From positions 288,001 through 352,000 of the forward strand of contig CAWCRS010000007.1 in the NCBI GenBank assembly GCA_963798085.1: DNA of 64,000 nucleotides, in the 5' to 3' direction. Every line of letters begins with the position of its first letter. Position 1 is the first letter of the stretch. Shown piece by piece: positions 1 through 64,000 of this stretch. The DNA comes from an uncultured Gemmatimonadales bacterium. GTDB taxonomy: Bacteria; Gemmatimonadota; Gemmatimonadetes; Longimicrobiales; RSA9. A program made the position numbers and the translations under genes. The notes beneath the pieces are model-generated. The model ran no database searches. It was not told where the DNA came from and saw only the letters and a list, made by a program, of their open reading frames with translations.

Positions 1-1
1 G

Positions 2-565
2 GTGACCAGCGCACTGGCCATCATGCGCCAGTACGTGGCCGAGAGCGGGGGATTCCGCGAAGTCCTTCCCGACAGCATGACCGGGCGCAGCATCACGCTG
101 CGGCGAGGGCGGCGCGTGATCGAGCTGCACTGGTTCGGGCGAGGCAACACGCGGGGCGATCTTGTCACCTGGTTGCCGCAGGAAAAGATCGTCTCCACTG
201 GCGACCTGATCGTTGCGCCGATACCGTTCGGCTTCAATGCCTATCCTTCGGAATGGATCGCGGTGCTCGATTCCGTGGCTGCGCTGGGGCCGGCGATCCT
301 CGTGCCGGGTCACGGTCCGGTGATGCGTGATCTGACGTACCTGCGCACGGTGCAGCAGGCGCTGCAGGCCGCGCGCGAAGGGACGCGCGCCGCGGTCGAG
401 CGCGGCGTGACCGCGCAGGATGTCCAGCGCGCGGTGCCACTGGACGACTGGCGGGTGCGCATGGCCGATGACGAGAAATGGCTTAACACGCTGTTCCGGC
501 AGTTCTTCAAGGGTCCGGTCGTGGCGCGACTGTACGAAGAGGCAAAGAACGGCGCACTGAAATGA
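2..565 (+). CDS. MBL-fold metallo-hydrolase, 5'-truncated by window edge
   Basis: GRGNTRGD, STGDL and LVPGHG motifs typical of the C-terminal half of an MBL fold; stop overlaps next start (ATGA). Confidence 0.8.
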   Translation: MTSALAIMRQYVAESGGFREVLPDSMTGRSITLRRGRRVIELHWFGRGNTRGDLVTWLPQEKIVSTGDLIVAPIPFGFNAYPSEWIAVLDSVAALGPAILVPGHGPVMRDLTYLRTVQQALQAAREGTRAAVERGVTAQDVQRAVPLDDWRVRMADDEKWLNTLFRQFFKGPVVARLYEEAKNGALK

Positions 566-1389
566 AGGACGTGGTCTTCGCCCGGATCGAGCTGCCCTGC
601 GGCCATTTCGACGCACTGCACGCCACCCATTTCAAGCGACGCTTCCGCCCGCACTTCCACGAGACCTTCGCGATTGGTGTGATCGAGGCCGGCTGCGCCC
701 GTCTCGAGACGGCGCGCGGCGTCTGGCAGGGCGGGCCGGGCACGATCCTCTGCTTCTCGCCCGGCGAAGTGCACAGCGCCGATCCCATTGACGACGAAGG
801 CTTCAGCTACCGCATGTACTATCCATCCAGCGAGATGATGCGTGAGCTGGGCATTCGTGTCGAAAGCGACGACGCGGCTCCACCTCTCTTCGAGCGGCCG
901 GTGATCGACGATCCCGCCCTCGCTGAGCGGCTGAGCGAAACGCACGTACTGCTGCTCGAGGGGCGCCAGTCACCGTCTGCGGAAGCGCGCGTGGTGAACA
1001 GCATGCGGGCGCTGGTGCAGCGCCACCGCGCGGCCGCCGACGCGCGCAGCCACTCGCCGCGCGACCTGGCCGCGGTGCTGCAGGCACGCGATTACCTGCG
1101 CAGGCACTTCACGCAGCAGGTCAGCATCGTGGCACTGGCGCAATCGGCCGGGCTCAGCCCGTTCCACTTCATCCGGCTTTTCCACCGCGTGCTGGGCATG
1201 CCGCCCTACGCATACCTCGTGCAGCTGCGCGTCAACCGCGCCCGCATCATGCTCTGCCGCGGCTGGAGCGTGGCGCAGGTTTCCTACGCCTGCGGCTTCA
1301 GCGACCAGAGCCACCTGACAAGGCTGTTCCACAGCTCGGTGGGTGTACCGCCCGGGCAGTACCTGCGCTCCACGCGTCCCGCCGCCTGA
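562..1389 (+). CDS. AraC-family transcriptional regulator
   Basis: N-terminal cupin-like PHFHETFAIG; C-terminal double HTH (LSPFHFIRLF...CGFSDQSHLTRLF...GVPPGQY). Confidence 0.95.
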   Translation: MKDVVFARIELPCGHFDALHATHFKRRFRPHFHETFAIGVIEAGCARLETARGVWQGGPGTILCFSPGEVHSADPIDDEGFSYRMYYPSSEMMRELGIRVESDDAAPPLFERPVIDDPALAERLSETHVLLLEGRQSPSAEARVVNSMRALVQRHRAAADARSHSPRDLAAVLQARDYLRRHFTQQVSIVALAQSAGLSPFHFIRLFHRVLGMPPYAYLVQLRVNRARIMLCRGWSVAQVSYACGFSDQSHLTRLFHSSVGVPPGQYLRSTRPAA

Positions 1390-1417
1390 CAGGACCGCAG
1401 CAGAGGTCTGCGCGGGT

Positions 1418-2599
1418 TCAGCGGTGCGCTTCCCGGGTGCCCGCGTAGCGCTCGACGTGCACGCTGCGCACGCGCCCATCCCCGCCCCGGCTGAAGCGCA
1501 CGTTGAGTAACTGTCCGTTAGCGTAGAAGCTGGAATCGCTGGAGGCCAGCAGCGACGTGCGGGTACCGCCCGGCTCGGTCAGCTGCAGGCGCCCGTTGCC
1601 GGCCGAAACGACGAAGCGCTCGCCGGATGTCGTCGCATACTCTCCGACATAACGCGCCAGCACATCGGGGGACAGCGCCAGTGAGGGCCGCGCAAAGACG
1701 GACTGCAGTCCGCGCGTGAAGCCTTCCGCCTTCCCGCCGGAATGCCCGCTGCCCTCGATAACAAGCGATTGCAGTTCCAGGCCCTGGTAAGCGCGCGAGT
1801 GCAGCTGCGCGGCGAGACGCTCGAAGTCGGCAACGTCCGGCTCGAGACCGCCTGCCGCCATGAACAGCCGCGCCGGCAGCCAGCGCGTTCCTGCGCTGAA
1901 GCTCTGCTCGCGATGGTAGATCCAGTCGCTGTCCCAGCCGGCGGCCGGGCTGGTCAGCACGAAACGGTTGAACACGCCGGGCGCCTCCAGCAGAGCGTAC
2001 AGCGTGAACAGACCGCCCAGCGAGCTGCCCATCAGCGTGCGGTCCGGCAGCACGCGATAGTTCGCTTCGACGAACGGGATCGCCTCATCGCGCAGGAACG
2101 CCAGGAACTGCGGCGCGTTGCCCGAGTGCGCGATGCGCGCCTGCGGCGTGGGTGTGAAATCGCGGCCGCGCAGCGCATCGGCATCGGGATTCACGCCGCC
2201 CCACGTCACACCCACAATCACTGCCGCGGGCAGGAAGCCGTCGTAATACTGCTGGCCGTAGATCGCCGTGACCAATGGGAAATCCCACTGCGAGTCCAGC
2301 ACGAACAGGACCGGGTAGCGCTGGTCGCTGCTGGCGTAGCCCGCCGGCAGGTGGATCTGCAGCAAGTACTTCTGTCCGGGCACCAGCCGCGAAGTGATGG
2401 TGCGCGTCTCACTGCCCGGAATGATCACTGGTGCACGGTCTGCCGCTTGCGCGCGTGCGTTGTCCGGTGCGCTGCCGAGCAGGGCGATCGTGGCCGCCGC
2501 GGCGAACGCAGGCATTGCGGGCCGCCACGCCGATGGTGCGGTTGCGAGTCGAGTGGGAGCGCCCCCGGGATGGTGCGGGGCATTGCGGCGGGCTGACAT
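1418..2599 (-). CDS. Secreted alpha/beta-hydrolase (IroE/BesA-like esterase) with C-terminal DUF3471-like domain; true start may be downstream
   Basis: YPVLFVLD, RGRDFTP, GSSLGG nucleophile elbow, C-terminal LARYVGEY; signal-like hydrophobic stretch. Confidence 0.85.
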   Translation of the reverse strand: MSARRNAPHHPGGAPTRLATAPSAWRPAMPAFAAAATIALLGSAPDNARAQAADRAPVIIPGSETRTITSRLVPGQKYLLQIHLPAGYASSDQRYPVLFVLDSQWDFPLVTAIYGQQYYDGFLPAAVIVGVTWGGVNPDADALRGRDFTPTPQARIAHSGNAPQFLAFLRDEAIPFVEANYRVLPDRTLMGSSLGGLFTLYALLEAPGVFNRFVLTSPAAGWDSDWIYHREQSFSAGTRWLPARLFMAAGGLEPDVADFERLAAQLHSRAYQGLELQSLVIEGSGHSGGKAEGFTRGLQSVFARPSLALSPDVLARYVGEYATTSGERFVVSAGNGRLQLTEPGGTRTSLLASSDSSFYANGQLLNVRFSRGGDGRVRSVHVERYAGTREAHR

Positions 2600-2692
2600 A
2601 AAGTCATCTTATGGGCTTCGGCCTCGCCTCGCAAACGATCACGCGCAGCCCCCAACCCACGACAGGCGAGGACTCCTGAGACGGAGGCGAGG

Positions 2693-4063
2693 GTGCACCC
2701 GTTCCTGATCCTCGCGCTCGGCATGGCGGCGGTGCTGGGCGGCATCATTGTGCTCCGGCTGAACGCGTTCCTCGCGCTGATCGCGGCGGCGCTGCTGGTG
2801 AGTCTGCTGGCGCCGGGCGCTGCCGCGACAAAGGTGGCGCGCGTGGCGGAGGCGTTCGGCAGGACGGCGGGCAGCATCGGCATCGTGATCGCGCTGGCGG
2901 CGATCATCGGCAAGGCGATGATGGACAGCGGCGCGGCCGCGCGCATCGTGCAGGCGTTGCTGGCTGTGCTGGGCGAGAAGCGTGCGGCGACGGCGCTCGC
3001 GGTCAGCGGTTTCGTGCTGGCGATCCCGGTTTTCTTCGACACGGTTTTCTACCTGCTCGTGCCGCTGGCGCGCTCAATGTATGGCACCACACGGCGCCAC
3101 TACCTGCGCTACGTCCTGGCGATCTGCGCGGGCGCGGTGGCGGCGCACACGCTGGTGCCGCCCACGCCGGGTCCACTCGTAGTGGCGAGCACGCTGGGTG
3201 TGGACCTGGGCACGATGCTGCTGGTCGGGATCGCGGTGGGTCTGCCGGGTGCTGCGGCAGGCCTGCTCTTCGCCGCGTGGCTGGACCGGCGCATGCCCGT
3301 CCCGTTCCGCACCGGCGAGACGGGCATCACGACGGCGGAACTGGAGCCGCCGCCAGCGCTGCCGGCACTGGTGCCGTCGCTGCTCCCCATCGTGCTGCCG
3401 GTGCTGCTGATCTCGACTAACACGATCATAGCATCACTGGCCGCGCGTCCCGGCGCCGCGGCGTTCTGGGCGAGGCTGGCGCCGGCGGCGGCGGTGCCGG
3501 GCAACGCCAACCTCGCGCTGCTGCTGGCGGCCGCCGTGGCCCTGTGGGTGTACGCGCGCCATCGCCGACCCGGCGGCGAGGCCATGGCCGCAATGGTGGA
3601 AACGTCGCTCATGAGTGGCGGTGTGATCATCCTGATCACCGCAGCCGGCGGCGCCTTCGGCGCGATGCTGCAGGCGGCGAACATCGGTCCGGAGATCCAG
3701 CGGCTGTCCGGCAGCGGCGCCAGCGGGCTGATGGTGCTGCTGCTGGCGTTCGGCGTATCCGTGCTGATGAAGGTGGCGCAGGGCTCGAGCACGGTGGCCA
3801 TGATCACGACATCGGCCATGCTCGCGGCCATGCTCGGCAAGGGAGCGGCGCTGCCGTTTCACGTGGTGTACGTGGCCACGGCGATCGGCAGCGGCTCGCT
3901 GGTGGGCTCCTGGATGAACGACAGCGGCTTCTGGGTGGTGAGCCGCATGGGCGGCCTCACGGAAGTCGAAGCGCTCAAGTCATGGACGCCGCTGCTGGTG
4001 GTCGTCGGCCTCACCTCCATGATCGCCACGCTGGTGCTGGCGCTGGCCCTGCCGCTGCGCTGA
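2693..4063 (+). CDS. GntP-family sugar-acid (gluconate/xylonate):H+ symporter
   Basis: Polytopic membrane protein with IPVFFD, HTLVPPTPGP, KVAQGSSTVA and SWMNDSGFW motifs. Confidence 0.93.
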   Translation: MHPFLILALGMAAVLGGIIVLRLNAFLALIAAALLVSLLAPGAAATKVARVAEAFGRTAGSIGIVIALAAIIGKAMMDSGAAARIVQALLAVLGEKRAATALAVSGFVLAIPVFFDTVFYLLVPLARSMYGTTRRHYLRYVLAICAGAVAAHTLVPPTPGPLVVASTLGVDLGTMLLVGIAVGLPGAAAGLLFAAWLDRRMPVPFRTGETGITTAELEPPPALPALVPSLLPIVLPVLLISTNTIIASLAARPGAAAFWARLAPAAAVPGNANLALLLAAAVALWVYARHRRPGGEAMAAMVETSLMSGGVIILITAAGGAFGAMLQAANIGPEIQRLSGSGASGLMVLLLAFGVSVLMKVAQGSSTVAMITTSAMLAAMLGKGAALPFHVVYVATAIGSGSLVGSWMNDSGFWVVSRMGGLTEVEALKSWTPLLVVVGLTSMIATLVLALALPLR

Positions 4064-4102
4064 GCCCATGTCCAGCGGAAGCGCTGCCGCAGGGCCGGGA
4101 GG

Positions 4103-5761
4103 TCAGGTCACATCGTTGCGTGATAACTGTCCGTTAACAAGCCGCCAGATGCCCAGCGCGTTGTGGTTGCGCAGCGCGGGTGGCAGGGCAGCGCCGGGGA
4201 AGTCCTGGAAGCAGACAGGGCGCGCGAAACGCGTGATCGCCGCGCTGCCGACAGAGGTGGAGCGCGCATCACTGGAGGCTGGCCAGGGGCCGCCATGCTG
4301 CATGGCATGACCGACCTCGACGCCGGTGGGCACACCATTGAAGATGAGGCGGCCGGCTTTGCGCTGCAGAATCTCGATCAGGCGGGTGTGCGCCAGCAGG
4401 TCGGCGGGTGTGCCGTGAATGCTGGCGGTGAGTTGTCCCTCGAGCGCAGCGGCCGCACGCTCGAGACCGGCCGCGTCATCGGCAGTCACCAGAATCGAGA
4501 CGGGCCCGAACCTCTCTTCGCGCAATGTCGCGTCACGCGCGAACCGCTCTGCATCGATGGCCAGCAGCACCGGCTTCACACGCCGCACCGTCTGCGTTGC
4601 CTCGCCCTGCGCCGCAGCGTCCATTGCAGGCGACGACGGGCTCGACACGCCGCGTCCCGCTTCCTGCGCTTCCGCAGTGCCGGGTACCTGCGCGGCGCCG
4701 TGCTCGCGGGCGCGCTCGATCGCGGATGTGTACGCCGCGGCCAGTCTGTCGTACAGCATGACGCCCGGCTGCGCCGCGGCAATGTGCGCGGCGAGCGCGT
4801 TCTGCAGCTGGTCGAGCGCGGGGCCGCGCACGCCCAGCAGCACGCCCGGGCTGGTGCAGAACTGGCCCACTCCGAGCGTGATGGACTGCGCGAGTGCACG
4901 GGCGATCGCGGCGCCTCGCTCCCGCAGCGCGGAGGGCAGCAGAAACACGGGGTTAATGCTGCCCATCTCGGCGTACACGGGGATGGGCGAGGGGCGGGCC
5001 GCGGCGGCATCGCAGAGGGCGCGTCCGCCGCGCAGCGAGCCGGTGAAGCCAACGGCGGTGATCAGTGGATGACGCACCAGCGCCAGACCCACATCGTGTG
5101 ACCAGCCATGAACCAGCGAGAAGACGCCGGACGGAATTCCCGCGGTGCGCGCCGCGCGCAGTATCGCGCCGGCCGCCAATTCACTGGTGCCCGGGTGCGC
5201 AGGATGCGCCTTGAACACAACCGTGCAGCCGGCCGCGAATGCGGACGCGGTATCGCCGCCCGGAACGGAGAACGCGAGCGGGAAGTTGCTCGCGCCGAAC
5301 ACGGCGACCGGGCCGAGCGGCACGAGCATGCGTCGCAGATCCGGACGCGGCACGGGCGTGCGCGCGGGATCGCCGGGATCGATGCGTGCTTCCACCCAGG
5401 AGCCTTCGTCGAGCAGATCCGCGAACATGCGCAGCTGGCTGGTCGTGCGGCCGCGCTCGTTCTCGAGCCGCGCGGCGGGCAGGGCCGTCTCTGCACTCGC
5501 GCGCGCGATCAGCGCATCCCCGAGCGCGAGGATCTCGTCGGCAATGGCGCGGAGGAAACCCGCGCGCACTGCCGGCGAGGTGCGGCTGAACTCGCGGAAC
5601 GCAGCGTCGGCCGCGCTCGCCGCGGCAGCGATCTGTTCGGCGCCGGCTTCGCGGAACTGCGGCTCGAGCGCTTCGCCGGTATCCGCGCGGACGCCATGAA
5701 ACGCGGGGCCGCTGCCCGGCACGGCTTCACCGTTCACGAGGTTGGCGCCCGAAATGTGCAT
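4103..5761 (-). CDS. NADP-dependent aldehyde dehydrogenase, alpha-ketoglutaric semialdehyde dehydrogenase type
   Basis: [51 protein letters not shown]; start chosen by AAGG RBS before MHISGAN. Confidence 0.9.
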
Positions 5762-5853
5762 GGAGATCATCCTTTGAAACGGGTATTGCGCGAAGGCGAC
5801 GTTTGCACGCGGGAGGCGGTCGCGCAAGCCGCACTGCACGCGGGAGTGATAGG

Positions 5854-7869
5854 ATGAGCCGAGCGCGCGAGGTGCCCGGTCTGACAGCCGTGCTGGGCGA
5901 GGCCAATGTCGTGAGCGGTGCGCGTGTCGAAGGCGATGGCCCCGCAGGCCGGCTGCCGCTGACGCCCGCAATGCTGCGCGAACGCCCGAGCGGCGACCTG
6001 TTCGGTCTCACGCAGAACGTGGGCATGGGCTGGAATCCCGCGGCGCTCGGCGGCGCGCAGTTCCTGATCCTCAGCACAATGGGTGGACTGCGCAGCGAGC
6101 AGGGCGAAGCCGTGGCGCTTGGCTATCACACGGGCCACTGGGAAATCGGACTGCTGGTGCGCCGCGCGGCCGAGACGTTGCGCGCGCACGGTGACGTTCC
6201 TTTTGCGGCGTACTGCAGTGATCCATGCGACGGCCGCACGCAGGGCACCACCGGCATGTTCGACAGTCTGCCCTACCGCAACGATGCGTCGCTGGTGATG
6301 CGCCGGTTGATCCGCTCGCTGCCCACCGCGCAGGGTGTGCTGGGCGTCGCTACCTGCGACAAGGGGTTGCCCGCGATGATGATGGCGCTCGCGGGATCCA
6401 CGTCGCTGCCCGGCGTGATCGTGCCGGGCGGTGTCACACTGCCCGCCACGGGTGCGGAGGACGCGGGTCAGGTGCAGAGCCTGGGCGCGCGTTTTTCCCG
6501 CGACCTGATCAGTCTCGACTACGCCGCGACGATGGGCTGCCGCGCGTGCGGCTCGGCGGGTGGCGGCTGTCAGTTCCTGGGCACCGCCGCAACATCGCAG
6601 GTGGTGGCCGAAGCGCTGGGCATGGCGTTGCCGCACAGCGCGCTCTCGCCTTCGGGTGAGCCGGTCTGGCTGGAGCTGGCCGAGCGCTCTGCCGTAGCGC
6701 TGCACCGGTTGTACGGCCTGGGACACACCATGGCCGGCATCCTCAGCGACCACGCGGTGGAGAACGCACTGCTGGTGCACGCCGCGTTCGGGGGCTCGAC
6801 TAACCTGCTGTTGCACATCCCCGCGATCGCGCACGCGGCCGGTCTGCGACTGCCCGCGGTGGAGGACTGGATCCGCGCCAGTCGTGCCACCCCCCGGCTG
6901 GTCGATGCCCTGCCCAACGGGCCCCGCGGTCATCCCACCGTGCAGGTCTTCATGGCGGGCGGCGTGCCCGAGGTGATGCTGCACCTGCGCGCCATGGGCC
7001 TGATGCACGTTGATGTCCTGACCGCGACGGGCGACACGCTCGGCACCACCCTGGACTGGTGGGAATCGAGTGCGCGGCGACGCGCCGCAAAGGCACGGTT
7101 AGCCGCGGCCGCCGCCGTCGATCCGGACGCCGTGATCCTGTCGCCGGATGCCGCACGGAAGGCGGGTCTCACCGGCACGCTCGTCTTCCCGGTCGGCAAC
7201 ATCGCGCCGCAGGGCTCGGTGGTGAAAGCCACGGCCATTGATGCGGCCGTGGTGCACGAAGGCGAGTACCGGCACCGCGGCCCGGCGAGGGTTTTCGCGG
7301 ACGAGCGCGCCGCGATCGCGGCGGTGAAGGGCGCGGGCCAGCCGGCCATCCAGCCCGGCGATGTGATCGTGCTGATGGGCGCGGGCCCGTCCGGCACGGG
7401 CATGGAGGAAGTCGCGCAGATCACCACGGCGCTCCGCTACCTGCCATTCGGCAGGGAAGTGGCGCTCCTCACGGATGGCCGCTTCTCCGGCTTCTCGACG
7501 GGCGCATGCATTGGCCACATCGGCCCGGAAGCACTGCACGACGGCCCCATTGGGCGGCTGCGCGATGGCGACACGATCGAGATCGTGATCGACCGTACCT
7601 CGCTGACCGGTTCCGTGAACCTGGTGGGGGCGGCAGGCGAAGCGCTGGACCCGGCGGCTGCAAAAGCGCTGTTAGATCGGCGCGATCCCCATCCGGCACT
7701 CGCGCCGCAGCCGAAGCTGCCCGCGGACACGCGACTCTGGGCCGCGCTGCAGCGCGCCAGCGGCGGCACCTGGGCGGGCTGCGTGTACGATGTGGAGCGC
7801 ATCACCGCGGCGCTCGAGTCCGCCACGCGCTCGACGCCGGGTGCTGCATTGGCGCTGGCCGAACCATGA
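5854..7869 (+). CDS. YjhG/YagF-family D-xylonate dehydratase (IlvD/Edd family)
   Basis: [57 protein letters not shown]. Confidence 0.92.
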
Positions 7870-8744
7870 GCGCGCCCGTACTGAAACTGCACAGGACGGC
7901 GGCCGGCGTGGTGCTGGAGCGCGCTGGCGTGCTCATTCCGCTGACCGAATCGTGGGACGCGCTGATCAGCCACGCCGCACTGCACGACTACCTCGCCCAC
8001 CTGGATGGCGGGCGCAACCCGGGCGACGAACGCACTCGCCGCGCGACCGGTCGTGACGCGTGGGCCGGCGGCGCGCTTGTCGATGCACTGGCGCCGGTCG
8101 GCTCGCAGGAAGTCTGGGCGGCGGGTGTCACCTGGCAGCGCAGTCGCGCCGCACGCATGGAGGAGTCGCGCAATGCGGGCGGCGGCTCGTTCTACGATCG
8201 CGTTTACGAGGCGGAGCGGCCCGAGCTGTTCTTCAAGGCCAATGCCTGGCGGGTGCGCGGACCGGGTCAGGCGATCCGCGTGCGCCGCGACGCGCGCTGG
8301 AGCGTGCCCGAGCCGGAACTCGCTGTTTGCGCCAATGCACAAGGCGAGGTGATCGGGTATACCATCGCGAACGATGTCAGCTCGCGCGACATCGAGGGCG
8401 AGAATCCGCTCTACCTGCCGCAGGCGAAGATCTACGACGGCGCGTGCGCGCTGGGGCCCGCGCTGCTCGTCACCCCCGTAATGCTGCCGCCGGAAACGCG
8501 CATTGCATTGCGCATCGTGCGCGAAGGCAACATTGCGTTCGAGGACGCAACCACGCTGGACCGCCTGCGCAGGACGCCGACCGAACTCGTCGCCTGGCTC
8601 TTTCGTGAGCTGAATTTTCCGAATGGCTGCGTACTGCTCACGGGCACCGGCATCGTGCCGCCGGACGCGTTCACACTGCAGTCCGGCGATGAAGTGACGA
8701 TCGCGATCCCGCCCATCGGCGCGCTGACCAACCGCGTCGAATGA
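7866..8744 (+). CDS. Fumarylacetoacetate-hydrolase family, 2-keto-3-deoxy-D-xylonate dehydratase (XylX-like)
   Basis: [53 protein letters not shown] overlap with upstream dehydratase. Confidence 0.88.
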
Positions 8745-8767
8745 GCGACGGCCCGCCACGAGTCGCG

Positions 8768-11404
8768 TCAGCGTTGCCCTGACACGCTGATCGTCTGTTC
8801 CAGCCGCAGGTCCTCCGAGGAGGCACCCACGCGAATGCGCACGCGATCGTTCTCGACCGCCCATGCGTGCGTGCTCGTGTTCCAGTACGCGAGGGCGGAT
8901 GCCGCCAGCGGGAACTCGACCGTGCGCGTCTGGCCCGGCTGCAGCGTGATCCTTCTGTAGCCCTTCAGCTCACGGCGAGGTCGAGACACGGAAGAGTTGA
9001 CGTGTTCGACGTAGAGCTGAACCACTTCGTCGCCCGCACGCTTCCCGGTGTTCGACACGTTGACGCGTACGCTGATGCTGCCATTGGCTGCCAGCGTCTG
9101 CGCGCTGGTCTGCAGGCCGCTGTAGCGGAAGGTCGCATAGCTGAGGCCGTAGCCGAACGGATAGAGCGGCGTGCCCTGGAAGAAGCGGTACGTGCGGCCG
9201 GCCATGTCGTAGTCGTCGAAGGCGGGCAGGTCGCTGACGCTGCGATAGAAGGTGACGGGCAGCCTGCCGCCGGGGTTGTAGTCGCCGAACAGCACATTGG
9301 CCAGCGCCGTGCCCGCGGCCTGGCCGCCGTACCACGCTTCCACGATGGCGGGCACGTGTTCCTGCGCCCAGTTGATGGCGAGCGCACTGCCGTTCAGGAG
9401 CACCAGCACGGTGGGCTTGCCCAGCGCGACGATGCGCTCGAGCAGCTGCTCCTGCGTGGCCGGCAGCTGCAGATCCGTGCGGTCGCCGCCGCGGAACCCC
9501 TGGATCTGGATGGGCATCTCCTCGCCTTCCAAACGAGCTGTCAGGCCGAGGCACAGCACCACGGCATCGGCCTGCTGCGCGGCGCTCACGGCCTGTGCCT
9601 CGAGGTCGGTGCCGGCGCCGGCCCAGACCAGTTGCGCCTGGGCATCGCCGTACGATTCCTGTGCGTCCACACGCAGGCGATAGGTCCTCCCCGCCTGCAG
9701 CTGCAGCTCCGGCGTGGCCGTCAGGCGAGGATCGCCGAACTCGTCGCGGTAGTTGTAGACAGAACGCGCGACCACGCTGTCATCCAGGAACAGCTGGAAC
9801 TTGACGGTGGAGATCACGCCCAGTCGGTAGGCGCCCGTGCGCGGCGGGCGCAGCGTGCCGGTCCAGCGCACACCGAAGTCATCGGCGTCCATGTCCGCGC
9901 GCGGCGCCTGGTCGCGCCAGTTCGCATCCAGCGTACTGTCGGTGCCGGTGAAGAGCGGCTGGCCCTGCAGGTCGCGGCTGCGGAAGTACTCCACGTGCAG
10001 GCCGGGCCCGCCCTGCGGCGTGAACAGCACGTTAGCAGGAACCACATCGTACATGGGGAAGCCGTCGGCCAGGTCGGCACCACGCGCGTAGAGCACACGC
10101 GTGCGCGGGCCCACCGCCGCGCGAATGCCACGCAGCGGCGTGATCGGATCGGCCGGCATGCCATTGTAGTTGCCCAGCAGCATCAGCCACTGGTCCGCGT
10201 TGGGACCGATTACTGCCAGCGTGCCCAGGTCCTTGCGCAGCGGCAGCACGCCGCCCTCGTTCTTCAGCAGCACGATCGACTCGCGCGCCAGCTGCCGCGC
10301 CAGCTCGCGATGCGCGGGGGCGTCCACCACGCTGTAGGGGATGCGCGCGTACGCCACGCGATCATCAGGATCGAACATGCCCAGCCGGAAGCGCGCCGTG
10401 AACAGGCGAGTTACCGCGGTGTCGATGTCGGCTTCCGCGATCAGGCCCTGGTGCACCGCATCGACCAGACTCTGGTAGGTGTTGCCGCAGTCGAGGTCCG
10501 TGCCCGCCTTCACACTGGCGGCCGAAGCAGCCGCCGCGCTCGCCGCGGTCTTGTGATGCTGCCAGATGTCGGCAATCGCATCACAGTCCGACACGACGTA
10601 GCCGGAGAACCCCCAGTCGCCACGCAGGATGTCGTGCAGCAGCGTGTCGCTCGCGCACGCGGGTTTGCCATAAACCCGATTGTATGCGCACATGAGCGAG
10701 TACGCGCCACCCTGCTCTATGCCCATGCGGAATTGCGCGAGATAGCTCTCGTGGAAGTCGCGCTCGCTCACCACGGCGTCGAACTCGTGGCGCTCCGGCT
10801 CCGGTCCGCTGTGCACGGCGAAATGCTTCACCGTGGAGACCGTCTTCAGGTATTTCGGGTCGTTGCCCTGCAGTCCATGAATGAACTGCACCGCCAGGCT
10901 GCCCGTCAGAAACGGATCCTCGCCGTAGGTCTCCTGGCCGCGCCCCCAGCGCGGATCGCGGAACAGATTGATGTTGGGGGACCAGATGGTGAGCCCCTGA
11001 TAGCGCAGGCGCTTGCCCTCTCGCACATACTGCTCGTACTTCGCGCGCGCCTCGTCCGAGATGACCGATGCCATGCGGAAGACCAGGCTGTCATTCCAGG
11101 TCGCCGCGAAACCGATGGCCTGCGGGAACGATGTCGCCAGCCCGGAGCGCGCCACACCGTGCAGCGCTTCGTTCCACCAGTTGTATTCGGGAATGCCCAG
11201 CCGATCGATCGCAGGCGCGCGGTCCACCATCTGCGAGACCTTCTCCTCCAGCGTCATGCGCCCGACCAGATCCCTCACGCGCTGCGCGACGGGCAGATCG
11301 GGGTTCTGATAATCGGGCTGTTGTGCCAGGAGGCGCCCGCCTAACAGGGCGCAAGGAAGCAGGGGGCCGAGCGTCACGAGGGCCAGCCGTCGTAGCGCGC
11401 GCAT
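8768..11404 (-). CDS. Secreted GH3 beta-xylosidase/beta-glucosidase with PA14 insertion and Fn3-like C-terminus
   Basis: WWNEALHG, RDPRWGRGQETYGEDP, KHFAVH, VVSDC nucleophile, LEGEE, YPFGYGLSY; signal peptide. Confidence 0.95.
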   Translation of the reverse strand: MRALRRLALVTLGPLLPCALLGGRLLAQQPDYQNPDLPVAQRVRDLVGRMTLEEKVSQMVDRAPAIDRLGIPEYNWWNEALHGVARSGLATSFPQAIGFAATWNDSLVFRMASVISDEARAKYEQYVREGKRLRYQGLTIWSPNINLFRDPRWGRGQETYGEDPFLTGSLAVQFIHGLQGNDPKYLKTVSTVKHFAVHSGPEPERHEFDAVVSERDFHESYLAQFRMGIEQGGAYSLMCAYNRVYGKPACASDTLLHDILRGDWGFSGYVVSDCDAIADIWQHHKTAASAAAASAASVKAGTDLDCGNTYQSLVDAVHQGLIAEADIDTAVTRLFTARFRLGMFDPDDRVAYARIPYSVVDAPAHRELARQLARESIVLLKNEGGVLPLRKDLGTLAVIGPNADQWLMLLGNYNGMPADPITPLRGIRAAVGPRTRVLYARGADLADGFPMYDVVPANVLFTPQGGPGLHVEYFRSRDLQGQPLFTGTDSTLDANWRDQAPRADMDADDFGVRWTGTLRPPRTGAYRLGVISTVKFQLFLDDSVVARSVYNYRDEFGDPRLTATPELQLQAGRTYRLRVDAQESYGDAQAQLVWAGAGTDLEAQAVSAAQQADAVVLCLGLTARLEGEEMPIQIQGFRGGDRTDLQLPATQEQLLERIVALGKPTVLVLLNGSALAINWAQEHVPAIVEAWYGGQAAGTALANVLFGDYNPGGRLPVTFYRSVSDLPAFDDYDMAGRTYRFFQGTPLYPFGYGLSYATFRYSGLQTSAQTLAANGSISVRVNVSNTGKRAGDEVVQLYVEHVNSSVSRPRRELKGYRRITLQPGQTRTVEFPLAASALAYWNTSTHAWAVENDRVRIRVGASSEDLRLEQTISVSGQR

Positions 11405-11609
11405 GCGTCCTCCAGTGCATCCGGTGAATCTCACGGTGACGCCGTCGGGCCCGGTTCGCGGCCGGGTCGGCGAGCCGGGTGGTCAGGCGGCTGGTACTCA
11501 TATGATGACTTGGTGAGCCGGCGCAAGGGCCGGCACAACCTCATGTTCCCGACGCTGGCGTTACCCACGCGGACCTGCAGACGCGGGAGGAGCAGGGCGA
11601 CCGAAAAAA

Positions 11610-13124
11610 TCAACGTTCAGGCTCCAGCCGCAGCACACCCGTTGCCATGGCGCCAGCCGACGAACCCCGCAGCACGGCCCCGCCCACGCCGCTCTCGAGC
11701 CGGTAGCGTTCCGCGATCGCGTCAACGGTCTCACCCGCGCCTCGCCGGCCCAGCACAGCGACCACGCCGCCATTGCCGCCGCCCGTGATGCGCGCACCGA
11801 AGAGGCCGCGTTCGGGACCGGCTTCGCGCACCAGCTCGACCAGACGGTCCGTGCCCGTGGAGCCCAACCCGCAGGCGCCGTAGCTGGCGTGGGACAGCTC
11901 GAGCAGCTGACCCAGCAGGGCGGCGCGTTCTTCTAACTGCATGTTATAGGCGACGACAGCGTCCCGATCCGCCGGCGCGTCCGTCCCGCCTGGTGACGCC
12001 AGGCTCTCGAGCAGCGCGCGGAACAGGCGCACACGCTGGTGCTCGTGTATGGGATGCGCGGTGGGCTGGCGCACGCGGTACAGGCGAGCGGGATCCACGG
12101 TCGTCACGGCGTCCGTGGTGCCGCCGTAGCGGGCGAGGAACTCGATGCCGGACAGTGACTCGGGGACAGCCGCGCGGAAGCGCTGCTCCCACTCCAAAGG
12201 TGGGATGCTGGCGAGGTAGCCGTGCCAGTGCGGGTCGCGGATGCGGACGCGGCCGGGGCAGTCCGTGAGCGGAACGATTTCGAGTCGCGCACATTCGGCA
12301 ATAATGCGATAGCCCATGAACGCGCCCACGCGCACCGACGTGTACGCGGTGCCGCTCACGTCATGGCCAATGCCCGAGTCGATGCCCCAGACTTCGAGGT
12401 CACGCGGCAGCGCCACGGTTGGCTGCAGCTCGGCGGGCTGGCACAGCAGTGCCAGCAGTCTGTCGGCCTCGCCGCAGGCTGCGGTCATTTGATCCATGAT
12501 GCCGCAGGGTGCGCCCACCACCAGGTTCTCGGCACGCTGGCAGAGTGTGGCCAGTTCCGGTCCCGTCAGCGCAACGTCGTACAACGCGGCCACGGCCTGC
12601 AGGGTGGCGACTTCAATGGCGGCGGAGGAGCTGACGCCGCCGCCCGGCGGCACGGTCGAGTCGAGCAGAACGCGCAATCCACGTTCGAGTCGCAGACTGT
12701 GCGCATGCGCCACCACCAGCAGCACGCCCGCGATGTAGGCGGCCCAGCGGCTGGCGGGATCGCTGCCGAGCAGCGCGCGCGCTTCCTCGAAGCCAATGGG
12801 CCGGCCGCCCGGCGCCAGCTCGGCGAGAGGGACTGTGACTTCGGCGCTGCCGCCGAACCCTGCGGCCTGGAGGCTGCGCATGCTAATGACGGATTTGGCC
12901 TGTTGCTGGACGGCGGCGCACGCCGCCACGGCGAGAGGCAGCTGGAGCACGAGCGCACCGCTGTAGTCGGCAACGCCGCCCATGACGTCGAGGCGGCCAG
13001 GCGCGCGCCCCACGAACAGCGGGCTGTGCGCGTCGAAGAAATCCTGGTGCCTGTGGATGGTGTCGAGGAAGCCGGCCAGGCCGGGCGCCAGCCGCTGCGA
13101 CTGCGGAGCCGTTCGCCAGCTCAT
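11610..13124 (-). CDS. GHMP sugar-1-kinase, plant L-arabinokinase-like (galactokinase superfamily)
   Basis: RAPGRLDVMGGVADYSG, PPGGGVSSSAA ATP loop, GAPCGIMDQ, GARITGGGNGG; GAGGAG RBS. Confidence 0.88.
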   Translation of the reverse strand: MSWRTAPQSQRLAPGLAGFLDTIHRHQDFFDAHSPLFVGRAPGRLDVMGGVADYSGALVLQLPLAVAACAAVQQQAKSVISMRSLQAAGFGGSAEVTVPLAELAPGGRPIGFEEARALLGSDPASRWAAYIAGVLLVVAHAHSLRLERGLRVLLDSTVPPGGGVSSSAAIEVATLQAVAALYDVALTGPELATLCQRAENLVVGAPCGIMDQMTAACGEADRLLALLCQPAELQPTVALPRDLEVWGIDSGIGHDVSGTAYTSVRVGAFMGYRIIAECARLEIVPLTDCPGRVRIRDPHWHGYLASIPPLEWEQRFRAAVPESLSGIEFLARYGGTTDAVTTVDPARLYRVRQPTAHPIHEHQRVRLFRALLESLASPGGTDAPADRDAVVAYNMQLEERAALLGQLLELSHASYGACGLGSTGTDRLVELVREAGPERGLFGARITGGGNGGVVAVLGRRGAGETVDAIAERYRLESGVGGAVLRGSSAGAMATGVLRLEPER

Positions 13125-13134
13125 GTCGCGCTCC

Positions 13135-14148
13135 TCAGAGGAGTCCGTGTCGGGTGAGTGCCGCGCCGAGTGCCGGCCGCACGAGTGCCGCGATGGCGGC
13201 GTTGGCGTAGCCGGTCCACGCAATGTTGCTGTCGACGTCGAGCGGTGAAGTGAGCGGCTCGCCCGTCGCATCACCCACAATGACGCCGGCCTCGCGCGCG
13301 ATCAGCTCGGTGCACAGGTCGTAGGCATGGCAGCAGAGCGAGGGGGGCAGCCCGCGCAGGCGCAGCACGGGCGCAATCAGCGGGCGCAGGTCGGCGACCC
13401 AGCGGTCGTGGCCCATGATCAGCTCGTACAGCTGGCCGCCGGTGCACAGGTACTGGTCCTCGAACGATGCGGGCACGCCGGGCGCCGGCGGCCCCAGCAC
13501 GGTGGCGATCACATCCTCATCGACCGCGGCGAGCACGTCACGCGCGCCGGGGAAGAAGCGCGCCAGTTCACCGAAGCCCTGCGCGATGCCGGCCGCTTTC
13601 GATGGCTGCGGCTGCAGCGGCGTCGTCACCCCTGACAATCTGTTATACCGTTGCCCGCGCACGCCCTGTCCACGCTGCGCCCACAGCACATCGCAGAGAT
13701 GCTGCTTGACCAGCGGAATCTCGGTCATGACGGCCAGCTCAATGGCGTCCAGCCCGGTGGCGGTGCCGAGGTTGGGCGCCACACCCGTCAGGATCCACGC
13801 GGGCCGCTTCTGGTACATGAGGCCGCGCGTGCCATCAATGGGGTCGACGATAATCCGCAGTTCGGCATCGGCCGCGCGTGTCCCTGCGGGCAGCGTGACC
13901 TCGCCGGTGTCGCCCAGGCCCTCGGCCACGAGCACGCAGGACCACTCGTCAGCGAGAGCGCCGAACTGTTCCAGCAGCACGCTCTCGGAGATCCTGTCAA
14001 TGGCGAAGATCGTGTCGCCAGCGTGCATGCCCAGCGGCGCCGCCATTTCCTCGAGCGTGGCGCGCTCGCAGGCGGCGACCACCGTGTCACGGATGGAAGC
14101 GTGCAGCCCCCGAATGCGCTCGCACAACGCGTCCGCGTTGCGGATCAT
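13135..14148 (-). CDS. Inositol-monophosphatase-superfamily (FIG) phosphatase
   Basis: VAEG and IIVDPIDGTRG metal-binding motif; REAGVIV. Confidence 0.85.
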   Translation of the reverse strand: MIRNADALCERIRGLHASIRDTVVAACERATLEEMAAPLGMHAGDTIFAIDRISESVLLEQFGALADEWSCVLVAEGLGDTGEVTLPAGTRAADAELRIIVDPIDGTRGLMYQKRPAWILTGVAPNLGTATGLDAIELAVMTEIPLVKQHLCDVLWAQRGQGVRGQRYNRLSGVTTPLQPQPSKAAGIAQGFGELARFFPGARDVLAAVDEDVIATVLGPPAPGVPASFEDQYLCTGGQLYELIMGHDRWVADLRPLIAPVLRLRGLPPSLCCHAYDLCTELIAREAGVIVGDATGEPLTSPLDVDSNIAWTGYANAAIAALVRPALGAALTRHGLL

Positions 14149-15210
14149 GATGCGTCCTGCACGAGGCGGAAATGCGTTGTCGACTGTGCGCGCAGCTCGG
14201 CTGCTTTTTCCTCCGGCGCCGTATCGCTCAGGAAATTGCCGCCGCCGATCTCGGGCCCTGCCAGGTATTTCAGTGTCGCCGGCTTGCGCAGTGGCGGCAG
14301 GAACCCGATGTAGAAGTGATAATCCTGATGCTCCTTCCCGTCCGTGGGCGCCTGGTGCAGCGGCATCACGTAGGGGAACGATGTCCGCCAGAGGTTGTCG
14401 TAGCGTACGGTGACGTCGCGCAGCGCGTGCGCCAGGCTGCTCACCTCCTCGTCGTGCAGCGCGTACACATGGGGCACGGTGCGCCGCGGCGCCACGTACA
14501 CTTCGTACGCATAGCGCGCGAACCAGGGCACAAAGCTGACCACGTGTTCGTCCTGGTAGAGTATGCGACGACCGTCCCTCAGCTCCGCGTCAATGATATC
14601 GGCGAACAGGCTGCGTCCGCGTTCCTCGCGGTAGCGACGCTGCGCGGACTCCTCCGCATCGAACGTCTTCCACGTGAAGTTCGTGGCGTACACCTGGCCG
14701 TGCGGGTGCGGATTGGACACGCCTACCGCCTCGCCCTTGTTCTCGAAGATCAGGACCTGGCTGACTTCGGGCCGGTCGCCCAGCTCGCGCGTCTGGTGCT
14801 GCCACTCGCCGATGATCGACGTGATCTGCGGCACAGTCATTTCCGACATGGTCAGATCGTGGCGCGGGCTGTAGCAGAATGACACGCGCCATGCCGCGGG
14901 CGCGGCGCGCTCGCCATGGTGCCGGCAGCGCGCTCTCCACAATCTCCGGTGCGTCCGGCCCCACGCACGGCAGGTCGTTGTCGAACGCGAACAGCCCGCT
15001 GTAGTCCGGATTGGACGCGCCGCTAACGCGACGATTACGCGGGCACAGGTAGCAGTCGGCGTCGTACGCGGGCGGTCGTATGTCGTTGACCGACAGGCGC
15101 GCGCCGATCCAGGGGCGGTGCTGGCGGTGGGCTGCGACGATGATCCATTCTTCGCGCAGCGGGTGCCAGCGCTCTTCCCAGCAGCCTTCGGCTTGTGATG
15201 GTGCGTGCAT
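14145..15210 (-). CDS. galT: Galactose-1-phosphate uridylyltransferase family, one +1 frameshift near 14877
   Basis: ERWHPLREEW..RQHRPW, CYLCP, AFDNDLP in one frame; CYSPRHD, FENKG, SNPHPHGQ, KYLAGPE in the next; joined by removing one base in GTCATTCTGCTAC. Confidence 0.88.
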
Positions 15211-15372
15211 TTCGTGCGAGTGATACGGTTTGCGCTGCGGCCAGCGGCGGCTCAATGTAGCCGTCGAGGCGGGTGGCCGCAGCCGGATCGGGCGCGGGCC
15301 ATTGTTCGAGGGGAGCTCTTGCCCCATTCTCAAGCAGTGCGCCTCGTTGCTGGCCTCCTCCAGGGGTAACCG

Positions 15373-15921
15373 ATGGAACGTCGTGAATTGCTGCGCAGCC
15401 TGGGCGCGGCCGCCGCGCTCTCCGTTGTGCCCCGCCATGCCGGAGCCGTCTGGACGCGGGTGGCATCATGGCAGCCCGCGACAGCGGGCCTGACGGAAGC
15501 GCAGCTCGCGCTCGTGTCGGCGCTCGCGGATACCATCATTCCACGCACGGATTCACCCGGCGCCCTGGATGTGGCCGTGCCCGCCTGGGTCGACGTGATC
15601 GTGTCGGAATACTACGCGGACGAGGAGCGCATTTCGTTCCTGTCAGGGCTGGATGCCATCGATGCGCTGGCCCGCACGACGGCAGGCGCTCCGTTCGCCC
15701 GGCTCACGGCAGCCGCGCGCGAGGCGGTGATGGCGGCGCTCGAGGATCGCGGCGACAGGCAGGCGCCCGAAGCACGAACGTACTGGCGGCTCAAGGGACT
15801 CGTGCTCCATGGCTACTTCACCAGCGAGCGTGTGCAGAAGGACGTGCTGCACTACGTGATCATGCCGGGTCGCTTCGATGGCAATGCGCCCATGCCGGCG
15901 CATGGAGGCGGCGATGCGTAA
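15373..15921 (+). CDS. Gluconate 2-dehydrogenase subunit 3 family, Tat-exported partner of GMC oxidoreductase
   Basis: MERRELL Tat motif; ADTIIPRTDSPGA, GYFTSE. Confidence 0.9.
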   Translation: MERRELLRSLGAAAALSVVPRHAGAVWTRVASWQPATAGLTEAQLALVSALADTIIPRTDSPGALDVAVPAWVDVIVSEYYADEERISFLSGLDAIDALARTTAGAPFARLTAAAREAVMAALEDRGDRQAPEARTYWRLKGLVLHGYFTSERVQKDVLHYVIMPGRFDGNAPMPAHGGGDA

Positions 15922-17605
15922 GGCCGACACGTACGACGCCATTGTGGTGGGCTCGGGCATCAGCGGTGGCTGGGCCGCGAAGGAGCTGACGGAGCGCGGC
16001 CTGCGCACGCTCGTGCTCGAAGCCGGCCGCGCCATCGATCCCGCGAAGGACTTCTGCGAGCACGTGCAGCCGTACGAGATGCATTTCCGCGGCTGGGGCG
16101 ACCGCAAGGTGCTGGAGCGCGATCATCCCATCCAGAGCGAGTGTTACGCGTGCGACGAGCTGGGTCAGCGCTTCTTCGTGAACGATCACGAGAATCCCTA
16201 CACCAGCCCGGACAACGCGCCCTTCCGCTGGTTCCGCGGTCGCCAGGTGGGTGGCCGCTCGATCACGTGGGGGCGGCAGGTCTATCGCTGGAGCGATCTC
16301 GACTTCGAGGCCAACGCGAAGGATGGCCACGGCAGCGACTGGCCCATCCGCTACGCGGACATCGCGCCCTGGTACTCACACGTCGAGAAGTTCACAGGTG
16401 TGACCGGCGCGCCCGAGGGTCTGTCGCAGCTGCCCGATGGCGAGTTCCTGCCGGCCATGCCCATGACCGTCGTCGAGCAGATGGCGAGGGAGAAGATCCT
16501 GCAGGCGTTCGGCGGCGAGCGCGTCCTGACCATCGGCCGCGCCGCCATCCTCACGCAGAACCACAACGGCCGCCTGGCCTGCCACTACTGCGGCCCCTGC
16601 GAGCGCGGCTGCATCACGCACTCCTACTTCAACAGCATCGGCAGCACGCTGCCCGCGGCCCGGAAGACCGGCCGGCTCACGCTGCGCCCTAACAGCGTAG
16701 TAGCAGAAGTGCTGTACGATGCGAAGCAGGGTCGGGCGCGCGGCGTGCGCGTCATCGATGCGCTCAGCCGGCAGGACCTGGAGTTCGAGGCCAGGGTCGT
16801 GTTCCTGTGCGCTTCGACCATCGAGAGCATCCGCCTGCTGCTCAACTCGAAGAGCGCGTCCTTCCCGGACGGCATGGCCAATTCCAGCGGCACGCTCGGC
16901 CGCTACGTGATGGACCACCATTACGGATCAGGGGCGGGCGGACGCGTGCCCGGCTATCTCGACCGGCGTACGACCGGCCGGCGCCCGAACGGCATCTACA
17001 TCGCGCGCTTCCGCAACGTGAAGACCGCGCATCCCGATTTCCTGCGCGGCTACGGCATGCAGGGCGGCTCGGGCCGCGACGGCTGGGGCCGCGGCGCCTC
17101 CATGCCGGGCTACGGCGCCGCGTTCAAGCAGTCGCTGATCGACGAGCTGGGGCCGTGGTCGCTTTCCGCTTCCGGCTGGGGCGAGACACTGCCCAACGCG
17201 GACAATCGCGTCACCCTCGATCCCGATGTGCGCGACAAGTGGGGCATCCCTGCGGCGCACATCGATGTGCGCTGGCGTGAGAACGAGCAGGCCATGGATC
17301 GCGACATGCAGACCGCCATGGCGGAAATGCTGGAGGCCGCGGGCTGCACGAATGTTCGCACGCACGGCTCGAACAACCCGCCCGGCCACTGCATTCACGA
17401 AATGGGTGGCGCGCGCATGAGCCGCACCCCGGTCGAAGGTGTGCTCAATTCGTGGAATCAGGCGTGGGACGTGAAGAACCTGTTCGTCACGGATGGCGCG
17501 TGCATGGCGAGCAACGGCTGCCAGAACCCGAGCATCACGTACATGGCGCTCACGGCCAGGGCCGTGGCGCACGCGGTGGATGAAATGAAGCGGGGCGCGC
17601 TATGA
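15914..17605 (+). CDS. GMC-family FAD oxidoreductase (glycoside 3-dehydrogenase-like, Fe-S Cys motif)
   Basis: GSGISGGWAAKEL FAD motif, GGRSITWGRQ, CHYCGPCERGC, IHEMGGARM, QNPSITYMAL. Confidence 0.93.
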   Translation: MRKADTYDAIVVGSGISGGWAAKELTERGLRTLVLEAGRAIDPAKDFCEHVQPYEMHFRGWGDRKVLERDHPIQSECYACDELGQRFFVNDHENPYTSPDNAPFRWFRGRQVGGRSITWGRQVYRWSDLDFEANAKDGHGSDWPIRYADIAPWYSHVEKFTGVTGAPEGLSQLPDGEFLPAMPMTVVEQMAREKILQAFGGERVLTIGRAAILTQNHNGRLACHYCGPCERGCITHSYFNSIGSTLPAARKTGRLTLRPNSVVAEVLYDAKQGRARGVRVIDALSRQDLEFEARVVFLCASTIESIRLLLNSKSASFPDGMANSSGTLGRYVMDHHYGSGAGGRVPGYLDRRTTGRRPNGIYIARFRNVKTAHPDFLRGYGMQGGSGRDGWGRGASMPGYGAAFKQSLIDELGPWSLSASGWGETLPNADNRVTLDPDVRDKWGIPAAHIDVRWRENEQAMDRDMQTAMAEMLEAAGCTNVRTHGSNNPPGHCIHEMGGARMSRTPVEGVLNSWNQAWDVKNLFVTDGACMASNGCQNPSITYMALTARAVAHAVDEMKRGAL

Positions 17606-18457
17606 AGCGGCGGCGGGCGCTGGGCGCACTGGCTGCGGCCGCCGCCTCGAGCACACTGCCCTGGCAGGATGCAGAAGCATTCGCGCCGGCGCGCGGCGCA
17701 GCAGGTCGCCTGAAACAGTCTGTTTCGCGCTGGTGCTACGGCAAGCTGTCACTGGACGCGCTGTGCGCCGCGGCGAAGGACATCGGCCTCGTGGCCATCG
17801 ACCTGCTGGACCAGCAGGACTGGATGACGCCGCGCAAGTACGGGCTGGCCTGCGCCATGGCCAACGGCTTCGGCAGCATCCCGCGCGGCTTCAACCGGCT
17901 GGAGAATCACGATCAGCTGGTGGCGGATGCGGAGAAGATGATCCCGGCCGCGGCCGCGGCGAACGTGCCTAACATCGTGTGCTTCAGCGGCAACCGCGCC
18001 GGGCTCTCCGATGAGGAAGGCATTACCAACTGCATCACCGGCTTCAGGCGGATTACGCCGCTGGCCGAACGCGCGGGTGTCACGCTCTGTCTCGAGCTGC
18101 TCAACAGCAAGGTGGATCACAAGGACTATCAGGCAGACCACAGCGGGTGGGGCGTACGCGTCGTCCAGGGCGTGGGCTCGCCGCGGCTGCGCCTGCTCTA
18201 CGACATCTACCACATGCAGATCATGGAAGGCGATGTGATCCGCACCATCCGCGACCATGCCGCAGTACATCGCACATTTCCACACGGGCGGCGTGCCCGG
18301 CCGCAACGAGATCGATGACACGCAGGAGCTGAACTACCACGCCGTGGCGAGCGCCATAGCCGACACCGGCTACACCGGTTACCTGGCGCACGAGTTCGTG
18401 CCCGCGCGCGACCCGCTGCCGTCGCTGCGGCAGGCGTACGAAATCTGTACGGTATGA
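17602..18457 (+). CDS. Tat-exported TIM-barrel sugar isomerase (hydroxypyruvate isomerase family), +1 frameshift near 18260
   Basis: LKQSVSRWCY, ELLNSKVDH, LYDIYHMQIMEGD, then HFHTGGVPGRNE and HEFVP in the shifted frame. Confidence 0.88.
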
Positions 18458-18518
18458 AGCGAACGCGTCGACAGGCGTCCCTGACAGATCCGTCAGTGCG
18501 CAGCGCAGGCGGCTGGTC

Positions 18519-19865
18519 ATGGCGCTGACACCGGAGACGCGCTACGCGCGCAGCGGCGATGTCTACATCGCGTACCAGGTGGTGGGCAACGGCCCGCTCG
18601 ACCTGGTGCTGATTCCGCCGTTCGTCTCGCACCTCGAAGTGTACTGGGAGGAACCCTCGCTGGTGCGCTTCCTCGAGCGGCTCGCTTCCTTCTCCCGACT
18701 CATCCTGTTCGACAAGCGCGGCACCGGTCTGTCCGACCGCGTCGCGGAACACGCGCTGCCGGATCTCACGGATCGCATGGACGACGTGCGCGCGATCCTC
18801 GATGCGGTGGGTTCGAAACGCGCGGCGCTGCTCGGTCCGTCCGAGGGTGGGCCCATGGCTGCGCTCTTCGCCGCAACCTATCCGGAGCGCACCTCGGCGC
18901 TGATCCTGTACGGTACCTTCGCCAGCACGATCCGCGATGCGACGTATCCGTGGGCCATGGCGGCGGAAGACCGGAGTCGCATCATCGAGACGATTCCGGC
19001 GACGTGGGGCCGCGGCCAGTACGTGGATCTGCTGGCGCCCAGCCTGAGCGACGACCAGCGCTTCCGCGACTGGTGGGCACGGCTCGAACGCATGGGCGCG
19101 AGCCCCAGCGCCGCCCGCGCGCTCCGTCGCATGAACGGGCAGATCGATCTGCGCTCCGTGCTGTCGGCGATTCGCGTGCCCACGCTGGTGCTGCACCGTA
19201 CCGGTGATCGCGATTCGTCCATCGAGGAAGGCCGCTACCTGGCCGAGCACATCCCGGGTGCGCGGTTCGTCGAGCTGAGCGGCAACGATCACCTGCCCTG
19301 GGCCGGCGATCAGGATGCGATCCTCGACGAGGTCGAGGAATTCCTCACCGGTGTACGCCAGGGCCCCGAGATCGATCGCGTGCTGGCCACCGTGCTGTTC
19401 TCGGACATCGTAGGCTCCACCGAAATGGCGGTGCAGCTGGGCAACCAGGAATACCGCACACTGCTGGAGAGCTACTACAGTACCGTGCGCCGTGATCTCG
19501 TGCGTTTTCGCGGGCGCGAGCTGGACACGGCGGGCGATGGCTTCTTCGCCACGTTCGATGGTCCCGCGCGCGGCATCCGCTGCGCCTGCATGACGCGCGA
19601 TGCGCTGCAGACGATCGGCATCCGCATCCGCGCCGGGCTGCACACCGGCGAATGCGAGGTTGTGCAGGACCGGCTCGTGGGTGTCGCGTTGCACATCGGC
19701 GCGCGCGTAGCGGCGCACGCGGCGCCCGGCGAAGTGCTGGTGTCGAGCACGGTCAAGGACCTGGTCGCCGGTTCCGGCATCCAGTTCCAGGATCGTGGCA
19801 CGCACAGCCTGAAGGGCGTGCCCGGCGAGTGGCGCCTGTTCGCGGCCACGCAGGAAATGGCCTGA
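18519..19865 (+). CDS. Alpha/beta-hydrolase fused to class III adenylate/guanylate cyclase (LipJ-like architecture)
   Basis: FDKRGTGLSDR, GPSEGG; cyclase motifs FSDIVGST, TAGDG, RAGLHTGEC, LKGVPG. Confidence 0.93.
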   Translation: MALTPETRYARSGDVYIAYQVVGNGPLDLVLIPPFVSHLEVYWEEPSLVRFLERLASFSRLILFDKRGTGLSDRVAEHALPDLTDRMDDVRAILDAVGSKRAALLGPSEGGPMAALFAATYPERTSALILYGTFASTIRDATYPWAMAAEDRSRIIETIPATWGRGQYVDLLAPSLSDDQRFRDWWARLERMGASPSAARALRRMNGQIDLRSVLSAIRVPTLVLHRTGDRDSSIEEGRYLAEHIPGARFVELSGNDHLPWAGDQDAILDEVEEFLTGVRQGPEIDRVLATVLFSDIVGSTEMAVQLGNQEYRTLLESYYSTVRRDLVRFRGRELDTAGDGFFATFDGPARGIRCACMTRDALQTIGIRIRAGLHTGECEVVQDRLVGVALHIGARVAAHAAPGEVLVSSTVKDLVAGSGIQFQDRGTHSLKGVPGEWRLFAATQEMA

Positions 19866-19956
19866 CGTTCAGGAACCATCGCTCATCCCGCGGCACAGGT
19901 TGACAGGCGCGCGCCGTTGCGTACCTCTGCTCTAACACATTGTTCGAGGGTGCGGA

Positions 19957-21321
19957 ATGATGGACATGCAGACGATTCTGGAACGCGCGGCGTCGGAGCA
20001 CCTGCGCCTGGTGCGGTTCCTCTACTGCGACACCGGCGGCATCATACGCGGCAAGGCTTCGCACGTGCACGGGCTGGCGCAGCGCATGCAGGAAGGCATT
20101 GGCCAGAGCCTTGCCCTGCAGGCCTTCGCGTCTGTCGACCAGCTCGCGTCCGTCGAGGGCATGGCGCCGGTCGGCGAGTTCCGCCTGGTGCCGGATCCCG
20201 ACAGCTTCGTCGTACTGCCCTACGCGCCCAGCAGCGGCATGATGCTGTGCGATATGCTGACCATGGACCGCACGCCGTGGGAAGCCTGCCCGCGCAGCTT
20301 CCTGAAGCGCGTGCTCGCGGGTGCCGCACAACTGGGCATCGTGGCACAGGCCGCGGTGGAACACGAGTTCTATCTGGTGCGCGAAACACAGGTCGGCTAC
20401 GAACCCATCGATCGCAGCCTGTGCTACAGCAGCATCGGCTTCGATTCCTCCGCGCGCATCATCGACGATCTCATTGCCGCACTCGAAGCGCAGGACATGC
20501 AGGTGGAGCAGTTCATGCCCGAGCTGGGGCCGGCACAGCAGGAGCTGTCCATCCGCCATGCCGATGCGCTGCGCGCGGCGGACAACACGTTGCGGGTGCG
20601 CGAGACGGCGCGAGGTGTGGCGCAGCAGCACGGCGTCATCGCCTCCTTCGCCGCCAAGCCGTTCCTCGATCAGGCGGGCAGCGGTGCGCACATTCACCTG
20701 AGCCTCTGGGGCGCGCCCGGCACCACGCACGCGGGCGAAAACCTGTTCCATGATGCCAACGGCCGCGGCGGACTGAGCCCGCTGTGTTATCACTTCATGG
20801 GTGGCGTACTGGCGCACCTGCCCGCGCTGCTGGCGCTGACCTGCGGCAGCGTCAACTCCTACCGCAGGCTGCTGCCGCACTTCTGGAGCTCGGCGTACAC
20901 GGCGTGGGGCTTCGACAACCGCGAGGGCGCGATCCGTGTGCCATCACGGTTCTGGGGCCGCGAGGCGGAGTCGACTAACCTCGAGTTGAAGCCGGCCGAT
21001 CACAGCGGCAATCCCTACCTCGCACTGGGCGGCCTCCTCGCCGCCGGCCTGGATGGCATTGCCCGCCAGCTCGATCCGGGCGAGCCCGTGGACGTCGATC
21101 CCGGCAACCTGACCGAGCACGAACGGTCCAGCCGCGGCATCAAGCCGCTGCCCGGCAGCCTGGAGACGGCGCTCAACGCGCTCGAGGCCGATGCCGTGCT
21201 CACGCAGGCGCTGGGTCCGCTGCTCACCCGCGCCTACCTCGCCGTCAAGCGGCTCGAAGTCGCGTACTTCGCGGACAAGCCGCCCGAGGAAGACGCGCGT
21301 CAGCACCTGTACAAGTACTGA
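19957..21321 (+). CDS. Glutamine-synthetase-family protein (GS-like gamma-glutamyl ligase)
   Basis: EHEFYL, ELGPAQQE, FAAKP..GSGAHIHLSL, NSYRRL, DNREGAIR, ELK, NPYLAL. Confidence 0.92.
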   Translation: MMDMQTILERAASEHLRLVRFLYCDTGGIIRGKASHVHGLAQRMQEGIGQSLALQAFASVDQLASVEGMAPVGEFRLVPDPDSFVVLPYAPSSGMMLCDMLTMDRTPWEACPRSFLKRVLAGAAQLGIVAQAAVEHEFYLVRETQVGYEPIDRSLCYSSIGFDSSARIIDDLIAALEAQDMQVEQFMPELGPAQQELSIRHADALRAADNTLRVRETARGVAQQHGVIASFAAKPFLDQAGSGAHIHLSLWGAPGTTHAGENLFHDANGRGGLSPLCYHFMGGVLAHLPALLALTCGSVNSYRRLLPHFWSSAYTAWGFDNREGAIRVPSRFWGREAESTNLELKPADHSGNPYLALGGLLAAGLDGIARQLDPGEPVDVDPGNLTEHERSSRGIKPLPGSLETALNALEADAVLTQALGPLLTRAYLAVKRLEVAYFADKPPEEDARQHLYKY

Positions 21322-21371
21322 GGCGGCTTCCGTCCTGACAGAACGTTAACGCTGGCAGAATTCTGGCAACA

Positions 21372-23531
21372 ATGCTTTTCGCAGTGTTCGTCGTCATGCA
21401 GCTGGCAGGCAGCGACTCCACGTACTCGAGCCCCGGACTGCGGCAGCTCGTGGCCGAGGCCGCGGCGGCGAACCGCGTACCCCGCGAACTCGCCGGTTAT
21501 CAGGCCCGTCTGGAAAGCGAGCTCGCCCGGCTCGTACCCGATGCGCGCGGCCTGGAGCATGTCACGCAGCTGGAGCAGGTGGCGAGCACGTTCCGCTGGA
21601 CTCGCGACGGCGAGCTGGAGCAGCACATCGTCGGCTACCGCTCCCGGGGCGAGCTGACGCTCTCCACGCTCACTCTGCTGCGCCGGCCCTGGGCGCTGCC
21701 CACACTGTACGGCAATCGCCTGAATATGGTGTTCGCCTCACGTGCGAAGACGCCGCCGGACAGCGCGCACCTGAGCATTGCCGTGCACCCGCTGGCGGAG
21801 GACCGCGATTCCGTGTATCGCTTCAGCGGCGGTGACACGGTGCTGGTCCTGCACCTGAGCGGCCGCTCCATCCCGCTGGTGCGGGTGCGCGTCACACCCC
21901 GGCCGACGGAATGGCACACGACCCAGCGGCTGCTGCTGTTCCGCGGCGACCTGTTCATCGATGCGGAGCGCAAACAGATCGTTCGCATGCGCGGCCAGCT
22001 GGACATTGTGGATCGGCACCCGTCGCTGGCCAGTCGCGTGCTGGGATTCGCCGTGCGTGCCTACCTCTTCATGGATGTGATCGACGCCGAGTTCGAGCAG
22101 CGTTACTGGCTGCCCACGTACCAGCGCATTGAATTGCACTTCGGCTCCAGCCTTTCCGAGAACTTCCGGCCCGTCTTCCGCGTGGTCACGCGCTTCCGCG
22201 ATCAGCAGGTGGACACCGGCACGGTCGCCGCCTTCGCGCAGCTGGACGCGGCTGCCGCGGACACGAGCGATGAGCTGAGCTTCGCGCCGGGCGACAGTGT
22301 CGATGCGTTCCACGGCTGGCAGGGCGAAATCGGCGCGGAAGCGGCGGCGGTCACAGCGTCGGATTTCGACAATGTGGCGTCGCACGTAATCACGGTCACG
22401 GGGCGGCCCCGCCTGGACTGGAGCGCGCAGCATCTGTTCGACGTCTTCCGCTACGACAAGATCGAGGGCATGTACACGGGCGCGGGCGCGCGACTGCGCT
22501 TTCGCGATGCGGCGCCCGGACTCTCGCTCGTCGGACACGCGGGCTGGGCATGGGCCGAGCAGACCGCGCGCGGCGGGACGGAGCTGCGCTGGCAGCGGGA
22601 CCGCTGGCAGCTCGCGCTGGGCGCCCGCCGCGAGCTGGACAACACCAACGATTTCGTGCCCGTGCTCGAGGGGCCCGCCACGTTCGGCGCCGCGCTGGTC
22701 AGCATTGACGACTACGACTACGTCGCCCGCACGGGTGCCGGCCTCTCGGTGGTGCGTGCGCTGGACGTACGCCAGCGCCGCACGCTGCGCCTGGAAATCG
22801 GCCCGGCACGCGATGCCGCCGTGCACACGCACATGCGACGCGGGCTCCTGCTCCCCGACTCCGTGTTCCGCGCTAACCGTGTGGTAGCGGAAGGCGGGTA
22901 TGTGCGCGAAGCCGTGACGCTGGACATCAATCCCGCGGTGAGCGGCGATTTCCTCGAGCCGGGGGTCGGTTTCGCGCTGGCGTACCAGCGGGCGGCCGGG
23001 CAGTTGCGCTGGCAGCGCGTGGACACGCACATGAGCGCGCGGCACGGCCTGGGCCGGTTCACAGTGTCAGGACGCGCGGACGCGGCCGCACTCTTCGGCG
23101 GCTCGCCGCCGCAGCAGGTCATCGAGTTCGGCGAGAATGAGGGCATGCCGGGATACGGCTACAAGGAATTCGGCGGTGACCGCGCGCTGCTGCTGCGCGG
23201 GTCGCTGCGCTACTCGCTGCCCTGGCTGACCACGCCCATTCGACTGCGCCACCGGCTCACGCTGCCCGGCGCGGCGCCAACACTGGTCGCGGCTATCCAG
23301 GGTGGCTGGGCCGAGGCCACAGCACCGGAAACGCGCGCCGCGCTCGCTTCGTTCGGCTACCGCGCCAATGCGGCCGGCCGCCTCGTTCTGAACACGCGAC
23401 CCACGGATGGCGCACGCGCCAGCGTCGCCTTCTCGGTCGACTTCTTCGGCGGCTCGTTCGGTGTGGGTGTGGCGCGACCCATCGATCACGCGGCGAGGTG
23501 GATGCTGATCCTGGGATCCGCGCAGTTCTGA
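21372..23531 (+). CDS. Hypothetical exported protein with probable C-terminal outer-membrane beta-barrel
   Basis: Long ORF with typical codon bias; RYDKIEG motif followed by amphipathic strands; terminal Phe. Confidence 0.7.
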   Translation: MLFAVFVVMQLAGSDSTYSSPGLRQLVAEAAAANRVPRELAGYQARLESELARLVPDARGLEHVTQLEQVASTFRWTRDGELEQHIVGYRSRGELTLSTLTLLRRPWALPTLYGNRLNMVFASRAKTPPDSAHLSIAVHPLAEDRDSVYRFSGGDTVLVLHLSGRSIPLVRVRVTPRPTEWHTTQRLLLFRGDLFIDAERKQIVRMRGQLDIVDRHPSLASRVLGFAVRAYLFMDVIDAEFEQRYWLPTYQRIELHFGSSLSENFRPVFRVVTRFRDQQVDTGTVAAFAQLDAAAADTSDELSFAPGDSVDAFHGWQGEIGAEAAAVTASDFDNVASHVITVTGRPRLDWSAQHLFDVFRYDKIEGMYTGAGARLRFRDAAPGLSLVGHAGWAWAEQTARGGTELRWQRDRWQLALGARRELDNTNDFVPVLEGPATFGAALVSIDDYDYVARTGAGLSVVRALDVRQRRTLRLEIGPARDAAVHTHMRRGLLLPDSVFRANRVVAEGGYVREAVTLDINPAVSGDFLEPGVGFALAYQRAAGQLRWQRVDTHMSARHGLGRFTVSGRADAAALFGGSPPQQVIEFGENEGMPGYGYKEFGGDRALLLRGSLRYSLPWLTTPIRLRHRLTLPGAAPTLVAAIQGGWAEATAPETRAALASFGYRANAAGRLVLNTRPTDGARASVAFSVDFFGGSFGVGVARPIDHAARWMLILGSAQF

Positions 23532-23538
23532 TGTTGCG

Positions 23539-24333
23539 TCATGCGCCGCGCACGCGGCCCTCGAAGTCTTCCTCCCGGTACTCGTGCGCGTTGCGCTTCC
23601 CGGGCTCCCTGCTCGACTTCCGCCTGGCGCAGCTCGACCCGCCTGATCTTGCCCGACACCGTCTTGGGCAGGTCGCGGAATTCGTAACACACCGTTGTCC
23701 GCAATCCGGCGCAGCATCTGCGCCGGATCGGAACGATCGTAACCCGGAACGAACAGTGTCGCCCCCGCATTCCACGGTGCGAAGAAGCTGCTCCACGCGT
23801 GTTTGGCCCAGCCGGGCGAGCTGATGTTGAGATGGATGTCGTCCTCCTGCAGGCCGATCCAGTACATGGTGGACAGGTGTCCCACCGGGTAGCTCTGGTT
23901 GCAGCACGAGCTTGGGTCGCGATCGCGTGCCGGAAGTGAAGTACAGGAGCAGCGGATCCGTGGCGAGCGTCTCGCCCTCGGGCGTGAAGTGGCTGTCGTG
24001 CTCGTGCGCCCGCTCGAACGGGATCCAGCCCGTTGCCGTGCCGTCCACGACGATGCGTTTGAGACTGCTGCTCCTCGCCGCAAACTTGCCTGTCTGATCC
24101 GCCGCGACGACGAGGTGTGTGATGTGGCCGCGCTCCAGGCGGTCGCGCAGGTCATCGTGGACCAGCAGTGTGGTAGCCGGAACAATGATCGCGCCCAGCT
24201 TCATGGCGGCCAGCATGATCTCCCAGAGCGGCACGGTGTTGGGCAGCATGAGCAGCACCTGATCACCTCGCCGCATGCCCTGCGCGCGCAGGAAGAATCC
24301 CACATCCCAGCCGCCGCCCCCATGCATCGCCAC
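23539..24333 (-). pseudogene. Degraded AMP-binding acyl-CoA synthetase
   Basis: LYFTSGT..PKLV, SYPVGHLSTMYWIG, SSPGWAKHAWSS and LPKTVSGKIRRVELR lie in different frames; N-terminus and the large central region are missing. Confidence 0.85.
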
Positions 24334-24448
24334 GCCAGTTCAAACCGGGCGTTGCGCAGCGGCATCCCAGTGATGTGAACGCGCCGAGCCTTCGCCCGGC
24401 GAGCGCATCGCACTGTCGCCTGCCGCACGCGTGCCGCAAGGAGGATCC

Positions 24449-25099
24449 ATGCCGAGGAGATGGTTGGGTTGTGTGCTGTCCGGATTGCTGCTGGCGCCCC
24501 TGATTGCGGCATGGCCGGGAGGCTGGGCCGCGATCACGGTCGAGCAACTGCCGGACTACATCGTGGCGCAACAGCCGGTAACACTGACGTTCACGGTGCG
24601 CCAGCACGGTGTTACCCTGCTCGACGACCTGAAACCGGTCGTAGTGGCGAGAATGGCGGGCAGCGAAGTACAGGCGACGACCGCAAAGGCGAGGCAGAGC
24701 GGACAATACACCGCCACGTTCACACCGCCGCGCACAGGGGAGTGGACCATCGCCATTCACAGCGGCTTCGGCAACAGCAGAGTCACGCTGCTGCCCATCG
24801 AGGCCGTGGCGGCGGGATCACAACCCGCCACGCGGCTGGCCGAATTCGAGCGCGGTCGCAGACTCTTTGTCGCCAAGGGCTGCCTCACCTGCCACGTGCA
24901 CGGCCAGGTGGAGGGATCCGGCGTCGTGGCTGTTGGACCTGACCTGACAGAACGGCGCTTCGCTGCGGCATACCTCAGACGCTGGCTGGCGAACCCGGCG
25001 GCGGCTGCGCAGACGGCTGCACCTGCGACGATGCCGAACCTGCGACTCTCGCCCGCGGAGATCGAGTCCCTCATCGCCTTCATCAACACCGACTGGTAG
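24449..25099 (+). CDS. Exported c-type cytochrome with N-terminal Ig/YtkA-like domain
   Basis: AAGGAGG RBS, signal peptide, YTATFTPPRTGEWTI beta domain, CLTCH heme motif, GPDLT and distal MPNL. Confidence 0.88.
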   Translation: MPRRWLGCVLSGLLLAPLIAAWPGGWAAITVEQLPDYIVAQQPVTLTFTVRQHGVTLLDDLKPVVVARMAGSEVQATTAKARQSGQYTATFTPPRTGEWTIAIHSGFGNSRVTLLPIEAVAAGSQPATRLAEFERGRRLFVAKGCLTCHVHGQVEGSGVVAVGPDLTERRFAAAYLRRWLANPAAAAQTAAPATMPNLRLSPAEIESLIAFINTDW

Positions 25100-25249
25100 T
25101 CGCAGCCCGCGAGCCGTTCACGGCTCGAGCCCTTCGCGTTTGCGGTCCCGGGCCTGGCTTGGGATGCGGGTGCAGCCCGTCCTGCGCGAGACGACGGCTG
25201 CGCCCGCAACGCATCCATTGGGAGAGCTGCTCCACTGCAGGAGCCGAGA

Positions 25250-26217
25250 TTGAAAGCACGCGTCATCGGCGGCGTGGTGGCACTCTGGCTGCTCGTCGCG
25301 CTGGTGTGGGCCAGTCAAGACCGTGTTCGGCAGCAACCTGCAGGGTTCGCCCATCACGGCGGCCGCGGCGCTGCGCAGCACGCTCGGCGACACACTGGCG
25401 TGGATCCCCATCACGCTCGCCGTCATCGCGCTGGCCCATCGCTTTCCGGTCACACGCACACGCTGGCACCGCACCATCTGGATCCACATCGTCGCCTGCG
25501 CGCTGCTGGTCTACTGCGAGAACATCATCGTGGTGCTCACGTACCGGGCGACGCAACCGGGGCTCCCGCCGCTCGCATTGATCCTGCGACAGGGTCTGTA
25601 CTGGACCGCGCTGCGTGCACACGTCGGCGCACTCGTGTGCGTCGCGGTTGCGGCGAGCACGCAGGCCATCGGCTACTATCGCGAAACGCGTGCGCGCGAG
25701 CTGCGCCTGGCCCGGCTCGAGGGCCAGCTGGCGAGAGCCCGCCTCGAATGCGCTGACCGCGCAGATCCGGCCGCATTTCCTTTTCAACACGCTGCACACC
25801 ATCGGTCACCTGTGGCGCTCCGGCCGCAGCGATGATGCCGACATCATGCTCTACCATCTGCGCGCACTCTTCCAGCGCGTACGGCAGTGCACGTCGCGCC
25901 CGCTCGTGAGCCTGGATGAAGAGCTGGAAATGGTGGCGGACTATCTGGCCATCGAGGAAGCCCGCTTCCCCGACCGGCTGCGCGTCCGGGTAAGCGCGGA
26001 CGAATCGGCCAGGGCGTGCGCCGTGCCGCCGCTCCTGCTCCAGCCACTGGTGGAAAATGCCGTTCGCCATGGCGTCGCCGCTTCGGCCGCGGCGGGCGAG
26101 GTGGCCGTGCGCGCGAGCACGGATGGCGAACGCCTGGTCCTGCTCATCGACGATGATGGGCCGGGCATGGACCATGGCGGCGCCACCCGCGGCAGCGGCA
26201 CCGGCCTGGCCAATTGA
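25250..26217 (+). pseudogene. LytS-type sensor histidine kinase, two frameshifts and C-terminal truncation
   Basis: TM segments, AQIRPHFLFNTL, LQPLVENAVRHG, DDGPG, GTGLAN then stop; frameshifts near 25319 and 25748. Confidence 0.8.
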
Positions 26218-26226
26218 CGTGCCCGC

Positions 26227-26814
26227 GCCACCGTCCTGGTCACTGCGCACGACGAGCACGCCCTGCGTGCCTTCGAAGTGCACGCGCTCGATTCCGTGCT
26301 CAAGCCCTTCGGCCGGCCGCGCTTCCGCAGCGCCGTTCAGCGCGCCCTGTGTCGTCTCGAAGCCGACGACGCTTTTTCATTGCAGCGCACGCTCGCTTCG
26401 CTCGTACACAGTCGCCGGGACGGGCACAGCGCCGCGGCCCTGGCCGAACTGGTGGGCGCCGAACGCAGCACGACACCGCGGCTGGCGCGCTTCGCCATCC
26501 GCCGCAACGCACGCACCGTGATCGTCAGCGCCGAGGAAGTCGACTGGGTCGAGGCGGAGGGCGACTACGCCCGCCTGCACGTGGGCGATACGTCGCACCT
26601 GGTGAACGATCGCATGCACGCGCTGGCGCTGCGCCTCAATGCCGCCCGCTTCCTGCGCATCCACCGCTCCACCATCGTGAATCTGGAGCGCATTCGCGAG
26701 CTGCGCCGCACCGAGGATGGCGGCGGCATGGTCCTGCTCACCACCGGCGTGCAGCTGCGCGTCGCACGCAACCGCTGGAGCGCGCTGCAGCACGCGCTCG
26801 AGCTGGATCACTGA
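26227..26814 (+). pseudogene. LytTR response regulator lacking the N-terminal half of the receiver domain
   Basis: VTAHDEHALRAFEVHALDSVLKPF remnant, then LytTR domain (VEAEGDY, FLRIHRSTIVNL); no start or phospho-Asp region. Confidence 0.8.
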
Positions 26815-26912
26815 AGAGAATCGTCGCCTGCAACAAACACGCTGTCAGGAAACACGGCAGGTTGGTCCGATGAAGGCCGGCGCCGCACGACAGTGCGTTC
26901 CAGGCCCGGCCT

Positions 26913-27305
26913 CTACGTGGTGCGCCGCGTCGAACGCGCGCGGTTCGTTCCACGCACGGGAATCGTGCGCGCCGGATTGCCCCGCAGCACGCCGCTCCAG
27001 TCGCGCGCCTCCCGCTCCAGACGCCCGCACAGGATGTCGCACACACGGAAGACTTCCTCGTCGCTCAGCTTGTACAGCACGTTGAGGCCTTCCTTGCGCC
27101 GCGTCAGGAAGCCGTGCTGGTGCAGCACGCGCAGGTGCTTCGACAGGTTCGCCTGGCCCAGCCCCGTCTCCTCCATCAGATCGCTGACACTGCGTTCACC
27201 GTTCAGCAGTGTCGCCAGGATCGTGAGCCGGTTGGGCTCGCCCAGCGCCCTGAACCGCTCGGCCAGCCGTTCCAGCACGGGTCGTGTGAGTGGCAGTGAT
27301 GGCAC
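26913..27305 (-). CDS. ArsR/SmtB-family repressor with C-terminal CxxxC
   Basis: FRALGEPNRLTIL, QANLSKHLRVL, RRKEG..VLY, VCDILC; GTG start with AAGGGAG RBS. Confidence 0.92.
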   Translation of the reverse strand: MPSLPLTRPVLERLAERFRALGEPNRLTILATLLNGERSVSDLMEETGLGQANLSKHLRVLHQHGFLTRRKEGLNVLYKLSDEEVFRVCDILCGRLEREARDWSGVLRGNPARTIPVRGTNRARSTRRTT

Positions 27306-27330
27306 GGGGGTCTCCCTTCGGGGACTAAAC

Positions 27331-27365
27331 AACTATATGGTAATGTAGTCGGCCAGGGCCGTCAA
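27331..27365 (-). promoter_or_regulatory. Sigma70-type promoter of the arsR gene with overlapping palindromic operator
   Basis: Minus strand TTGACG-17bp-TACCAT; operator GACTACAT-TACC-ATATAGTT; near-identical copy at 34319-34353. Confidence 0.75.
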
Positions 27366-27531
27366 GGCCAACCACCACCACCCCCAAACACGCAACACAA
27401 GCGAAACCGCAGACCGGCAGGCCGCGGGGGAACGGCGCGGGACGACCCGCGCGCCGACTCTGGCACGGTCGCGGCATGCAGCGTACACTTTGCGACGAAA
27501 CCCTCTTCCTTCATTCGTCACGGAGTAGCCC

Positions 27532-28815
27532 ATGCGTTCCATCACATGCGCGCTCGTGTGCGGCGGGCTCGGCGTGCTGCTGAGCAGCGGCGCCATGGCG
27601 CAGGGCGGCGGCATGGCGGGCGCCGCGCAGGATGACGATCCCGTTGCCACGCTCGTGGGCCGGCTGGATCTCGAGTTGTACAAGGCGAACATCAGGGGGC
27701 TCACGCAATTTGGCGATCGCCGCCAGGGCACGGACCGCAATCGCGCTGCGGTGGACTGGATCGAGGCACAACTGAAGAGCTTCGGCTGCACGAACACCGA
27801 ACGCGTTCGTTACGAGTACGCGCCGCCGCCGCCGCGTGGCCGCGGCGCGGGCGCCGCACGTGGCGACAGCGCGGCCGGTCGCGGTGCGCAGGGACGCGCA
27901 GGTGGGGGAAGGGCTGCCGGCGGCGCGGCAGGACGCGGCGCAACGCAAGGGCAGGGTGGCAGCCGCATTCGTGGCATTCGTGCGCGCACGGGCGTGAACA
28001 ATGATTCCATGGCGCAGCCGGATGCTCGCCTGCGCGCGCTCGACTCGCAGCCATCCTCGCCGGGTGTGCGCGAGGAAGTGTTCTGCACGAAGGTCGGCAC
28101 AACGCATCCCGGGGAAATGTACATCGTGGGTGGTCACATGGACGGCATTGGCTGGGGCGAGGCCGCGAATGACGACGGTTCGGGCACGGCGCTCGTGATG
28201 CAGCTGGCGCGCGTGTTCAGCCGGCCCGATGTGCAGACGGATCGCAGCATCCGCTTCGCGCTCTGGAACAACGAGGAGAGCGGACTCAACGGCGCGCGTG
28301 CCTACGTCGAGCAGCGCCAGGCGCTGCAGGGGAAGGAGGACCCGCCGGGGTCGGGGAAGTACCCGGAGCCGAAATGGCTGGGCATGATCCAGCACGACAT
28401 GATGCTGTTCGACCACGGCATGCCGCGCGCCGATGGCACGCTCAGTCCGGAGCAGCGGCCCGAGGCCGACGTGAACATCGAGTTCCAGTCTAACTCGAAG
28501 TTTGCGGAGGAATCGATGAAGCTGGCCTGGCGTTTCGCCACGGCCAACGAGAAGTATGCCACCGACTACCCGGCCGCGGTGGGCCAGCACATGACCAACA
28601 CGGATTCTGCGCCCTTCCAGGATCTGATTCCCGCCATCAGCCTGCGCGAGAACGAGCGTGGCGCCCAGATCGGCGGCGGCTGGGACCCCAACTGGCACCA
28701 GCCGACGGACCGCTACACGACGTACAGCGACAAGGATTTCCGCCTCGGTCTCAATGCGGCGCAGACCACGCTCGCCGCGCTCGCCGAGCTGACCGGCGCG
28801 ACCGTCCGCAAATAG
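27532..28815 (+). CDS. Secreted M28-family metallopeptidase with Gly/Arg-rich insert
   Basis: GGHMD, ANDDGSG, NNEESGL, QHDM, NTDS, WHQPTD zinc/catalytic motifs; signal peptide. Confidence 0.92.
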   Translation: MRSITCALVCGGLGVLLSSGAMAQGGGMAGAAQDDDPVATLVGRLDLELYKANIRGLTQFGDRRQGTDRNRAAVDWIEAQLKSFGCTNTERVRYEYAPPPPRGRGAGAARGDSAAGRGAQGRAGGGRAAGGAAGRGATQGQGGSRIRGIRARTGVNNDSMAQPDARLRALDSQPSSPGVREEVFCTKVGTTHPGEMYIVGGHMDGIGWGEAANDDGSGTALVMQLARVFSRPDVQTDRSIRFALWNNEESGLNGARAYVEQRQALQGKEDPPGSGKYPEPKWLGMIQHDMMLFDHGMPRADGTLSPEQRPEADVNIEFQSNSKFAEESMKLAWRFATANEKYATDYPAAVGQHMTNTDSAPFQDLIPAISLRENERGAQIGGGWDPNWHQPTDRYTTYSDKDFRLGLNAAQTTLAALAELTGATVRK

Positions 28816-28821
28816 CGCGGT

Positions 28822-29301
28822 TCAATCGCTGCCGGGAGCGTCCGCGGGCAGGCTGATGCGCAGCTGGCCGGTGCGCGCGTCGTATGCGGTGTCGTAGCGT
28901 CCCAGCGGAAACCGCGCCGGGCCCTTGTGCACGTGACCCTGCAGATCGAACTGCGAGCCGTGGCAGGGGCACGTGATCAGGCCGCCTGCGGGTGGATTCA
29001 GTGGACAGCCCTCGTGCGTGCACTGCATGGACCAGGCGACAAAGTGATTCCGCGTCCTGCGCACGATCAGAATACCCGCGCCGTCGGGCCCCGGCTGCGC
29101 CACGACGAGCGAATCGCCGTCCCGGGCCAGCCCGGCGACAGCGATGGTCGTCGCAAATCGCGCGTTAGGCGGGCGGCCGTGCAGCACGCGGGCGCAGCCC
29201 TCCGCCAGCAGAGCGGCGGCGGACACGCAGACACGGGCCACGGCCCGGCCCAGTCGTCCGGCGAAATCCCGGCGCGTCACTCCGGGCGCAGACAGGGTCA
29301 A
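28822..29301 (-). CDS. Tat-exported Rieske [2Fe-2S] protein
   Basis: TRRDF Tat motif; CTHEGC and CPCHGSQF boxes. Confidence 0.93.
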   Translation of the reverse strand: MTLSAPGVTRRDFAGRLGRAVARVCVSAAALLAEGCARVLHGRPPNARFATTIAVAGLARDGDSLVVAQPGPDGAGILIVRRTRNHFVAWSMQCTHEGCPLNPPAGGLITCPCHGSQFDLQGHVHKGPARFPLGRYDTAYDARTGQLRISLPADAPGSD

Positions 29302-30359
29302 CCGGCCCCTCCCACTGCCACCGCAGCCATGCGCTGCGGATAACGCCCCACCTTGATGCGCGCCAGCTCCTTGTGCGTGGCGAGATCGATCACCGACACG
29401 TCATCGGAGCCGCGATTGCTGACGTACGCGTGCCGCCCATCGGGTGTGAGCGTCACCCAGTTGGGATCGTGGCCCACCGGTACGGTAGCCACCAGCGCCA
29501 GGTCGGGCAGCGAATAGATCGCAGTCATGTCGACAATGCTGCCGTTGGCGATGAGGTAGTTGCCGTCCGCCGTGATGCGCAGGCCGTGGTTCACGTCCAC
29601 TGGCATGCTGTCGGGCAGGGCGAGGCCCGCGGGCACCGGCAGCGCCACCCGGCGTACTGTCTCCCCGCTCTGCGCATCCGCAACGACAAAACCGTGATAG
29701 TGCGAGAGCTGCACGAAGATGCGGCTCTCATCGTGGCTCACCGCGATGGGGCGCACGTTGGCGCCGAACGGTATGCGGCGCAGCACCGCCCTCGTTCGCG
29801 CGTCGAATACCACCACATCGGTCCCGCGAATCAATCCGACGTACACCTGCCGTCCGTCGCGCGACACATCGATGTCGTGCGGGCCCGGCCCCACCTGTAC
29901 GCTGTCCACCACCGCCTTGCGTGCCGGGTCGACGATGTCGACATACCCGGTCGACACGATGGTCACGTAGATGCGCTGGCCGTCGGGCGACACGGCCACG
30001 TGATTCGGTGCGCCGCGCAGCGGCGCCCGCCACAGCACTTTCAGCCGCACCGGATCGATGGCGACGATTTCGCCGTTGCCTGAAGGCCGGCCATCATCGC
30101 GCCGCACAATGCGGCTCAGGTAGAGAACGTCGCCCGCGGGTGAGGGCACAATGTCGTCCGGCGAAAGACCCACCGGAAGTGTGCCGGTCACCGTGAGCGT
30201 CGCGTCGTCGATTACGGATACATCGCCGCTGTTAGTATTCTCCACGAACAGCAGCTGCCGGCGTTGCGCACGCACCGCGGAGCCCATCAGCAGCGCTGCC
30301 AGAGCGAGGCCGCACGCGAAGCGCGTGGATCGGGATGGAACGCAGCAGATACGTGTCAT
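29298..30359 (-). CDS. Secreted YVTN/YncE-type beta-propeller protein
   Basis: Repeated V(G)xxP..V(S/T)PDG blades, YVSNRGSDDVSVID; signal peptide; GAGGAG RBS. Confidence 0.9.
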   Translation of the reverse strand: MTRICCVPSRSTRFACGLALAALLMGSAVRAQRRQLLFVENTNSGDVSVIDDATLTVTGTLPVGLSPDDIVPSPAGDVLYLSRIVRRDDGRPSGNGEIVAIDPVRLKVLWRAPLRGAPNHVAVSPDGQRIYVTIVSTGYVDIVDPARKAVVDSVQVGPGPHDIDVSRDGRQVYVGLIRGTDVVVFDARTRAVLRRIPFGANVRPIAVSHDESRIFVQLSHYHGFVVADAQSGETVRRVALPVPAGLALPDSMPVDVNHGLRITADGNYLIANGSIVDMTAIYSLPDLALVATVPVGHDPNWVTLTPDGRHAYVSNRGSDDVSVIDLATHKELARIKVGRYPQRMAAVAVGGAG

Positions 30360-30507
30360 GCCGCTCCTCCGTGCAGAGGGTGGGCGGTGTGGCGGGGTCA
30401 CCACCAAGATGCGCCGTGCGCGCCGGCCCGCCAGCCCCGCCTCGCCTTGCCGCGAGTCCGCCGCAAGGGCATCTTCGGATACACACCCTGTCGATGGGAA
30501 GCGATCG

Positions 30508-31083
30508 ATGGAAGGCAGCCAGGGCGGCGATGTCACACGTCTGCTCATCGCCTGGAGCGGAGGCGATGACGCTGCGCTCAACCGGCTGATCCCTCTCGTA
30601 TACGCCGAGCTGCACAACATCGCAGGCCGCCAGCTCCGCGACGAGCACGCTGCCGACACCTTCCAGACCACGGCACTGATTCACGAGGCCTATCTGCGTC
30701 TCGTCGGCGCCGATGTCGAGTGGGAAGGCCGCCGGCATTTCCTCGCCATCGCCTCCAACACCATGCGCCGCGTGCTCGTCGACCACGCCCGCGCCCGAGC
30801 CCGGGTGAAGCGCGGCGGCGGCGACGCCGTGTCGGTAACACTGACCGAACGGCTCCACGCCGACGATGAGGGCGGCGATCCCATGGATGTGCTCGCACTC
30901 AATGAAGCACTCGAGCGCCTGACTGCCATCGATGAACGCAAGGCGAGGATCATCGAGCTGCACCATTTCGGTGGCCTCAACTACGAGGAGATCGCCGGCG
31001 TCGTCGGCATCTCGCCCGCCACCGTCCACCGCGAGCTGCGCCTCGCCCGCGCCTGGCTGTTCAACGAGCTGAACCCGGATTGA
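30508..31083 (+). CDS. ECF sigma factor of the kinase-associated type
   Basis: LIPLVYAEL, FQTTALIHEAYLRL, MRRVLVDHAR, SPATVHRELRLARAWL. Confidence 0.93.
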   Translation: MEGSQGGDVTRLLIAWSGGDDAALNRLIPLVYAELHNIAGRQLRDEHAADTFQTTALIHEAYLRLVGADVEWEGRRHFLAIASNTMRRVLVDHARARARVKRGGGDAVSVTLTERLHADDEGGDPMDVLALNEALERLTAIDERKARIIELHHFGGLNYEEIAGVVGISPATVHRELRLARAWLFNELNPD

Positions 31084-31087
31084 GCGC

Positions 31088-33307
31088 ATGACGAACGAGC
31101 GCTGGGAGCGCATCCAGCGGCTCTTCGAGCAGGCCATCGACCTGGATCCAGACGCGCGTCGTCGCTTCCTCACGCGCGAGTGCGGCGCCGATGAGGTGCT
31201 GCGCATTGCCGTCGAACGACTGCTGCGTGCCGAGCGCGAATCGGCGCAACACGAGTTCATCGGCGACGCCATTCGCAACGCAGCCCTCGCCATGGCGCCG
31301 CAATCCGTTCAGGCAGGCGCTCGCCTCGACGAGTATCGCCTCGTCCGCGAGCTGGGACGCGGCGGCATGGGCGCCGTCTGGCTGGCCGAGCGCGCCGACG
31401 GCGCCTACAACGCGCTCGTCGCCGTCAAGCTGGTACAGGGTGGCTTCGCCAATCCCGAAGTCGAACGCCGCTTCCGCATCGAGCGGCAGATCCTCGCCGA
31501 CCTGACGCACGCCAGCATCGCTCGCCTGGTGGACGGCGGCGCCACACCCGATGGTACGCCGTACCTCGTGATGGAGTACGTCGACGGCCAGCCGATCACG
31601 GCGTGGGTGAAACAGCAGGCGCTCGACCTGAACGCCCGGCTGCGCCTCTTCCTCACCGTGTGCGATGCCGTACAGTACGCGCACGCATCCCTCATCGTGC
31701 ACCGCGATCTCAAGCCGTCCAATATCCTGGTGCGCGCCGATGGCGTTGCCAAGCTCGTCGATTTCGGCATCGCCAAGCTGCTCGCGCCCGACGCGCCCGG
31801 CGCAGTGCAGACCATGTCCATGGTGCGTGTGCTCACGCCGTCACACGCCAGCCCGGAGCAGCTGGAAGGCAGGCGCATCACCGCGGCCGTCGATGTGTAC
31901 GCGCTGGGCCTGCTGCTCTACGAGCTGCTCACGGGCGTGCACCCGTTCCTCGCGGATCGCCCGCCACCACTCGAGCTGCGCCGCCGCATCCTCGAGGATG
32001 ACGCGCCGCCACCCAGCGAGTTCCTGGCCCGCCGCCCACCAGCTGAACAGCCGGTTAGTCCCGCGTCGCTGCGTGGCGCCCTCGATGCCATCGTGGCGCG
32101 CGCGCTCGAGAAGGATCCGGCCCGCCGTTATGCGTCGGTCGCGGAATTGTCCGGAGATCTGCGCCGCCACCTCGATCCGCAGGTCAGCCCGGAACCGCCC
32201 GCGATCCCGCCGCTACCCATCAGCAGCACGCCGGCACACCGCAGAAACACCCTGCTGATGGGCGGCATTGTGCTCGTCCTGGCGGCTGCGGGAATGGCCG
32301 CGGCCGTCCTGCGTCTGGCGCAGCAGCGGGATCGCGCACTTGCCCAGGCAAGGGCTTCGGCGGAGGTGTCCGCATACATGACCGGGTTGCTGCGCGGCGC
32401 GGCGCCCGGCGCTGACACGAGTGTCAGCGTGCGCCAGCTGCTGGACCGCGCTGCAGCACTGGATTCGATTTCGACGGACGCGCCTGCGGCAAGAGCGGGC
32501 AGGCTGGCCGTGATCGTGGATGCACACCGCGCGGCGGGGGACTACCAGCGCGCGGCACAGCTGGCGCAACGGCTCGTGGGATTGGAAGAGCAGGGAGGCA
32601 CGGACGCGGATCGCGCGGCCGCGCTCGTGCGACTCGGCACAGCGTTGTTCGAATCGCAAGGCGCCACTGATTCCGCGCGCGCAGTGCTCGGCCGCGCGGT
32701 CACGATTGCCGACCGGCTCCGCAGCACCGCGGGCGATACCATCCTGCCCGTCGCCCTGATCGAGCTGGCGCGCACTCTGACGGCAGCAGAGCAGTACGCC
32801 GAAGCCGGGACACCCGCACGCCGCGCCCTGGATCTGGACCAGCACGCGCACGGACACGACGATCCGCGCATCGCGTACGATCTCACCACGCTGGCCGCTC
32901 TGGAACGCAGGCTGGGACGGCTGGCTGACGCGGAAACGCACTATCAGGAAGCAATGGACATCTACCGCGCAGCTGTGCCCGCGGACAGCGCCGCAGCCGC
33001 TCGCGCCATGCTGGGCCTTGCTAATGTGCTGTTGGAAAACCACCAGCCGGCGCAGGCCGAGCCCCTGGCTCGTGCCGCGCTGCGCCAGTTCCAGATGACG
33101 CTGCCCCCCGCACACCGCCGCATCGCACTGGCGCGCGCCGTGCTGGGTGCAGTCCTCGCCGCACGCGGTCAGTACGATGAAGCCGGGCCGCTCCTGACAG
33201 CGGGTTATGATGCGCTGCGCAAGGCGCCCGGCGCGTCACCCGCCGATCTGCGCGACGCCGCCAGCCGCCTCGCCGGATTCCAGAAACCCGCGGGTCGCCA
33301 GAACTGA
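31088..33307 (+). CDS. Membrane Ser/Thr protein kinase with C-terminal TPR repeats
   Basis: GRGGMG, VAVK, HRDLKPSN, DFG, SPEQ; one TM segment; TPR-like helical repeats. Confidence 0.93.
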   Translation: MTNERWERIQRLFEQAIDLDPDARRRFLTRECGADEVLRIAVERLLRAERESAQHEFIGDAIRNAALAMAPQSVQAGARLDEYRLVRELGRGGMGAVWLAERADGAYNALVAVKLVQGGFANPEVERRFRIERQILADLTHASIARLVDGGATPDGTPYLVMEYVDGQPITAWVKQQALDLNARLRLFLTVCDAVQYAHASLIVHRDLKPSNILVRADGVAKLVDFGIAKLLAPDAPGAVQTMSMVRVLTPSHASPEQLEGRRITAAVDVYALGLLLYELLTGVHPFLADRPPPLELRRRILEDDAPPPSEFLARRPPAEQPVSPASLRGALDAIVARALEKDPARRYASVAELSGDLRRHLDPQVSPEPPAIPPLPISSTPAHRRNTLLMGGIVLVLAAAGMAAAVLRLAQQRDRALAQARASAEVSAYMTGLLRGAAPGADTSVSVRQLLDRAAALDSISTDAPAARAGRLAVIVDAHRAAGDYQRAAQLAQRLVGLEEQGGTDADRAAALVRLGTALFESQGATDSARAVLGRAVTIADRLRSTAGDTILPVALIELARTLTAAEQYAEAGTPARRALDLDQHAHGHDDPRIAYDLTTLAALERRLGRLADAETHYQEAMDIYRAAVPADSAAAARAMLGLANVLLENHQPAQAEPLARAALRQFQMTLPPAHRRIALARAVLGAVLAARGQYDEAGPLLTAGYDALRKAPGASPADLRDAASRLAGFQKPAGRQN

Positions 33308-33347
33308 TGGACCGTCTCCGAGCCCCCGATATGGCTCCGTGAATCCT

Positions 33348-33776
33348 TCAGTGTTCCTGCGCCACCGACTCCAGCACGCGGTGCAGCCGGGCGCTCACTT
33401 CCCTCGCCAGCGGCCGGATCTCTTCGCGGCCCGCCAGCGAGAGCGCCGCTTCGGGGTCCATGATCGAGACGACCGTCTGCTCCGCGTCTTCTGCCGCATA
33501 CACGATCACGTTGCACGGCAGCAGCAGGCCGATCTCACGCTCCGCCACCAGCGCCTGGTGCGCCAGCGGCGGATTACACGCGCCCAGTATCACGTACGGC
33601 GGAAAATCGACGCCCAGCTTCTTCTTCATGGTGGCCGCGACATCGATCTCCGTCAGCACACCGAAGCCTTCCTTCGCAAGCGCGAAACGCGCCTTCTCCA
33701 GCGCGGCCGCAAAAGGCATCCGCACCGTCGTGCCGAAGCCGTACGCTGTTGCATGCCCGGTCAAAGCAGTCTCCAT
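33348..33776 (-). CDS. DUF302-domain protein
   Basis: EGFGVLTEID, ILGACNP, IGLLLPCNV. Confidence 0.92.
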   Translation of the reverse strand: METALTGHATAYGFGTTVRMPFAAALEKARFALAKEGFGVLTEIDVAATMKKKLGVDFPPYVILGACNPPLAHQALVAEREIGLLLPCNVIVYAAEDAEQTVVSIMDPEAALSLAGREEIRPLAREVSARLHRVLESVAQEH

Positions 33777-33816
33777 TGCTGGTGCAACGCCTCACCCGAT
33801 GAACGCAGACCGGCGC

Positions 33817-34188
33817 TTACTGCGCGCCGGCCGCACCGGTCTCCGCGGGCGAGTCCACACTTGTCAGCGAATCCTCGATCAGCTTCGCCAGATAGGCCTT
33901 CGGCGCCGCGCCGGCCACTCCATTGACGGGCACACCGTCACGGAAGATCGCGATCGTCGGTATGGAACGGATTCCGTACCCGCCCGCCGTCTGCGGCGCC
34001 TCGTCCACATTCAGCTTGCCGAAGCGCACGCGCCCCGCGTACTCCGTCGCCAGAGCCTCCAGCACCGGCGCCACCGCGCGACACGGCCCGCACCACGGCG
34101 CCCAGAAATCCACCACCATCAGACCCGTGCCGTTCTCCACCTCGGTCGCGAAGTTCTGATCCGTCAATTCCATCATGTTCGCATGCAT
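33817..34188 (-). CDS. trxA: Thioredoxin
   Basis: VDFWAPWCGPCR, KLNVDE, IRSIPT. Confidence 0.95.
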   Translation of the reverse strand: MHANMMELTDQNFATEVENGTGLMVVDFWAPWCGPCRAVAPVLEALATEYAGRVRFGKLNVDEAPQTAGGYGIRSIPTIAIFRDGVPVNGVAGAAPKAYLAKLIEDSLTSVDSPAETGAAGAQ

Positions 34189-34318
34189 TGAAGGCCTCTG
34201 CCGTTTCCGTTCGTTTCGCGCGCCAGGCGGTCCCGCCGCCACCGCGCCCGCATACCCACACCGGTGCGCCCGCTCCCGTCCGACGAACGGGTGGCGTGCC
34301 GCGCGTGTAGAACTACAC

Positions 34319-34353
34319 GACCATATGGTAATATAGTCGGCAGCGCTCGTCAA
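34319..34353 (-). promoter_or_regulatory. Sigma70-type promoter of trxA-DUF302 with overlapping palindromic operator
   Basis: Minus strand TTGACG-17bp-TACCAT; operator GACTATAT-TACC-ATATGGTC. Confidence 0.75.
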
Positions 34354-34579
34354 GGCCGGCAAACCCACACGACCTCTGCACGGCACCACTACGCACCCGG
34401 CCCAACCGAGCGCACCGGGACGACGCCCCGGCGCGCGTACCGCTTGCATCGCCCGGGCGGCCGCCCGATTCTCACCCCCGGGTACGCGCCGGGGACGCCT
34501 TGCACGCCGCCAGGCCCGGTTCTTCCCGTCGCAACCACGGCTCGCGGACCGGCAGCACGCGCAACCCGCACGCGAAGGG

Positions 34580-35926
34580 GTGGTAGCACAGATTCCCGAA
34601 GAACCAGACAGGAGATCCCCGGCGCGCGGCAAGGCTCTGCTGCGAGCCCTGCGACACCGCAACTACCGCCTCTTCTTCACCGGGCAGAGTGTTTCGCTCA
34701 TCGGCACGTGGATCACGCGCGTTGCCACCAGCTGGCTGGTCTATCGCCTCACGCACTCGGCGGGCATGCTCGGCATCGTCGGCTTCGCGGGTCAGATTCC
34801 GACCTTCCTGCTCGCGCCCTTCGCCGGCGTCTGGGTAGACCGGCTGGACCGCTATCGCGTACTCCTCACCACGCAGGTGCTGGCCATGCTGCAGTCGTTC
34901 GCGCTCGCGGCGCTTGCGCTTTCCGGCGTCATCCAGATCTGGCACGTGCTGGCGCTGCAGGCGTTCCAGGGCATGATCAACGCATTCGACACGCCCGCGC
35001 GGCAGTCGTTCGTCGTCGAGATGGTGGCGGACCGCGTCGATCTGCCCAATGCCATTGCGCTGAATTCGTCGATCGTGAACGGTGCGCGGCTGATCGGACC
35101 ATCCATCGCGGGACTGCTCATCGCGTGGGTGGGCGAGGGCTGGTGTTTCCTGGTCGACGGCGTGAGCTACATCGCGGTCATTGTCTCGCTGCTGCTCATG
35201 CGCATCGTGCGCCGGCAGCGCGCGGCGCGCACCGCGAACATGCTCGAGGATCTGCGCAGCGGGTTTCGCTACGCGCTGGGCTTTCCGCCCATCCTCGCGC
35301 TGCTGCTGCTGCTCGCGCTGGTCAGCCTCGCGGGCATGCCCTACACCGTGCTCCTGCCCCTCGTCGCGGACCGCGTGCTGCACGGCGGCTCGCACACACT
35401 CGGCTTCCTCATGGGCGCGGCCGGTGTGGGCGCATTGTTCGGTGCGCTGTATCTCGCTTCCCGCAACACCGTGTTGGGGCTCGGTCGCGTGATCGCACTG
35501 GCCACCGCCCTGTTCGGTGCCGCGCTGGTAGCCTTCTCCTTTTCCCGGTGGCTGCTGCTCTCGCTGGCGCTCCTGGCCCTCGTGGGTACGGGGTTCATGG
35601 TGCAGATCGCCGCCTCCAACACCGTGTTGCAGACCATCGTGCGCGAGGAAATGCGCGGCCGCGTCATGGCCTTCTACACGATGGCGTTCATGGGCATGGC
35701 TCCTTTCGGCAGTCTGCTCGCCGGCGCCCTTGCCGCCCGCCTGGGCGCTCCCGCCGCCATCCGCGCGGGCGGCATCGGCTGCCTCGCCGGAGCCGCTGTT
35801 TTCGCTCGCTGGCTGCCGCGCATACGCGAGCACGTCGTACCCATCTACATTGAGCGCGGCATCCTGCCGCAGGTGGCAACCGGCCTCGCCTCGGCCACCG
35901 CACTGCGTCAGGAAATCGAACGCTGA
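34580..35926 (+). CDS. MFS transporter (MFS_3-like)
   Basis: LRHRNYRLFFTGQSVSLIGTW, GVWVDRLDR, FDTPARQS, MRGRVM; 12-TM pattern. Confidence 0.93.
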   Translation: MVAQIPEEPDRRSPARGKALLRALRHRNYRLFFTGQSVSLIGTWITRVATSWLVYRLTHSAGMLGIVGFAGQIPTFLLAPFAGVWVDRLDRYRVLLTTQVLAMLQSFALAALALSGVIQIWHVLALQAFQGMINAFDTPARQSFVVEMVADRVDLPNAIALNSSIVNGARLIGPSIAGLLIAWVGEGWCFLVDGVSYIAVIVSLLLMRIVRRQRAARTANMLEDLRSGFRYALGFPPILALLLLLALVSLAGMPYTVLLPLVADRVLHGGSHTLGFLMGAAGVGALFGALYLASRNTVLGLGRVIALATALFGAALVAFSFSRWLLLSLALLALVGTGFMVQIAASNTVLQTIVREEMRGRVMAFYTMAFMGMAPFGSLLAGALAARLGAPAAIRAGGIGCLAGAAVFARWLPRIREHVVPIYIERGILPQVATGLASATALRQEIER

Positions 35927-35943
35927 CCGGAACGGAGCGTTGC

Positions 35944-36654
35944 ATGGCGAACCGTGAATGGGTGGACCTGAATGTCGCGGATGGCACGACGATGCGCGCG
36001 TGGGTGCAGCGCCCGGAAGAAGACGGTGTCCACCCGGGCGTGCTCGTGCTGCAGGAAGCATTCGGCGTGAACGCGCACATGCGCGATGTTGCGGCCCGCT
36101 TCGCGGCGCAGGGCTACACGGCGATCGCGCCCGAGATGTTCCACCGCACGGCCCCCGGTTTCGATGGCCACTACAATGACATGCCCGGCGTGATGCCGCA
36201 CATCCAGGCTCTCACCACGGAGGGCATGACCGCCAATGTGGTGGCCGCGCATGAATGGATCAGTCACCAGCCTGATGTCGATGCCGCCCGCATCGCAGCG
36301 GTGGGCTTCTGCATGGGTGGCCGCGGCGCCTGGCTGGCCAATGCCGCAGTGCCTCTCGCGGCTTCCGTATCATACTACGGTGGCGGCATCGCACCGGGCC
36401 TGCTCGATCGCGCCGCCACGCTGCACGGACCCCAGCTGCTCTACTGGGCGGGCCGCGACGCGCGCATCCTGCCCGAGCATTACCGCGCTGTGGACGACGC
36501 GCTCCGCCACGCGGACCGGCGCTACGCCAGTGTCGTCTTCTCGCAGGCGCAGCACGGCTTCTTCAACGACCAGCGCAACACGTACGATGGGCCCGCCGCC
36601 ACGCAGTCATGGGCGCTCACATTGGCGTTCCTGCGCAGCTGTGTGCTCGAGTGA
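35944..36654 (+). CDS. Dienelactone hydrolase family
   Basis: QEAFGVN, GFCMGG nucleophile, SYYGG, AQHGF. Confidence 0.93.
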   Translation: MANREWVDLNVADGTTMRAWVQRPEEDGVHPGVLVLQEAFGVNAHMRDVAARFAAQGYTAIAPEMFHRTAPGFDGHYNDMPGVMPHIQALTTEGMTANVVAAHEWISHQPDVDAARIAAVGFCMGGRGAWLANAAVPLAASVSYYGGGIAPGLLDRAATLHGPQLLYWAGRDARILPEHYRAVDDALRHADRRYASVVFSQAQHGFFNDQRNTYDGPAATQSWALTLAFLRSCVLE

Positions 36655-36684
36655 TAACAGCATGTTCCAGCTTCTCCCAGCCGG

Positions 36685-37881
36685 ATGCCGGCGGCGCCCA
36701 TGAGTAATCTCTCGCCGTCCACGAATGTACCCGACGTCGCCGCGATCGACCGCATTGTCGCGCTGCCCGATCTGGTGCTCCGCAACCTGCAGGTCACGCA
36801 GTGTTACGCGGATCTCGCCACGGCCTTTGCCGCGCGCACCGGCATCACAGGAGCCAACTGGTGTGCCTTTGCCGCGTGGGCCTCGCGCCAGGCGGGTCAG
36901 AGCATCCGCGGCGAAGACCTCGATATGACGCTGCGCCGGGCCCTGGGTTCTCCCGCGGTCGTGCGCGAAATCGAGCGCGTCGCCGGCACGCTCCAGCGCC
37001 TGGGCGCAACCCTGTCCGCCGACCGCGTAACGCAGGTGCTGCAGCAGCTGCTCGACCCCGCGGCCATTCTGCAGCGCACCAGCGCCGCCGTGTCACGCGG
37101 CAACCTCAAGGTGTTCGACGAGATCGCCCGCGCCTTCGCGCGCTTCCTCGACCTGGCTCCGTCCTCTGCTGACACGGCTGTCATCACGGAATTCTGCGGC
37201 CAGTTGCGCGCCGGTGATCCGCCCGACGGCCAGCGTTTCCTGCAGCAGGCATTCACCCGCTACTTCGCCTTGCGGCGTGAAAGCGACGCCCGCACGCGTG
37301 CCCAGCACCTGCTGCTGGCCAACCTCGAGATCGGCTTCCACGAGCAGACCCGCCTGCAGCCCGAGATCGCGGCTGCTCTCGACGCGCCCATCCCGGATGC
37401 CCGCGAATTGTCCGCCAGCCTGCTGCGTCTGCTCTTGCCGTTGGGCGCCGGCCTGCTGTGGCGCGCCCGTCTGCTCTGGCACCGGCTCACGGGACAGCCC
37501 ACGCCGCTCGAGCTGGCGCTGCGCGATCTCGTCACCGTGACTCGCGCCGAACTGCGTCGCGTCATCACCAGTCACCTCATGATGCTGCGCATCGCGCACA
37601 CGGTGCTGAGTCTCGGCGACGACTTGAACGCCGGCTTTCCGCCCCTGCTCCAGCACGCCGATGATGCGGCGCTCATCGCCATGCTGCAGCAGGTCGATCC
37701 AACGCCTGACAGCTTGCAGCAGAGCGGCGCCCGCGACTGGGCCGACTTCGCCGATCGCATGCACTTCATTGCCGATCTGTTCCGTTGCTATCAGGAATCA
37801 CCCGAGCTGTTCGACTCGCCTTTCAGCGCCGAACAGGGGACAGCAATCAGAGAGGGCCGGATACCCTCCGGCCCTCTCTGA
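36685..37881 (+). CDS. Hypothetical protein (possibly DUF2515-related)
   Basis: Long biased ORF; RNLQVTQCY, NWCAFAAWAS, HEQTRLQP, DWADFADRMHFI look like conserved motifs; family guess from memory. Confidence 0.7.
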   Translation: MPAAPMSNLSPSTNVPDVAAIDRIVALPDLVLRNLQVTQCYADLATAFAARTGITGANWCAFAAWASRQAGQSIRGEDLDMTLRRALGSPAVVREIERVAGTLQRLGATLSADRVTQVLQQLLDPAAILQRTSAAVSRGNLKVFDEIARAFARFLDLAPSSADTAVITEFCGQLRAGDPPDGQRFLQQAFTRYFALRRESDARTRAQHLLLANLEIGFHEQTRLQPEIAAALDAPIPDARELSASLLRLLLPLGAGLLWRARLLWHRLTGQPTPLELALRDLVTVTRAELRRVITSHLMMLRIAHTVLSLGDDLNAGFPPLLQHADDAALIAMLQQVDPTPDSLQQSGARDWADFADRMHFIADLFRCYQESPELFDSPFSAEQGTAIREGRIPSGPL

Positions 37882-38073
37882 TGCGCAGCGCCTCGGCCGA
37901 CCATGTGCGGTCGCACCGGGCGGGTCGCCCGTGCTCACGCGAATATCGCGTTAGCGGCCCGCGGTTTCCCTGGTCGCCAGCGCACTGGCCGTGCTCGCGC
38001 TCCTGCTGCGTCACCCTGACCGGGAGCGCCGCATGCCGTCCGGCAGCATGGACACTCGAGCGTGTGATCGCCC

Positions 38074-39615
38074 TCAGTGGATTTGCGCGTCGAACGCGCC
38101 GGTCAGTACGCGGTCACCCCGCCGCACCTGCGCCCAGATCCGGTAGTGGCCGGGCTTCGGCAGCAGCAGCGGGAAGCGGATGTCGCCGGAGTAGCGCGCC
38201 TGGTCCGCACCCAGCATCATTCCGGCCATGGCTGCATCGCTCGTACCACCCGGGGCGTTGCGCTCCAGCGCCTCCTGCGCCGCCATCGAGAACGTGCCCA
38301 CGGGGTGCAGATGCAGGAACACCTGTCCATCATCCCGCGCCATCATGGTGTGCCCGGCCATGCCCATGTAGGGATCCAGCGTCACGGTCGCGCCATCCGC
38401 GCCGTTCACGCGGAACACCAGCTCCGCCTCCTGTCCCGCTGCCAGCCGGTCACTCCCGTTCACCCACGTCATGATCGAGCCATCCGCCAGTGTGCTGACA
38501 CCTGTGTTATCAACGGAGCCCTGCCACCAGGCATCGTCGGGATCCACCGCCGGCCGCGCAGCGGTTGCCGGGGCGGCACCAGCCGCCTCGCCCGCCCCCG
38601 GTACCTCGACCTCCGCGACCATCGTGTGCGAGAACCCGTCCGCGTGCACCAGATCGGCGTATACGCGGTAGCGCCCCGCCGCCAGCGTCGGCAGTGCCAG
38701 GTCGAAGGAATTCGCATCGACGCGCACCGGGTGCACGTGGCCGAACACCGCCGCATCGCCTTCGCGCACCAGGAACATGTGCATCAGCTTGCCGTGATCC
38801 GGAATCAGATCCGCCCGCCGGTACCGTCCGTTGCGTGTGCGCCAGGTCGAATCGTCGCGCATGACCCAGAGCGAATCCGTGATGGCGAAGTGCAGCACGG
38901 CGCCCGCAGGCGTCTCGCGGAGACTGGCTTGCGCGCTCCACGGCCGGTCCACTCGCGCCCGGTACTCCCGCGCATCCGCCTGGATCCACGTCCAGCCGCC
39001 GAACAGCATCAGTGCCAGCACCGCGCTGCCCGCTGCCATGGCGAAACGGGCACGCCGGCGCTCGCCGGCGCCCGGCTGCACGCCCGGCGCCAGCACGCTC
39101 TCACGCGCGCCCGCGCCCACGATCGTCAGCATACCCACGACCAGGAACAGTCCGCCCGCCAGGATGAAGAAGCCCAGCCCGCGCGGCATGGATAACTGCG
39201 CGTTGGCTCTCGCCACCACCGGTACGGTTGCCGTGCCTCGGCCCGCGCTGCCGGCCACCGTCACGATCACGCTGTATGCGCCGCGCGTCATGAACCAGAG
39301 CTGCGCCGCCCAGACGCCCGGCGCGCCTGGTACCGGCTTCGCTGCATCCGGAGGCGGTGCCTGGCCCACCGCACCAATGCGTCGCAGCGCGGTCACCAGC
39401 ACCGTGTCCGGCGTACCTCCCTCCGTGTGCACCGTGATGTCCGCCAGCCCCGGAATCACGCCCGGCTGCCGCACGCTCACCCGCACACCCCAGGGACCGG
39501 CCCGGCCCACGAAATACACGTCGTCGCTGCCCACGTGTGCTGATAACAGCGTGCTTGCCAGCGCTAGCGCGGCCAGGCGCAGCCTCAGCCGCCCGCGTGA
39601 CCCGGTCGCGCTCAT
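38074..39615 (-). CDS. Exported His/Met-rich putative copper-binding protein: signal, N-terminal His, soluble domain, 2 TM, soluble domains
   Basis: LLSA|HVGS cleavage site; DHGKLMHMF, GHVHP, YMGMAGH, HLHP motifs; ATGA overlap with upstream gene. Confidence 0.8.
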   Translation of the reverse strand: MSATGSRGRLRLRLAALALASTLLSAHVGSDDVYFVGRAGPWGVRVSVRQPGVIPGLADITVHTEGGTPDTVLVTALRRIGAVGQAPPPDAAKPVPGAPGVWAAQLWFMTRGAYSVIVTVAGSAGRGTATVPVVARANAQLSMPRGLGFFILAGGLFLVVGMLTIVGAGARESVLAPGVQPGAGERRRARFAMAAGSAVLALMLFGGWTWIQADAREYRARVDRPWSAQASLRETPAGAVLHFAITDSLWVMRDDSTWRTRNGRYRRADLIPDHGKLMHMFLVREGDAAVFGHVHPVRVDANSFDLALPTLAAGRYRVYADLVHADGFSHTMVAEVEVPGAGEAAGAAPATAARPAVDPDDAWWQGSVDNTGVSTLADGSIMTWVNGSDRLAAGQEAELVFRVNGADGATVTLDPYMGMAGHTMMARDDGQVFLHLHPVGTFSMAAQEALERNAPGGTSDAAMAGMMLGADQARYSGDIRFPLLLPKPGHYRIWAQVRRGDRVLTGAFDAQIH

Positions 39616-40817
39616 CGCTGCACCCGGCGCATCCAATCGCCCCACCACAGACCCGCACGCGTCGAAAGCACCGCGCACAGCAGCGCCCAGCCCAGCCCGC
39701 GCAGCAGCAGCAGCGGACTGAACGCACCGTCCCGGCCGCGATCCACGAAGAAGCGCGACAGACCCGGACTCAGCTGCTGCGCGTAGGGAAAGTGTTGCGC
39801 CAGGAAGAAGTCGTTCTGTGCCAGCGGCGAACGCAGCAGGAAGCTGCCGAACGCCCAGTGCGTAATCAGCATCGTCGCCACAAACAGGACGCCGCCCAGA
39901 GCCGCACGCTGCCAGTCGCTCGCCTGCGGCAGGCGCCGGAGCAGCACGTCGAATGCTGCGGCCGGCACGATCAGCAGCAGCGGGAATCCGAATGCCGCCA
40001 TGTGCGTGAGCGGGTTCAGGATCGGCGTCAACCGCGGTGTCGCCGGGAATTGTACCAGCACCCATTGCGGGATGAGGAATACACCCGTGTAGAACAGCGT
40101 TGTCAGCGTGGCCGGCCAGCGCACGCGGCCCGCCTTCGCCACTGCTGCCAGGAACAGCGGAAACACGAGCGCGCTCGCCATGTACATGCCGCGACTGTGC
40201 CACAGATTGGGAATCAGTGTGTACTCGGAGGCGGCCGTGCCCACCATCGCGATCAGAGCGCCGGCGGCGTACGCGAAGGCCACGCCGAAACGCCCCGCGC
40301 GCTCACTCGCCGCGCGGTTCTGCAGCCCCAGCACCAGCAGCATCGCGCCCAGCTGGATCGCGATCATGCCCAGCAGCAGCACCACGTGCGGCGGGCTCAG
40401 GATCTGCACGTCCAGCCCGTACGCATTGTGCCACCAGTTGTCGAACGGCACGGAGAAGATCATCGCGAACGCACCCCAGATCGCCACCCAGCCGCCCAGC
40501 GGTCCGCGGAATCCCCAGAAGCGCACCGTCCGCCCCCGCTCTGCGGCCGATCCCGCGAACGTCGTCCGCAGCACCAGCCAGCCGCACGACAGCCCCGCCA
40601 GGCTCGCGCCCACCTGCTCCAGGATGTGCGGCGGGCTCCACAGCCGGTCGCGCCCGATCGACATGTGCCATGAGATGTCCCACAGCAGTCCCGTGATGAT
40701 GCACGTCGAGCAGAACAGCAGCGCGTACACGATCCAGCTCGCGCCATCCACGCCCCCGCGAGCGTGCGCCGGCGCCGGGACGGCGGCGCGCGCCTCCAGT
40801 ATCGTCGTCGACGCCAT
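39612..40817 (-). CDS. Polytopic membrane protein with two PmoC/AmoC-like metal motifs
   Basis: WDISWHMSIGRDRLWSPPH and FDNWWHNAYGLDVQILSPPH; many TM segments; GGAGG RBS. Confidence 0.82.
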   Translation of the reverse strand: MASTTILEARAAVPAPAHARGGVDGASWIVYALLFCSTCIITGLLWDISWHMSIGRDRLWSPPHILEQVGASLAGLSCGWLVLRTTFAGSAAERGRTVRFWGFRGPLGGWVAIWGAFAMIFSVPFDNWWHNAYGLDVQILSPPHVVLLLGMIAIQLGAMLLVLGLQNRAASERAGRFGVAFAYAAGALIAMVGTAASEYTLIPNLWHSRGMYMASALVFPLFLAAVAKAGRVRWPATLTTLFYTGVFLIPQWVLVQFPATPRLTPILNPLTHMAAFGFPLLLIVPAAAFDVLLRRLPQASDWQRAALGGVLFVATMLITHWAFGSFLLRSPLAQNDFFLAQHFPYAQQLSPGLSRFFVDRGRDGAFSPLLLLRGLGWALLCAVLSTRAGLWWGDWMRRVQR

Positions 40818-40826
40818 AACCCTCCG

Positions 40827-42983
40827 TTAGAAGCCTGGAAGCCCTGAACCCGTCTGTTGCGTTGCCGTGCGCAGGCCGTGCGGCACCAGCGGCAGATTGC
40901 GCAGCCGGATGCCGCTCGCCCGCCAGATCGCGTTGCTGACCGCCGGCGCCAGCGCCAGCAGGGGCGTCTCACCCGCGCCCGCACTGGGGATGTCCCTGCG
41001 ATCCAGCAGCACACTCTCGATGGGCGGCACGTCGCTCTGCCGCGGCACGCGGTACTGCGAGAGCCGCGGGTTCAGGATCCGCCCGTTCTCGAATTCGATG
41101 GCTTCGAACAGCGCGCCGCCCAGCCCCATGATCACGCCGCCCTCCACCTGGTTGCGCAGCCCGTCCGGATTCACGATGGCGCCGCACTCGAAGGCTACCA
41201 CCAGACGCGTCAACCGGACCTGGCCGCTGGCCCGGTCCACCGCGGCCTCTGCGCACGTCGCCACATAGCCGCCCTTCTCCGTGCCGCACGCCAGGCCGAT
41301 ACCGTGACCCGCGCTCGCCTGCCACGTCTTCCAGCCGAAACGATCGGCCGCCGCCTCGAGCACCGCGCGCAGCCGCGCATCGCGCAGATTGCGCAGGCGG
41401 AAATCCAGCGGGTCCAGCTGGAGCGTCGCCGCCAGCTCGTCCATGTGCGACTCGCGCGCGAAGTTGTTCGCCGTGGCCGCCAGTCCGCGATAGGAGCCCT
41501 GCCGCAATGGTGAGTTAGCCGGATGATAGATCACCCTCTGGTTCGCCACCTCGTAAGGCGTGCCGATGGCGGAAGGTCCGGAATTGTAGTTGTGGAATTC
41601 CCACGCGCTCAGCGTGCCGTCCGCCTGCACACCGCTGCGGATCTCGATGCGCGCCGCGGGCCGGAAATACGCCCACGTGAACTCCTCCTCCCGTGACCAC
41701 ACCAGCCGCACAGGCTTGCCCGCTGCCTTTGCCAGCCGCGCCGCCTCGATCGCCGCTTCGCCGCTGTGCTTGCCGCCGTAGCCCGAGCCCGTGTCCGGCA
41801 CCCGCACACACACCCGCTCCTCCGCCAGCCCGAAGGCCTCCGCCAGCTCGTTGCGCACGCCGAACGGCCGCTGCGTGCCCGTCCATACAGTGAGTTTGCC
41901 ATCCGACCACTGCGCCAGCGCGGCCCGCGGCTCCAGCGGCGTGTGCGCGATGTACGCCGTCGTGTAGGTCGCCTCCAGACGCTGCTGCGCCGCGCCCAGC
42001 CCGTGCTCCACGGAACCGCGCTCCGACGGATTCGCCCGGCCCGTCGACGCCGTCTTCAGGTAGTCGAAGATCTCACGGTGCGAAGGCTGCGCCGGCGCCG
42101 CACTCCACTGCGGGCGCAGGGCTGCGAGCGCGCGCGTGCACGTCGCATCATCGGCCGCCGCCACACCCGCGAATTCACCCTCGTGCACCACCGTCACGCC
42201 CGGCATGGCCGCTGCCTCGCCTGCGTCCAGCGCCAGCAGCCGCGCGCCCATGGCCGGCGGCCGCAGCACCTTGCCCGTCAGCATGCCCGGCACACGCTGG
42301 TCCGACGGATAGCGGTGCCTGCCGGTCACGATGTCGCGGCCCTTGACACTGGGCAGCGCCGTGCCCGCCACGGTCCAGCCGGCGGGAGCGGCTAACTCAA
42401 TGTTGTCGGGCAGCACCTGCGTCAGCTGTGCGCCGCCCGTCAGCTCGCCAATGGCGATCGCACGACCCCGCCCATCGCTCACCCGTCCGCCTGCGAGAGT
42501 CAGACCCGACGCTGGTACTTGCCAGCGCTGTGCCGCCAGCTCCAGCAGTGCATGGCGCGCCGCGGCCGCCACCCGCCGCAGCTGCAGACCCATCTGCGGC
42601 GTGGACCGGCTGCCGAACGTGCCCGCGTCGTAGGGCGTGAGATCCGTGTCGCCCATCACCAGCGTGATGGCAGCAGGCGCCACGTGCAGTTCCTCCGCCA
42701 CCGCCTGGGTCAGCAATGTACGAATGTCCTGCCCCACTTCCACCTTCCCCGTGAACACCGTGACTGCGCCATCGCCGCCCACGTGCAGCCACGTGCCAAT
42801 GCTGTCCGCCGCTGCATACCTTTCGAAGTCACCCGTCGCGGCCCGGGCAGAATCGTCGCCAGCAAGCAGCACGACAACGCCGGCGCCCAGTGTGCCCAGG
42901 AACCCGCGCCGGCTCGGTTGCAGCGTTGCCAGCGCCTGCAACGGCGCATCCAGCAGCCCCCACTCGCGCACGCGCTCAGCCAT
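40827..42983 (-). CDS. Xanthine-dehydrogenase-family molybdopterin subunit (IorB/aldehyde oxidoreductase-like) with Tat-like motif
   Basis: SRRGFLG, GKVEVGQ, GTFGSRST, HTPLEP, GSGYGGK, NQVEGG, GAGET. Confidence 0.93.
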   Translation of the reverse strand: MAERVREWGLLDAPLQALATLQPSRRGFLGTLGAGVVVLLAGDDSARAATGDFERYAAADSIGTWLHVGGDGAVTVFTGKVEVGQDIRTLLTQAVAEELHVAPAAITLVMGDTDLTPYDAGTFGSRSTPQMGLQLRRVAAAARHALLELAAQRWQVPASGLTLAGGRVSDGRGRAIAIGELTGGAQLTQVLPDNIELAAPAGWTVAGTALPSVKGRDIVTGRHRYPSDQRVPGMLTGKVLRPPAMGARLLALDAGEAAAMPGVTVVHEGEFAGVAAADDATCTRALAALRPQWSAAPAQPSHREIFDYLKTASTGRANPSERGSVEHGLGAAQQRLEATYTTAYIAHTPLEPRAALAQWSDGKLTVWTGTQRPFGVRNELAEAFGLAEERVCVRVPDTGSGYGGKHSGEAAIEAARLAKAAGKPVRLVWSREEEFTWAYFRPAARIEIRSGVQADGTLSAWEFHNYNSGPSAIGTPYEVANQRVIYHPANSPLRQGSYRGLAATANNFARESHMDELAATLQLDPLDFRLRNLRDARLRAVLEAAADRFGWKTWQASAGHGIGLACGTEKGGYVATCAEAAVDRASGQVRLTRLVVAFECGAIVNPDGLRNQVEGGVIMGLGGALFEAIEFENGRILNPRLSQYRVPRQSDVPPIESVLLDRRDIPSAGAGETPLLALAPAVSNAIWRASGIRLRNLPLVPHGLRTATQQTGSGLPGF

Positions 42984-43458
42984 GGTGCGCCTCCGCGCTG
43001 GCGTGCGCTGCCCTGCGGACGGCGCGCACAATGCGCGGGTACGTGCCGCAGCGACACACGTTGCCATCCATGAACCGGCGAATCTCGTCTTCACCGGGAT
43101 CGGGCTCGCGCTCCAGCAGCCCCACGGCGGACATGATCATTCCGGCCGTACAGTACCCGCACTGCAGCGCCCCCTCGTCCAGAAAAGCCTGCTGCACGGG
43201 GTGCAGGCGACCGTCGCGTTCCAGCCCTTCGATCGTCATCACGGGCCGCTCGCCAACGCTGCCCACCGGGGTGATGCACGAGCGCACCGGCCGTCCATCC
43301 AGCAGCACGGTGCACGCGCCGCACTGACCCTCGCCGCATCCATACTTGCTGCCGGTGAGATCCAGATCCTCCCGCAGTACCAGCAGCAGACTCTTCGCCG
43401 GGTCCGCTTCCACGCGTCGCGTGCCGCCGTTCACCTGCAGATCGAAACTGCTGCTCAT
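42976..43458 (-). CDS. (2Fe-2S)-binding small subunit (IorA/CoxS-like)
   Basis: KYGCGEGQCGACTV, SC, QCGYCTAG, NVCRCGTY. Confidence 0.95.
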   Translation of the reverse strand: MSSSFDLQVNGGTRRVEADPAKSLLLVLREDLDLTGSKYGCGEGQCGACTVLLDGRPVRSCITPVGSVGERPVMTIEGLERDGRLHPVQQAFLDEGALQCGYCTAGMIMSAVGLLEREPDPGEDEIRRFMDGNVCRCGTYPRIVRAVRRAAHASAEAHHG

Positions 43459-43641
43459 GCGCTGCCTCCCGCGCTCGAGTCCCGGATCGCGCGACCCGCC
43501 CGCGCCGCGCCAGGATCGCGTACCCCACTCTGGCATTTCCGCTGTCCCGCCGCCAGCCTCGCCGTCGCCTCGGCGACTGGGCGCATGCGCACTGCCTCCC
43601 GTCTCTTCCCGCCCAGACGCGCCCGGCCTGACTTGCGTGAC

Positions 43642-44064
43642 ATGCGACTTCGCTTCCCGAGGCTGACCGGATTCGCTCTGCTCGCCCTGCTCCTGTGCCT
43701 GCCGCAGACGGCACGCGCGCAGCGGCGATTGCAGCGCCCGCGCTTCGGTGGCGTACTGACGATCGTGCCCGCTGCCGGCCTGCGTGGTGGTTACGACTTC
43801 GATGGCGAAGCATGGAGCGCGGGCGGGCAGGCGGTGATTCCGTTGACCGCCGCCTTTGGCTTCGAGCCCAGCGCCGACATCTTCTTCCCCACAGGTCGCA
43901 CCCGCTGGCAGCTCAATGCCGACGCGCTCGTCCACGTGCCCACCGCGCCCGGCATCTACGCGGGTGGCGGCGGCCTGTCATACGGCAACCACGCGCAGCT
44001 GGACAGAACCATCGACACGCATTTCTCCGATCCGGCCAGGCTGGCCGGAAGGTTCGGTGCCTGA
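43642..44064 (+). CDS. Small exported beta-strand-rich protein (outer-membrane barrel-like), possibly truncated
   Basis: Signal peptide ARA|Q, GLRGGYDF, FEPSADIFF, WQLNAD, IYAGGG; C-terminus loses barrel character. Confidence 0.55.
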   Translation: MRLRFPRLTGFALLALLLCLPQTARAQRRLQRPRFGGVLTIVPAAGLRGGYDFDGEAWSAGGQAVIPLTAAFGFEPSADIFFPTGRTRWQLNADALVHVPTAPGIYAGGGGLSYGNHAQLDRTIDTHFSDPARLAGRFGA

Positions 44065-44302
44065 AGACATGAAGCAGATCGCCACAGTCGCCACCACATA
44101 CGTCTGGCTGACCGCGCAGCGCGCTCGGATGCTGCCGCGCAAACCGGCAAATCGCCGAGGGGCCGGAGCACCGCTGGCGCGGCCGCAGCCGGGCTGCTGC
44201 CGATTATGCAAAGGCCCTGGCGCCAATCGGCGTCAGGGCCTTCGCTCGTAACAGGATGTTAAGGGCTCAGTCGCGGACTGGATGGCGTCAGCCCACCACG
44301 CA

Positions 44303-45999
44303 TCACCGCCGGACGGCACCGCCCGCCGCGACCGGCTGCGCCAGCGCCTGCGCCGCCTGCACCAGCTCCAGGAAGCCCGCGCGGTACCCGCCCGCGTCGC
44401 GCCCCACGCCAGCGCGCGCCAGATCCAGCACCGACGCGTAGCTCGCATTCCCGCGATGCGGCGACTCCCGCAGCAGCATGCCGAACTCCGCGACCGCAGC
44501 CGCGAACGTCAGGTCCCCGCTGCCCGCGGTCACGTGGTCCGCGACCGGCCGCTGCAGCAGCTGGCTCGTATCACCATCGTTTGCCTTGTAGCGCAGCTTC
44601 ACGAACGCCAGCTCAGCGCCGCCCGATGTCAGGCTTGCCACCCGGCTGCTCTGATAACGCAAGGAGTCCGTCCCGCGCATGTCGATCGTCGACTCCGCGC
44701 CCACCGGCACTACCTCGTACAGCGCCGTCACCGAGTGGCCTGCACCCAGCTCACCCGCATCCTTGTGATCGTCGTTGAAGTCCTCGGCCGCCAGCAACCG
44801 GTTCTCGTAGCCGATGAGCCGGTACGCCGCCACCTTCGCCGGATTGAACTCGACCTGGATCTTCACGTCCTTCGCCACCGTGTACAGCGTCCCGCCCAGC
44901 TCCTGCACCAGCACCTTGCGCGCCTCACCAATGTCGTCGATGTACGCGTAGTTGCCGTTCCCCTTGTCCGCCATGAGCTCCATCTTCGAGTCCTTCAGGT
45001 TGCCCGTGCCGAAGCCCAGCACCGTCAGGAACGTGCCCTGCTGCCGCTTCTCCTCCACCAGCCGCATCAGGCCGCGTCGTCCGACTCGCCGACATTGAAG
45101 TCGCCGTCCGTCGCCAGGATAACACGGTTGTTACCACCGCGCAGGTGATTCTGCCGCGCGATCTCGTACGCCAGCCGCAGCCCTTCGCCGCCCGCCGTGG
45201 AACCGCCCGCCTCCAGCCGCTCCAGCGCCGCCAGGATCTCTTCCTTGCGCGTGCCCGGCGTGGATTCCAGCACCTGCCCTGCGTTGCCCGCGTATACCAC
45301 GATCGCCACCCGGTCCTGCGGCCGCAGCTCGTTCACCAGCAGACCGAACGCCTGCTTCAGCAGCGGCAGCTTGTCCGGACTGTCCATCGAGCCCGACACG
45401 TCGATCAGAAACACCAGGTTGCTGGCCGGCACATCCGCCACGCCCAGCGCCCGCGCCTTGAGACCGATGCGCAGCAGCCGGTGCGCCGGCTGCCACGGCG
45501 CAGCGCCCAGCTCCGTGGTCACTGCAAACGGTGCGTTATCATCAGGCGAGGGGTCGTCATAGGTGAAGTAGTTGACCAGCTCCTCGATGCGCACGGCGTC
45601 CTTCGGTGGCAGCTGGCCCTGGTGGATGAAGCGGCGCACGTTCGCGTAGGAAGCGCGGTCCACATCGATGGCAAACGTCGACAGCGGATTGGCCGCCGCG
45701 GCCATGAACGGATTCTCATCGACGGCCGCGTAGGACTCGGTGTTGAAGCGCTGCGGGTCGGAAGCCTGCAGCATGGACTTCGCCAGCGAAGCACGGATCG
45801 GCGGAGACGTCGGGGCGCTGATCGCGCCGACTTCATCCCTTGCCTCCGCATCCTTCGCGTTCTGGCCGTTGACGCGAACGCCAGCGCGTCCGTTGCTCTC
45901 CCTGAGCGCACCCGGCAAACCGCAACGCGCTGCGCTCAGCACGACCACGCTCAGCGCCATGGCCGCCAGCGCGGGAACCGCAGGACCTCGTGACCGCAT
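44303..45999 (-). CDS. YfbK-like VWA-domain protein, frameshift near 45067
   Basis: [42 protein letters not shown]; continues [30 protein letters not shown]. Confidence 0.9.
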
Positions 46000-46240
46000 C
46001 GTCGTCTCCGCTCTCTCGGGTTCGGGCCTCCTCTGCCGCAGGCCTCACCCGGATATGACGTCGCACGATCGGCCCGTTTGCACACCCTGCTCGCATCTCG
46101 CTGCGCTCTGCACGCTTCATTGCATGCGACGACGCCCGTCCCGTTGACGGCGCCTCCGCCTGCCGCCGCTTGCGCCCGGGCCCGCATCACCGTACCCGGT
46201 TCAGCCGGCAACACACGACTGCGGACGGGAACGCGTGACC

Positions 46241-47246
46241 ATGGGCGAATTGCGCATACAGACCATCGACGCGCACACCGAAGGCGAGCCGTTGCGCGTC
46301 ATTGTCTCGGGACTGCCGGAGATTCCGGGCACCACCATTCTCGAGCGCCGCACCTGGGCAAAGCGCCACATTCGATGATCTGCGTACGGCGCTGATGTGG
46401 GAGCCTCGCGGCCACGCCGACATGTATGGCTGCATCCTGCTGCCGCCGGCCGAAGCCGGCTCGGACTTCGGCGTGCTCTTCCTGCACAACGAGGGCTTCA
46501 GCACGATGTGCGGCCATGGCATCATCGCTGTGACCACGGTCGTACTCGAGGCCGGCCTCGTTCCCGCACAGCAGCCGCACACCGTCCTGCGCATCGACAC
46601 GCCCGCCGGGCTTGTGGTCGCCACAGCCACCGTGCATGAGCGCCGCGTCGAGCATGTCGCCTTCACCAACGTCCCATCGTTCGTGAGTGCGCTGGACGTC
46701 CGCCTGCCTGTCCCCGGCCTGGGTGAGATCGTCTGCGATATCGCGTTCGGCGGGGCCTTCTACGCATACGTCGATGCCGCCGCCGTGGGACTCACCTGTA
46801 CACCGGAGCAGCTGCGGCCCCTGATCGCCGCCGGGAGCGCCATCAAACACGCTGTTATCGATGCCTTCCCCGTCGAACATCCGGAACAGCCCGGCCTGAG
46901 CTTCCTCTACGGCACCATCTTCACCGGACCACCCCACGAGGCCGGCGCGCACAGCCGCCAGGTGTGCGTGTTCGCCGACGGCGAAGTCGATCGCAGCCCC
47001 ACCGGCACAGGTGTTGCCGGCCGGCTCGCCCTGCTGCGCGCCCGCGGCCGCATCGGCATCGATGAGCCCGTCATCATCGAGAGCATCATCGGTTCACGCT
47101 TTTCCGGTCGCGTGCTCGAGGACGTACTCGTGGCGGGCGCGCCCGCCGTGATTCCCGAAGTGGCGGGACGCGCCTTCATTACCGGACGCCACGAGTTCGT
47201 GATTGATCCGCGCGACCCGCTGTGCCACGGCTTCTTCCTGCGTTGA
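46241..47246 (+). CDS. Proline-racemase family, Cys/Thr type (trans-3-hydroxy-L-proline dehydratase-like), +1 frameshift near 46370
   Basis: [11 protein letters not shown] in first frame; [24 protein letters not shown] in second. Confidence 0.88.
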
Positions 47247-47773
47247 TGCGGTTGGGCGCCGCGCCGGGTCGGCAGCCCCGCTCTCTCGCGGACGCGCCAC
47301 GCCACACTTCTCCCGCGGAAGCGACAACGCCCGCGCCACCTCCGACGCCGAATCCGTCTCCCGCGGTCGCTCCGGGATCCGCCGCCGCAGCGGACGCAGC
47401 GCCAGCGCCGCTCCCTCGACACGCTCGAGCACTCCACCCGGAGGCACAGTCCCACGTATCTCCGCCCGCGACTCAATATCCAGTTTCACCCGATCCGCCA
47501 GCCCGGCCGATATGCCGGATCGCAGGTTGGTCCATCCCGCGGACCCCCCAGGCGCCACCCGTTGGAATCGGTCCCCAATTACCAGCCCAGCCCCCAGCCC
47601 CCGCCCTCGCAACATTTCTGTCCGACGACTGAAACTGGGAAGAATGGATTTGTCGAAACACGGATGCCGCAACGCCCACCTTTGACACCCCTGCGCCCGC
47701 CCACCACCTTTGCCCCGCGGCGCCGCTCACGCGTCTGCACGGAACTCGTGACCGGAAGGACTCGACCACTCCG

Positions 47774-49823
47774 ATGGAAGCCATTCAAGCCCGCAGCATT
47801 AACGTCATCCGCGGCCTCGCCATTGATGCCGTCGAACGCGCCAGGTCCGGCCACCCGGGACTGCCCATGGGTGACGCCCTCATGGCGTATGTCCTGTGGA
47901 AGCACTTTCTCCGACACAATCCGCTGAATCCCGAATGGCCGGACCGCGACCGCTTCGTGCTCTCCGCCGGCCACGGCTCGATGCTCCTCTACGCGTTGCT
48001 GCATCTCAGCGGCTACGATCTGCCGCTCGATGAGCTGAAGCGTTTCCGACAGTGGGGCAGCCGCACCCCTGGCCATCCCGAACACGGCCTTACACCCGGC
48101 GTCGAGACCACAACCGGGCCGCTCGGTCAGGGCTTCGGCAACGCCGTCGGCATGGCCCTCGCCGAGCGCTGGCTGGCCGCGACGTACAACCGGCCCGGCC
48201 ACGAAATCGTGGGTCACCGCACTTTCGCCATCGCGAGCGATGGCGATCTCATGGAGGGTGTGCAGGCCGAAGCCGCGTCGCTTGCCGGCCATTGGGGGCT
48301 CGGCCGTCTGATCGTCCTCTACGACTCCAACCACATCTCCATCGACGGCTCGACCGACCTCGCCTTTACCGAGGACGTGTCCCTGCGCTACAAGGGGTAT
48401 GCCTGGCAGGTGCTGCATGCCGCGGGCACCGACATGGACTCCATCGAAACCGCGCTGCGCGCCGGCCTCGCCGACGAGACCCGGCCCACGCTCATCGTCG
48501 TGCGTACGCACATCGGGTATGGCGCCCCGCACAAGCAGGACACCGCCGAGGCCCACGGCGAGCCGCTCGGTCCCGAGGAAGCGAAAGCGGCGAAGGAGCG
48601 CCTGGGCCTGCCGCTCGACCAGGAGTTCTGGGTCCCGGAGGACGTGCGCGCGCACATGGACGCGCGTCCTGCGGGAGAATCGCTGGAACAGGAATGGCGA
48701 CGCCGCTTCGACAGTTACGCGCACGAATTCCCCGAGCTGGCAGCGCAATTCCGTCGCGCCCTCGTCCGCGAGCTTCCAGCCGGTTTCGCCGACGCCCTGC
48801 CCACATTCAAGCCCGGGACACAGCTGGCCACGCGCAAGGCATCAGGAGACACGCTCAACGCACTGGTAGCGCATGTGCCCGAGCTGATCGGCGGCTCCGC
48901 CGACCTCACCACGTCCAACAACACCGCCATCAGGTCGACCGGCTCCATCGAACGCGGCGACTGGGGCCAGCGCTACATCCACTTCGGCGTCCGCGAGCAC
49001 GGCATGGGCGCGATCCTGAACGGGCTGTGCCTGCACGGCGGCATTCGACCCTTCGGCGCCACCTTCCTCATCTTCTCCGACTACATGCGCCCTTCCATCC
49101 GCCTGGCCGCGCTGATGGAACAGCCTGTTATCTACCTGTTCACACACGACTCCATCGGTCTGGGCGAGGACGGTCCTACGCACGAGCCCGTCGAGCAGCT
49201 CATGTCACTGCGTCTCATTCCCGCACCTGGATGTGATACGGCCCGCCGACGCGGATGAGACCGCTGTCGCCTGGACCATGGCGCTGGAGCGCACCAACGG
49301 ACCCTCGGCGCTCGTGCTCACGCGCCAGAAGCTGCCCGCGCTGGACCGCGGACCGGGGCGCACGTTCGCTTCCGCGCGCCTGGCTGCACGCGGCGGCTAT
49401 GTCCTCGTCGATGCGGAAGCTGCGGGCCAGCCCCTCACGCCGCACGTGATCCTGATCGGCACGGGCAGCGAGGTACACCTTTGCATTGAAGCGCGCGCCC
49501 GGCTCGCCGCCGAGGGCATTGCCACCCGTGTGGTCAGCATGCCTTCCCTGACGCGCTTCGTGGCGCAGCCCGCGGACTGGCGTGACCTGGTGTTGCCCCC
49601 TTCGATCACGGCCCGCGTCGTCGTCGAGGCAGGGATAACACGCGGTTGGGGAGATATCACGGGCCCGGCGGGAGAGATCGTGGGCGTGCAGCGCTTCGGC
49701 GCGTCGGCGCCCGGTGACGTAGTGCTGCGCGAGCTGGGGTTCACGCCCGAGCATGTGGTCGCGTGCGCCCGGGCGGCACTGGCCAGGGCTGCCAGCTTCG
49801 CACACTCGGGCTCTGTCGATTAG
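47774..49823 (+). CDS. tkt: Transketolase, +1 frameshift near 49222
   Basis: [25 protein letters not shown] ThDP motif, GGSADL, FGVREH, GEDGPTH; then RPADADE, GTGSEV, FGASAP. Confidence 0.95.
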
Positions 49824-49896
49824 GCGACGCAGCCGCCTCAGGATTCGGCCTTTATCCAGCAGGCCACGATGCAGCGTCCGGCTGCCGCCCTGCGCG

Positions 49897-50694
49897 TCAG
49901 AAGAGCCGGATGATCGCGAAGGTGAGCGGGATCACGTAGTACATGCTGCGGATCAGCTGGCCGATATTCCGCTGCGGTACGGCCGGGATCTCGATCACGT
50001 CGCCGGCGCGCAGGCTGAGATCATCGAGCGTGCGCCCCTCCACCATGGCCTGCTGCAGCGGGGGCCCGTCCCAGATCGTCTGCTTGCCCCGCTTGATCTT
50101 CATGTCCTCCAGCTTTGCCGCGCGCGTGGGCTGACCCAGTGCTGCGATTACGTCCGGCAGCCGCGCGTCGGGCGAAACCAGCTGATAGCCCACCTTCCCG
50201 ATTTCGCCCACCGTCTGAATGCGCATTGAGCTGGACACGAAAACCGTCGGGTCCCGAATGTACCTCGTAATGAACGCCGTGACACTGTCCTTCAATTCCG
50301 AGCGTAGCAGGCCGGTGAGCGGCATCGCGCCCAGGTCCGGCAGCACCAGCAGCCTGCCCGGAGATATCGTGAACGGAGCGCTGAGTGACGGCTGTCCCAG
50401 CACGGACAGCGTAACTACATCACCCACTTCGAAGTCGCCATCGCGCAGCCGGTCGCGGATCAGCTGCGCCTCGTCCTTGGCCGGCATCCGCACCGCCGCC
50501 GAATAACCGCTCTCGTTCGATGCGTCTTCGAAGCGCCGGAGTCTCGCCTGCAGGTCCGCTCGGGTCGCGTACAACTGGCCCGCATCCCACTGCCGGTTTG
50601 CCTGCTGTCCCGTGTCTTGTGCCCGTGCCGAGCCGGCAAATCCCAGCATCAGCAAGAGGCCCAGCACGGGCGCGACTGCAAAGCACTTCTTCAT
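49897..50694 (-). CDS. Polysaccharide export protein with Poly_export/SLBB domains (Wza-like)
   Basis: Signal peptide; FEVGDVVTLSV, LPDLG, VGEIGKVG, LRAGDVIEIP; GGAGG RBS. Confidence 0.82.
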   Translation of the reverse strand: MKKCFAVAPVLGLLLMLGFAGSARAQDTGQQANRQWDAGQLYATRADLQARLRRFEDASNESGYSAAVRMPAKDEAQLIRDRLRDGDFEVGDVVTLSVLGQPSLSAPFTISPGRLLVLPDLGAMPLTGLLRSELKDSVTAFITRYIRDPTVFVSSSMRIQTVGEIGKVGYQLVSPDARLPDVIAALGQPTRAAKLEDMKIKRGKQTIWDGPPLQQAMVEGRTLDDLSLRAGDVIEIPAVPQRNIGQLIRSMYYVIPLTFAIIRLF

Positions 50695-50730
50695 GGCGTC
50701 CTCCGGTTTGCGGGACCATGCCCGCAACCG

Positions 50731-50952
50731 CTACGGCTTGAGAATCGGCGATCCGCCCGCGGCCAGCCCGAATGCGGCAAGACGCGAGAGGCTGCGCAGG
50801 AACCGCTCTGTAGGGTCCCGCGCCGGCAACAGATCACCACAGCGTTCGCAAAGCAGGCCTCTGACCCGATCGATCCCCGCCCCATCGGGCAGAGGACTTC
50901 CGGGTGTGCGCCACGCGTCCGCGGGGAGGGTCTGACACTGGTCGCACAGCAT
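50731..50952 (-). CDS. Putative 73-aa CxxC...CxxC zinc-finger protein
   Basis: MLCDQC...LLCERC; AAAAGG upstream; ends 36 bp before the export gene on the same strand. Confidence 0.5.
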   Translation of the reverse strand: MLCDQCQTLPADAWRTPGSPLPDGAGIDRVRGLLCERCGDLLPARDPTERFLRSLSRLAAFGLAAGGSPILKP

Positions 50953-51430
50953 TGTTCCGCACCTTTTTGCGCGCGCTCGCCTCGAGCGCATTCGATCGCA
51001 CCACGCAATCACTCCAGTTGACTCGGAAGTCTCCTCTCAAGTTCGGTGCCGCTTCTGCGAGCGCCTGAAATCCGCTGTACCACGCCGGTTTAGCCCGTCT
51101 GCCCTGCGCAGTCAGGGTTGACCCGGGGGCTTCAACCGCCCGCCCGTTGTCGCGACCACGCAACGGGCCGGTTGCTTTTCCGCACCGTTCGATCACGACG
51201 GGCCGCAGAGCGCAGTTCGCTTTGCTCCATCAAGTCAGTGCTGTAACGCGGTTTACCGCCGGCGCCACGGAAACTGACACGACTCGACGAACCGCATGCG
51301 TAACACTGGAATCCGGAGCACGACTCGTGCGGTCTGCCGCCGGACCATGTAGAACCCCGGGCGCTCGCGCGCCTCAGACCCAGCTTCATCGGTTGAGTCC
51401 GAAACAGAGGTCAGGGAGGCGCAACTCACC

Positions 51431-52333
51431 ATGGAATCCGTACCGAGGATTCCCCGAAAGCCCGTTGTGGCAATCGCCGGCCAGCACGAGTGGCTGGTCC
51501 GTTCGCTTGAGAGCATCTTCAGCTCGAGCGGCTTCAGCGCCGTTGCACGCGCAAGCCACGAAACTCTCGACTGGCTCGAGGCGACTCGACCGGATCTCGT
51601 CGTTCTCGAAGCCGACCCGCCGGACGTCCTCTGGCAAACCATGTTCGAAGCTGTGCGTCGCGCACGTGGCGTAACCCGCGCCACCCCGATCATTGCGGCC
51701 ACCGCGGAGTCTCTTTCGCGGGCCAGGCGCATCGACGCCCTCCGTGCTGGCGCCTGGGACGTATTCGGTCATCCTCTCGATGCCGAATCCCTCATCCTCA
51801 AGGCCAACACGTACGTGGCTGCCAAGCTCGAAGAAGAGGACACGCGCGATCGCAGCCTGATCGATCCGGAGACGGACTTCTACAACGTCCGTGGCGTTTT
51901 GCGGCGCATTTACGAAGAAGCTTCGGAAGCGGCCCGCAACCACACGCCACTGGCCTGCGTCGTGGCATCGCTCGAGTCGCCTGCGGCCGAGCCGCCTACG
52001 CCCGAGCGCACACGCGCACTCGCACAGGCGTTCCGCCGGGCCAGCCGTTCGTCCGATGTCTTCGGACGCCTCGGACCCAACGAGTTTGTGGTGGTCGCGC
52101 CCGGCACGGATTCCCCGGGCGCCCGCAGCTTCGCTCAGCGGCTCTCACAGCTGATCGCCCCGGTCACTGAAGGCACAGAAGAGCCGGGGGCGGGGCTCCG
52201 CGCCGGCTTCGCGGCTGTGGGCGATCTCTCGCGCGGCGATGTCGAGCCGGTCGACCTGTTCGTGCGCGCCGTGGCCGCGTTGCGTGCCGCACAGTCCGCG
52301 GACACCGGCGACCGTATCCGCAGCTTCGACTGA
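51431..52333 (+). CDS. Pseudo-receiver + degenerate GGDEF protein
   Basis: RPDLVVLE receiver-like segment, DPETDFYN, RSSDVFGRLGPNEF; GGAGG RBS. Confidence 0.85.
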   Translation: MESVPRIPRKPVVAIAGQHEWLVRSLESIFSSSGFSAVARASHETLDWLEATRPDLVVLEADPPDVLWQTMFEAVRRARGVTRATPIIAATAESLSRARRIDALRAGAWDVFGHPLDAESLILKANTYVAAKLEEEDTRDRSLIDPETDFYNVRGVLRRIYEEASEAARNHTPLACVVASLESPAAEPPTPERTRALAQAFRRASRSSDVFGRLGPNEFVVVAPGTDSPGARSFAQRLSQLIAPVTEGTEEPGAGLRAGFAAVGDLSRGDVEPVDLFVRAVAALRAAQSADTGDRIRSFD

Positions 52334-52400
52334 GCCCGGCTCAGCGCCGCCTGGTCGGGCAGGCAGCCTCCAAACAGTTGGTTAGAACCTGGAAAGAGAA

Positions 52401-52432
52401 CTGCCCGGGCGATCCATCGACCGCCCGGGCAG
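52401..52432. terminator. Perfect 11-bp hairpin between convergent genes
   Basis: CTGCCCGGGCG-10nt-CGCCCGGGCAG; only weak U-tracts. Confidence 0.5.
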
Positions 52433-52460
52433 GCTTCTTGGTGCTTGCGGCCATAACGGC

Positions 52461-54938
52461 TCAGCGCTGGCCGAGGTCGTCGCCTCCTCGCGGACCGTCA
52501 CCCGTCAACGGCTCCGCGCTGCCGCTCTCGACGCCTGGCAGCGCGTGCTGGCCATCTTCGTCCAGCACCTCGTAGCCGGACACGTACGAGTAGTAGCGAT
52601 ACTGGCTGCCCTGAGTCACGTCGTTCAGCACGGCACCCACGACCCGTACGGGCAGGCGGTCCAGCGCATCCAGCTTCGACTCGGCAAGCGAGCGATCCGT
52701 CGAGCCCGTTCGCACCACGAGCACGAGATTGCGTGTCAGCGTGGCCAGCACCATCGGGTCGACGCACGCTCCCAGAGGCGGGCTGTCGACCAGAATCACA
52801 TCGTAGTCGGCGCGCAGGTCGCGCATCAACTGACGCATCGTCGGCGAGCCCAGCAGCTTCGGCCCTGATTCCTGCCGCGATCCGCAGCCAATGAAGTGCA
52901 GCAGCGGATAGCGCGTTTCCTGAATGATCGAAGCGCGGTCGGTCCGGCCTCCGAGATAATCGGTCAGCCCCGGCCGATGCTGCGCACCCAGCAGCCGGTG
53001 CATCGAACCGCGGCGAACGTCCCCATCCAGCACCAGCGTGCGGTGGCCCATGTCTGCGAACGCAATGGCGAGATTCGACGTCACAAACGACTTGCCGTCC
53101 AATGCGCCCGGGCTGGTGAACGTCACCATGATCGGTCCGCCATTGCCCACCGCGTGCGTAAGGCTCAGCTGTATCGACCGGAACGCCTCCACCGCCAGTG
53201 CCATGTCCGCAGGCCCCAGACGGCCACCACGCAGCGCCGGAACCGCACCCAGAATGTTGAGGCCCATGCCAGCGGTAACCTGATCCGGATACTGCACGCG
53301 CGAATCCATGCGATCCCGCGCCACTGCCGCCAGCAGCGCGACGAACAGTGCGCCGCCCACGAACATCAGAAGAACCGTGCGACGCGGATCCTCCACCGGT
53401 GTTACCGGCACACTCGGCCGCGAAGTTACCTGGAGATCAGCCGTCGTCGTGAGTTCGGTCAGTTTCGCTGCCTGGTACCGGCTCTCCAGCTGGCGATACA
53501 GGTCTTCCGCGATCGCCCGCTGCCGCGTGAGCTGGTCCTGCTCGATCGCGCGCTCGGGGATCTTGCGCATCTCCGTGCCCAGGCCGTCGATCTGCCGTGT
53601 CAGCTCATTGGTCCGCTGGTCCATCTGCGCGAGCAGCGCATTCGCATACATCGGAATCACCTGCTTCACGAGCGAGTCGCGGTACTCGATCGCGCGCTTC
53701 ATCGCCGCGAACTCCGGCGTGTACGTCACACCCAGCGTGCGCACGTTCGCCTCGGCGTTCTCCGTTTCCTTGAGTGCGCCCATCAACTGCGAGGATGTCT
53801 TCGAGGAGGGGATCGCTTCCAGCGCCGTGATGAGGATCGCTACGTTGCTCGTGTCCGAGAGCGCTCGCTGGACGTTGGCTTTGTCCGTCAGAAGCTGGTC
53901 CTTCTGCATGTTCAGCGAGAAGTAGTTCCCGTAGACCGTGTTATCCGTGTTCGGCAGCCCCGCGGGTACCGTCGCGCCGAAGCCGCGATCCTCACGCGGC
54001 AGCGTCGCCGTATTCACTCGGAATCGCTGCAGCGCCATTTCATTCGTGTGCAGAACCGAGTCCGCGCGGTGCAGCTGCTCGTCCAGGATCTTCGTCTCAG
54101 CCGTCAGCCGCTGCTTCTTCAGCTCCAGCGCTACCTCTTCGAAGCGGTCCATTACCGCTTCCAGCGTCGCCGCAACCCGGTTGGCGTCGGTGCCGCGCAG
54201 CGTGATGCGCAGGAAGTTGTTGTCCTTCTGCCCCTGAATCACGCTCTGCCCGACGGTAATCTGCGTACCCAGGTCGTTGCCTACTTCCGCCGGCGAGCGA
54301 ACGCTGAACTCGATGGGACGGTCGTTGGGAATCGCCGAACGAACGGGCACCCAGCGGAAGCCCACGGACAGTCCGATGGAATCGCCGAACGCCCGCCGCT
54401 CGATCACACTGTTATTGGCATCAGACAGGATCAGACCGCGCTTGGACTGATCCAGGGCCAGCGAGTACCGGCCTGTTTGCAGCTTGCGCCGTGCGTAGCC
54501 GAATCCCTGCAGCGCGATCGAGTCTTCCGCATGGGCCGGCGCCAGGTAGAGGCGTCGCTGCAGAACCACAGAGTCCAGCACAACCGGTGACTTCAACAGG
54601 TTCTGCCAGCCCAGTGCGTCCAGCAGTGCGCCTTGCCGGATCGGGCCGACCGATCCGCTGCCGCCCGCCAGACCGCTTCCCAGCCACACCTGCGCCCGCG
54701 TCTCGTAGATCGGCTTCTGGAACCGCATCGCGACCACACCCGCTCCCGCACCAAGGGCCGTGATCGCCAGGATCATCCATTTGAAGCGCAGCAGCGCCAT
54801 CCATGTGCGCAGCTGGATCGACGTCGTGGGACCTGCCGGGCCCGCACCGTTCCCCAGCGCCGGCGTGCCCGCGAACGGACGGCCCATCGGCTCGGGTGCC
54901 CCGTGTGCTTCGTACGGAACCGGACTCTTGTTCGACAT
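52461..54938 (-). CDS. Polysaccharide co-polymerase / BY tyrosine autokinase (Wzc-like)
   Basis: Two TM segments, coiled coil, EAFRSI, SPGALDGKS Walker A, LDGDVR, VDSPP, C-terminal YRYYSY Tyr cluster. Confidence 0.93.
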   Translation of the reverse strand: MSNKSPVPYEAHGAPEPMGRPFAGTPALGNGAGPAGPTTSIQLRTWMALLRFKWMILAITALGAGAGVVAMRFQKPIYETRAQVWLGSGLAGGSGSVGPIRQGALLDALGWQNLLKSPVVLDSVVLQRRLYLAPAHAEDSIALQGFGYARRKLQTGRYSLALDQSKRGLILSDANNSVIERRAFGDSIGLSVGFRWVPVRSAIPNDRPIEFSVRSPAEVGNDLGTQITVGQSVIQGQKDNNFLRITLRGTDANRVAATLEAVMDRFEEVALELKKQRLTAETKILDEQLHRADSVLHTNEMALQRFRVNTATLPREDRGFGATVPAGLPNTDNTVYGNYFSLNMQKDQLLTDKANVQRALSDTSNVAILITALEAIPSSKTSSQLMGALKETENAEANVRTLGVTYTPEFAAMKRAIEYRDSLVKQVIPMYANALLAQMDQRTNELTRQIDGLGTEMRKIPERAIEQDQLTRQRAIAEDLYRQLESRYQAAKLTELTTTADLQVTSRPSVPVTPVEDPRRTVLLMFVGGALFVALLAAVARDRMDSRVQYPDQVTAGMGLNILGAVPALRGGRLGPADMALAVEAFRSIQLSLTHAVGNGGPIMVTFTSPGALDGKSFVTSNLAIAFADMGHRTLVLDGDVRRGSMHRLLGAQHRPGLTDYLGGRTDRASIIQETRYPLLHFIGCGSRQESGPKLLGSPTMRQLMRDLRADYDVILVDSPPLGACVDPMVLATLTRNLVLVVRTGSTDRSLAESKLDALDRLPVRVVGAVLNDVTQGSQYRYYSYVSGYEVLDEDGQHALPGVESGSAEPLTGDGPRGGDDLGQR

Positions 54939-55571
54939 GCCCATGCCCTCGATTGACCTGTAAGGGTCCCTCAACCCGCATCGCCATGCGACGGGGCCAG
55001 ACCCTCAGACCGCGCACCCCCTGCGCCAGCCATCCATCCCCACATTGAGGACGGCCACGCAACCGGCAAATTTCGCGCTCATTATTGTACTTGCGCAGTT
55101 CCAGAAAGTACCCGCACCACATGTCGACGCCGCTCGACCGCCGGCAAGACTGTTGCAGAGCATCGACACGCACTGCCCCAGTTGTGGGCCTGGTGCACCA
55201 GACAGCCGCACCAGGGTTGGTCGATTCAAGCGCCGAGACCAATCAGCCGAGATGCTTGTTGTCGCAATCAATCATATAGTTGCGGGGCTCACGCGACGAA
55301 CTTAGAATATATCGTACCTGTTCGAGCAGGTCGCCATACCGCGGCGGCGCCCGACTGTCCCGTGTCGGGTGGCGACGATCGTTCTGGAATGCTGCGTGGA
55401 ATTGAGCAGAAGCGTGCTCTCCCCGGGCTCGCTGTGAAGGAACACTCCGCAACCGTAGCCAGGGACTGGACCAGGGTAGGTCAAGGTGGCCTTGCCTGAG
55501 GGCAGTTGACGCATGGGGAAACCGGAAGGTCTCCGCGAGGGGACGCGTGTGTTCAGGGAGGATGGCAGAGT

Positions 55572-57112
55572 ATGGCGAGTGATGTTCTGGTGAACGGCCC
55601 GGGCCGCAGCGTGTTCGCGCGCGAAGGTGCGGAGGCAAAGCCGGATGGTGTGCCCGAGGCTGAGCTTGGTGCTGAAGCCAAGGCGACGATTCATGTGCTG
55701 ATCGTCGATGACGAGTACACGCTGCGCGAGAGTTGCGCGAGCCTCCTGCGCCAGGAGGGCTATAAGGTATCCGTCTGTGAGAGCGGCACCGAGGCCGATT
55801 GAGCAGATGCGGCGCAGGCAGGTGGACATCGCGTTGATCGATCTGTTCATGGAAGGCATGACCGGCCTCGAAGTGCTTGCCGGCTGCCTCGAAGCCAAGC
55901 CCGACACGCTCGCCATCATCATGACCGGCAATCCGAGTGTCGAGTCGAGCGTGATGGCCCTGGGCGCCGGGGCATGGGATTACCTGCCCAAGCCGTTCTC
56001 CGCGACCCATCTCCAGATTCTCGTGGGGCGCGCAGCCCATACGGCCCTGCGCAACCGCGAGCAGTCGCAGACGCCCGAAGTGCTGACGCTGCCTCGTGGT
56101 CACAGTGAGAAAGTGCCGCTGCTGGGGCAGAGCCCTGCCATGCTCAAGGTCATTGAGCTGGCGCGCAAAGTCGCCGCGACCGACGCGTCCGTGTTCATCA
56201 CGGGAGAGAGCGGGACCGGCAAGGAAATGATCGCGCAGTTCATGCATCAGCACAGCCGCAGGGCCGCCCGGCCCATGGTGGCGGTCAACTGCGCAGCACT
56301 ACCCGAGACGCTGCTCGAGTCCGAGATGTTCGGACACGTAAAGGGCGCGTTCACCGGCGCCGTCCGCGACAAGCCCGGCCTGCTCGAGGTGGCAAACGGC
56401 AGCACATTCTTCCTCGATGAGTTGACCGAAATGCCGCTGACGCATCCAGGCCAAGCTGCTGCGCGTCGTTCAGGATGGTGTGGTTCGTCGGGTAGGCAGC
56501 GAGACTACGGATTCTGTCGTGAATGTACGCTTCATCGCTGCCACGAACCGCGATGTGCGCGGCGCAGTCGATGATGGCGGTCTGCGAAAGGACCTGTTCT
56601 ATCGCCTCAGCGTCGTCCCCATTCATCTGCCGCCGCTTCGCGAGCGGCCCGAGGATATCGCCCTGCTGGCAGAGAATTTCCTGATGCGCTACTGGCGGCG
56701 TCATCGCGGTTCACGCGCATCACAGCCGCGCCTGAGCAAGGCGGCGATGCGGTCGCTCGAGTCCCGGCCGTGGCGAGGCAACGTGCGTGAGTTGCAGAAC
56801 GCGATCGAGCACGCCGTCGTGCTGCTCGATCCAGGCGCGGAGATCCAGCCGGAGGACATCCCCGTCGTCATCGACAGCACGGCACCACCACCCTCGCCCA
56901 TGGCGGGGTTCGATCCGGCTGGCGAGAAGTATCACGTCGCGCGCGATCGCATCCTGGCCGATTTCGAGCGTAGCTATCTGAGCTGGCTGCTGGATCGCGT
57001 GGGGGCGAACATGTCGCGAGCCGCCAAAGTTGCAGGCGTCGATCGCACCACGTTGTACCGTCTGATGGAAAAACACGGTCTGCAGCGCGACACGGTGATC
57101 AAGGCGGGTTGA
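55572..57112 (+). CDS. Sigma54-dependent response regulator (NtrC family), frameshifts near 55797 and 56443
   Basis: VLIVDDE, LIDL, YLPKPF, GESGTGKE, ESEMFGHVKGAFTGA, FLDE, QAKLLR, WRGNVREL, Fis HTH VDRTTLYR. Confidence 0.92.
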
Positions 57113-57216
57113 GCCGCAACTGGGAAAAACGCGAGTTGCATGCGTCAAGAGGTAGGAGGGGCGTGGCCGGGAAACGTGGATCCGATGCAGGCATAGCTGG
57201 ACAGCCGACGAGGGCG

Positions 57217-58280
57217 ATGGGCGATTCGGCGCGACCAACGGAGCGGTTATCGCTGCAGAAGGCAGCGGAAGCGGCTGCGGACCGGATCGCAACGCGCGGC
57301 GACTCGGGCGTCAACGCCGCTACGCTTCGCTCCGAGGCGCAGCGATTGTTGCGCGTCGTGGAAGCCGATGAATCGCTGGCCGAAAATGAGACGCGACACG
57401 GATCTGCTTCGTCGACTGCTCCATCATTTCCGCTCCGAACTGCTCAGCGACTGGCGCGCGCGGCCCGAACCGCCTTCTTCCGAAATCATGCTGCGAACGC
57501 TCGCCGGCATCGAGGACATCGCGGCGGATCTGGCGCAGCGTCGCACGCGCAAGATGACCGGCGCGGGCATGCCGGATGGCTACGATTTTGCCGCTGGCGT
57601 CGCCCACGACCTCCGTTCTCCGCTTACGTCGATCCTGTTCCTCGCGGAAACGCTGCACTCGCAGGACAGAGCGGCGACTGAATGACACTCAGCGCCGGCA
57701 GCTGGGCATCATCTACAGTGCGGCACTCGGCCTCGTCTCGGTGGCCAGCGACATCATCGAGCTGGTGCGCGGCGGTGATGGCCTCACAGAGCGCGAGCCA
57801 ATTCTCTTCTCGGTCACCGAGATCCTCGAATCCGTGCATGACATCGTGCGGCCCATGGCGGAGGAGAAGGGTCTGGGCGTGCACCTCTTTCCGCCCGCGC
57901 TCGATCAGCGCTACGGGTATCCTCTCGCCCTGAGCCGCGTGCTGTTGAATCTCACCACGAATGGTCTCAAATACACAGACTCCGGTTTTGTCGAGATCTC
58001 GGTACGCGCTACCGGCCCATCGCGGCTCGAGTTCTCGGTCCGCGACACCGGCAAGGGGTACGGACCTGAGGCGCTGGAGACTCTCTATGAGCCGTTCCGC
58101 CGTACCGGCGGTCGCAACTTCGGCTTCTCGGGCACGGGTCTCGGCCTGGCCATCTCGCGCAAGCTCGTTGCCGCAATGGGCTCGACGCTCGAGGTCGAGA
58201 CGCGGCCCAGGTGGGGCACCCGCTTCTATTTCGAGGTGGAACTGACGCCCGGTCCGCGGGACGGCGCGGTCGGCGGCTGA
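57217..58280 (+). CDS. Cytoplasmic histidine kinase, two frameshifts (about 57395 and 57670)
   Basis: VAHDLRSPL H-box; NLTTNGLKYT, VRDTGKG, LYEPF, GTGLGLAIS in next frame; start uncertain. Confidence 0.82.
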
Positions 58281-58485
58281 GCGACGAGTTCCGTCCACGC
58301 ATTTGTCGCACCCTTCCCACAGCCGTTGTTCACCCCCCACTCCCGAGGCCGCTACATCCCTTGGAGTAAATCTGACAAATCATTGTATGACAATCAGTTG
58401 AGCGCACCGAAGGTGCCTCGCACAAGCATTGCTGATCAGGACGACAGTCGATGAAGGGGGAATCACTTCACGCGAGTCGTCCAAA

Positions 58486-59268
58486 ATGCTATTGCCAGCC
58501 GAATCGAGCACGACGACAATGGGGTCGAGTCAGGCGAGTGCCTTCCGCGCCTCCCCAGCCACGTCTTCGTACGACCGTGTGGTGGCGTACGAGCGGGACA
58601 TGCGGGCCGCAGAATCCGCGGCCGAGCGGACCACCGCCGAACAGCTGCGGCGAGCGCTGAATGTGGTCGCTGCGCTGGTCGCGTTCGTGCTCACGCTGCC
58701 CTTCACGCTTCTGATCGGGCTGCTGATCAAGCTGTCATCGCCGGGACCGATTCTCTACACGCAGGCGCGCGTTGGCATTGATCGACGCCGCCCCGGAGAT
58801 GGCGTGAGCGATGGTCGCCGCGTGGTTGATTACGGCGGCAAGCTTTTCCGCATCTACAAGTTCCGCACGATGTACGTGAGCCCGGGTGATGCACCGCAGA
58901 TGTGGGCCAGGCGGGATGACCCGCGGGTAACGCCGGTCGGTCGTGTCCTGCGCAAATACAGACTGGATGAGTTGCCCCAGGTGTTCAATGTCCTGCGCGG
59001 TGACATGAATCTCGTGGGTCCGCGACCCGAGCAACCGCGCATCTTCGCGCTGCTTCGCGACCAGATTCCCAACTACGAGTTGCGGCAGCGCGTGCTCCCG
59101 GGCCTGACCGGCCTGGCGCAGGTGAATCAGACATATGACACCTCAACCGAGGATGTACGTCGGAAGGTGCAATACGATCTGGAGTACATCGCGCGCCGAT
59201 CCACCACGCAGGATGTGCGTATCCTGCTGGCTACGCCGCTGGCTGTCTTTAAGAAGCGGGCCTGGTGA
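58486..59268 (+). CDS. Priming sugar transferase (undecaprenyl-phosphate glycosyl-1-P transferase family); start uncertain
   Basis: [50 protein letters not shown]. Confidence 0.93.
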
Positions 59269-60140
59269 CCGAATGGGTTGCCTCCCGCGCGGCGGGACGG
59301 GTGGCGGGCGTTGCCGCTCTTCCCTGGATCGCGACCGGAGCCGCCTTCCTGTTGTTGTTCTGGGGCCCGCTCGCCGGGATGTTCAGCCAGTGGCTGAGCG
59401 ATCCGGATTCGGGTCATGGTCTGCTCCTCACGCCGGTGGCGGTGGTGCTGGCAGTGAAAGCGGGCAGACTGGCGGGGAGCCGGGGTCAGCCCGTGGCAGG
59501 CGGTCTGATACTGACGGGTTCCGTGTTGCTTCGATACGTCGCAGGTCTGGCGGCCGAGGTGTTCACGATGCGGCTGTCGGCGCTTGGTGCACTGTTCGGG
59601 ATCGTCGTGTTCTTCTGGGGATTCCGACAGCTGCTGAAGTGGTGGTTGCCCGCGGTGCTGCTGGTGCTGTCGGTGCCATTACCTCAGGTGCTGACCGGGA
59701 CGCTCGCCCTGCCGCTGCAGTTCCGGGCTTCAAGGATGGGAGCGGCGATGCTGGCCTGGCGACACGTGCCCGTCGCAGTTGCGGGGAATGTGATTCAGTT
59801 GCCGAACCAGAGACTGTTCGTAACCGAAGCATGCAGCGGCCTGCGTTCGCTGACGGCCCTGTTGGCGCTCGGGTTCCTGATCGGGGGAGTGTGGCTTCGA
59901 ACGTGGTGGGCGAGAGCCGTGCTGGTACTGGCCGCGATACCGATCGCGATGCTGCTCAACAGCGTACGCATCTTCCTGACTGGATTCGCTGTGTTTTTCA
60001 TTAACCCGAAACTCGGGCAGGGCCTGATGCACTACAGCGAAGGGTGGGCGATGTTCGTCGCCGCATTCCTGACGCTCGGCGTGGGCGCCTGGGTTCTGGG
60101 CCAGGGTGAGAGCGTGCTCCTGCGGCGGAGTGCGCCGTGA
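59265..60140 (+). CDS. Exosortase (EpsH family)
   Basis: SGHG, VTEACSGLRSL (Cys), NSVRI (Arg), MHYSEG (His); multi-TM. Confidence 0.93.
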   Translation: MTEWVASRAAGRVAGVAALPWIATGAAFLLLFWGPLAGMFSQWLSDPDSGHGLLLTPVAVVLAVKAGRLAGSRGQPVAGGLILTGSVLLRYVAGLAAEVFTMRLSALGALFGIVVFFWGFRQLLKWWLPAVLLVLSVPLPQVLTGTLALPLQFRASRMGAAMLAWRHVPVAVAGNVIQLPNQRLFVTEACSGLRSLTALLALGFLIGGVWLRTWWARAVLVLAAIPIAMLLNSVRIFLTGFAVFFINPKLGQGLMHYSEGWAMFVAAFLTLGVGAWVLGQGESVLLRRSAP

Positions 60141-60772
60141 GAACGCACAGCTCGTGGGTGCCGGCAGCGATTCTGGTGGCGGGTGCTGTGCTCGTGCGCG
60201 GTGCGGGCCATCAGCGAGCGATGACGTTGCGCGAGCCGCTCAATGTCGCAGTTCCGAGGCAGATTGCCGGCATGACCGGTGAGGATCGAGCGATCTCCCG
60301 CGACGAGCAGGAAGTGGCCGGCATGTCGTCCTATGTGATGCGCGCGTTCACGAACGGTGCCGTTCCCGCGTTTTCGCTGTACGTCGGCTACTACGAGAGC
60401 CAGACGCAGGGACGCACGATTCACTCGCCGCGCAACTGCCTGCCAGGCGCCGGCTGGGAAGCGCTGTCTTCCAGTGTCATACCCATCGCCACGCCGGCGG
60501 GAACCGTGATGGTGAATCGCACGCTGGTGCAGAACCACAATGAGCGCGCTCTCGTGCTTTACTGGTACCAGGGTCGCGGCCGCATTGAATCAAACGAGTA
60601 CAAGGTGAAGTGGCAGTTGCTGCGCGACGCGGCGCTCAAGGGCCGCACGGAGGAAGCCCTGGTGCGCATCATCGTGCCCATTCAGACGACCGAAGCGGAG
60701 TCGGTCGATCTGGCAACACGCGCGGCGGCGGAAGTGGTGCCGGCCGTCTATCACGCACTTCCGAACGCGTAG
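60137..60772 (+). CDS. epsI: EpsI-family exosortase-associated protein
   Basis: LYVGYYESQ, IHSPRNCLPGAGW, VLYWYQ, ALVRI. Confidence 0.92.
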   Translation: MRTHSSWVPAAILVAGAVLVRGAGHQRAMTLREPLNVAVPRQIAGMTGEDRAISRDEQEVAGMSSYVMRAFTNGAVPAFSLYVGYYESQTQGRTIHSPRNCLPGAGWEALSSSVIPIATPAGTVMVNRTLVQNHNERALVLYWYQGRGRIESNEYKVKWQLLRDAALKGRTEEALVRIIVPIQTTEAESVDLATRAAAEVVPAVYHALPNA

Positions 60773-60783
60773 GAGCTCTCTGC

Positions 60784-61314
60784 ATGGCAACAGCGGAACG
60801 CGAGCGGCCCAATGTCGTGGTGGGCAGCAGCAAGGACGTGGCACGATACCGCTTCCTTTCGTCCACGTTCTCGGCCCACGCGGCGCGCGCACTGTTCGCA
60901 GCCGGCCTCCTCTTCCTGCTGGGAAGCATGGCGGACCTGGCCATCCTGTGGTTCTATCAATTCCAGCCCGGCAATGCCTACACAGAGATGGTGGCGCTGA
61001 GCAGCACGCTCGAAGGCCTGCCCCGCATTGCCCTCGCCGCAGCGCTTATCTGGGCCGGTATGCAGATTCGCGGCACCACGTCACTGCTCGCGCACCGGCT
61101 GCTGGGCACACTTCTCCTGCTCACGGGACTGGCCGGCGGATTGGCCGGTGCCCTCCTGATCAGTGACTACTTCGTGCTGCGGGGTCAGCCTTTGACGCCC
61201 CAGGCACATGCGATTTTTGTGAGCTCAATGCTCAAGGGAACGACGCTGGCCGGACTGCATGTGTTGCTGCTGATTCCGGTCGGCATCATGAGTGTGCGGC
61301 GTCCAAGGGTCTGA
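60784..61314 (+). CDS. Hypothetical four-TM membrane protein
   Basis: AGGAG RBS, four hydrophobic segments, operonic position after epsI. Confidence 0.75.
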   Translation: MATAERERPNVVVGSSKDVARYRFLSSTFSAHAARALFAAGLLFLLGSMADLAILWFYQFQPGNAYTEMVALSSTLEGLPRIALAAALIWAGMQIRGTTSLLAHRLLGTLLLLTGLAGGLAGALLISDYFVLRGQPLTPQAHAIFVSSMLKGTTLAGLHVLLLIPVGIMSVRRPRV

Positions 61315-61408
61315 GCCATCCCCGGCGGACCCAGGGGCTCGCGCAAACGGCGGCACATCGAGAGCATTCTCGAGTCGCTGCCGGACAATTAGCCGGAAGG
61401 AGGTGTGC

Positions 61409-61984
61409 ATGAGTCGGATCCCGTACTTACGCAGGTCGGCGATCGCTGCGATTGCGATAGCCGCTTTCGGGGTACCCGGCACCGCGCAGGCGCAGATCGT
61501 CAATGTCTCGTCGAGTGCAACGGCGATGTGCGTGGGAACCTGCGCAACCGTGAGGTTCTCAGTTAACCTCAGCGGGACGTACTATTCGTCACGCGTGCGG
61601 TTGTTCAGCACCAACGGCAGCGAATGGCTGTTTGGTGGCCTGATCGGAGTGAAGGATGGTAACGGGAACACACTGGCCTGGACGGGCACCCTGAAGAATG
61701 GTGACCTGTTGCTGCAGGCGGCCGGTGGGCAGACCGGATGGGCGCCCGTGCCGATTTACGTGACAGCTGCAATGTCCACGTTTTCGGGGCAGAACCAGTT
61801 GTGGGATGGGTCCCTCCACTATGAAATGCTGATCGCAGGCACGTCCAATGGGGGGCAGCCCCTCGGGGAGGTCACCGGTGTGGTAACGCCTGAGCCAGCA
61901 AGCCTGTTACTGCTGGGTACCGGCCTTTTGGGAATGGTCGGAGCTGCCCGTCGCCGCAAGCGCGAGCAGACCGACAACGTCTGA
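61409..61984 (+). CDS. PEP-CTERM sorting-domain protein
   Basis: AAGGAGG RBS, signal peptide AQA|Q, C-terminal VTPEPASLLLLGTGLLGMVGAARRRKR. Confidence 0.95.
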   Translation: MSRIPYLRRSAIAAIAIAAFGVPGTAQAQIVNVSSSATAMCVGTCATVRFSVNLSGTYYSSRVRLFSTNGSEWLFGGLIGVKDGNGNTLAWTGTLKNGDLLLQAAGGQTGWAPVPIYVTAAMSTFSGQNQLWDGSLHYEMLIAGTSNGGQPLGEVTGVVTPEPASLLLLGTGLLGMVGAARRRKREQTDNV

Positions 61985-62868
61985 TTCAGTCGAAATCGGT
62001 TGCCCGGTGCCGGGCGCGCCGGGGCGGTGCGGGCAACCCCGATCCTGGGACGGATCGGTTCGGCAGATGTGGGCAAGGAGAGCCGGCGGTGCTTGATGGT
62101 CCGCAAGGACCTCATGCACCGCCGGTCTTGACGGCTCGGTGGGGTGACTCGCCGGGCCGTTGGCTTTCCATACACTGACACCGCCTCACCTCCACAACGG
62201 CAGCCTTCCAACAGCGTCAGATCCCTCGCAGGGAAACCGCGTCATTGCGCGGCCGCATCACCTGTGGTACAAGATGTGCGTAGTGAAAATTTCGCGCATT
62301 TGTGGCCGTTTTTTTTCCGCTGCGAGTCGGCCGCGGAATCGGCTCAATGCTCCACGCTGCCACTTGAGCGAGCCGTAAACACCACATCGGCGCACACACG
62401 ACTCGCCTTCGAGCGAGATCAGAATTTCTGACAATCCGGACGCGAACGCGACGTCGCAGTTGGACGCACGCGTGCTCACGACGACGGGTCTGACCGGCAC
62501 CTGAGGTCGGTGCCTCGCCGGAGAGGGCAATAACCGGGTCGCACCCGAGCCTCGTTCCCAGGAAACTGGAATCGGGCTCGACCGCCGGTTTCACACCCGT
62601 GCCGATGCGGGTGCCAGGGACGGGTGCGTCCACCACCCTCGGGTCGGCGAACCTCTGGACGAAAGGGGCGATGGAGCGCCGGAATCGGTGCCGGCGAGGA
62701 TCCGCGGAAGGGCACAGCAACGCGAGCACATTTTTGCGTGGGCGACGCATTGTTTTCCTCGACCAGCTCGGGCTGGCGACTTTTCCACAATCGTATAAGT
62801 GACTGCCGATGAAATACTTATGGTGCTTACCCTGAGACCGGAACGGAGCCTGAATCAGGTTACGACCG

Positions 62869-62964
62869 CGCTGCTCAGAGCAAAACCGTCGAAAGGCGGT
62901 GACGCAGAGCTACGGAGCTTCGGTAGGGTCACTCCCACCCACCATGCCAGCCGGGCCGCCAGCG
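62869..62964 (+). ncRNA. GEMM-I (c-di-GMP-I class) riboswitch aptamer, A20 variant
   Basis: P1 CGCTG/CAGCG; GCAAA-ACCGTC-GAAA-GGCGGT-GACGCAGAGCTACGG...ATGCCAGCCGGGCCGCC matches the recalled class consensus. Confidence 0.85.
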
Positions 62965-62993
62965 ACTCGAAAAGAGTTGAATGGCGGCTTTTT
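62955..62993 (+). terminator. Intrinsic terminator forming the riboswitch expression platform
   Basis: GCCGCCA..GACTC-GAAAA-GAGTT..TGGCGGC followed by TTTTT; 5' arm overlaps the aptamer 3' end. Confidence 0.8.
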
Positions 62994-63033
62994 GCTTGGT
63001 TGAAAACGCAGAGAATCCCTCCTACCCCACGGG

Positions 63034-64000
63034 ATGCAGATGACGCAGGTTTCTTTCCGCCCGTTGATGAAGACGCAGGCTCTGCTCCTCGCACTCATCA
63101 CGCTCCTCCCCGTAACGGCATGTCAGGATAAGGGCACGCCCCTTTCGACTGATCATATTCCGGCCAAGGGCCAGTTCATCGAGCTGGTTCCGAGCCTGGC
63201 AGAAATTCCTTCATCCGGTGATCGCGTTCAGATCATCGCCAATGTTCGCGACGCACTCGGCAAAGCGGTATCGAACCCGAGCATTCACTGGGAATCCACA
63301 GATACCAGCATTGCTTCGGTCGACGGTTCCGGAATGGTGACCGGTCTGGGCGAAGGCGTCGTCGAAATCAACGGCACGTATGGCAACATGACGGCCACTT
63401 CTGTCGTCGCGGTGGCGAAGAAGCGTCTGCAGAGAGGCACCGCCTCGGTAGCGATTTCGCCCACATCGGCCACGATCAATCTGGTGGGTGGCACCGTGAA
63501 GTTCCTGGCGGTGGCGCGCACCGGGTCGGGCACACTGGTTTCAGGCTCGCGGCTGAGCTGGCAGACCACGAACCCGAGTATCGCAACGGTGGATGGCAGC
63601 GGCGTGGTCGCGGGCGTCGCGTCAGGCGACACTCGCGTGATCGTTCACTACGAGTCTGTGGCGGATACGGCTGATGTCTCGGTGGCGCCGCCGACGGTGG
63701 CAGTCGCTCTGCACATCGACCCGAAGACGGACACGCTGCCAACGGTTGGTTCCACGCTGCAGATGCGCGCCAGCACGGTGAACGCCAGTGGCGATGCCGT
63801 GGCTGGAGCGAAGGTCACGTGGAGCACACTGGACCCGACGGTCGCGTCCGTGGGCACGGATGGTGGCGTGACGGCGCTGGCCAAGGGCGTAGCGCGGATC
63901 CGCGCGGCTTCCGGCACGCTCGCGGATACGGCACACCTCTGGATCGCACCGGCTCCCACGCCCGTGAACCTGTATGTGTCGCCGGCTTCCGATTCGATTA
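63034..64000 (+). CDS. Lipoprotein with tandem bacterial Ig-like (Big_2) repeats, 3'-truncated by window edge (absent from ORF track)
   Basis: Open frame to window end: LLPVTA|C lipobox; repeats WESTDTSIASVDGSGMVTG, WQTTNPSIATVDGSGVVAG, WSTLDPTVASVGTDGGVTA. Confidence 0.9.
   Translation, partial: MQMTQVSFRPLMKTQALLLALITLLPVTACQDKGTPLSTDHIPAKGQFIELVPSLAEIPSSGDRVQIIANVRDALGKAVSNPSIHWESTDTSIASVDGSGMVTGLGEGVVEINGTYGNMTATSVVAVAKKRLQRGTASVAISPTSATINLVGGTVKFLAVARTGSGTLVSGSRLSWQTTNPSIATVDGSGVVAGVASGDTRVIVHYESVADTADVSVAPPTVAVALHIDPKTDTLPTVGSTLQMRASTVNASGDAVAGAKVTWSTLDPTVASVGTDGGVTALAKGVARIRAASGTLADTAHLWIAPAPTPVNLYVSPASDSI

Follow-up and report, generated by a model that had tools for sequence, protein, structure and literature searches.

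Our analysis identifies a conserved unit of two genes on the minus strand of the window, that is, the whole 64,000-nucleotide stretch analysed here from an uncultured Gemmatimonadales bacterium; all features below lie on this strand. The first gene (P0001, 39612..40817) encodes a ten-helix membrane protein of 401 aa, and the second (P0002, 38074..39615), recognised from its sequence and its downstream position in related loci, encodes a protein of 513 aa. P0001 is very probably distantly homologous to the membrane core of the copper membrane monooxygenases (CuMMO), with a subunit C core and an A-like domain in one chain, complexed with P0002 in the place of subunit B; as part of the same reading, the exported, two-helix and histidine-rich P0002 would fill that place with unrelated Ig-like domains. 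The order within P0001 is C then A, as in the xmoCAB operon in which the three CuMMO genes xmoC, xmoA and xmoB are usually found (PMC6215863, accessible part). By definition the P0001-P0002 system is not a CuMMO, because it has no xmoCAB and no PmoB. In the host genome, which is 90% complete, no match to PF04896 or PF02461 is found, nor to PF04744, for which the positive controls are also unmatched. The initial annotation had correctly reported the open reading frame with both its motifs, 79 residues apart, and had proposed that one polypeptide may supply the C and A subunits of a CuMMO-like enzyme. The C-A fusion in one polypeptide stands, with separate lines of support for each half (profile, hhalign, Foldseek and structure), whereas the unit has a second gene, at 38074..39615, which had been overlooked; 'monooxygenase' stays a putative label for P0001, copper delivery, which the initial annotation had named as a refuting outcome, being a possible alternative.

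The family is large, with 2,515 clusters at 50% identity (E up to 0.001), and its carriers include a described bacteroidete and actinomycetes. Its description is absent from the literature searched, and look-ups of 20 cluster representatives return 'hypothetical protein' or no name throughout. Single-sequence searches of Pfam, NCBIfam and the PDB with P0001 give no credible match, a profile of its close family has no match in the PDB, and the fold has none in a viral structure library; among viral contigs, neither a family member nor pmoA is found. The relationship is presented below from divergent-family profiles and from the AlphaFold2 model of P0001 (mean pLDDT 93.1, pTM 0.91).

The N-terminal half contains the PmoC-like four-helix core (residues 22-168, 40314..40754), placed by profile searches, hhalign and Pfam AmoC matches in relatives. 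When its profile is searched against the PDB, the best five of 177,635 sequences are all AmoC/PmoC (E 5e-4 to 3e-3), and the divergent-family profile aligns with PmoC at an hhalign probability of 90.6% (E 1.3e-6). Pfam AmoC weakly matches 18 of the 72 divergent members, and P0001 itself is unmatched. The PmoC match persists when the six ligand columns are masked (E 4.7e-4; the score is 31, and shuffles reach at most 21); in the homology controls, cross and reversed comparisons are null, and column-shuffled scores reach at most 21-22 against real scores of 46 and 37. Of PmoC, P0001 has just the metal core of four helices, the two N-terminal helices being absent. This is shared with archaeal AmoC, which lacks both helices and retains the site according to the accessible text of 10.1101/2022.04.06.487334. 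The core is an internal duplication of a helix-DxxWH-loop-PPH-helix unit, whose two halves are still a detectable repeat in P0001 (hhalign probability 92%, E 5.5e-7) but not in PmoC (0.4%). P0001 also differs from PmoC in that its core is joined to an A-like domain, with Asp for Asn at site 2.

Site 1, of CuC type (40626..40679), consists of D47, H51 and H64, plus D57, in the motif D47-I-S-W-H51-MSIG-R56-D57-RLWSPP-H64. Profile alignments place D47, H51 and H64 in register with the CuC ligands Asp, His and His at 0, +4 and +17, and D57 occupies the position of the fourth listed CuC residue of AmoC (D146; numbering of PMC13058606, in the part available). The PmoC/AmoC/HmoC proteins (PF04896; 9leg_C, 9pxf_G, 9cl6_C, 7s4l_C, 6cxh_C) have the same D-x3-H-x12-H, Trp, RD and Pro in register. 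The PmoC motifs quoted in the initial annotation are present in fetched sequences, D128/H132/H145 and N199/H203/H217 (alignment numbering) being invariant in 15 of 15 PmoC/AmoC/HmoC. Site 2, of CuD type (40386..40442), has the motif D126-N-W-W-H130-(13 residues)-H144, plus D136 beside the position of the CuD glutamate. Its spacing of 0, +4 and +18, with the H-x13-H spacing of PmoC on the four-helix core, and both His fit CuD, while D126 replaces an Asn invariant in 15/15 XmoC. Compared alone with PmoC site 2 it stays below significance (probability 0.6%, E 0.09), and the PmoC sequence signal is carried by site 1; we assign site 2 because it is collinear with site 1 and has the exact spacing. 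The 79 residues between the motifs compare with 71 in PmoC (D128 to N199), and the glutamate preceding site 1 in PmoC is not kept in the P0001 family. Both motif loops lie on one, outer side of the membrane by the positive-inside rule.

The six putative ligands, whose conservation the initial annotation had proposed to check, are well conserved: they are invariant in 119/119 close homologues and all intact in 59 of 72 divergent members (28-45% identity), the other 13 having His changed to Gln, Glu or Asp with D47 and H64 retained. By position, the 72 keep D47 in 72, H51 in 61, D57 in 66 and H64 in 72 at site 1, and D126 in 70, H130 in 63, D136 in 60 and H144 in 64 at site 2. Among 58,850 six-frame open reading frames of the host genome the two-motif pattern occurs in one, P0001, and is therefore not due to chance; the ligands-only pattern occurs in five.

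The C-terminal half is a PmoA-like six-helix domain (residues 171-401, 39615..40307), assigned by structural and profile comparison. The model of residues ~170-401 superposes on twelve PmoA/AmoA structures with Z of 14.3-15.5 (rmsd 3.4-5.2, 185-218 aligned, 12-17% identity), the best non-pMMO chain in the PmoA-matching list having Z 9.2, and the first ten Foldseek matches are without exception pMMO/AMO chains with the length of PmoA. By sequence, hhalign of the divergent-family profile against 117 PmoA sequences gives E 9.7e-5 across 210 columns, end to end, and the three PmoA-like segments pointed out in the initial annotation are aligned to PmoA in register. A close-family profile against a 4-sequence PmoA alignment is not significant. 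Because 1 of 30 block-permuted controls beats the real score (42 vs 36.6; mean 25.5), sequence gives this half modest support, and its assignment relies on the predicted structure. The fold is common to PmoA/AmoA/HmoA (PF02461; 4phz_B, 9cl6_B, 3rfr_B, 6cxh_B, 7s4h_B), with the differences that the domain in P0001 has six helices, is covalently attached to the C core and lacks the invariant PmoA signatures GDWxFWxDWKDR and PEYLR, which are not kept in the family; PF02461 is absent from the 25 families shown for the 72 divergent members.

We also weighed convergence, in which an unrelated four-helix bundle and an S-component-type domain would have come together with His motifs resembling PmoC by chance. 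The best Foldseek match of P0001 is at E 2.8e-3, with nothing at 0.001 or better, the best structural matches of the N-half are generic four-helix bundles, identity to PmoA is 12-20%, and the PDB searches with the single sequence and the close-family profile are empty. Fold searches with P0001 list no PmoC chain; of these searches, VIA shows a single chain for each entry, and the N-half was modelled only as part of P0001. Convergence is nevertheless very improbable, since two independent halves match different subunits of one complex in operon order, the best PDB sequences for the core are all AmoC/PmoC, and that match holds after ligand masking.

The A-like domain further shares a fold class with the ECF S-components, with which vitamin importers capture their substrates (5edl, FolT 4z7f, BioY 4dve and RibU 5kbw; P0001 173-401, six-helix fold, Z 8-11.9; for 5edl, Z 11.9, rmsd 3.6, 163 aligned), at 8-14% identity, below the level trusted alone for helical folds; EcfT/EcfA genes are not among the recurrent neighbours within 6 kb. 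The likeness in fold is one support of the main rival explanation, a system for copper acquisition, delivery or resistance that uses the CuMMO scaffold, which appears possible if rather doubtful. Here the partner would bind periplasmic Cu through its N-terminal His and its His/Met sites, like YcnI, CopC and YtkA, and pass it to the Asp-His-His sites of P0001, and P0001 would import it, buffer it, change its redox state or load cuproenzymes, in the manner of YcnI-YcnJ (CopC-CopD-YtkA). P0001 is, however, nearer to PmoA (Z about 15) than to the S-components (Z at most 12), and the full double CuC/CuD ligand set exceeds obvious transport needs.

The partner bears on the same question. P0002 has a predicted signal peptide (39535..39615; residues 1-26 ending in L-S-A, a pattern read from the sequence), after which the predicted mature protein starts with His27; at this position 74 of 78 partner loci have His and one Asp, three not being parsed. 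Domain 1 (39202..39537) is Ig-like and probably of YtkA/CrdA type, with His1 conserved in 62/63 and W81 and M83 in 63/63 family sequences (mature numbering). Its predicted structure matches CrdA 9ll2 (Z 9.9, rmsd 2.7, 101 aligned), tied with the unrelated CBM56; its profile has CrdA as top match in the PDB (E 0.054); Pfam YtkA (PF13115) weakly matches 10 of 63 members (best E 3.8e-6), P0002 itself being unmatched; and a YtkA-like cluster (0.86) is a lead only. A transmembrane hairpin follows (38950..39183; mature 119-146 and 157-196), and then domain 2 (38599..38940), with D247-H248, M252-H253 and H267-x-H269, and domain 3 (38077..38505), with M393, H396 and H409-x-H411. These two Ig-like domains repeat each other (hhalign probability 93%) and bear His and Met without a named family; H248, H253, H267 and H269 are invariant in 63/63, H396 is found in 63/63, H409 and H411 in 62/63 and M393 in 61/63.

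The nearest relatives of P0002 appear to be the copper-handling domains YtkA, CrdA and CopC. With YtkA/CtaK, CrdA of Helicobacter, CopC and YcnI-YcnJ of Bacillus it shares an exported Ig-like domain, a His directly after the signal peptide and an anchor, and, as in YcnI-YcnJ-type systems, it is coupled to a His-bearing membrane protein; the methionine cluster of CrdA is not kept in domain 1. YcnI has an N-terminal His, a carboxylate, a conserved Trp and a membrane anchor, and YcnJ has a YtkA domain (PMC12362106 and PMC13344008, accessible parts). Domain 1, with its His1, W81 and M83, favours the copper-system rival. P0001, unlike YcnJ, is not CopD: PF05425 has no match in P0001 or among the 25 families shown for the 72 members, and CopD-family proteins, which the genome has elsewhere than at this locus, are already available to the host, a point against the rival. 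The likeness of P0002 to PmoB/AmoB (PF04744) is one of layout only, with a signal peptide, a mature N-terminal His, a beta-sandwich, two helices and a C-terminal beta-sandwich, the gene being likewise last in the operon, but P0002 has three Ig-like domains. Profile comparison with PmoB/XmoB shows no similarity, and in a manual register domain 1 has Ser/Ile at the HxH CuB positions of PmoB. The top 50 structural matches listed do not include PmoB (PmoD is there at a background-level Z of 7.6), which by the rule of the tool is no proof of a different fold.

The two proteins probably work together. The P0002 gene lies directly downstream of the P0001 gene in 78 of 80 related loci, and among 201 host-phylum genomes all 45 with the partner also have the membrane protein, which occurs without it in three, all as ligand-degenerate paralogues. 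The predicted 1:1 complex scores 0.78, against 0.02 for the best of three controls. Of solved complexes, 116 of 157 attain this mark, and of mismatched pairs 2 of 215, counts that are approximate here as our own alignments were used; this pass could reflect likeness to pMMO. At least 96% of contacts recur between prediction runs, with partner pLDDT of at least 83. In the predicted complex, partner helix 1 packs against P0001 helix 107-133, and domain 1, including W81, sits above P0001 56, 131-135 and 141-145, adjoining both putative sites. In this genome the start of P0002 shares bases with the stop of P0001 (ATGA), which suggests translational coupling. Close 5' of the P0001 ATG, inspection shows GGAGG, part of a ribosome-binding site GGAGGG (40820..40825) within the 9-base gap to a molybdopterin-enzyme gene. 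The upstream genes (40827..43458), a [2Fe-2S] small subunit and a Tat-signal molybdopterin large subunit of the xanthine-dehydrogenase family, are probably co-transcribed with P0001, but have homologues in 0 of 80 related loci, and a functional tie to them is rejected as local; the same count leads us to reject one to the convergent downstream genes. A promoter and terminator scan found none (0.4 and 1.7 expected).

Elsewhere in the family, one actinobacterial clade has a His-Ig-anchor tail fused onto the same chain; both motifs occur in all 16 actinobacterial-type open reading frames with enough length for the tail motif, and the tail profile has no match in the PDB. A search for fused forms of 759-2165 aa found none, which is weak evidence. 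We rejected the idea that C and A occur naturally as separate genes, as the breaks in G007 (L141) and L135 are single frameshifts. The homologue in G309 is likewise in two pieces.

The neighbourhoods speak on both sides of the copper-system rival. Actinobacterial homologues often lie within copper-homeostasis islands: CopC, cupredoxin, multicopper oxidase, HMA or P-type ATPase genes are near 3 of 5 actinobacterial plasmid loci, and such copper genes near 4 of 14 scanned metagenomic loci, or 6 of 14 if DUF305, which we take to be linked to copper, is counted. SURF1 adjoins the pair in four loci and redoxin in seven, which also favours it. Against it, copper-homeostasis genes are not recurrent in the 80 loci of this clade, and CopC and copper genes, which amo/pmo neighbourhoods contain, are equally expected next to a copper enzyme. 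A point against an oxygenase is that no pathway genes are linked to the pair, the next commonest neighbour cluster occurring in 8 of 82 sequences. In the sample of 201 host-phylum genomes, 48 of 48 family carriers have a heme-copper oxidase and 0 of 7 COX1-negative genomes have the family, as is often expected by chance; this link is uninformative because 194 of the 201 have COX1.

Some neighbours point instead to a metalloenzyme that is no oxygenase and works on envelope lipids or acyl groups, a Zn/Fe hydrolase, transacylase or desaturase-like protein with a lipid-binding A-like domain, which we consider unlikely. Asp/His2 sites can bind Zn, and Cu, Zn and Fe have all been reported at pMMO/AMO sites (PMC13058606, in the part available). 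The actinobacterial islands also hold Lgt, sortase, L,D-transpeptidase and peptidoglycan hydrolase genes. Paralogues in which the A-like half is retained and the ligands are partly or wholly lost (L142-L144) sit in polysaccharide clusters with an acyl-carrier-like frame, an AMP-dependent ligase, an SDR reductase, a sulfotransferase and glycosyltransferases, and the 13 divergent members with replaced His fit the same account. However, the N-terminal His, the His/Met clusters and the copper-gene neighbours of the intact pair indicate Cu, and the degenerate paralogues need not share its function because they have lost the partner.

Taken together, a copper-dependent membrane oxygenase or oxidase with a lipid-soluble substrate is the most likely reading of the P0001-P0002 pair, at nearly an even chance. 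In such an enzyme, signal peptidase would expose His1 of P0002, and the His1/Trp/Met domain of this partner would, with its two His/Met domains, take periplasmic copper and deliver it to P0001. One or two Cu would be bound, as in CuC and CuD, by D47/H51/H64 and D126/H130/H144, which lie where the four-helix bundle ends on the outer side. The CuMMO active site is located in subunit C, with two His plus Asp or Asn as ligands, and CuB is dispensable in mycobacterial HMO and missing from verrucomicrobial enzymes, according to the accessible part of PMC13058606. By analogy with the quinol proposed as CuMMO reductant (10.64898/2026.08.31.748207, accessible part), membrane quinol might reduce the centre, so that no reductase gene would be needed, and O2 would then be activated. 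The substrate, as the weakest step, may be hydrophobic and membrane-resident, such as a lipid acyl chain, an isoprenoid or a lipophilic xenobiotic, bound between the C core and the A-like domain; it would be neither methane nor ammonia and would feed no dedicated catabolic pathway. Tentatively, the pair may be an active minimal copper membrane oxygenase of aerobic heterotrophs, whose symmetric Asp-His-His repeat is ancestral to CuC and CuD; equally tentatively, the Ig-fold copper-binding partner would replace PmoB, and the one actinobacterial clade would make a C-A-B-type polyprotein cut by signal peptidase.

The P0001 family represents a large unstudied branch of the copper methane- and ammonia-oxidising enzyme family. 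Whether CuC, CuD or both form the active site of pMMO/AMO is a matter of debate, and the enzymes are hard to express. In thousands of proteins of this family a single chain carries the two sites, with Asp naturally replacing Asn at CuD. CuMMO phylogenies are rooted on archaeal AMO only, as far as the accessible part of PMC6215863 goes. The family supplies an outgroup and, with its one or two genes, a tractable model of the CuMMO sites; if the minimal-oxygenase reading is true, CuMMO evolution would gain its first outgroup, and the pMMO active site an expressible model of one or two genes. If the pair is an oxygenase, it would mean overlooked O2 chemistry among common soil bacteria, and if it moves copper, the origin of methane and ammonia oxidation would be tied to copper trafficking.

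The gene P0001 (window 39612-40817, minus strand) is an ORF of 401 residues encoding a membrane protein, read in the initial annotation as resembling a fusion of the PmoC and PmoA subunits of copper membrane monooxygenases (CuMMO). Its translation carries both motifs residue for residue as described there, D47/H51/H64 (site 1) and D126/H130/H144 (site 2), and the subunit C motifs given for comparison are indeed present in real sequences: an alignment of 15 from phage (pmoC) and plasmids (amoC, pmoC, pxmC and hmoC) has D128/H132/H145 and N199/H203/H217 in every one. The His/Asp spacings agree with that alignment, whereas the distance between the sites is 71 residues in PmoC/AmoC/HmoC and 79 in P0001. 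A search of the host genome in all six frames (58,850 ORFs) finds a single instance of the two-motif pattern. Conservation of the putative ligands, named as a check on the proposal, is complete in close homologues, with all six invariant in 119 of 119. In 72 divergent homologues (full-length representatives of 28-45% identity, fragments among the 150 matches being left out), D47 and H64 are kept in 72, H51 in 61, D126 in 70, H130 in 63 and H144 in 64, and the full set in 59. P0001 has no match in Pfam or NCBIfam, and no credible one in the PDB by single-sequence search.

Profile comparison relates the N-terminal half (residues 22-168) to PmoC. When a profile built from the 72 divergent homologues is run blind against 177,635 PDB sequences, AmoC/PmoC chains take the top five places (E 5e-4 to 3.4e-3), and the sixth match falls to E 1.9. 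More of these homologues (18 of the 72) match Pfam AmoC than any other family, at weak scores (best E 0.0011). By hhalign, the N-half matches AmoC/PmoC with a probability of 90.6% (E 1.3e-6), and both motifs line up; the score is 46.0 against at most 20.7 in 40 column shuffles, and reversed and cross comparisons are null. With the six ligand columns masked, the match still has E 4.7e-4. Site 1 carries the signal (hhalign probability 95.7% by itself); taken by itself, site 2 gives no significant match (0.6%). In the predicted model (mean pLDDT 93.1) the N-half is a four-helix bundle, which would correspond to PmoC minus its two N-terminal helices; a two-helix loss is also reported for archaeal AmoC (10.1101/2022.04.06.487334). 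No PmoC chain is among those listed in the fold searches, where realignment lists one chain per entry and the N-half was folded as part of P0001. The two halves of the bundle form a clear internal repeat in the P0001 family (92%), unlike in PmoC, where it is not detectable (0.4%); because of this difference, the family is suggested, by inference, to be in a more ancestral state than PmoC.

For the C-terminal half (residues 171-401), every one of the ten best PDB matches by Foldseek is a pMMO/AMO chain that agrees with subunit A in size, with E from 2.8e-3 to 3.7e-2 and none below 0.001, and realignment gives Z of 14.3-15.5 for twelve pMMO/AMO entries against at most 9.2 for non-pMMO chains. 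With PmoA/AmoA/HmoA sequences chosen by length (117 of 120), hhalign aligns 210 columns end to end (probability 58%, E 9.7e-5), scoring 36.6 against at most 21.7 in column shuffles, and the three PmoA-like segments first pointed out fall within this alignment. One of 30 block permutations outscored the real alignment; the sequence signal for PmoA is modest, and the invariant signatures of PmoA are not kept. The proposed fusion finds both its halves matched by profiles, and the C-half also by predicted fold. Convergence as the source of the PmoC/PmoA likeness is, in our judgement, very improbable. In a wide structural search, an ECF S-component comes first (Z 11.9) and the sole PmoA chain listed, 3chx_B, has Z 9.8. 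Because an S-component tops this search, the A-like domain, as modelled, is of a fold class common with substrate-capturing transporter subunits. The S-component matches of the C-half (window 39615-40307, Z up to 11.9) suggest that PmoA itself is of that fold.

The initial annotation considered a single gene and overlooked its conserved partner, P0002 (window 38074-39615, minus strand, 513 aa), whose start overlaps the P0001 stop (ATGA). A P0002 homologue lies directly downstream of the P0001 homologue in 78 of 80 loci, and in the other two the sequence ends within 109 and 2 bases. Among 201 genomes sampled, the partner is found in 45, the membrane protein in all 45 of these, and the membrane protein without partner in three (G047, G110, G147), all three carrying ligand-degenerate paralogues; one genome has two copies, and in one of them (G032:C2:92427-99787) some 4.8 kb separate the partner from the membrane gene. 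As read from sequence, a signal-peptide-like segment and then His begin the partner in 74 of 78 loci (Asp in one, three unparsed). In the P0002 model (pLDDT 90.9), a beta-sandwich is followed by two membrane helices and then by two further beta-sandwiches, which are mutual repeats with seven near-invariant His and two Met. This layout is that of PmoB, and profile comparison finds no PmoB sequence likeness; the beta-domains match Ig-like folds, and domain 1 faintly resembles CrdA/YtkA/CopC, each line of support being weak. The predicted P0001-P0002 complex scores 0.78, against 0.02 for the best of three controls, and passes a mark that 116 of 157 solved complexes reach, as do 2 of 215 mismatched pairs; contact agreement is at least 96%, and partner pLDDT at least 83. 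The prediction supports binding of the two proteins, with pMMO likeness a possible contributor to the score. In it, partner helix 1 packs against the P0001 helix with D126/H130, and domain 1 is positioned above the loops of both sites.

In the clade of the window, conservation stops at these two genes; the neighbour cluster that ranks next is shared by 8 of 82 sequences. The genes 9 bases upstream of P0001 on the same strand (window 40827-43458) encode an enzyme of the xanthine-dehydrogenase family that has two subunits and a Tat-like signal; a functional tie of this molybdopterin enzyme was rejected, the arrangement being local and absent from all 80 related loci. A convergent ORF of 398 aa (window 36685-37881) has a weak DUF2515 match (E 0.0027). 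Clade-limited neighbours of the pair are SURF1 in four loci (L034, L057, L063, L079) and in seven a redoxin gene, accompanied in some by DsbD (L006, L007, L008, L019, L022, L032, L060). The vWA/YfbK and transketolase genes (window 44303-45999 and 47774-49823) are each two ORFs in different frames, and COX1 is fragmented on contigs C3 and C9, probably through assembly indel errors. Natural gene splits in L135, L141 and L178 were rejected, these family members being broken by single frameshifts.

Other architectures are also seen. The actinobacterial-type clade, on plasmids (L136:5950-7377, L137:6004-7437, L138:5932-7377) and in metagenome loci, with L145-L163 among its members, has a C-A core matching the P0001 family at a probability of 99.9% (hhalign), followed by an internal signal-peptide-like segment (basic-hydrophobic, ending A-x-A), HDPG, an Ig-type beta-domain and a C-terminal anchor. 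Of 27 loci, 22 yielded a parsed ORF and five did not; 16 of the 22 ORFs have this tail, and the remaining six are short fragments. The tail shows a weak relationship to domain 1 and helix 1 of the partner (E 2.6e-4; score 30, with shuffles reaching at most 19.7); we infer that signal peptidase cuts a polyprotein of C-A-B type. A divergent TetR gene often adjoins these genes, and L157 and L159 lie beside NuoL/M/N-like subunits. Copper genes are often near, in three of five actinobacterial plasmid loci and in 4 of 14 metagenomic loci scanned (6 of 14 counting DUF305; 89 of 108 candidate ORFs taken in). Immediately after copC on a mycobacterial plasmid is a homologue (L134:5746-7596, 616 aa) that is extended at its N-terminus and has a different domain at its C-terminus. 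Copper import, delivery or resistance, by analogy to YcnI-YcnJ (PMC12362106, PMC13344008), is a possible, rather unlikely role of P0001-P0002. Three partner-less paralogues keep the PmoA-like half and have lost all six ligands (L142:4502-5644; L143:4847-6334, minus strand) or H51 (L144:4855-5997). They sit inside polysaccharide clusters that have acyl-activation genes and contain a sulfotransferase, an acyl-carrier-like ORF, an SDR reductase, an AMP-dependent ligase and glycosyltransferases; that P0001-P0002 itself performs non-oxygenase lipid or acyl chemistry seems improbable.

For P0001-P0002, computation shows that both halves are homologous to CuMMO subunits, that the ligands are conserved and that the partner pairing is strict, and it predicts a complex. 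According to PMC13058606, CuMMO have their active site in subunit C, where each site has two His and either Asp or Asn, CuB can be dispensed with, and in N. briensis AMO a lipid is positioned between the two Cu. For the reductant, quinol has been proposed (10.64898/2026.08.31.748207). A copper oxygenase or oxidase without need of a reductase gene has a chance just short of even; it would bind copper, activate O2 and act on a lipid-soluble substrate, methane or ammonia oxidation not being implied.

On the whole, the family is large and without name, with 5,477 proteins at E <=0.001 among 8,000 scored candidates, or 2,515 clusters at 50% identity. Its nearest named relatives are mostly Gemmatimonadota, also Acidobacteriota and Eisenbacteria, and its carriers include a bacteroidete plasmid (44.5%) and a planctomycete. 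Within the host phylum, 48 of 201 genomes have it, and so do 8 of 151 surveyed around an acidobacterial genome; each tally counts one unpublished genome as positive (G180, G226), and a tally of COX1 takes in the unpublished genomes G055, G095, G155 and G180. The host genome (90% complete) has one copy and no match to AmoC or AmoA. Full-text search found no literature on the family, a C-A fusion or PmoA/S-component likeness, of which supplements and closed journals could hold mention. P0001-P0002 falls outside the CuMMO family as defined by three genes, PmoB and the PmoA signature (PMC6215863), though it is built like CuMMO. The P0001 family is well supported as a real, remote branch within the CuMMO superfamily, of new architecture and with a candidate oxygenase or oxidase activity.
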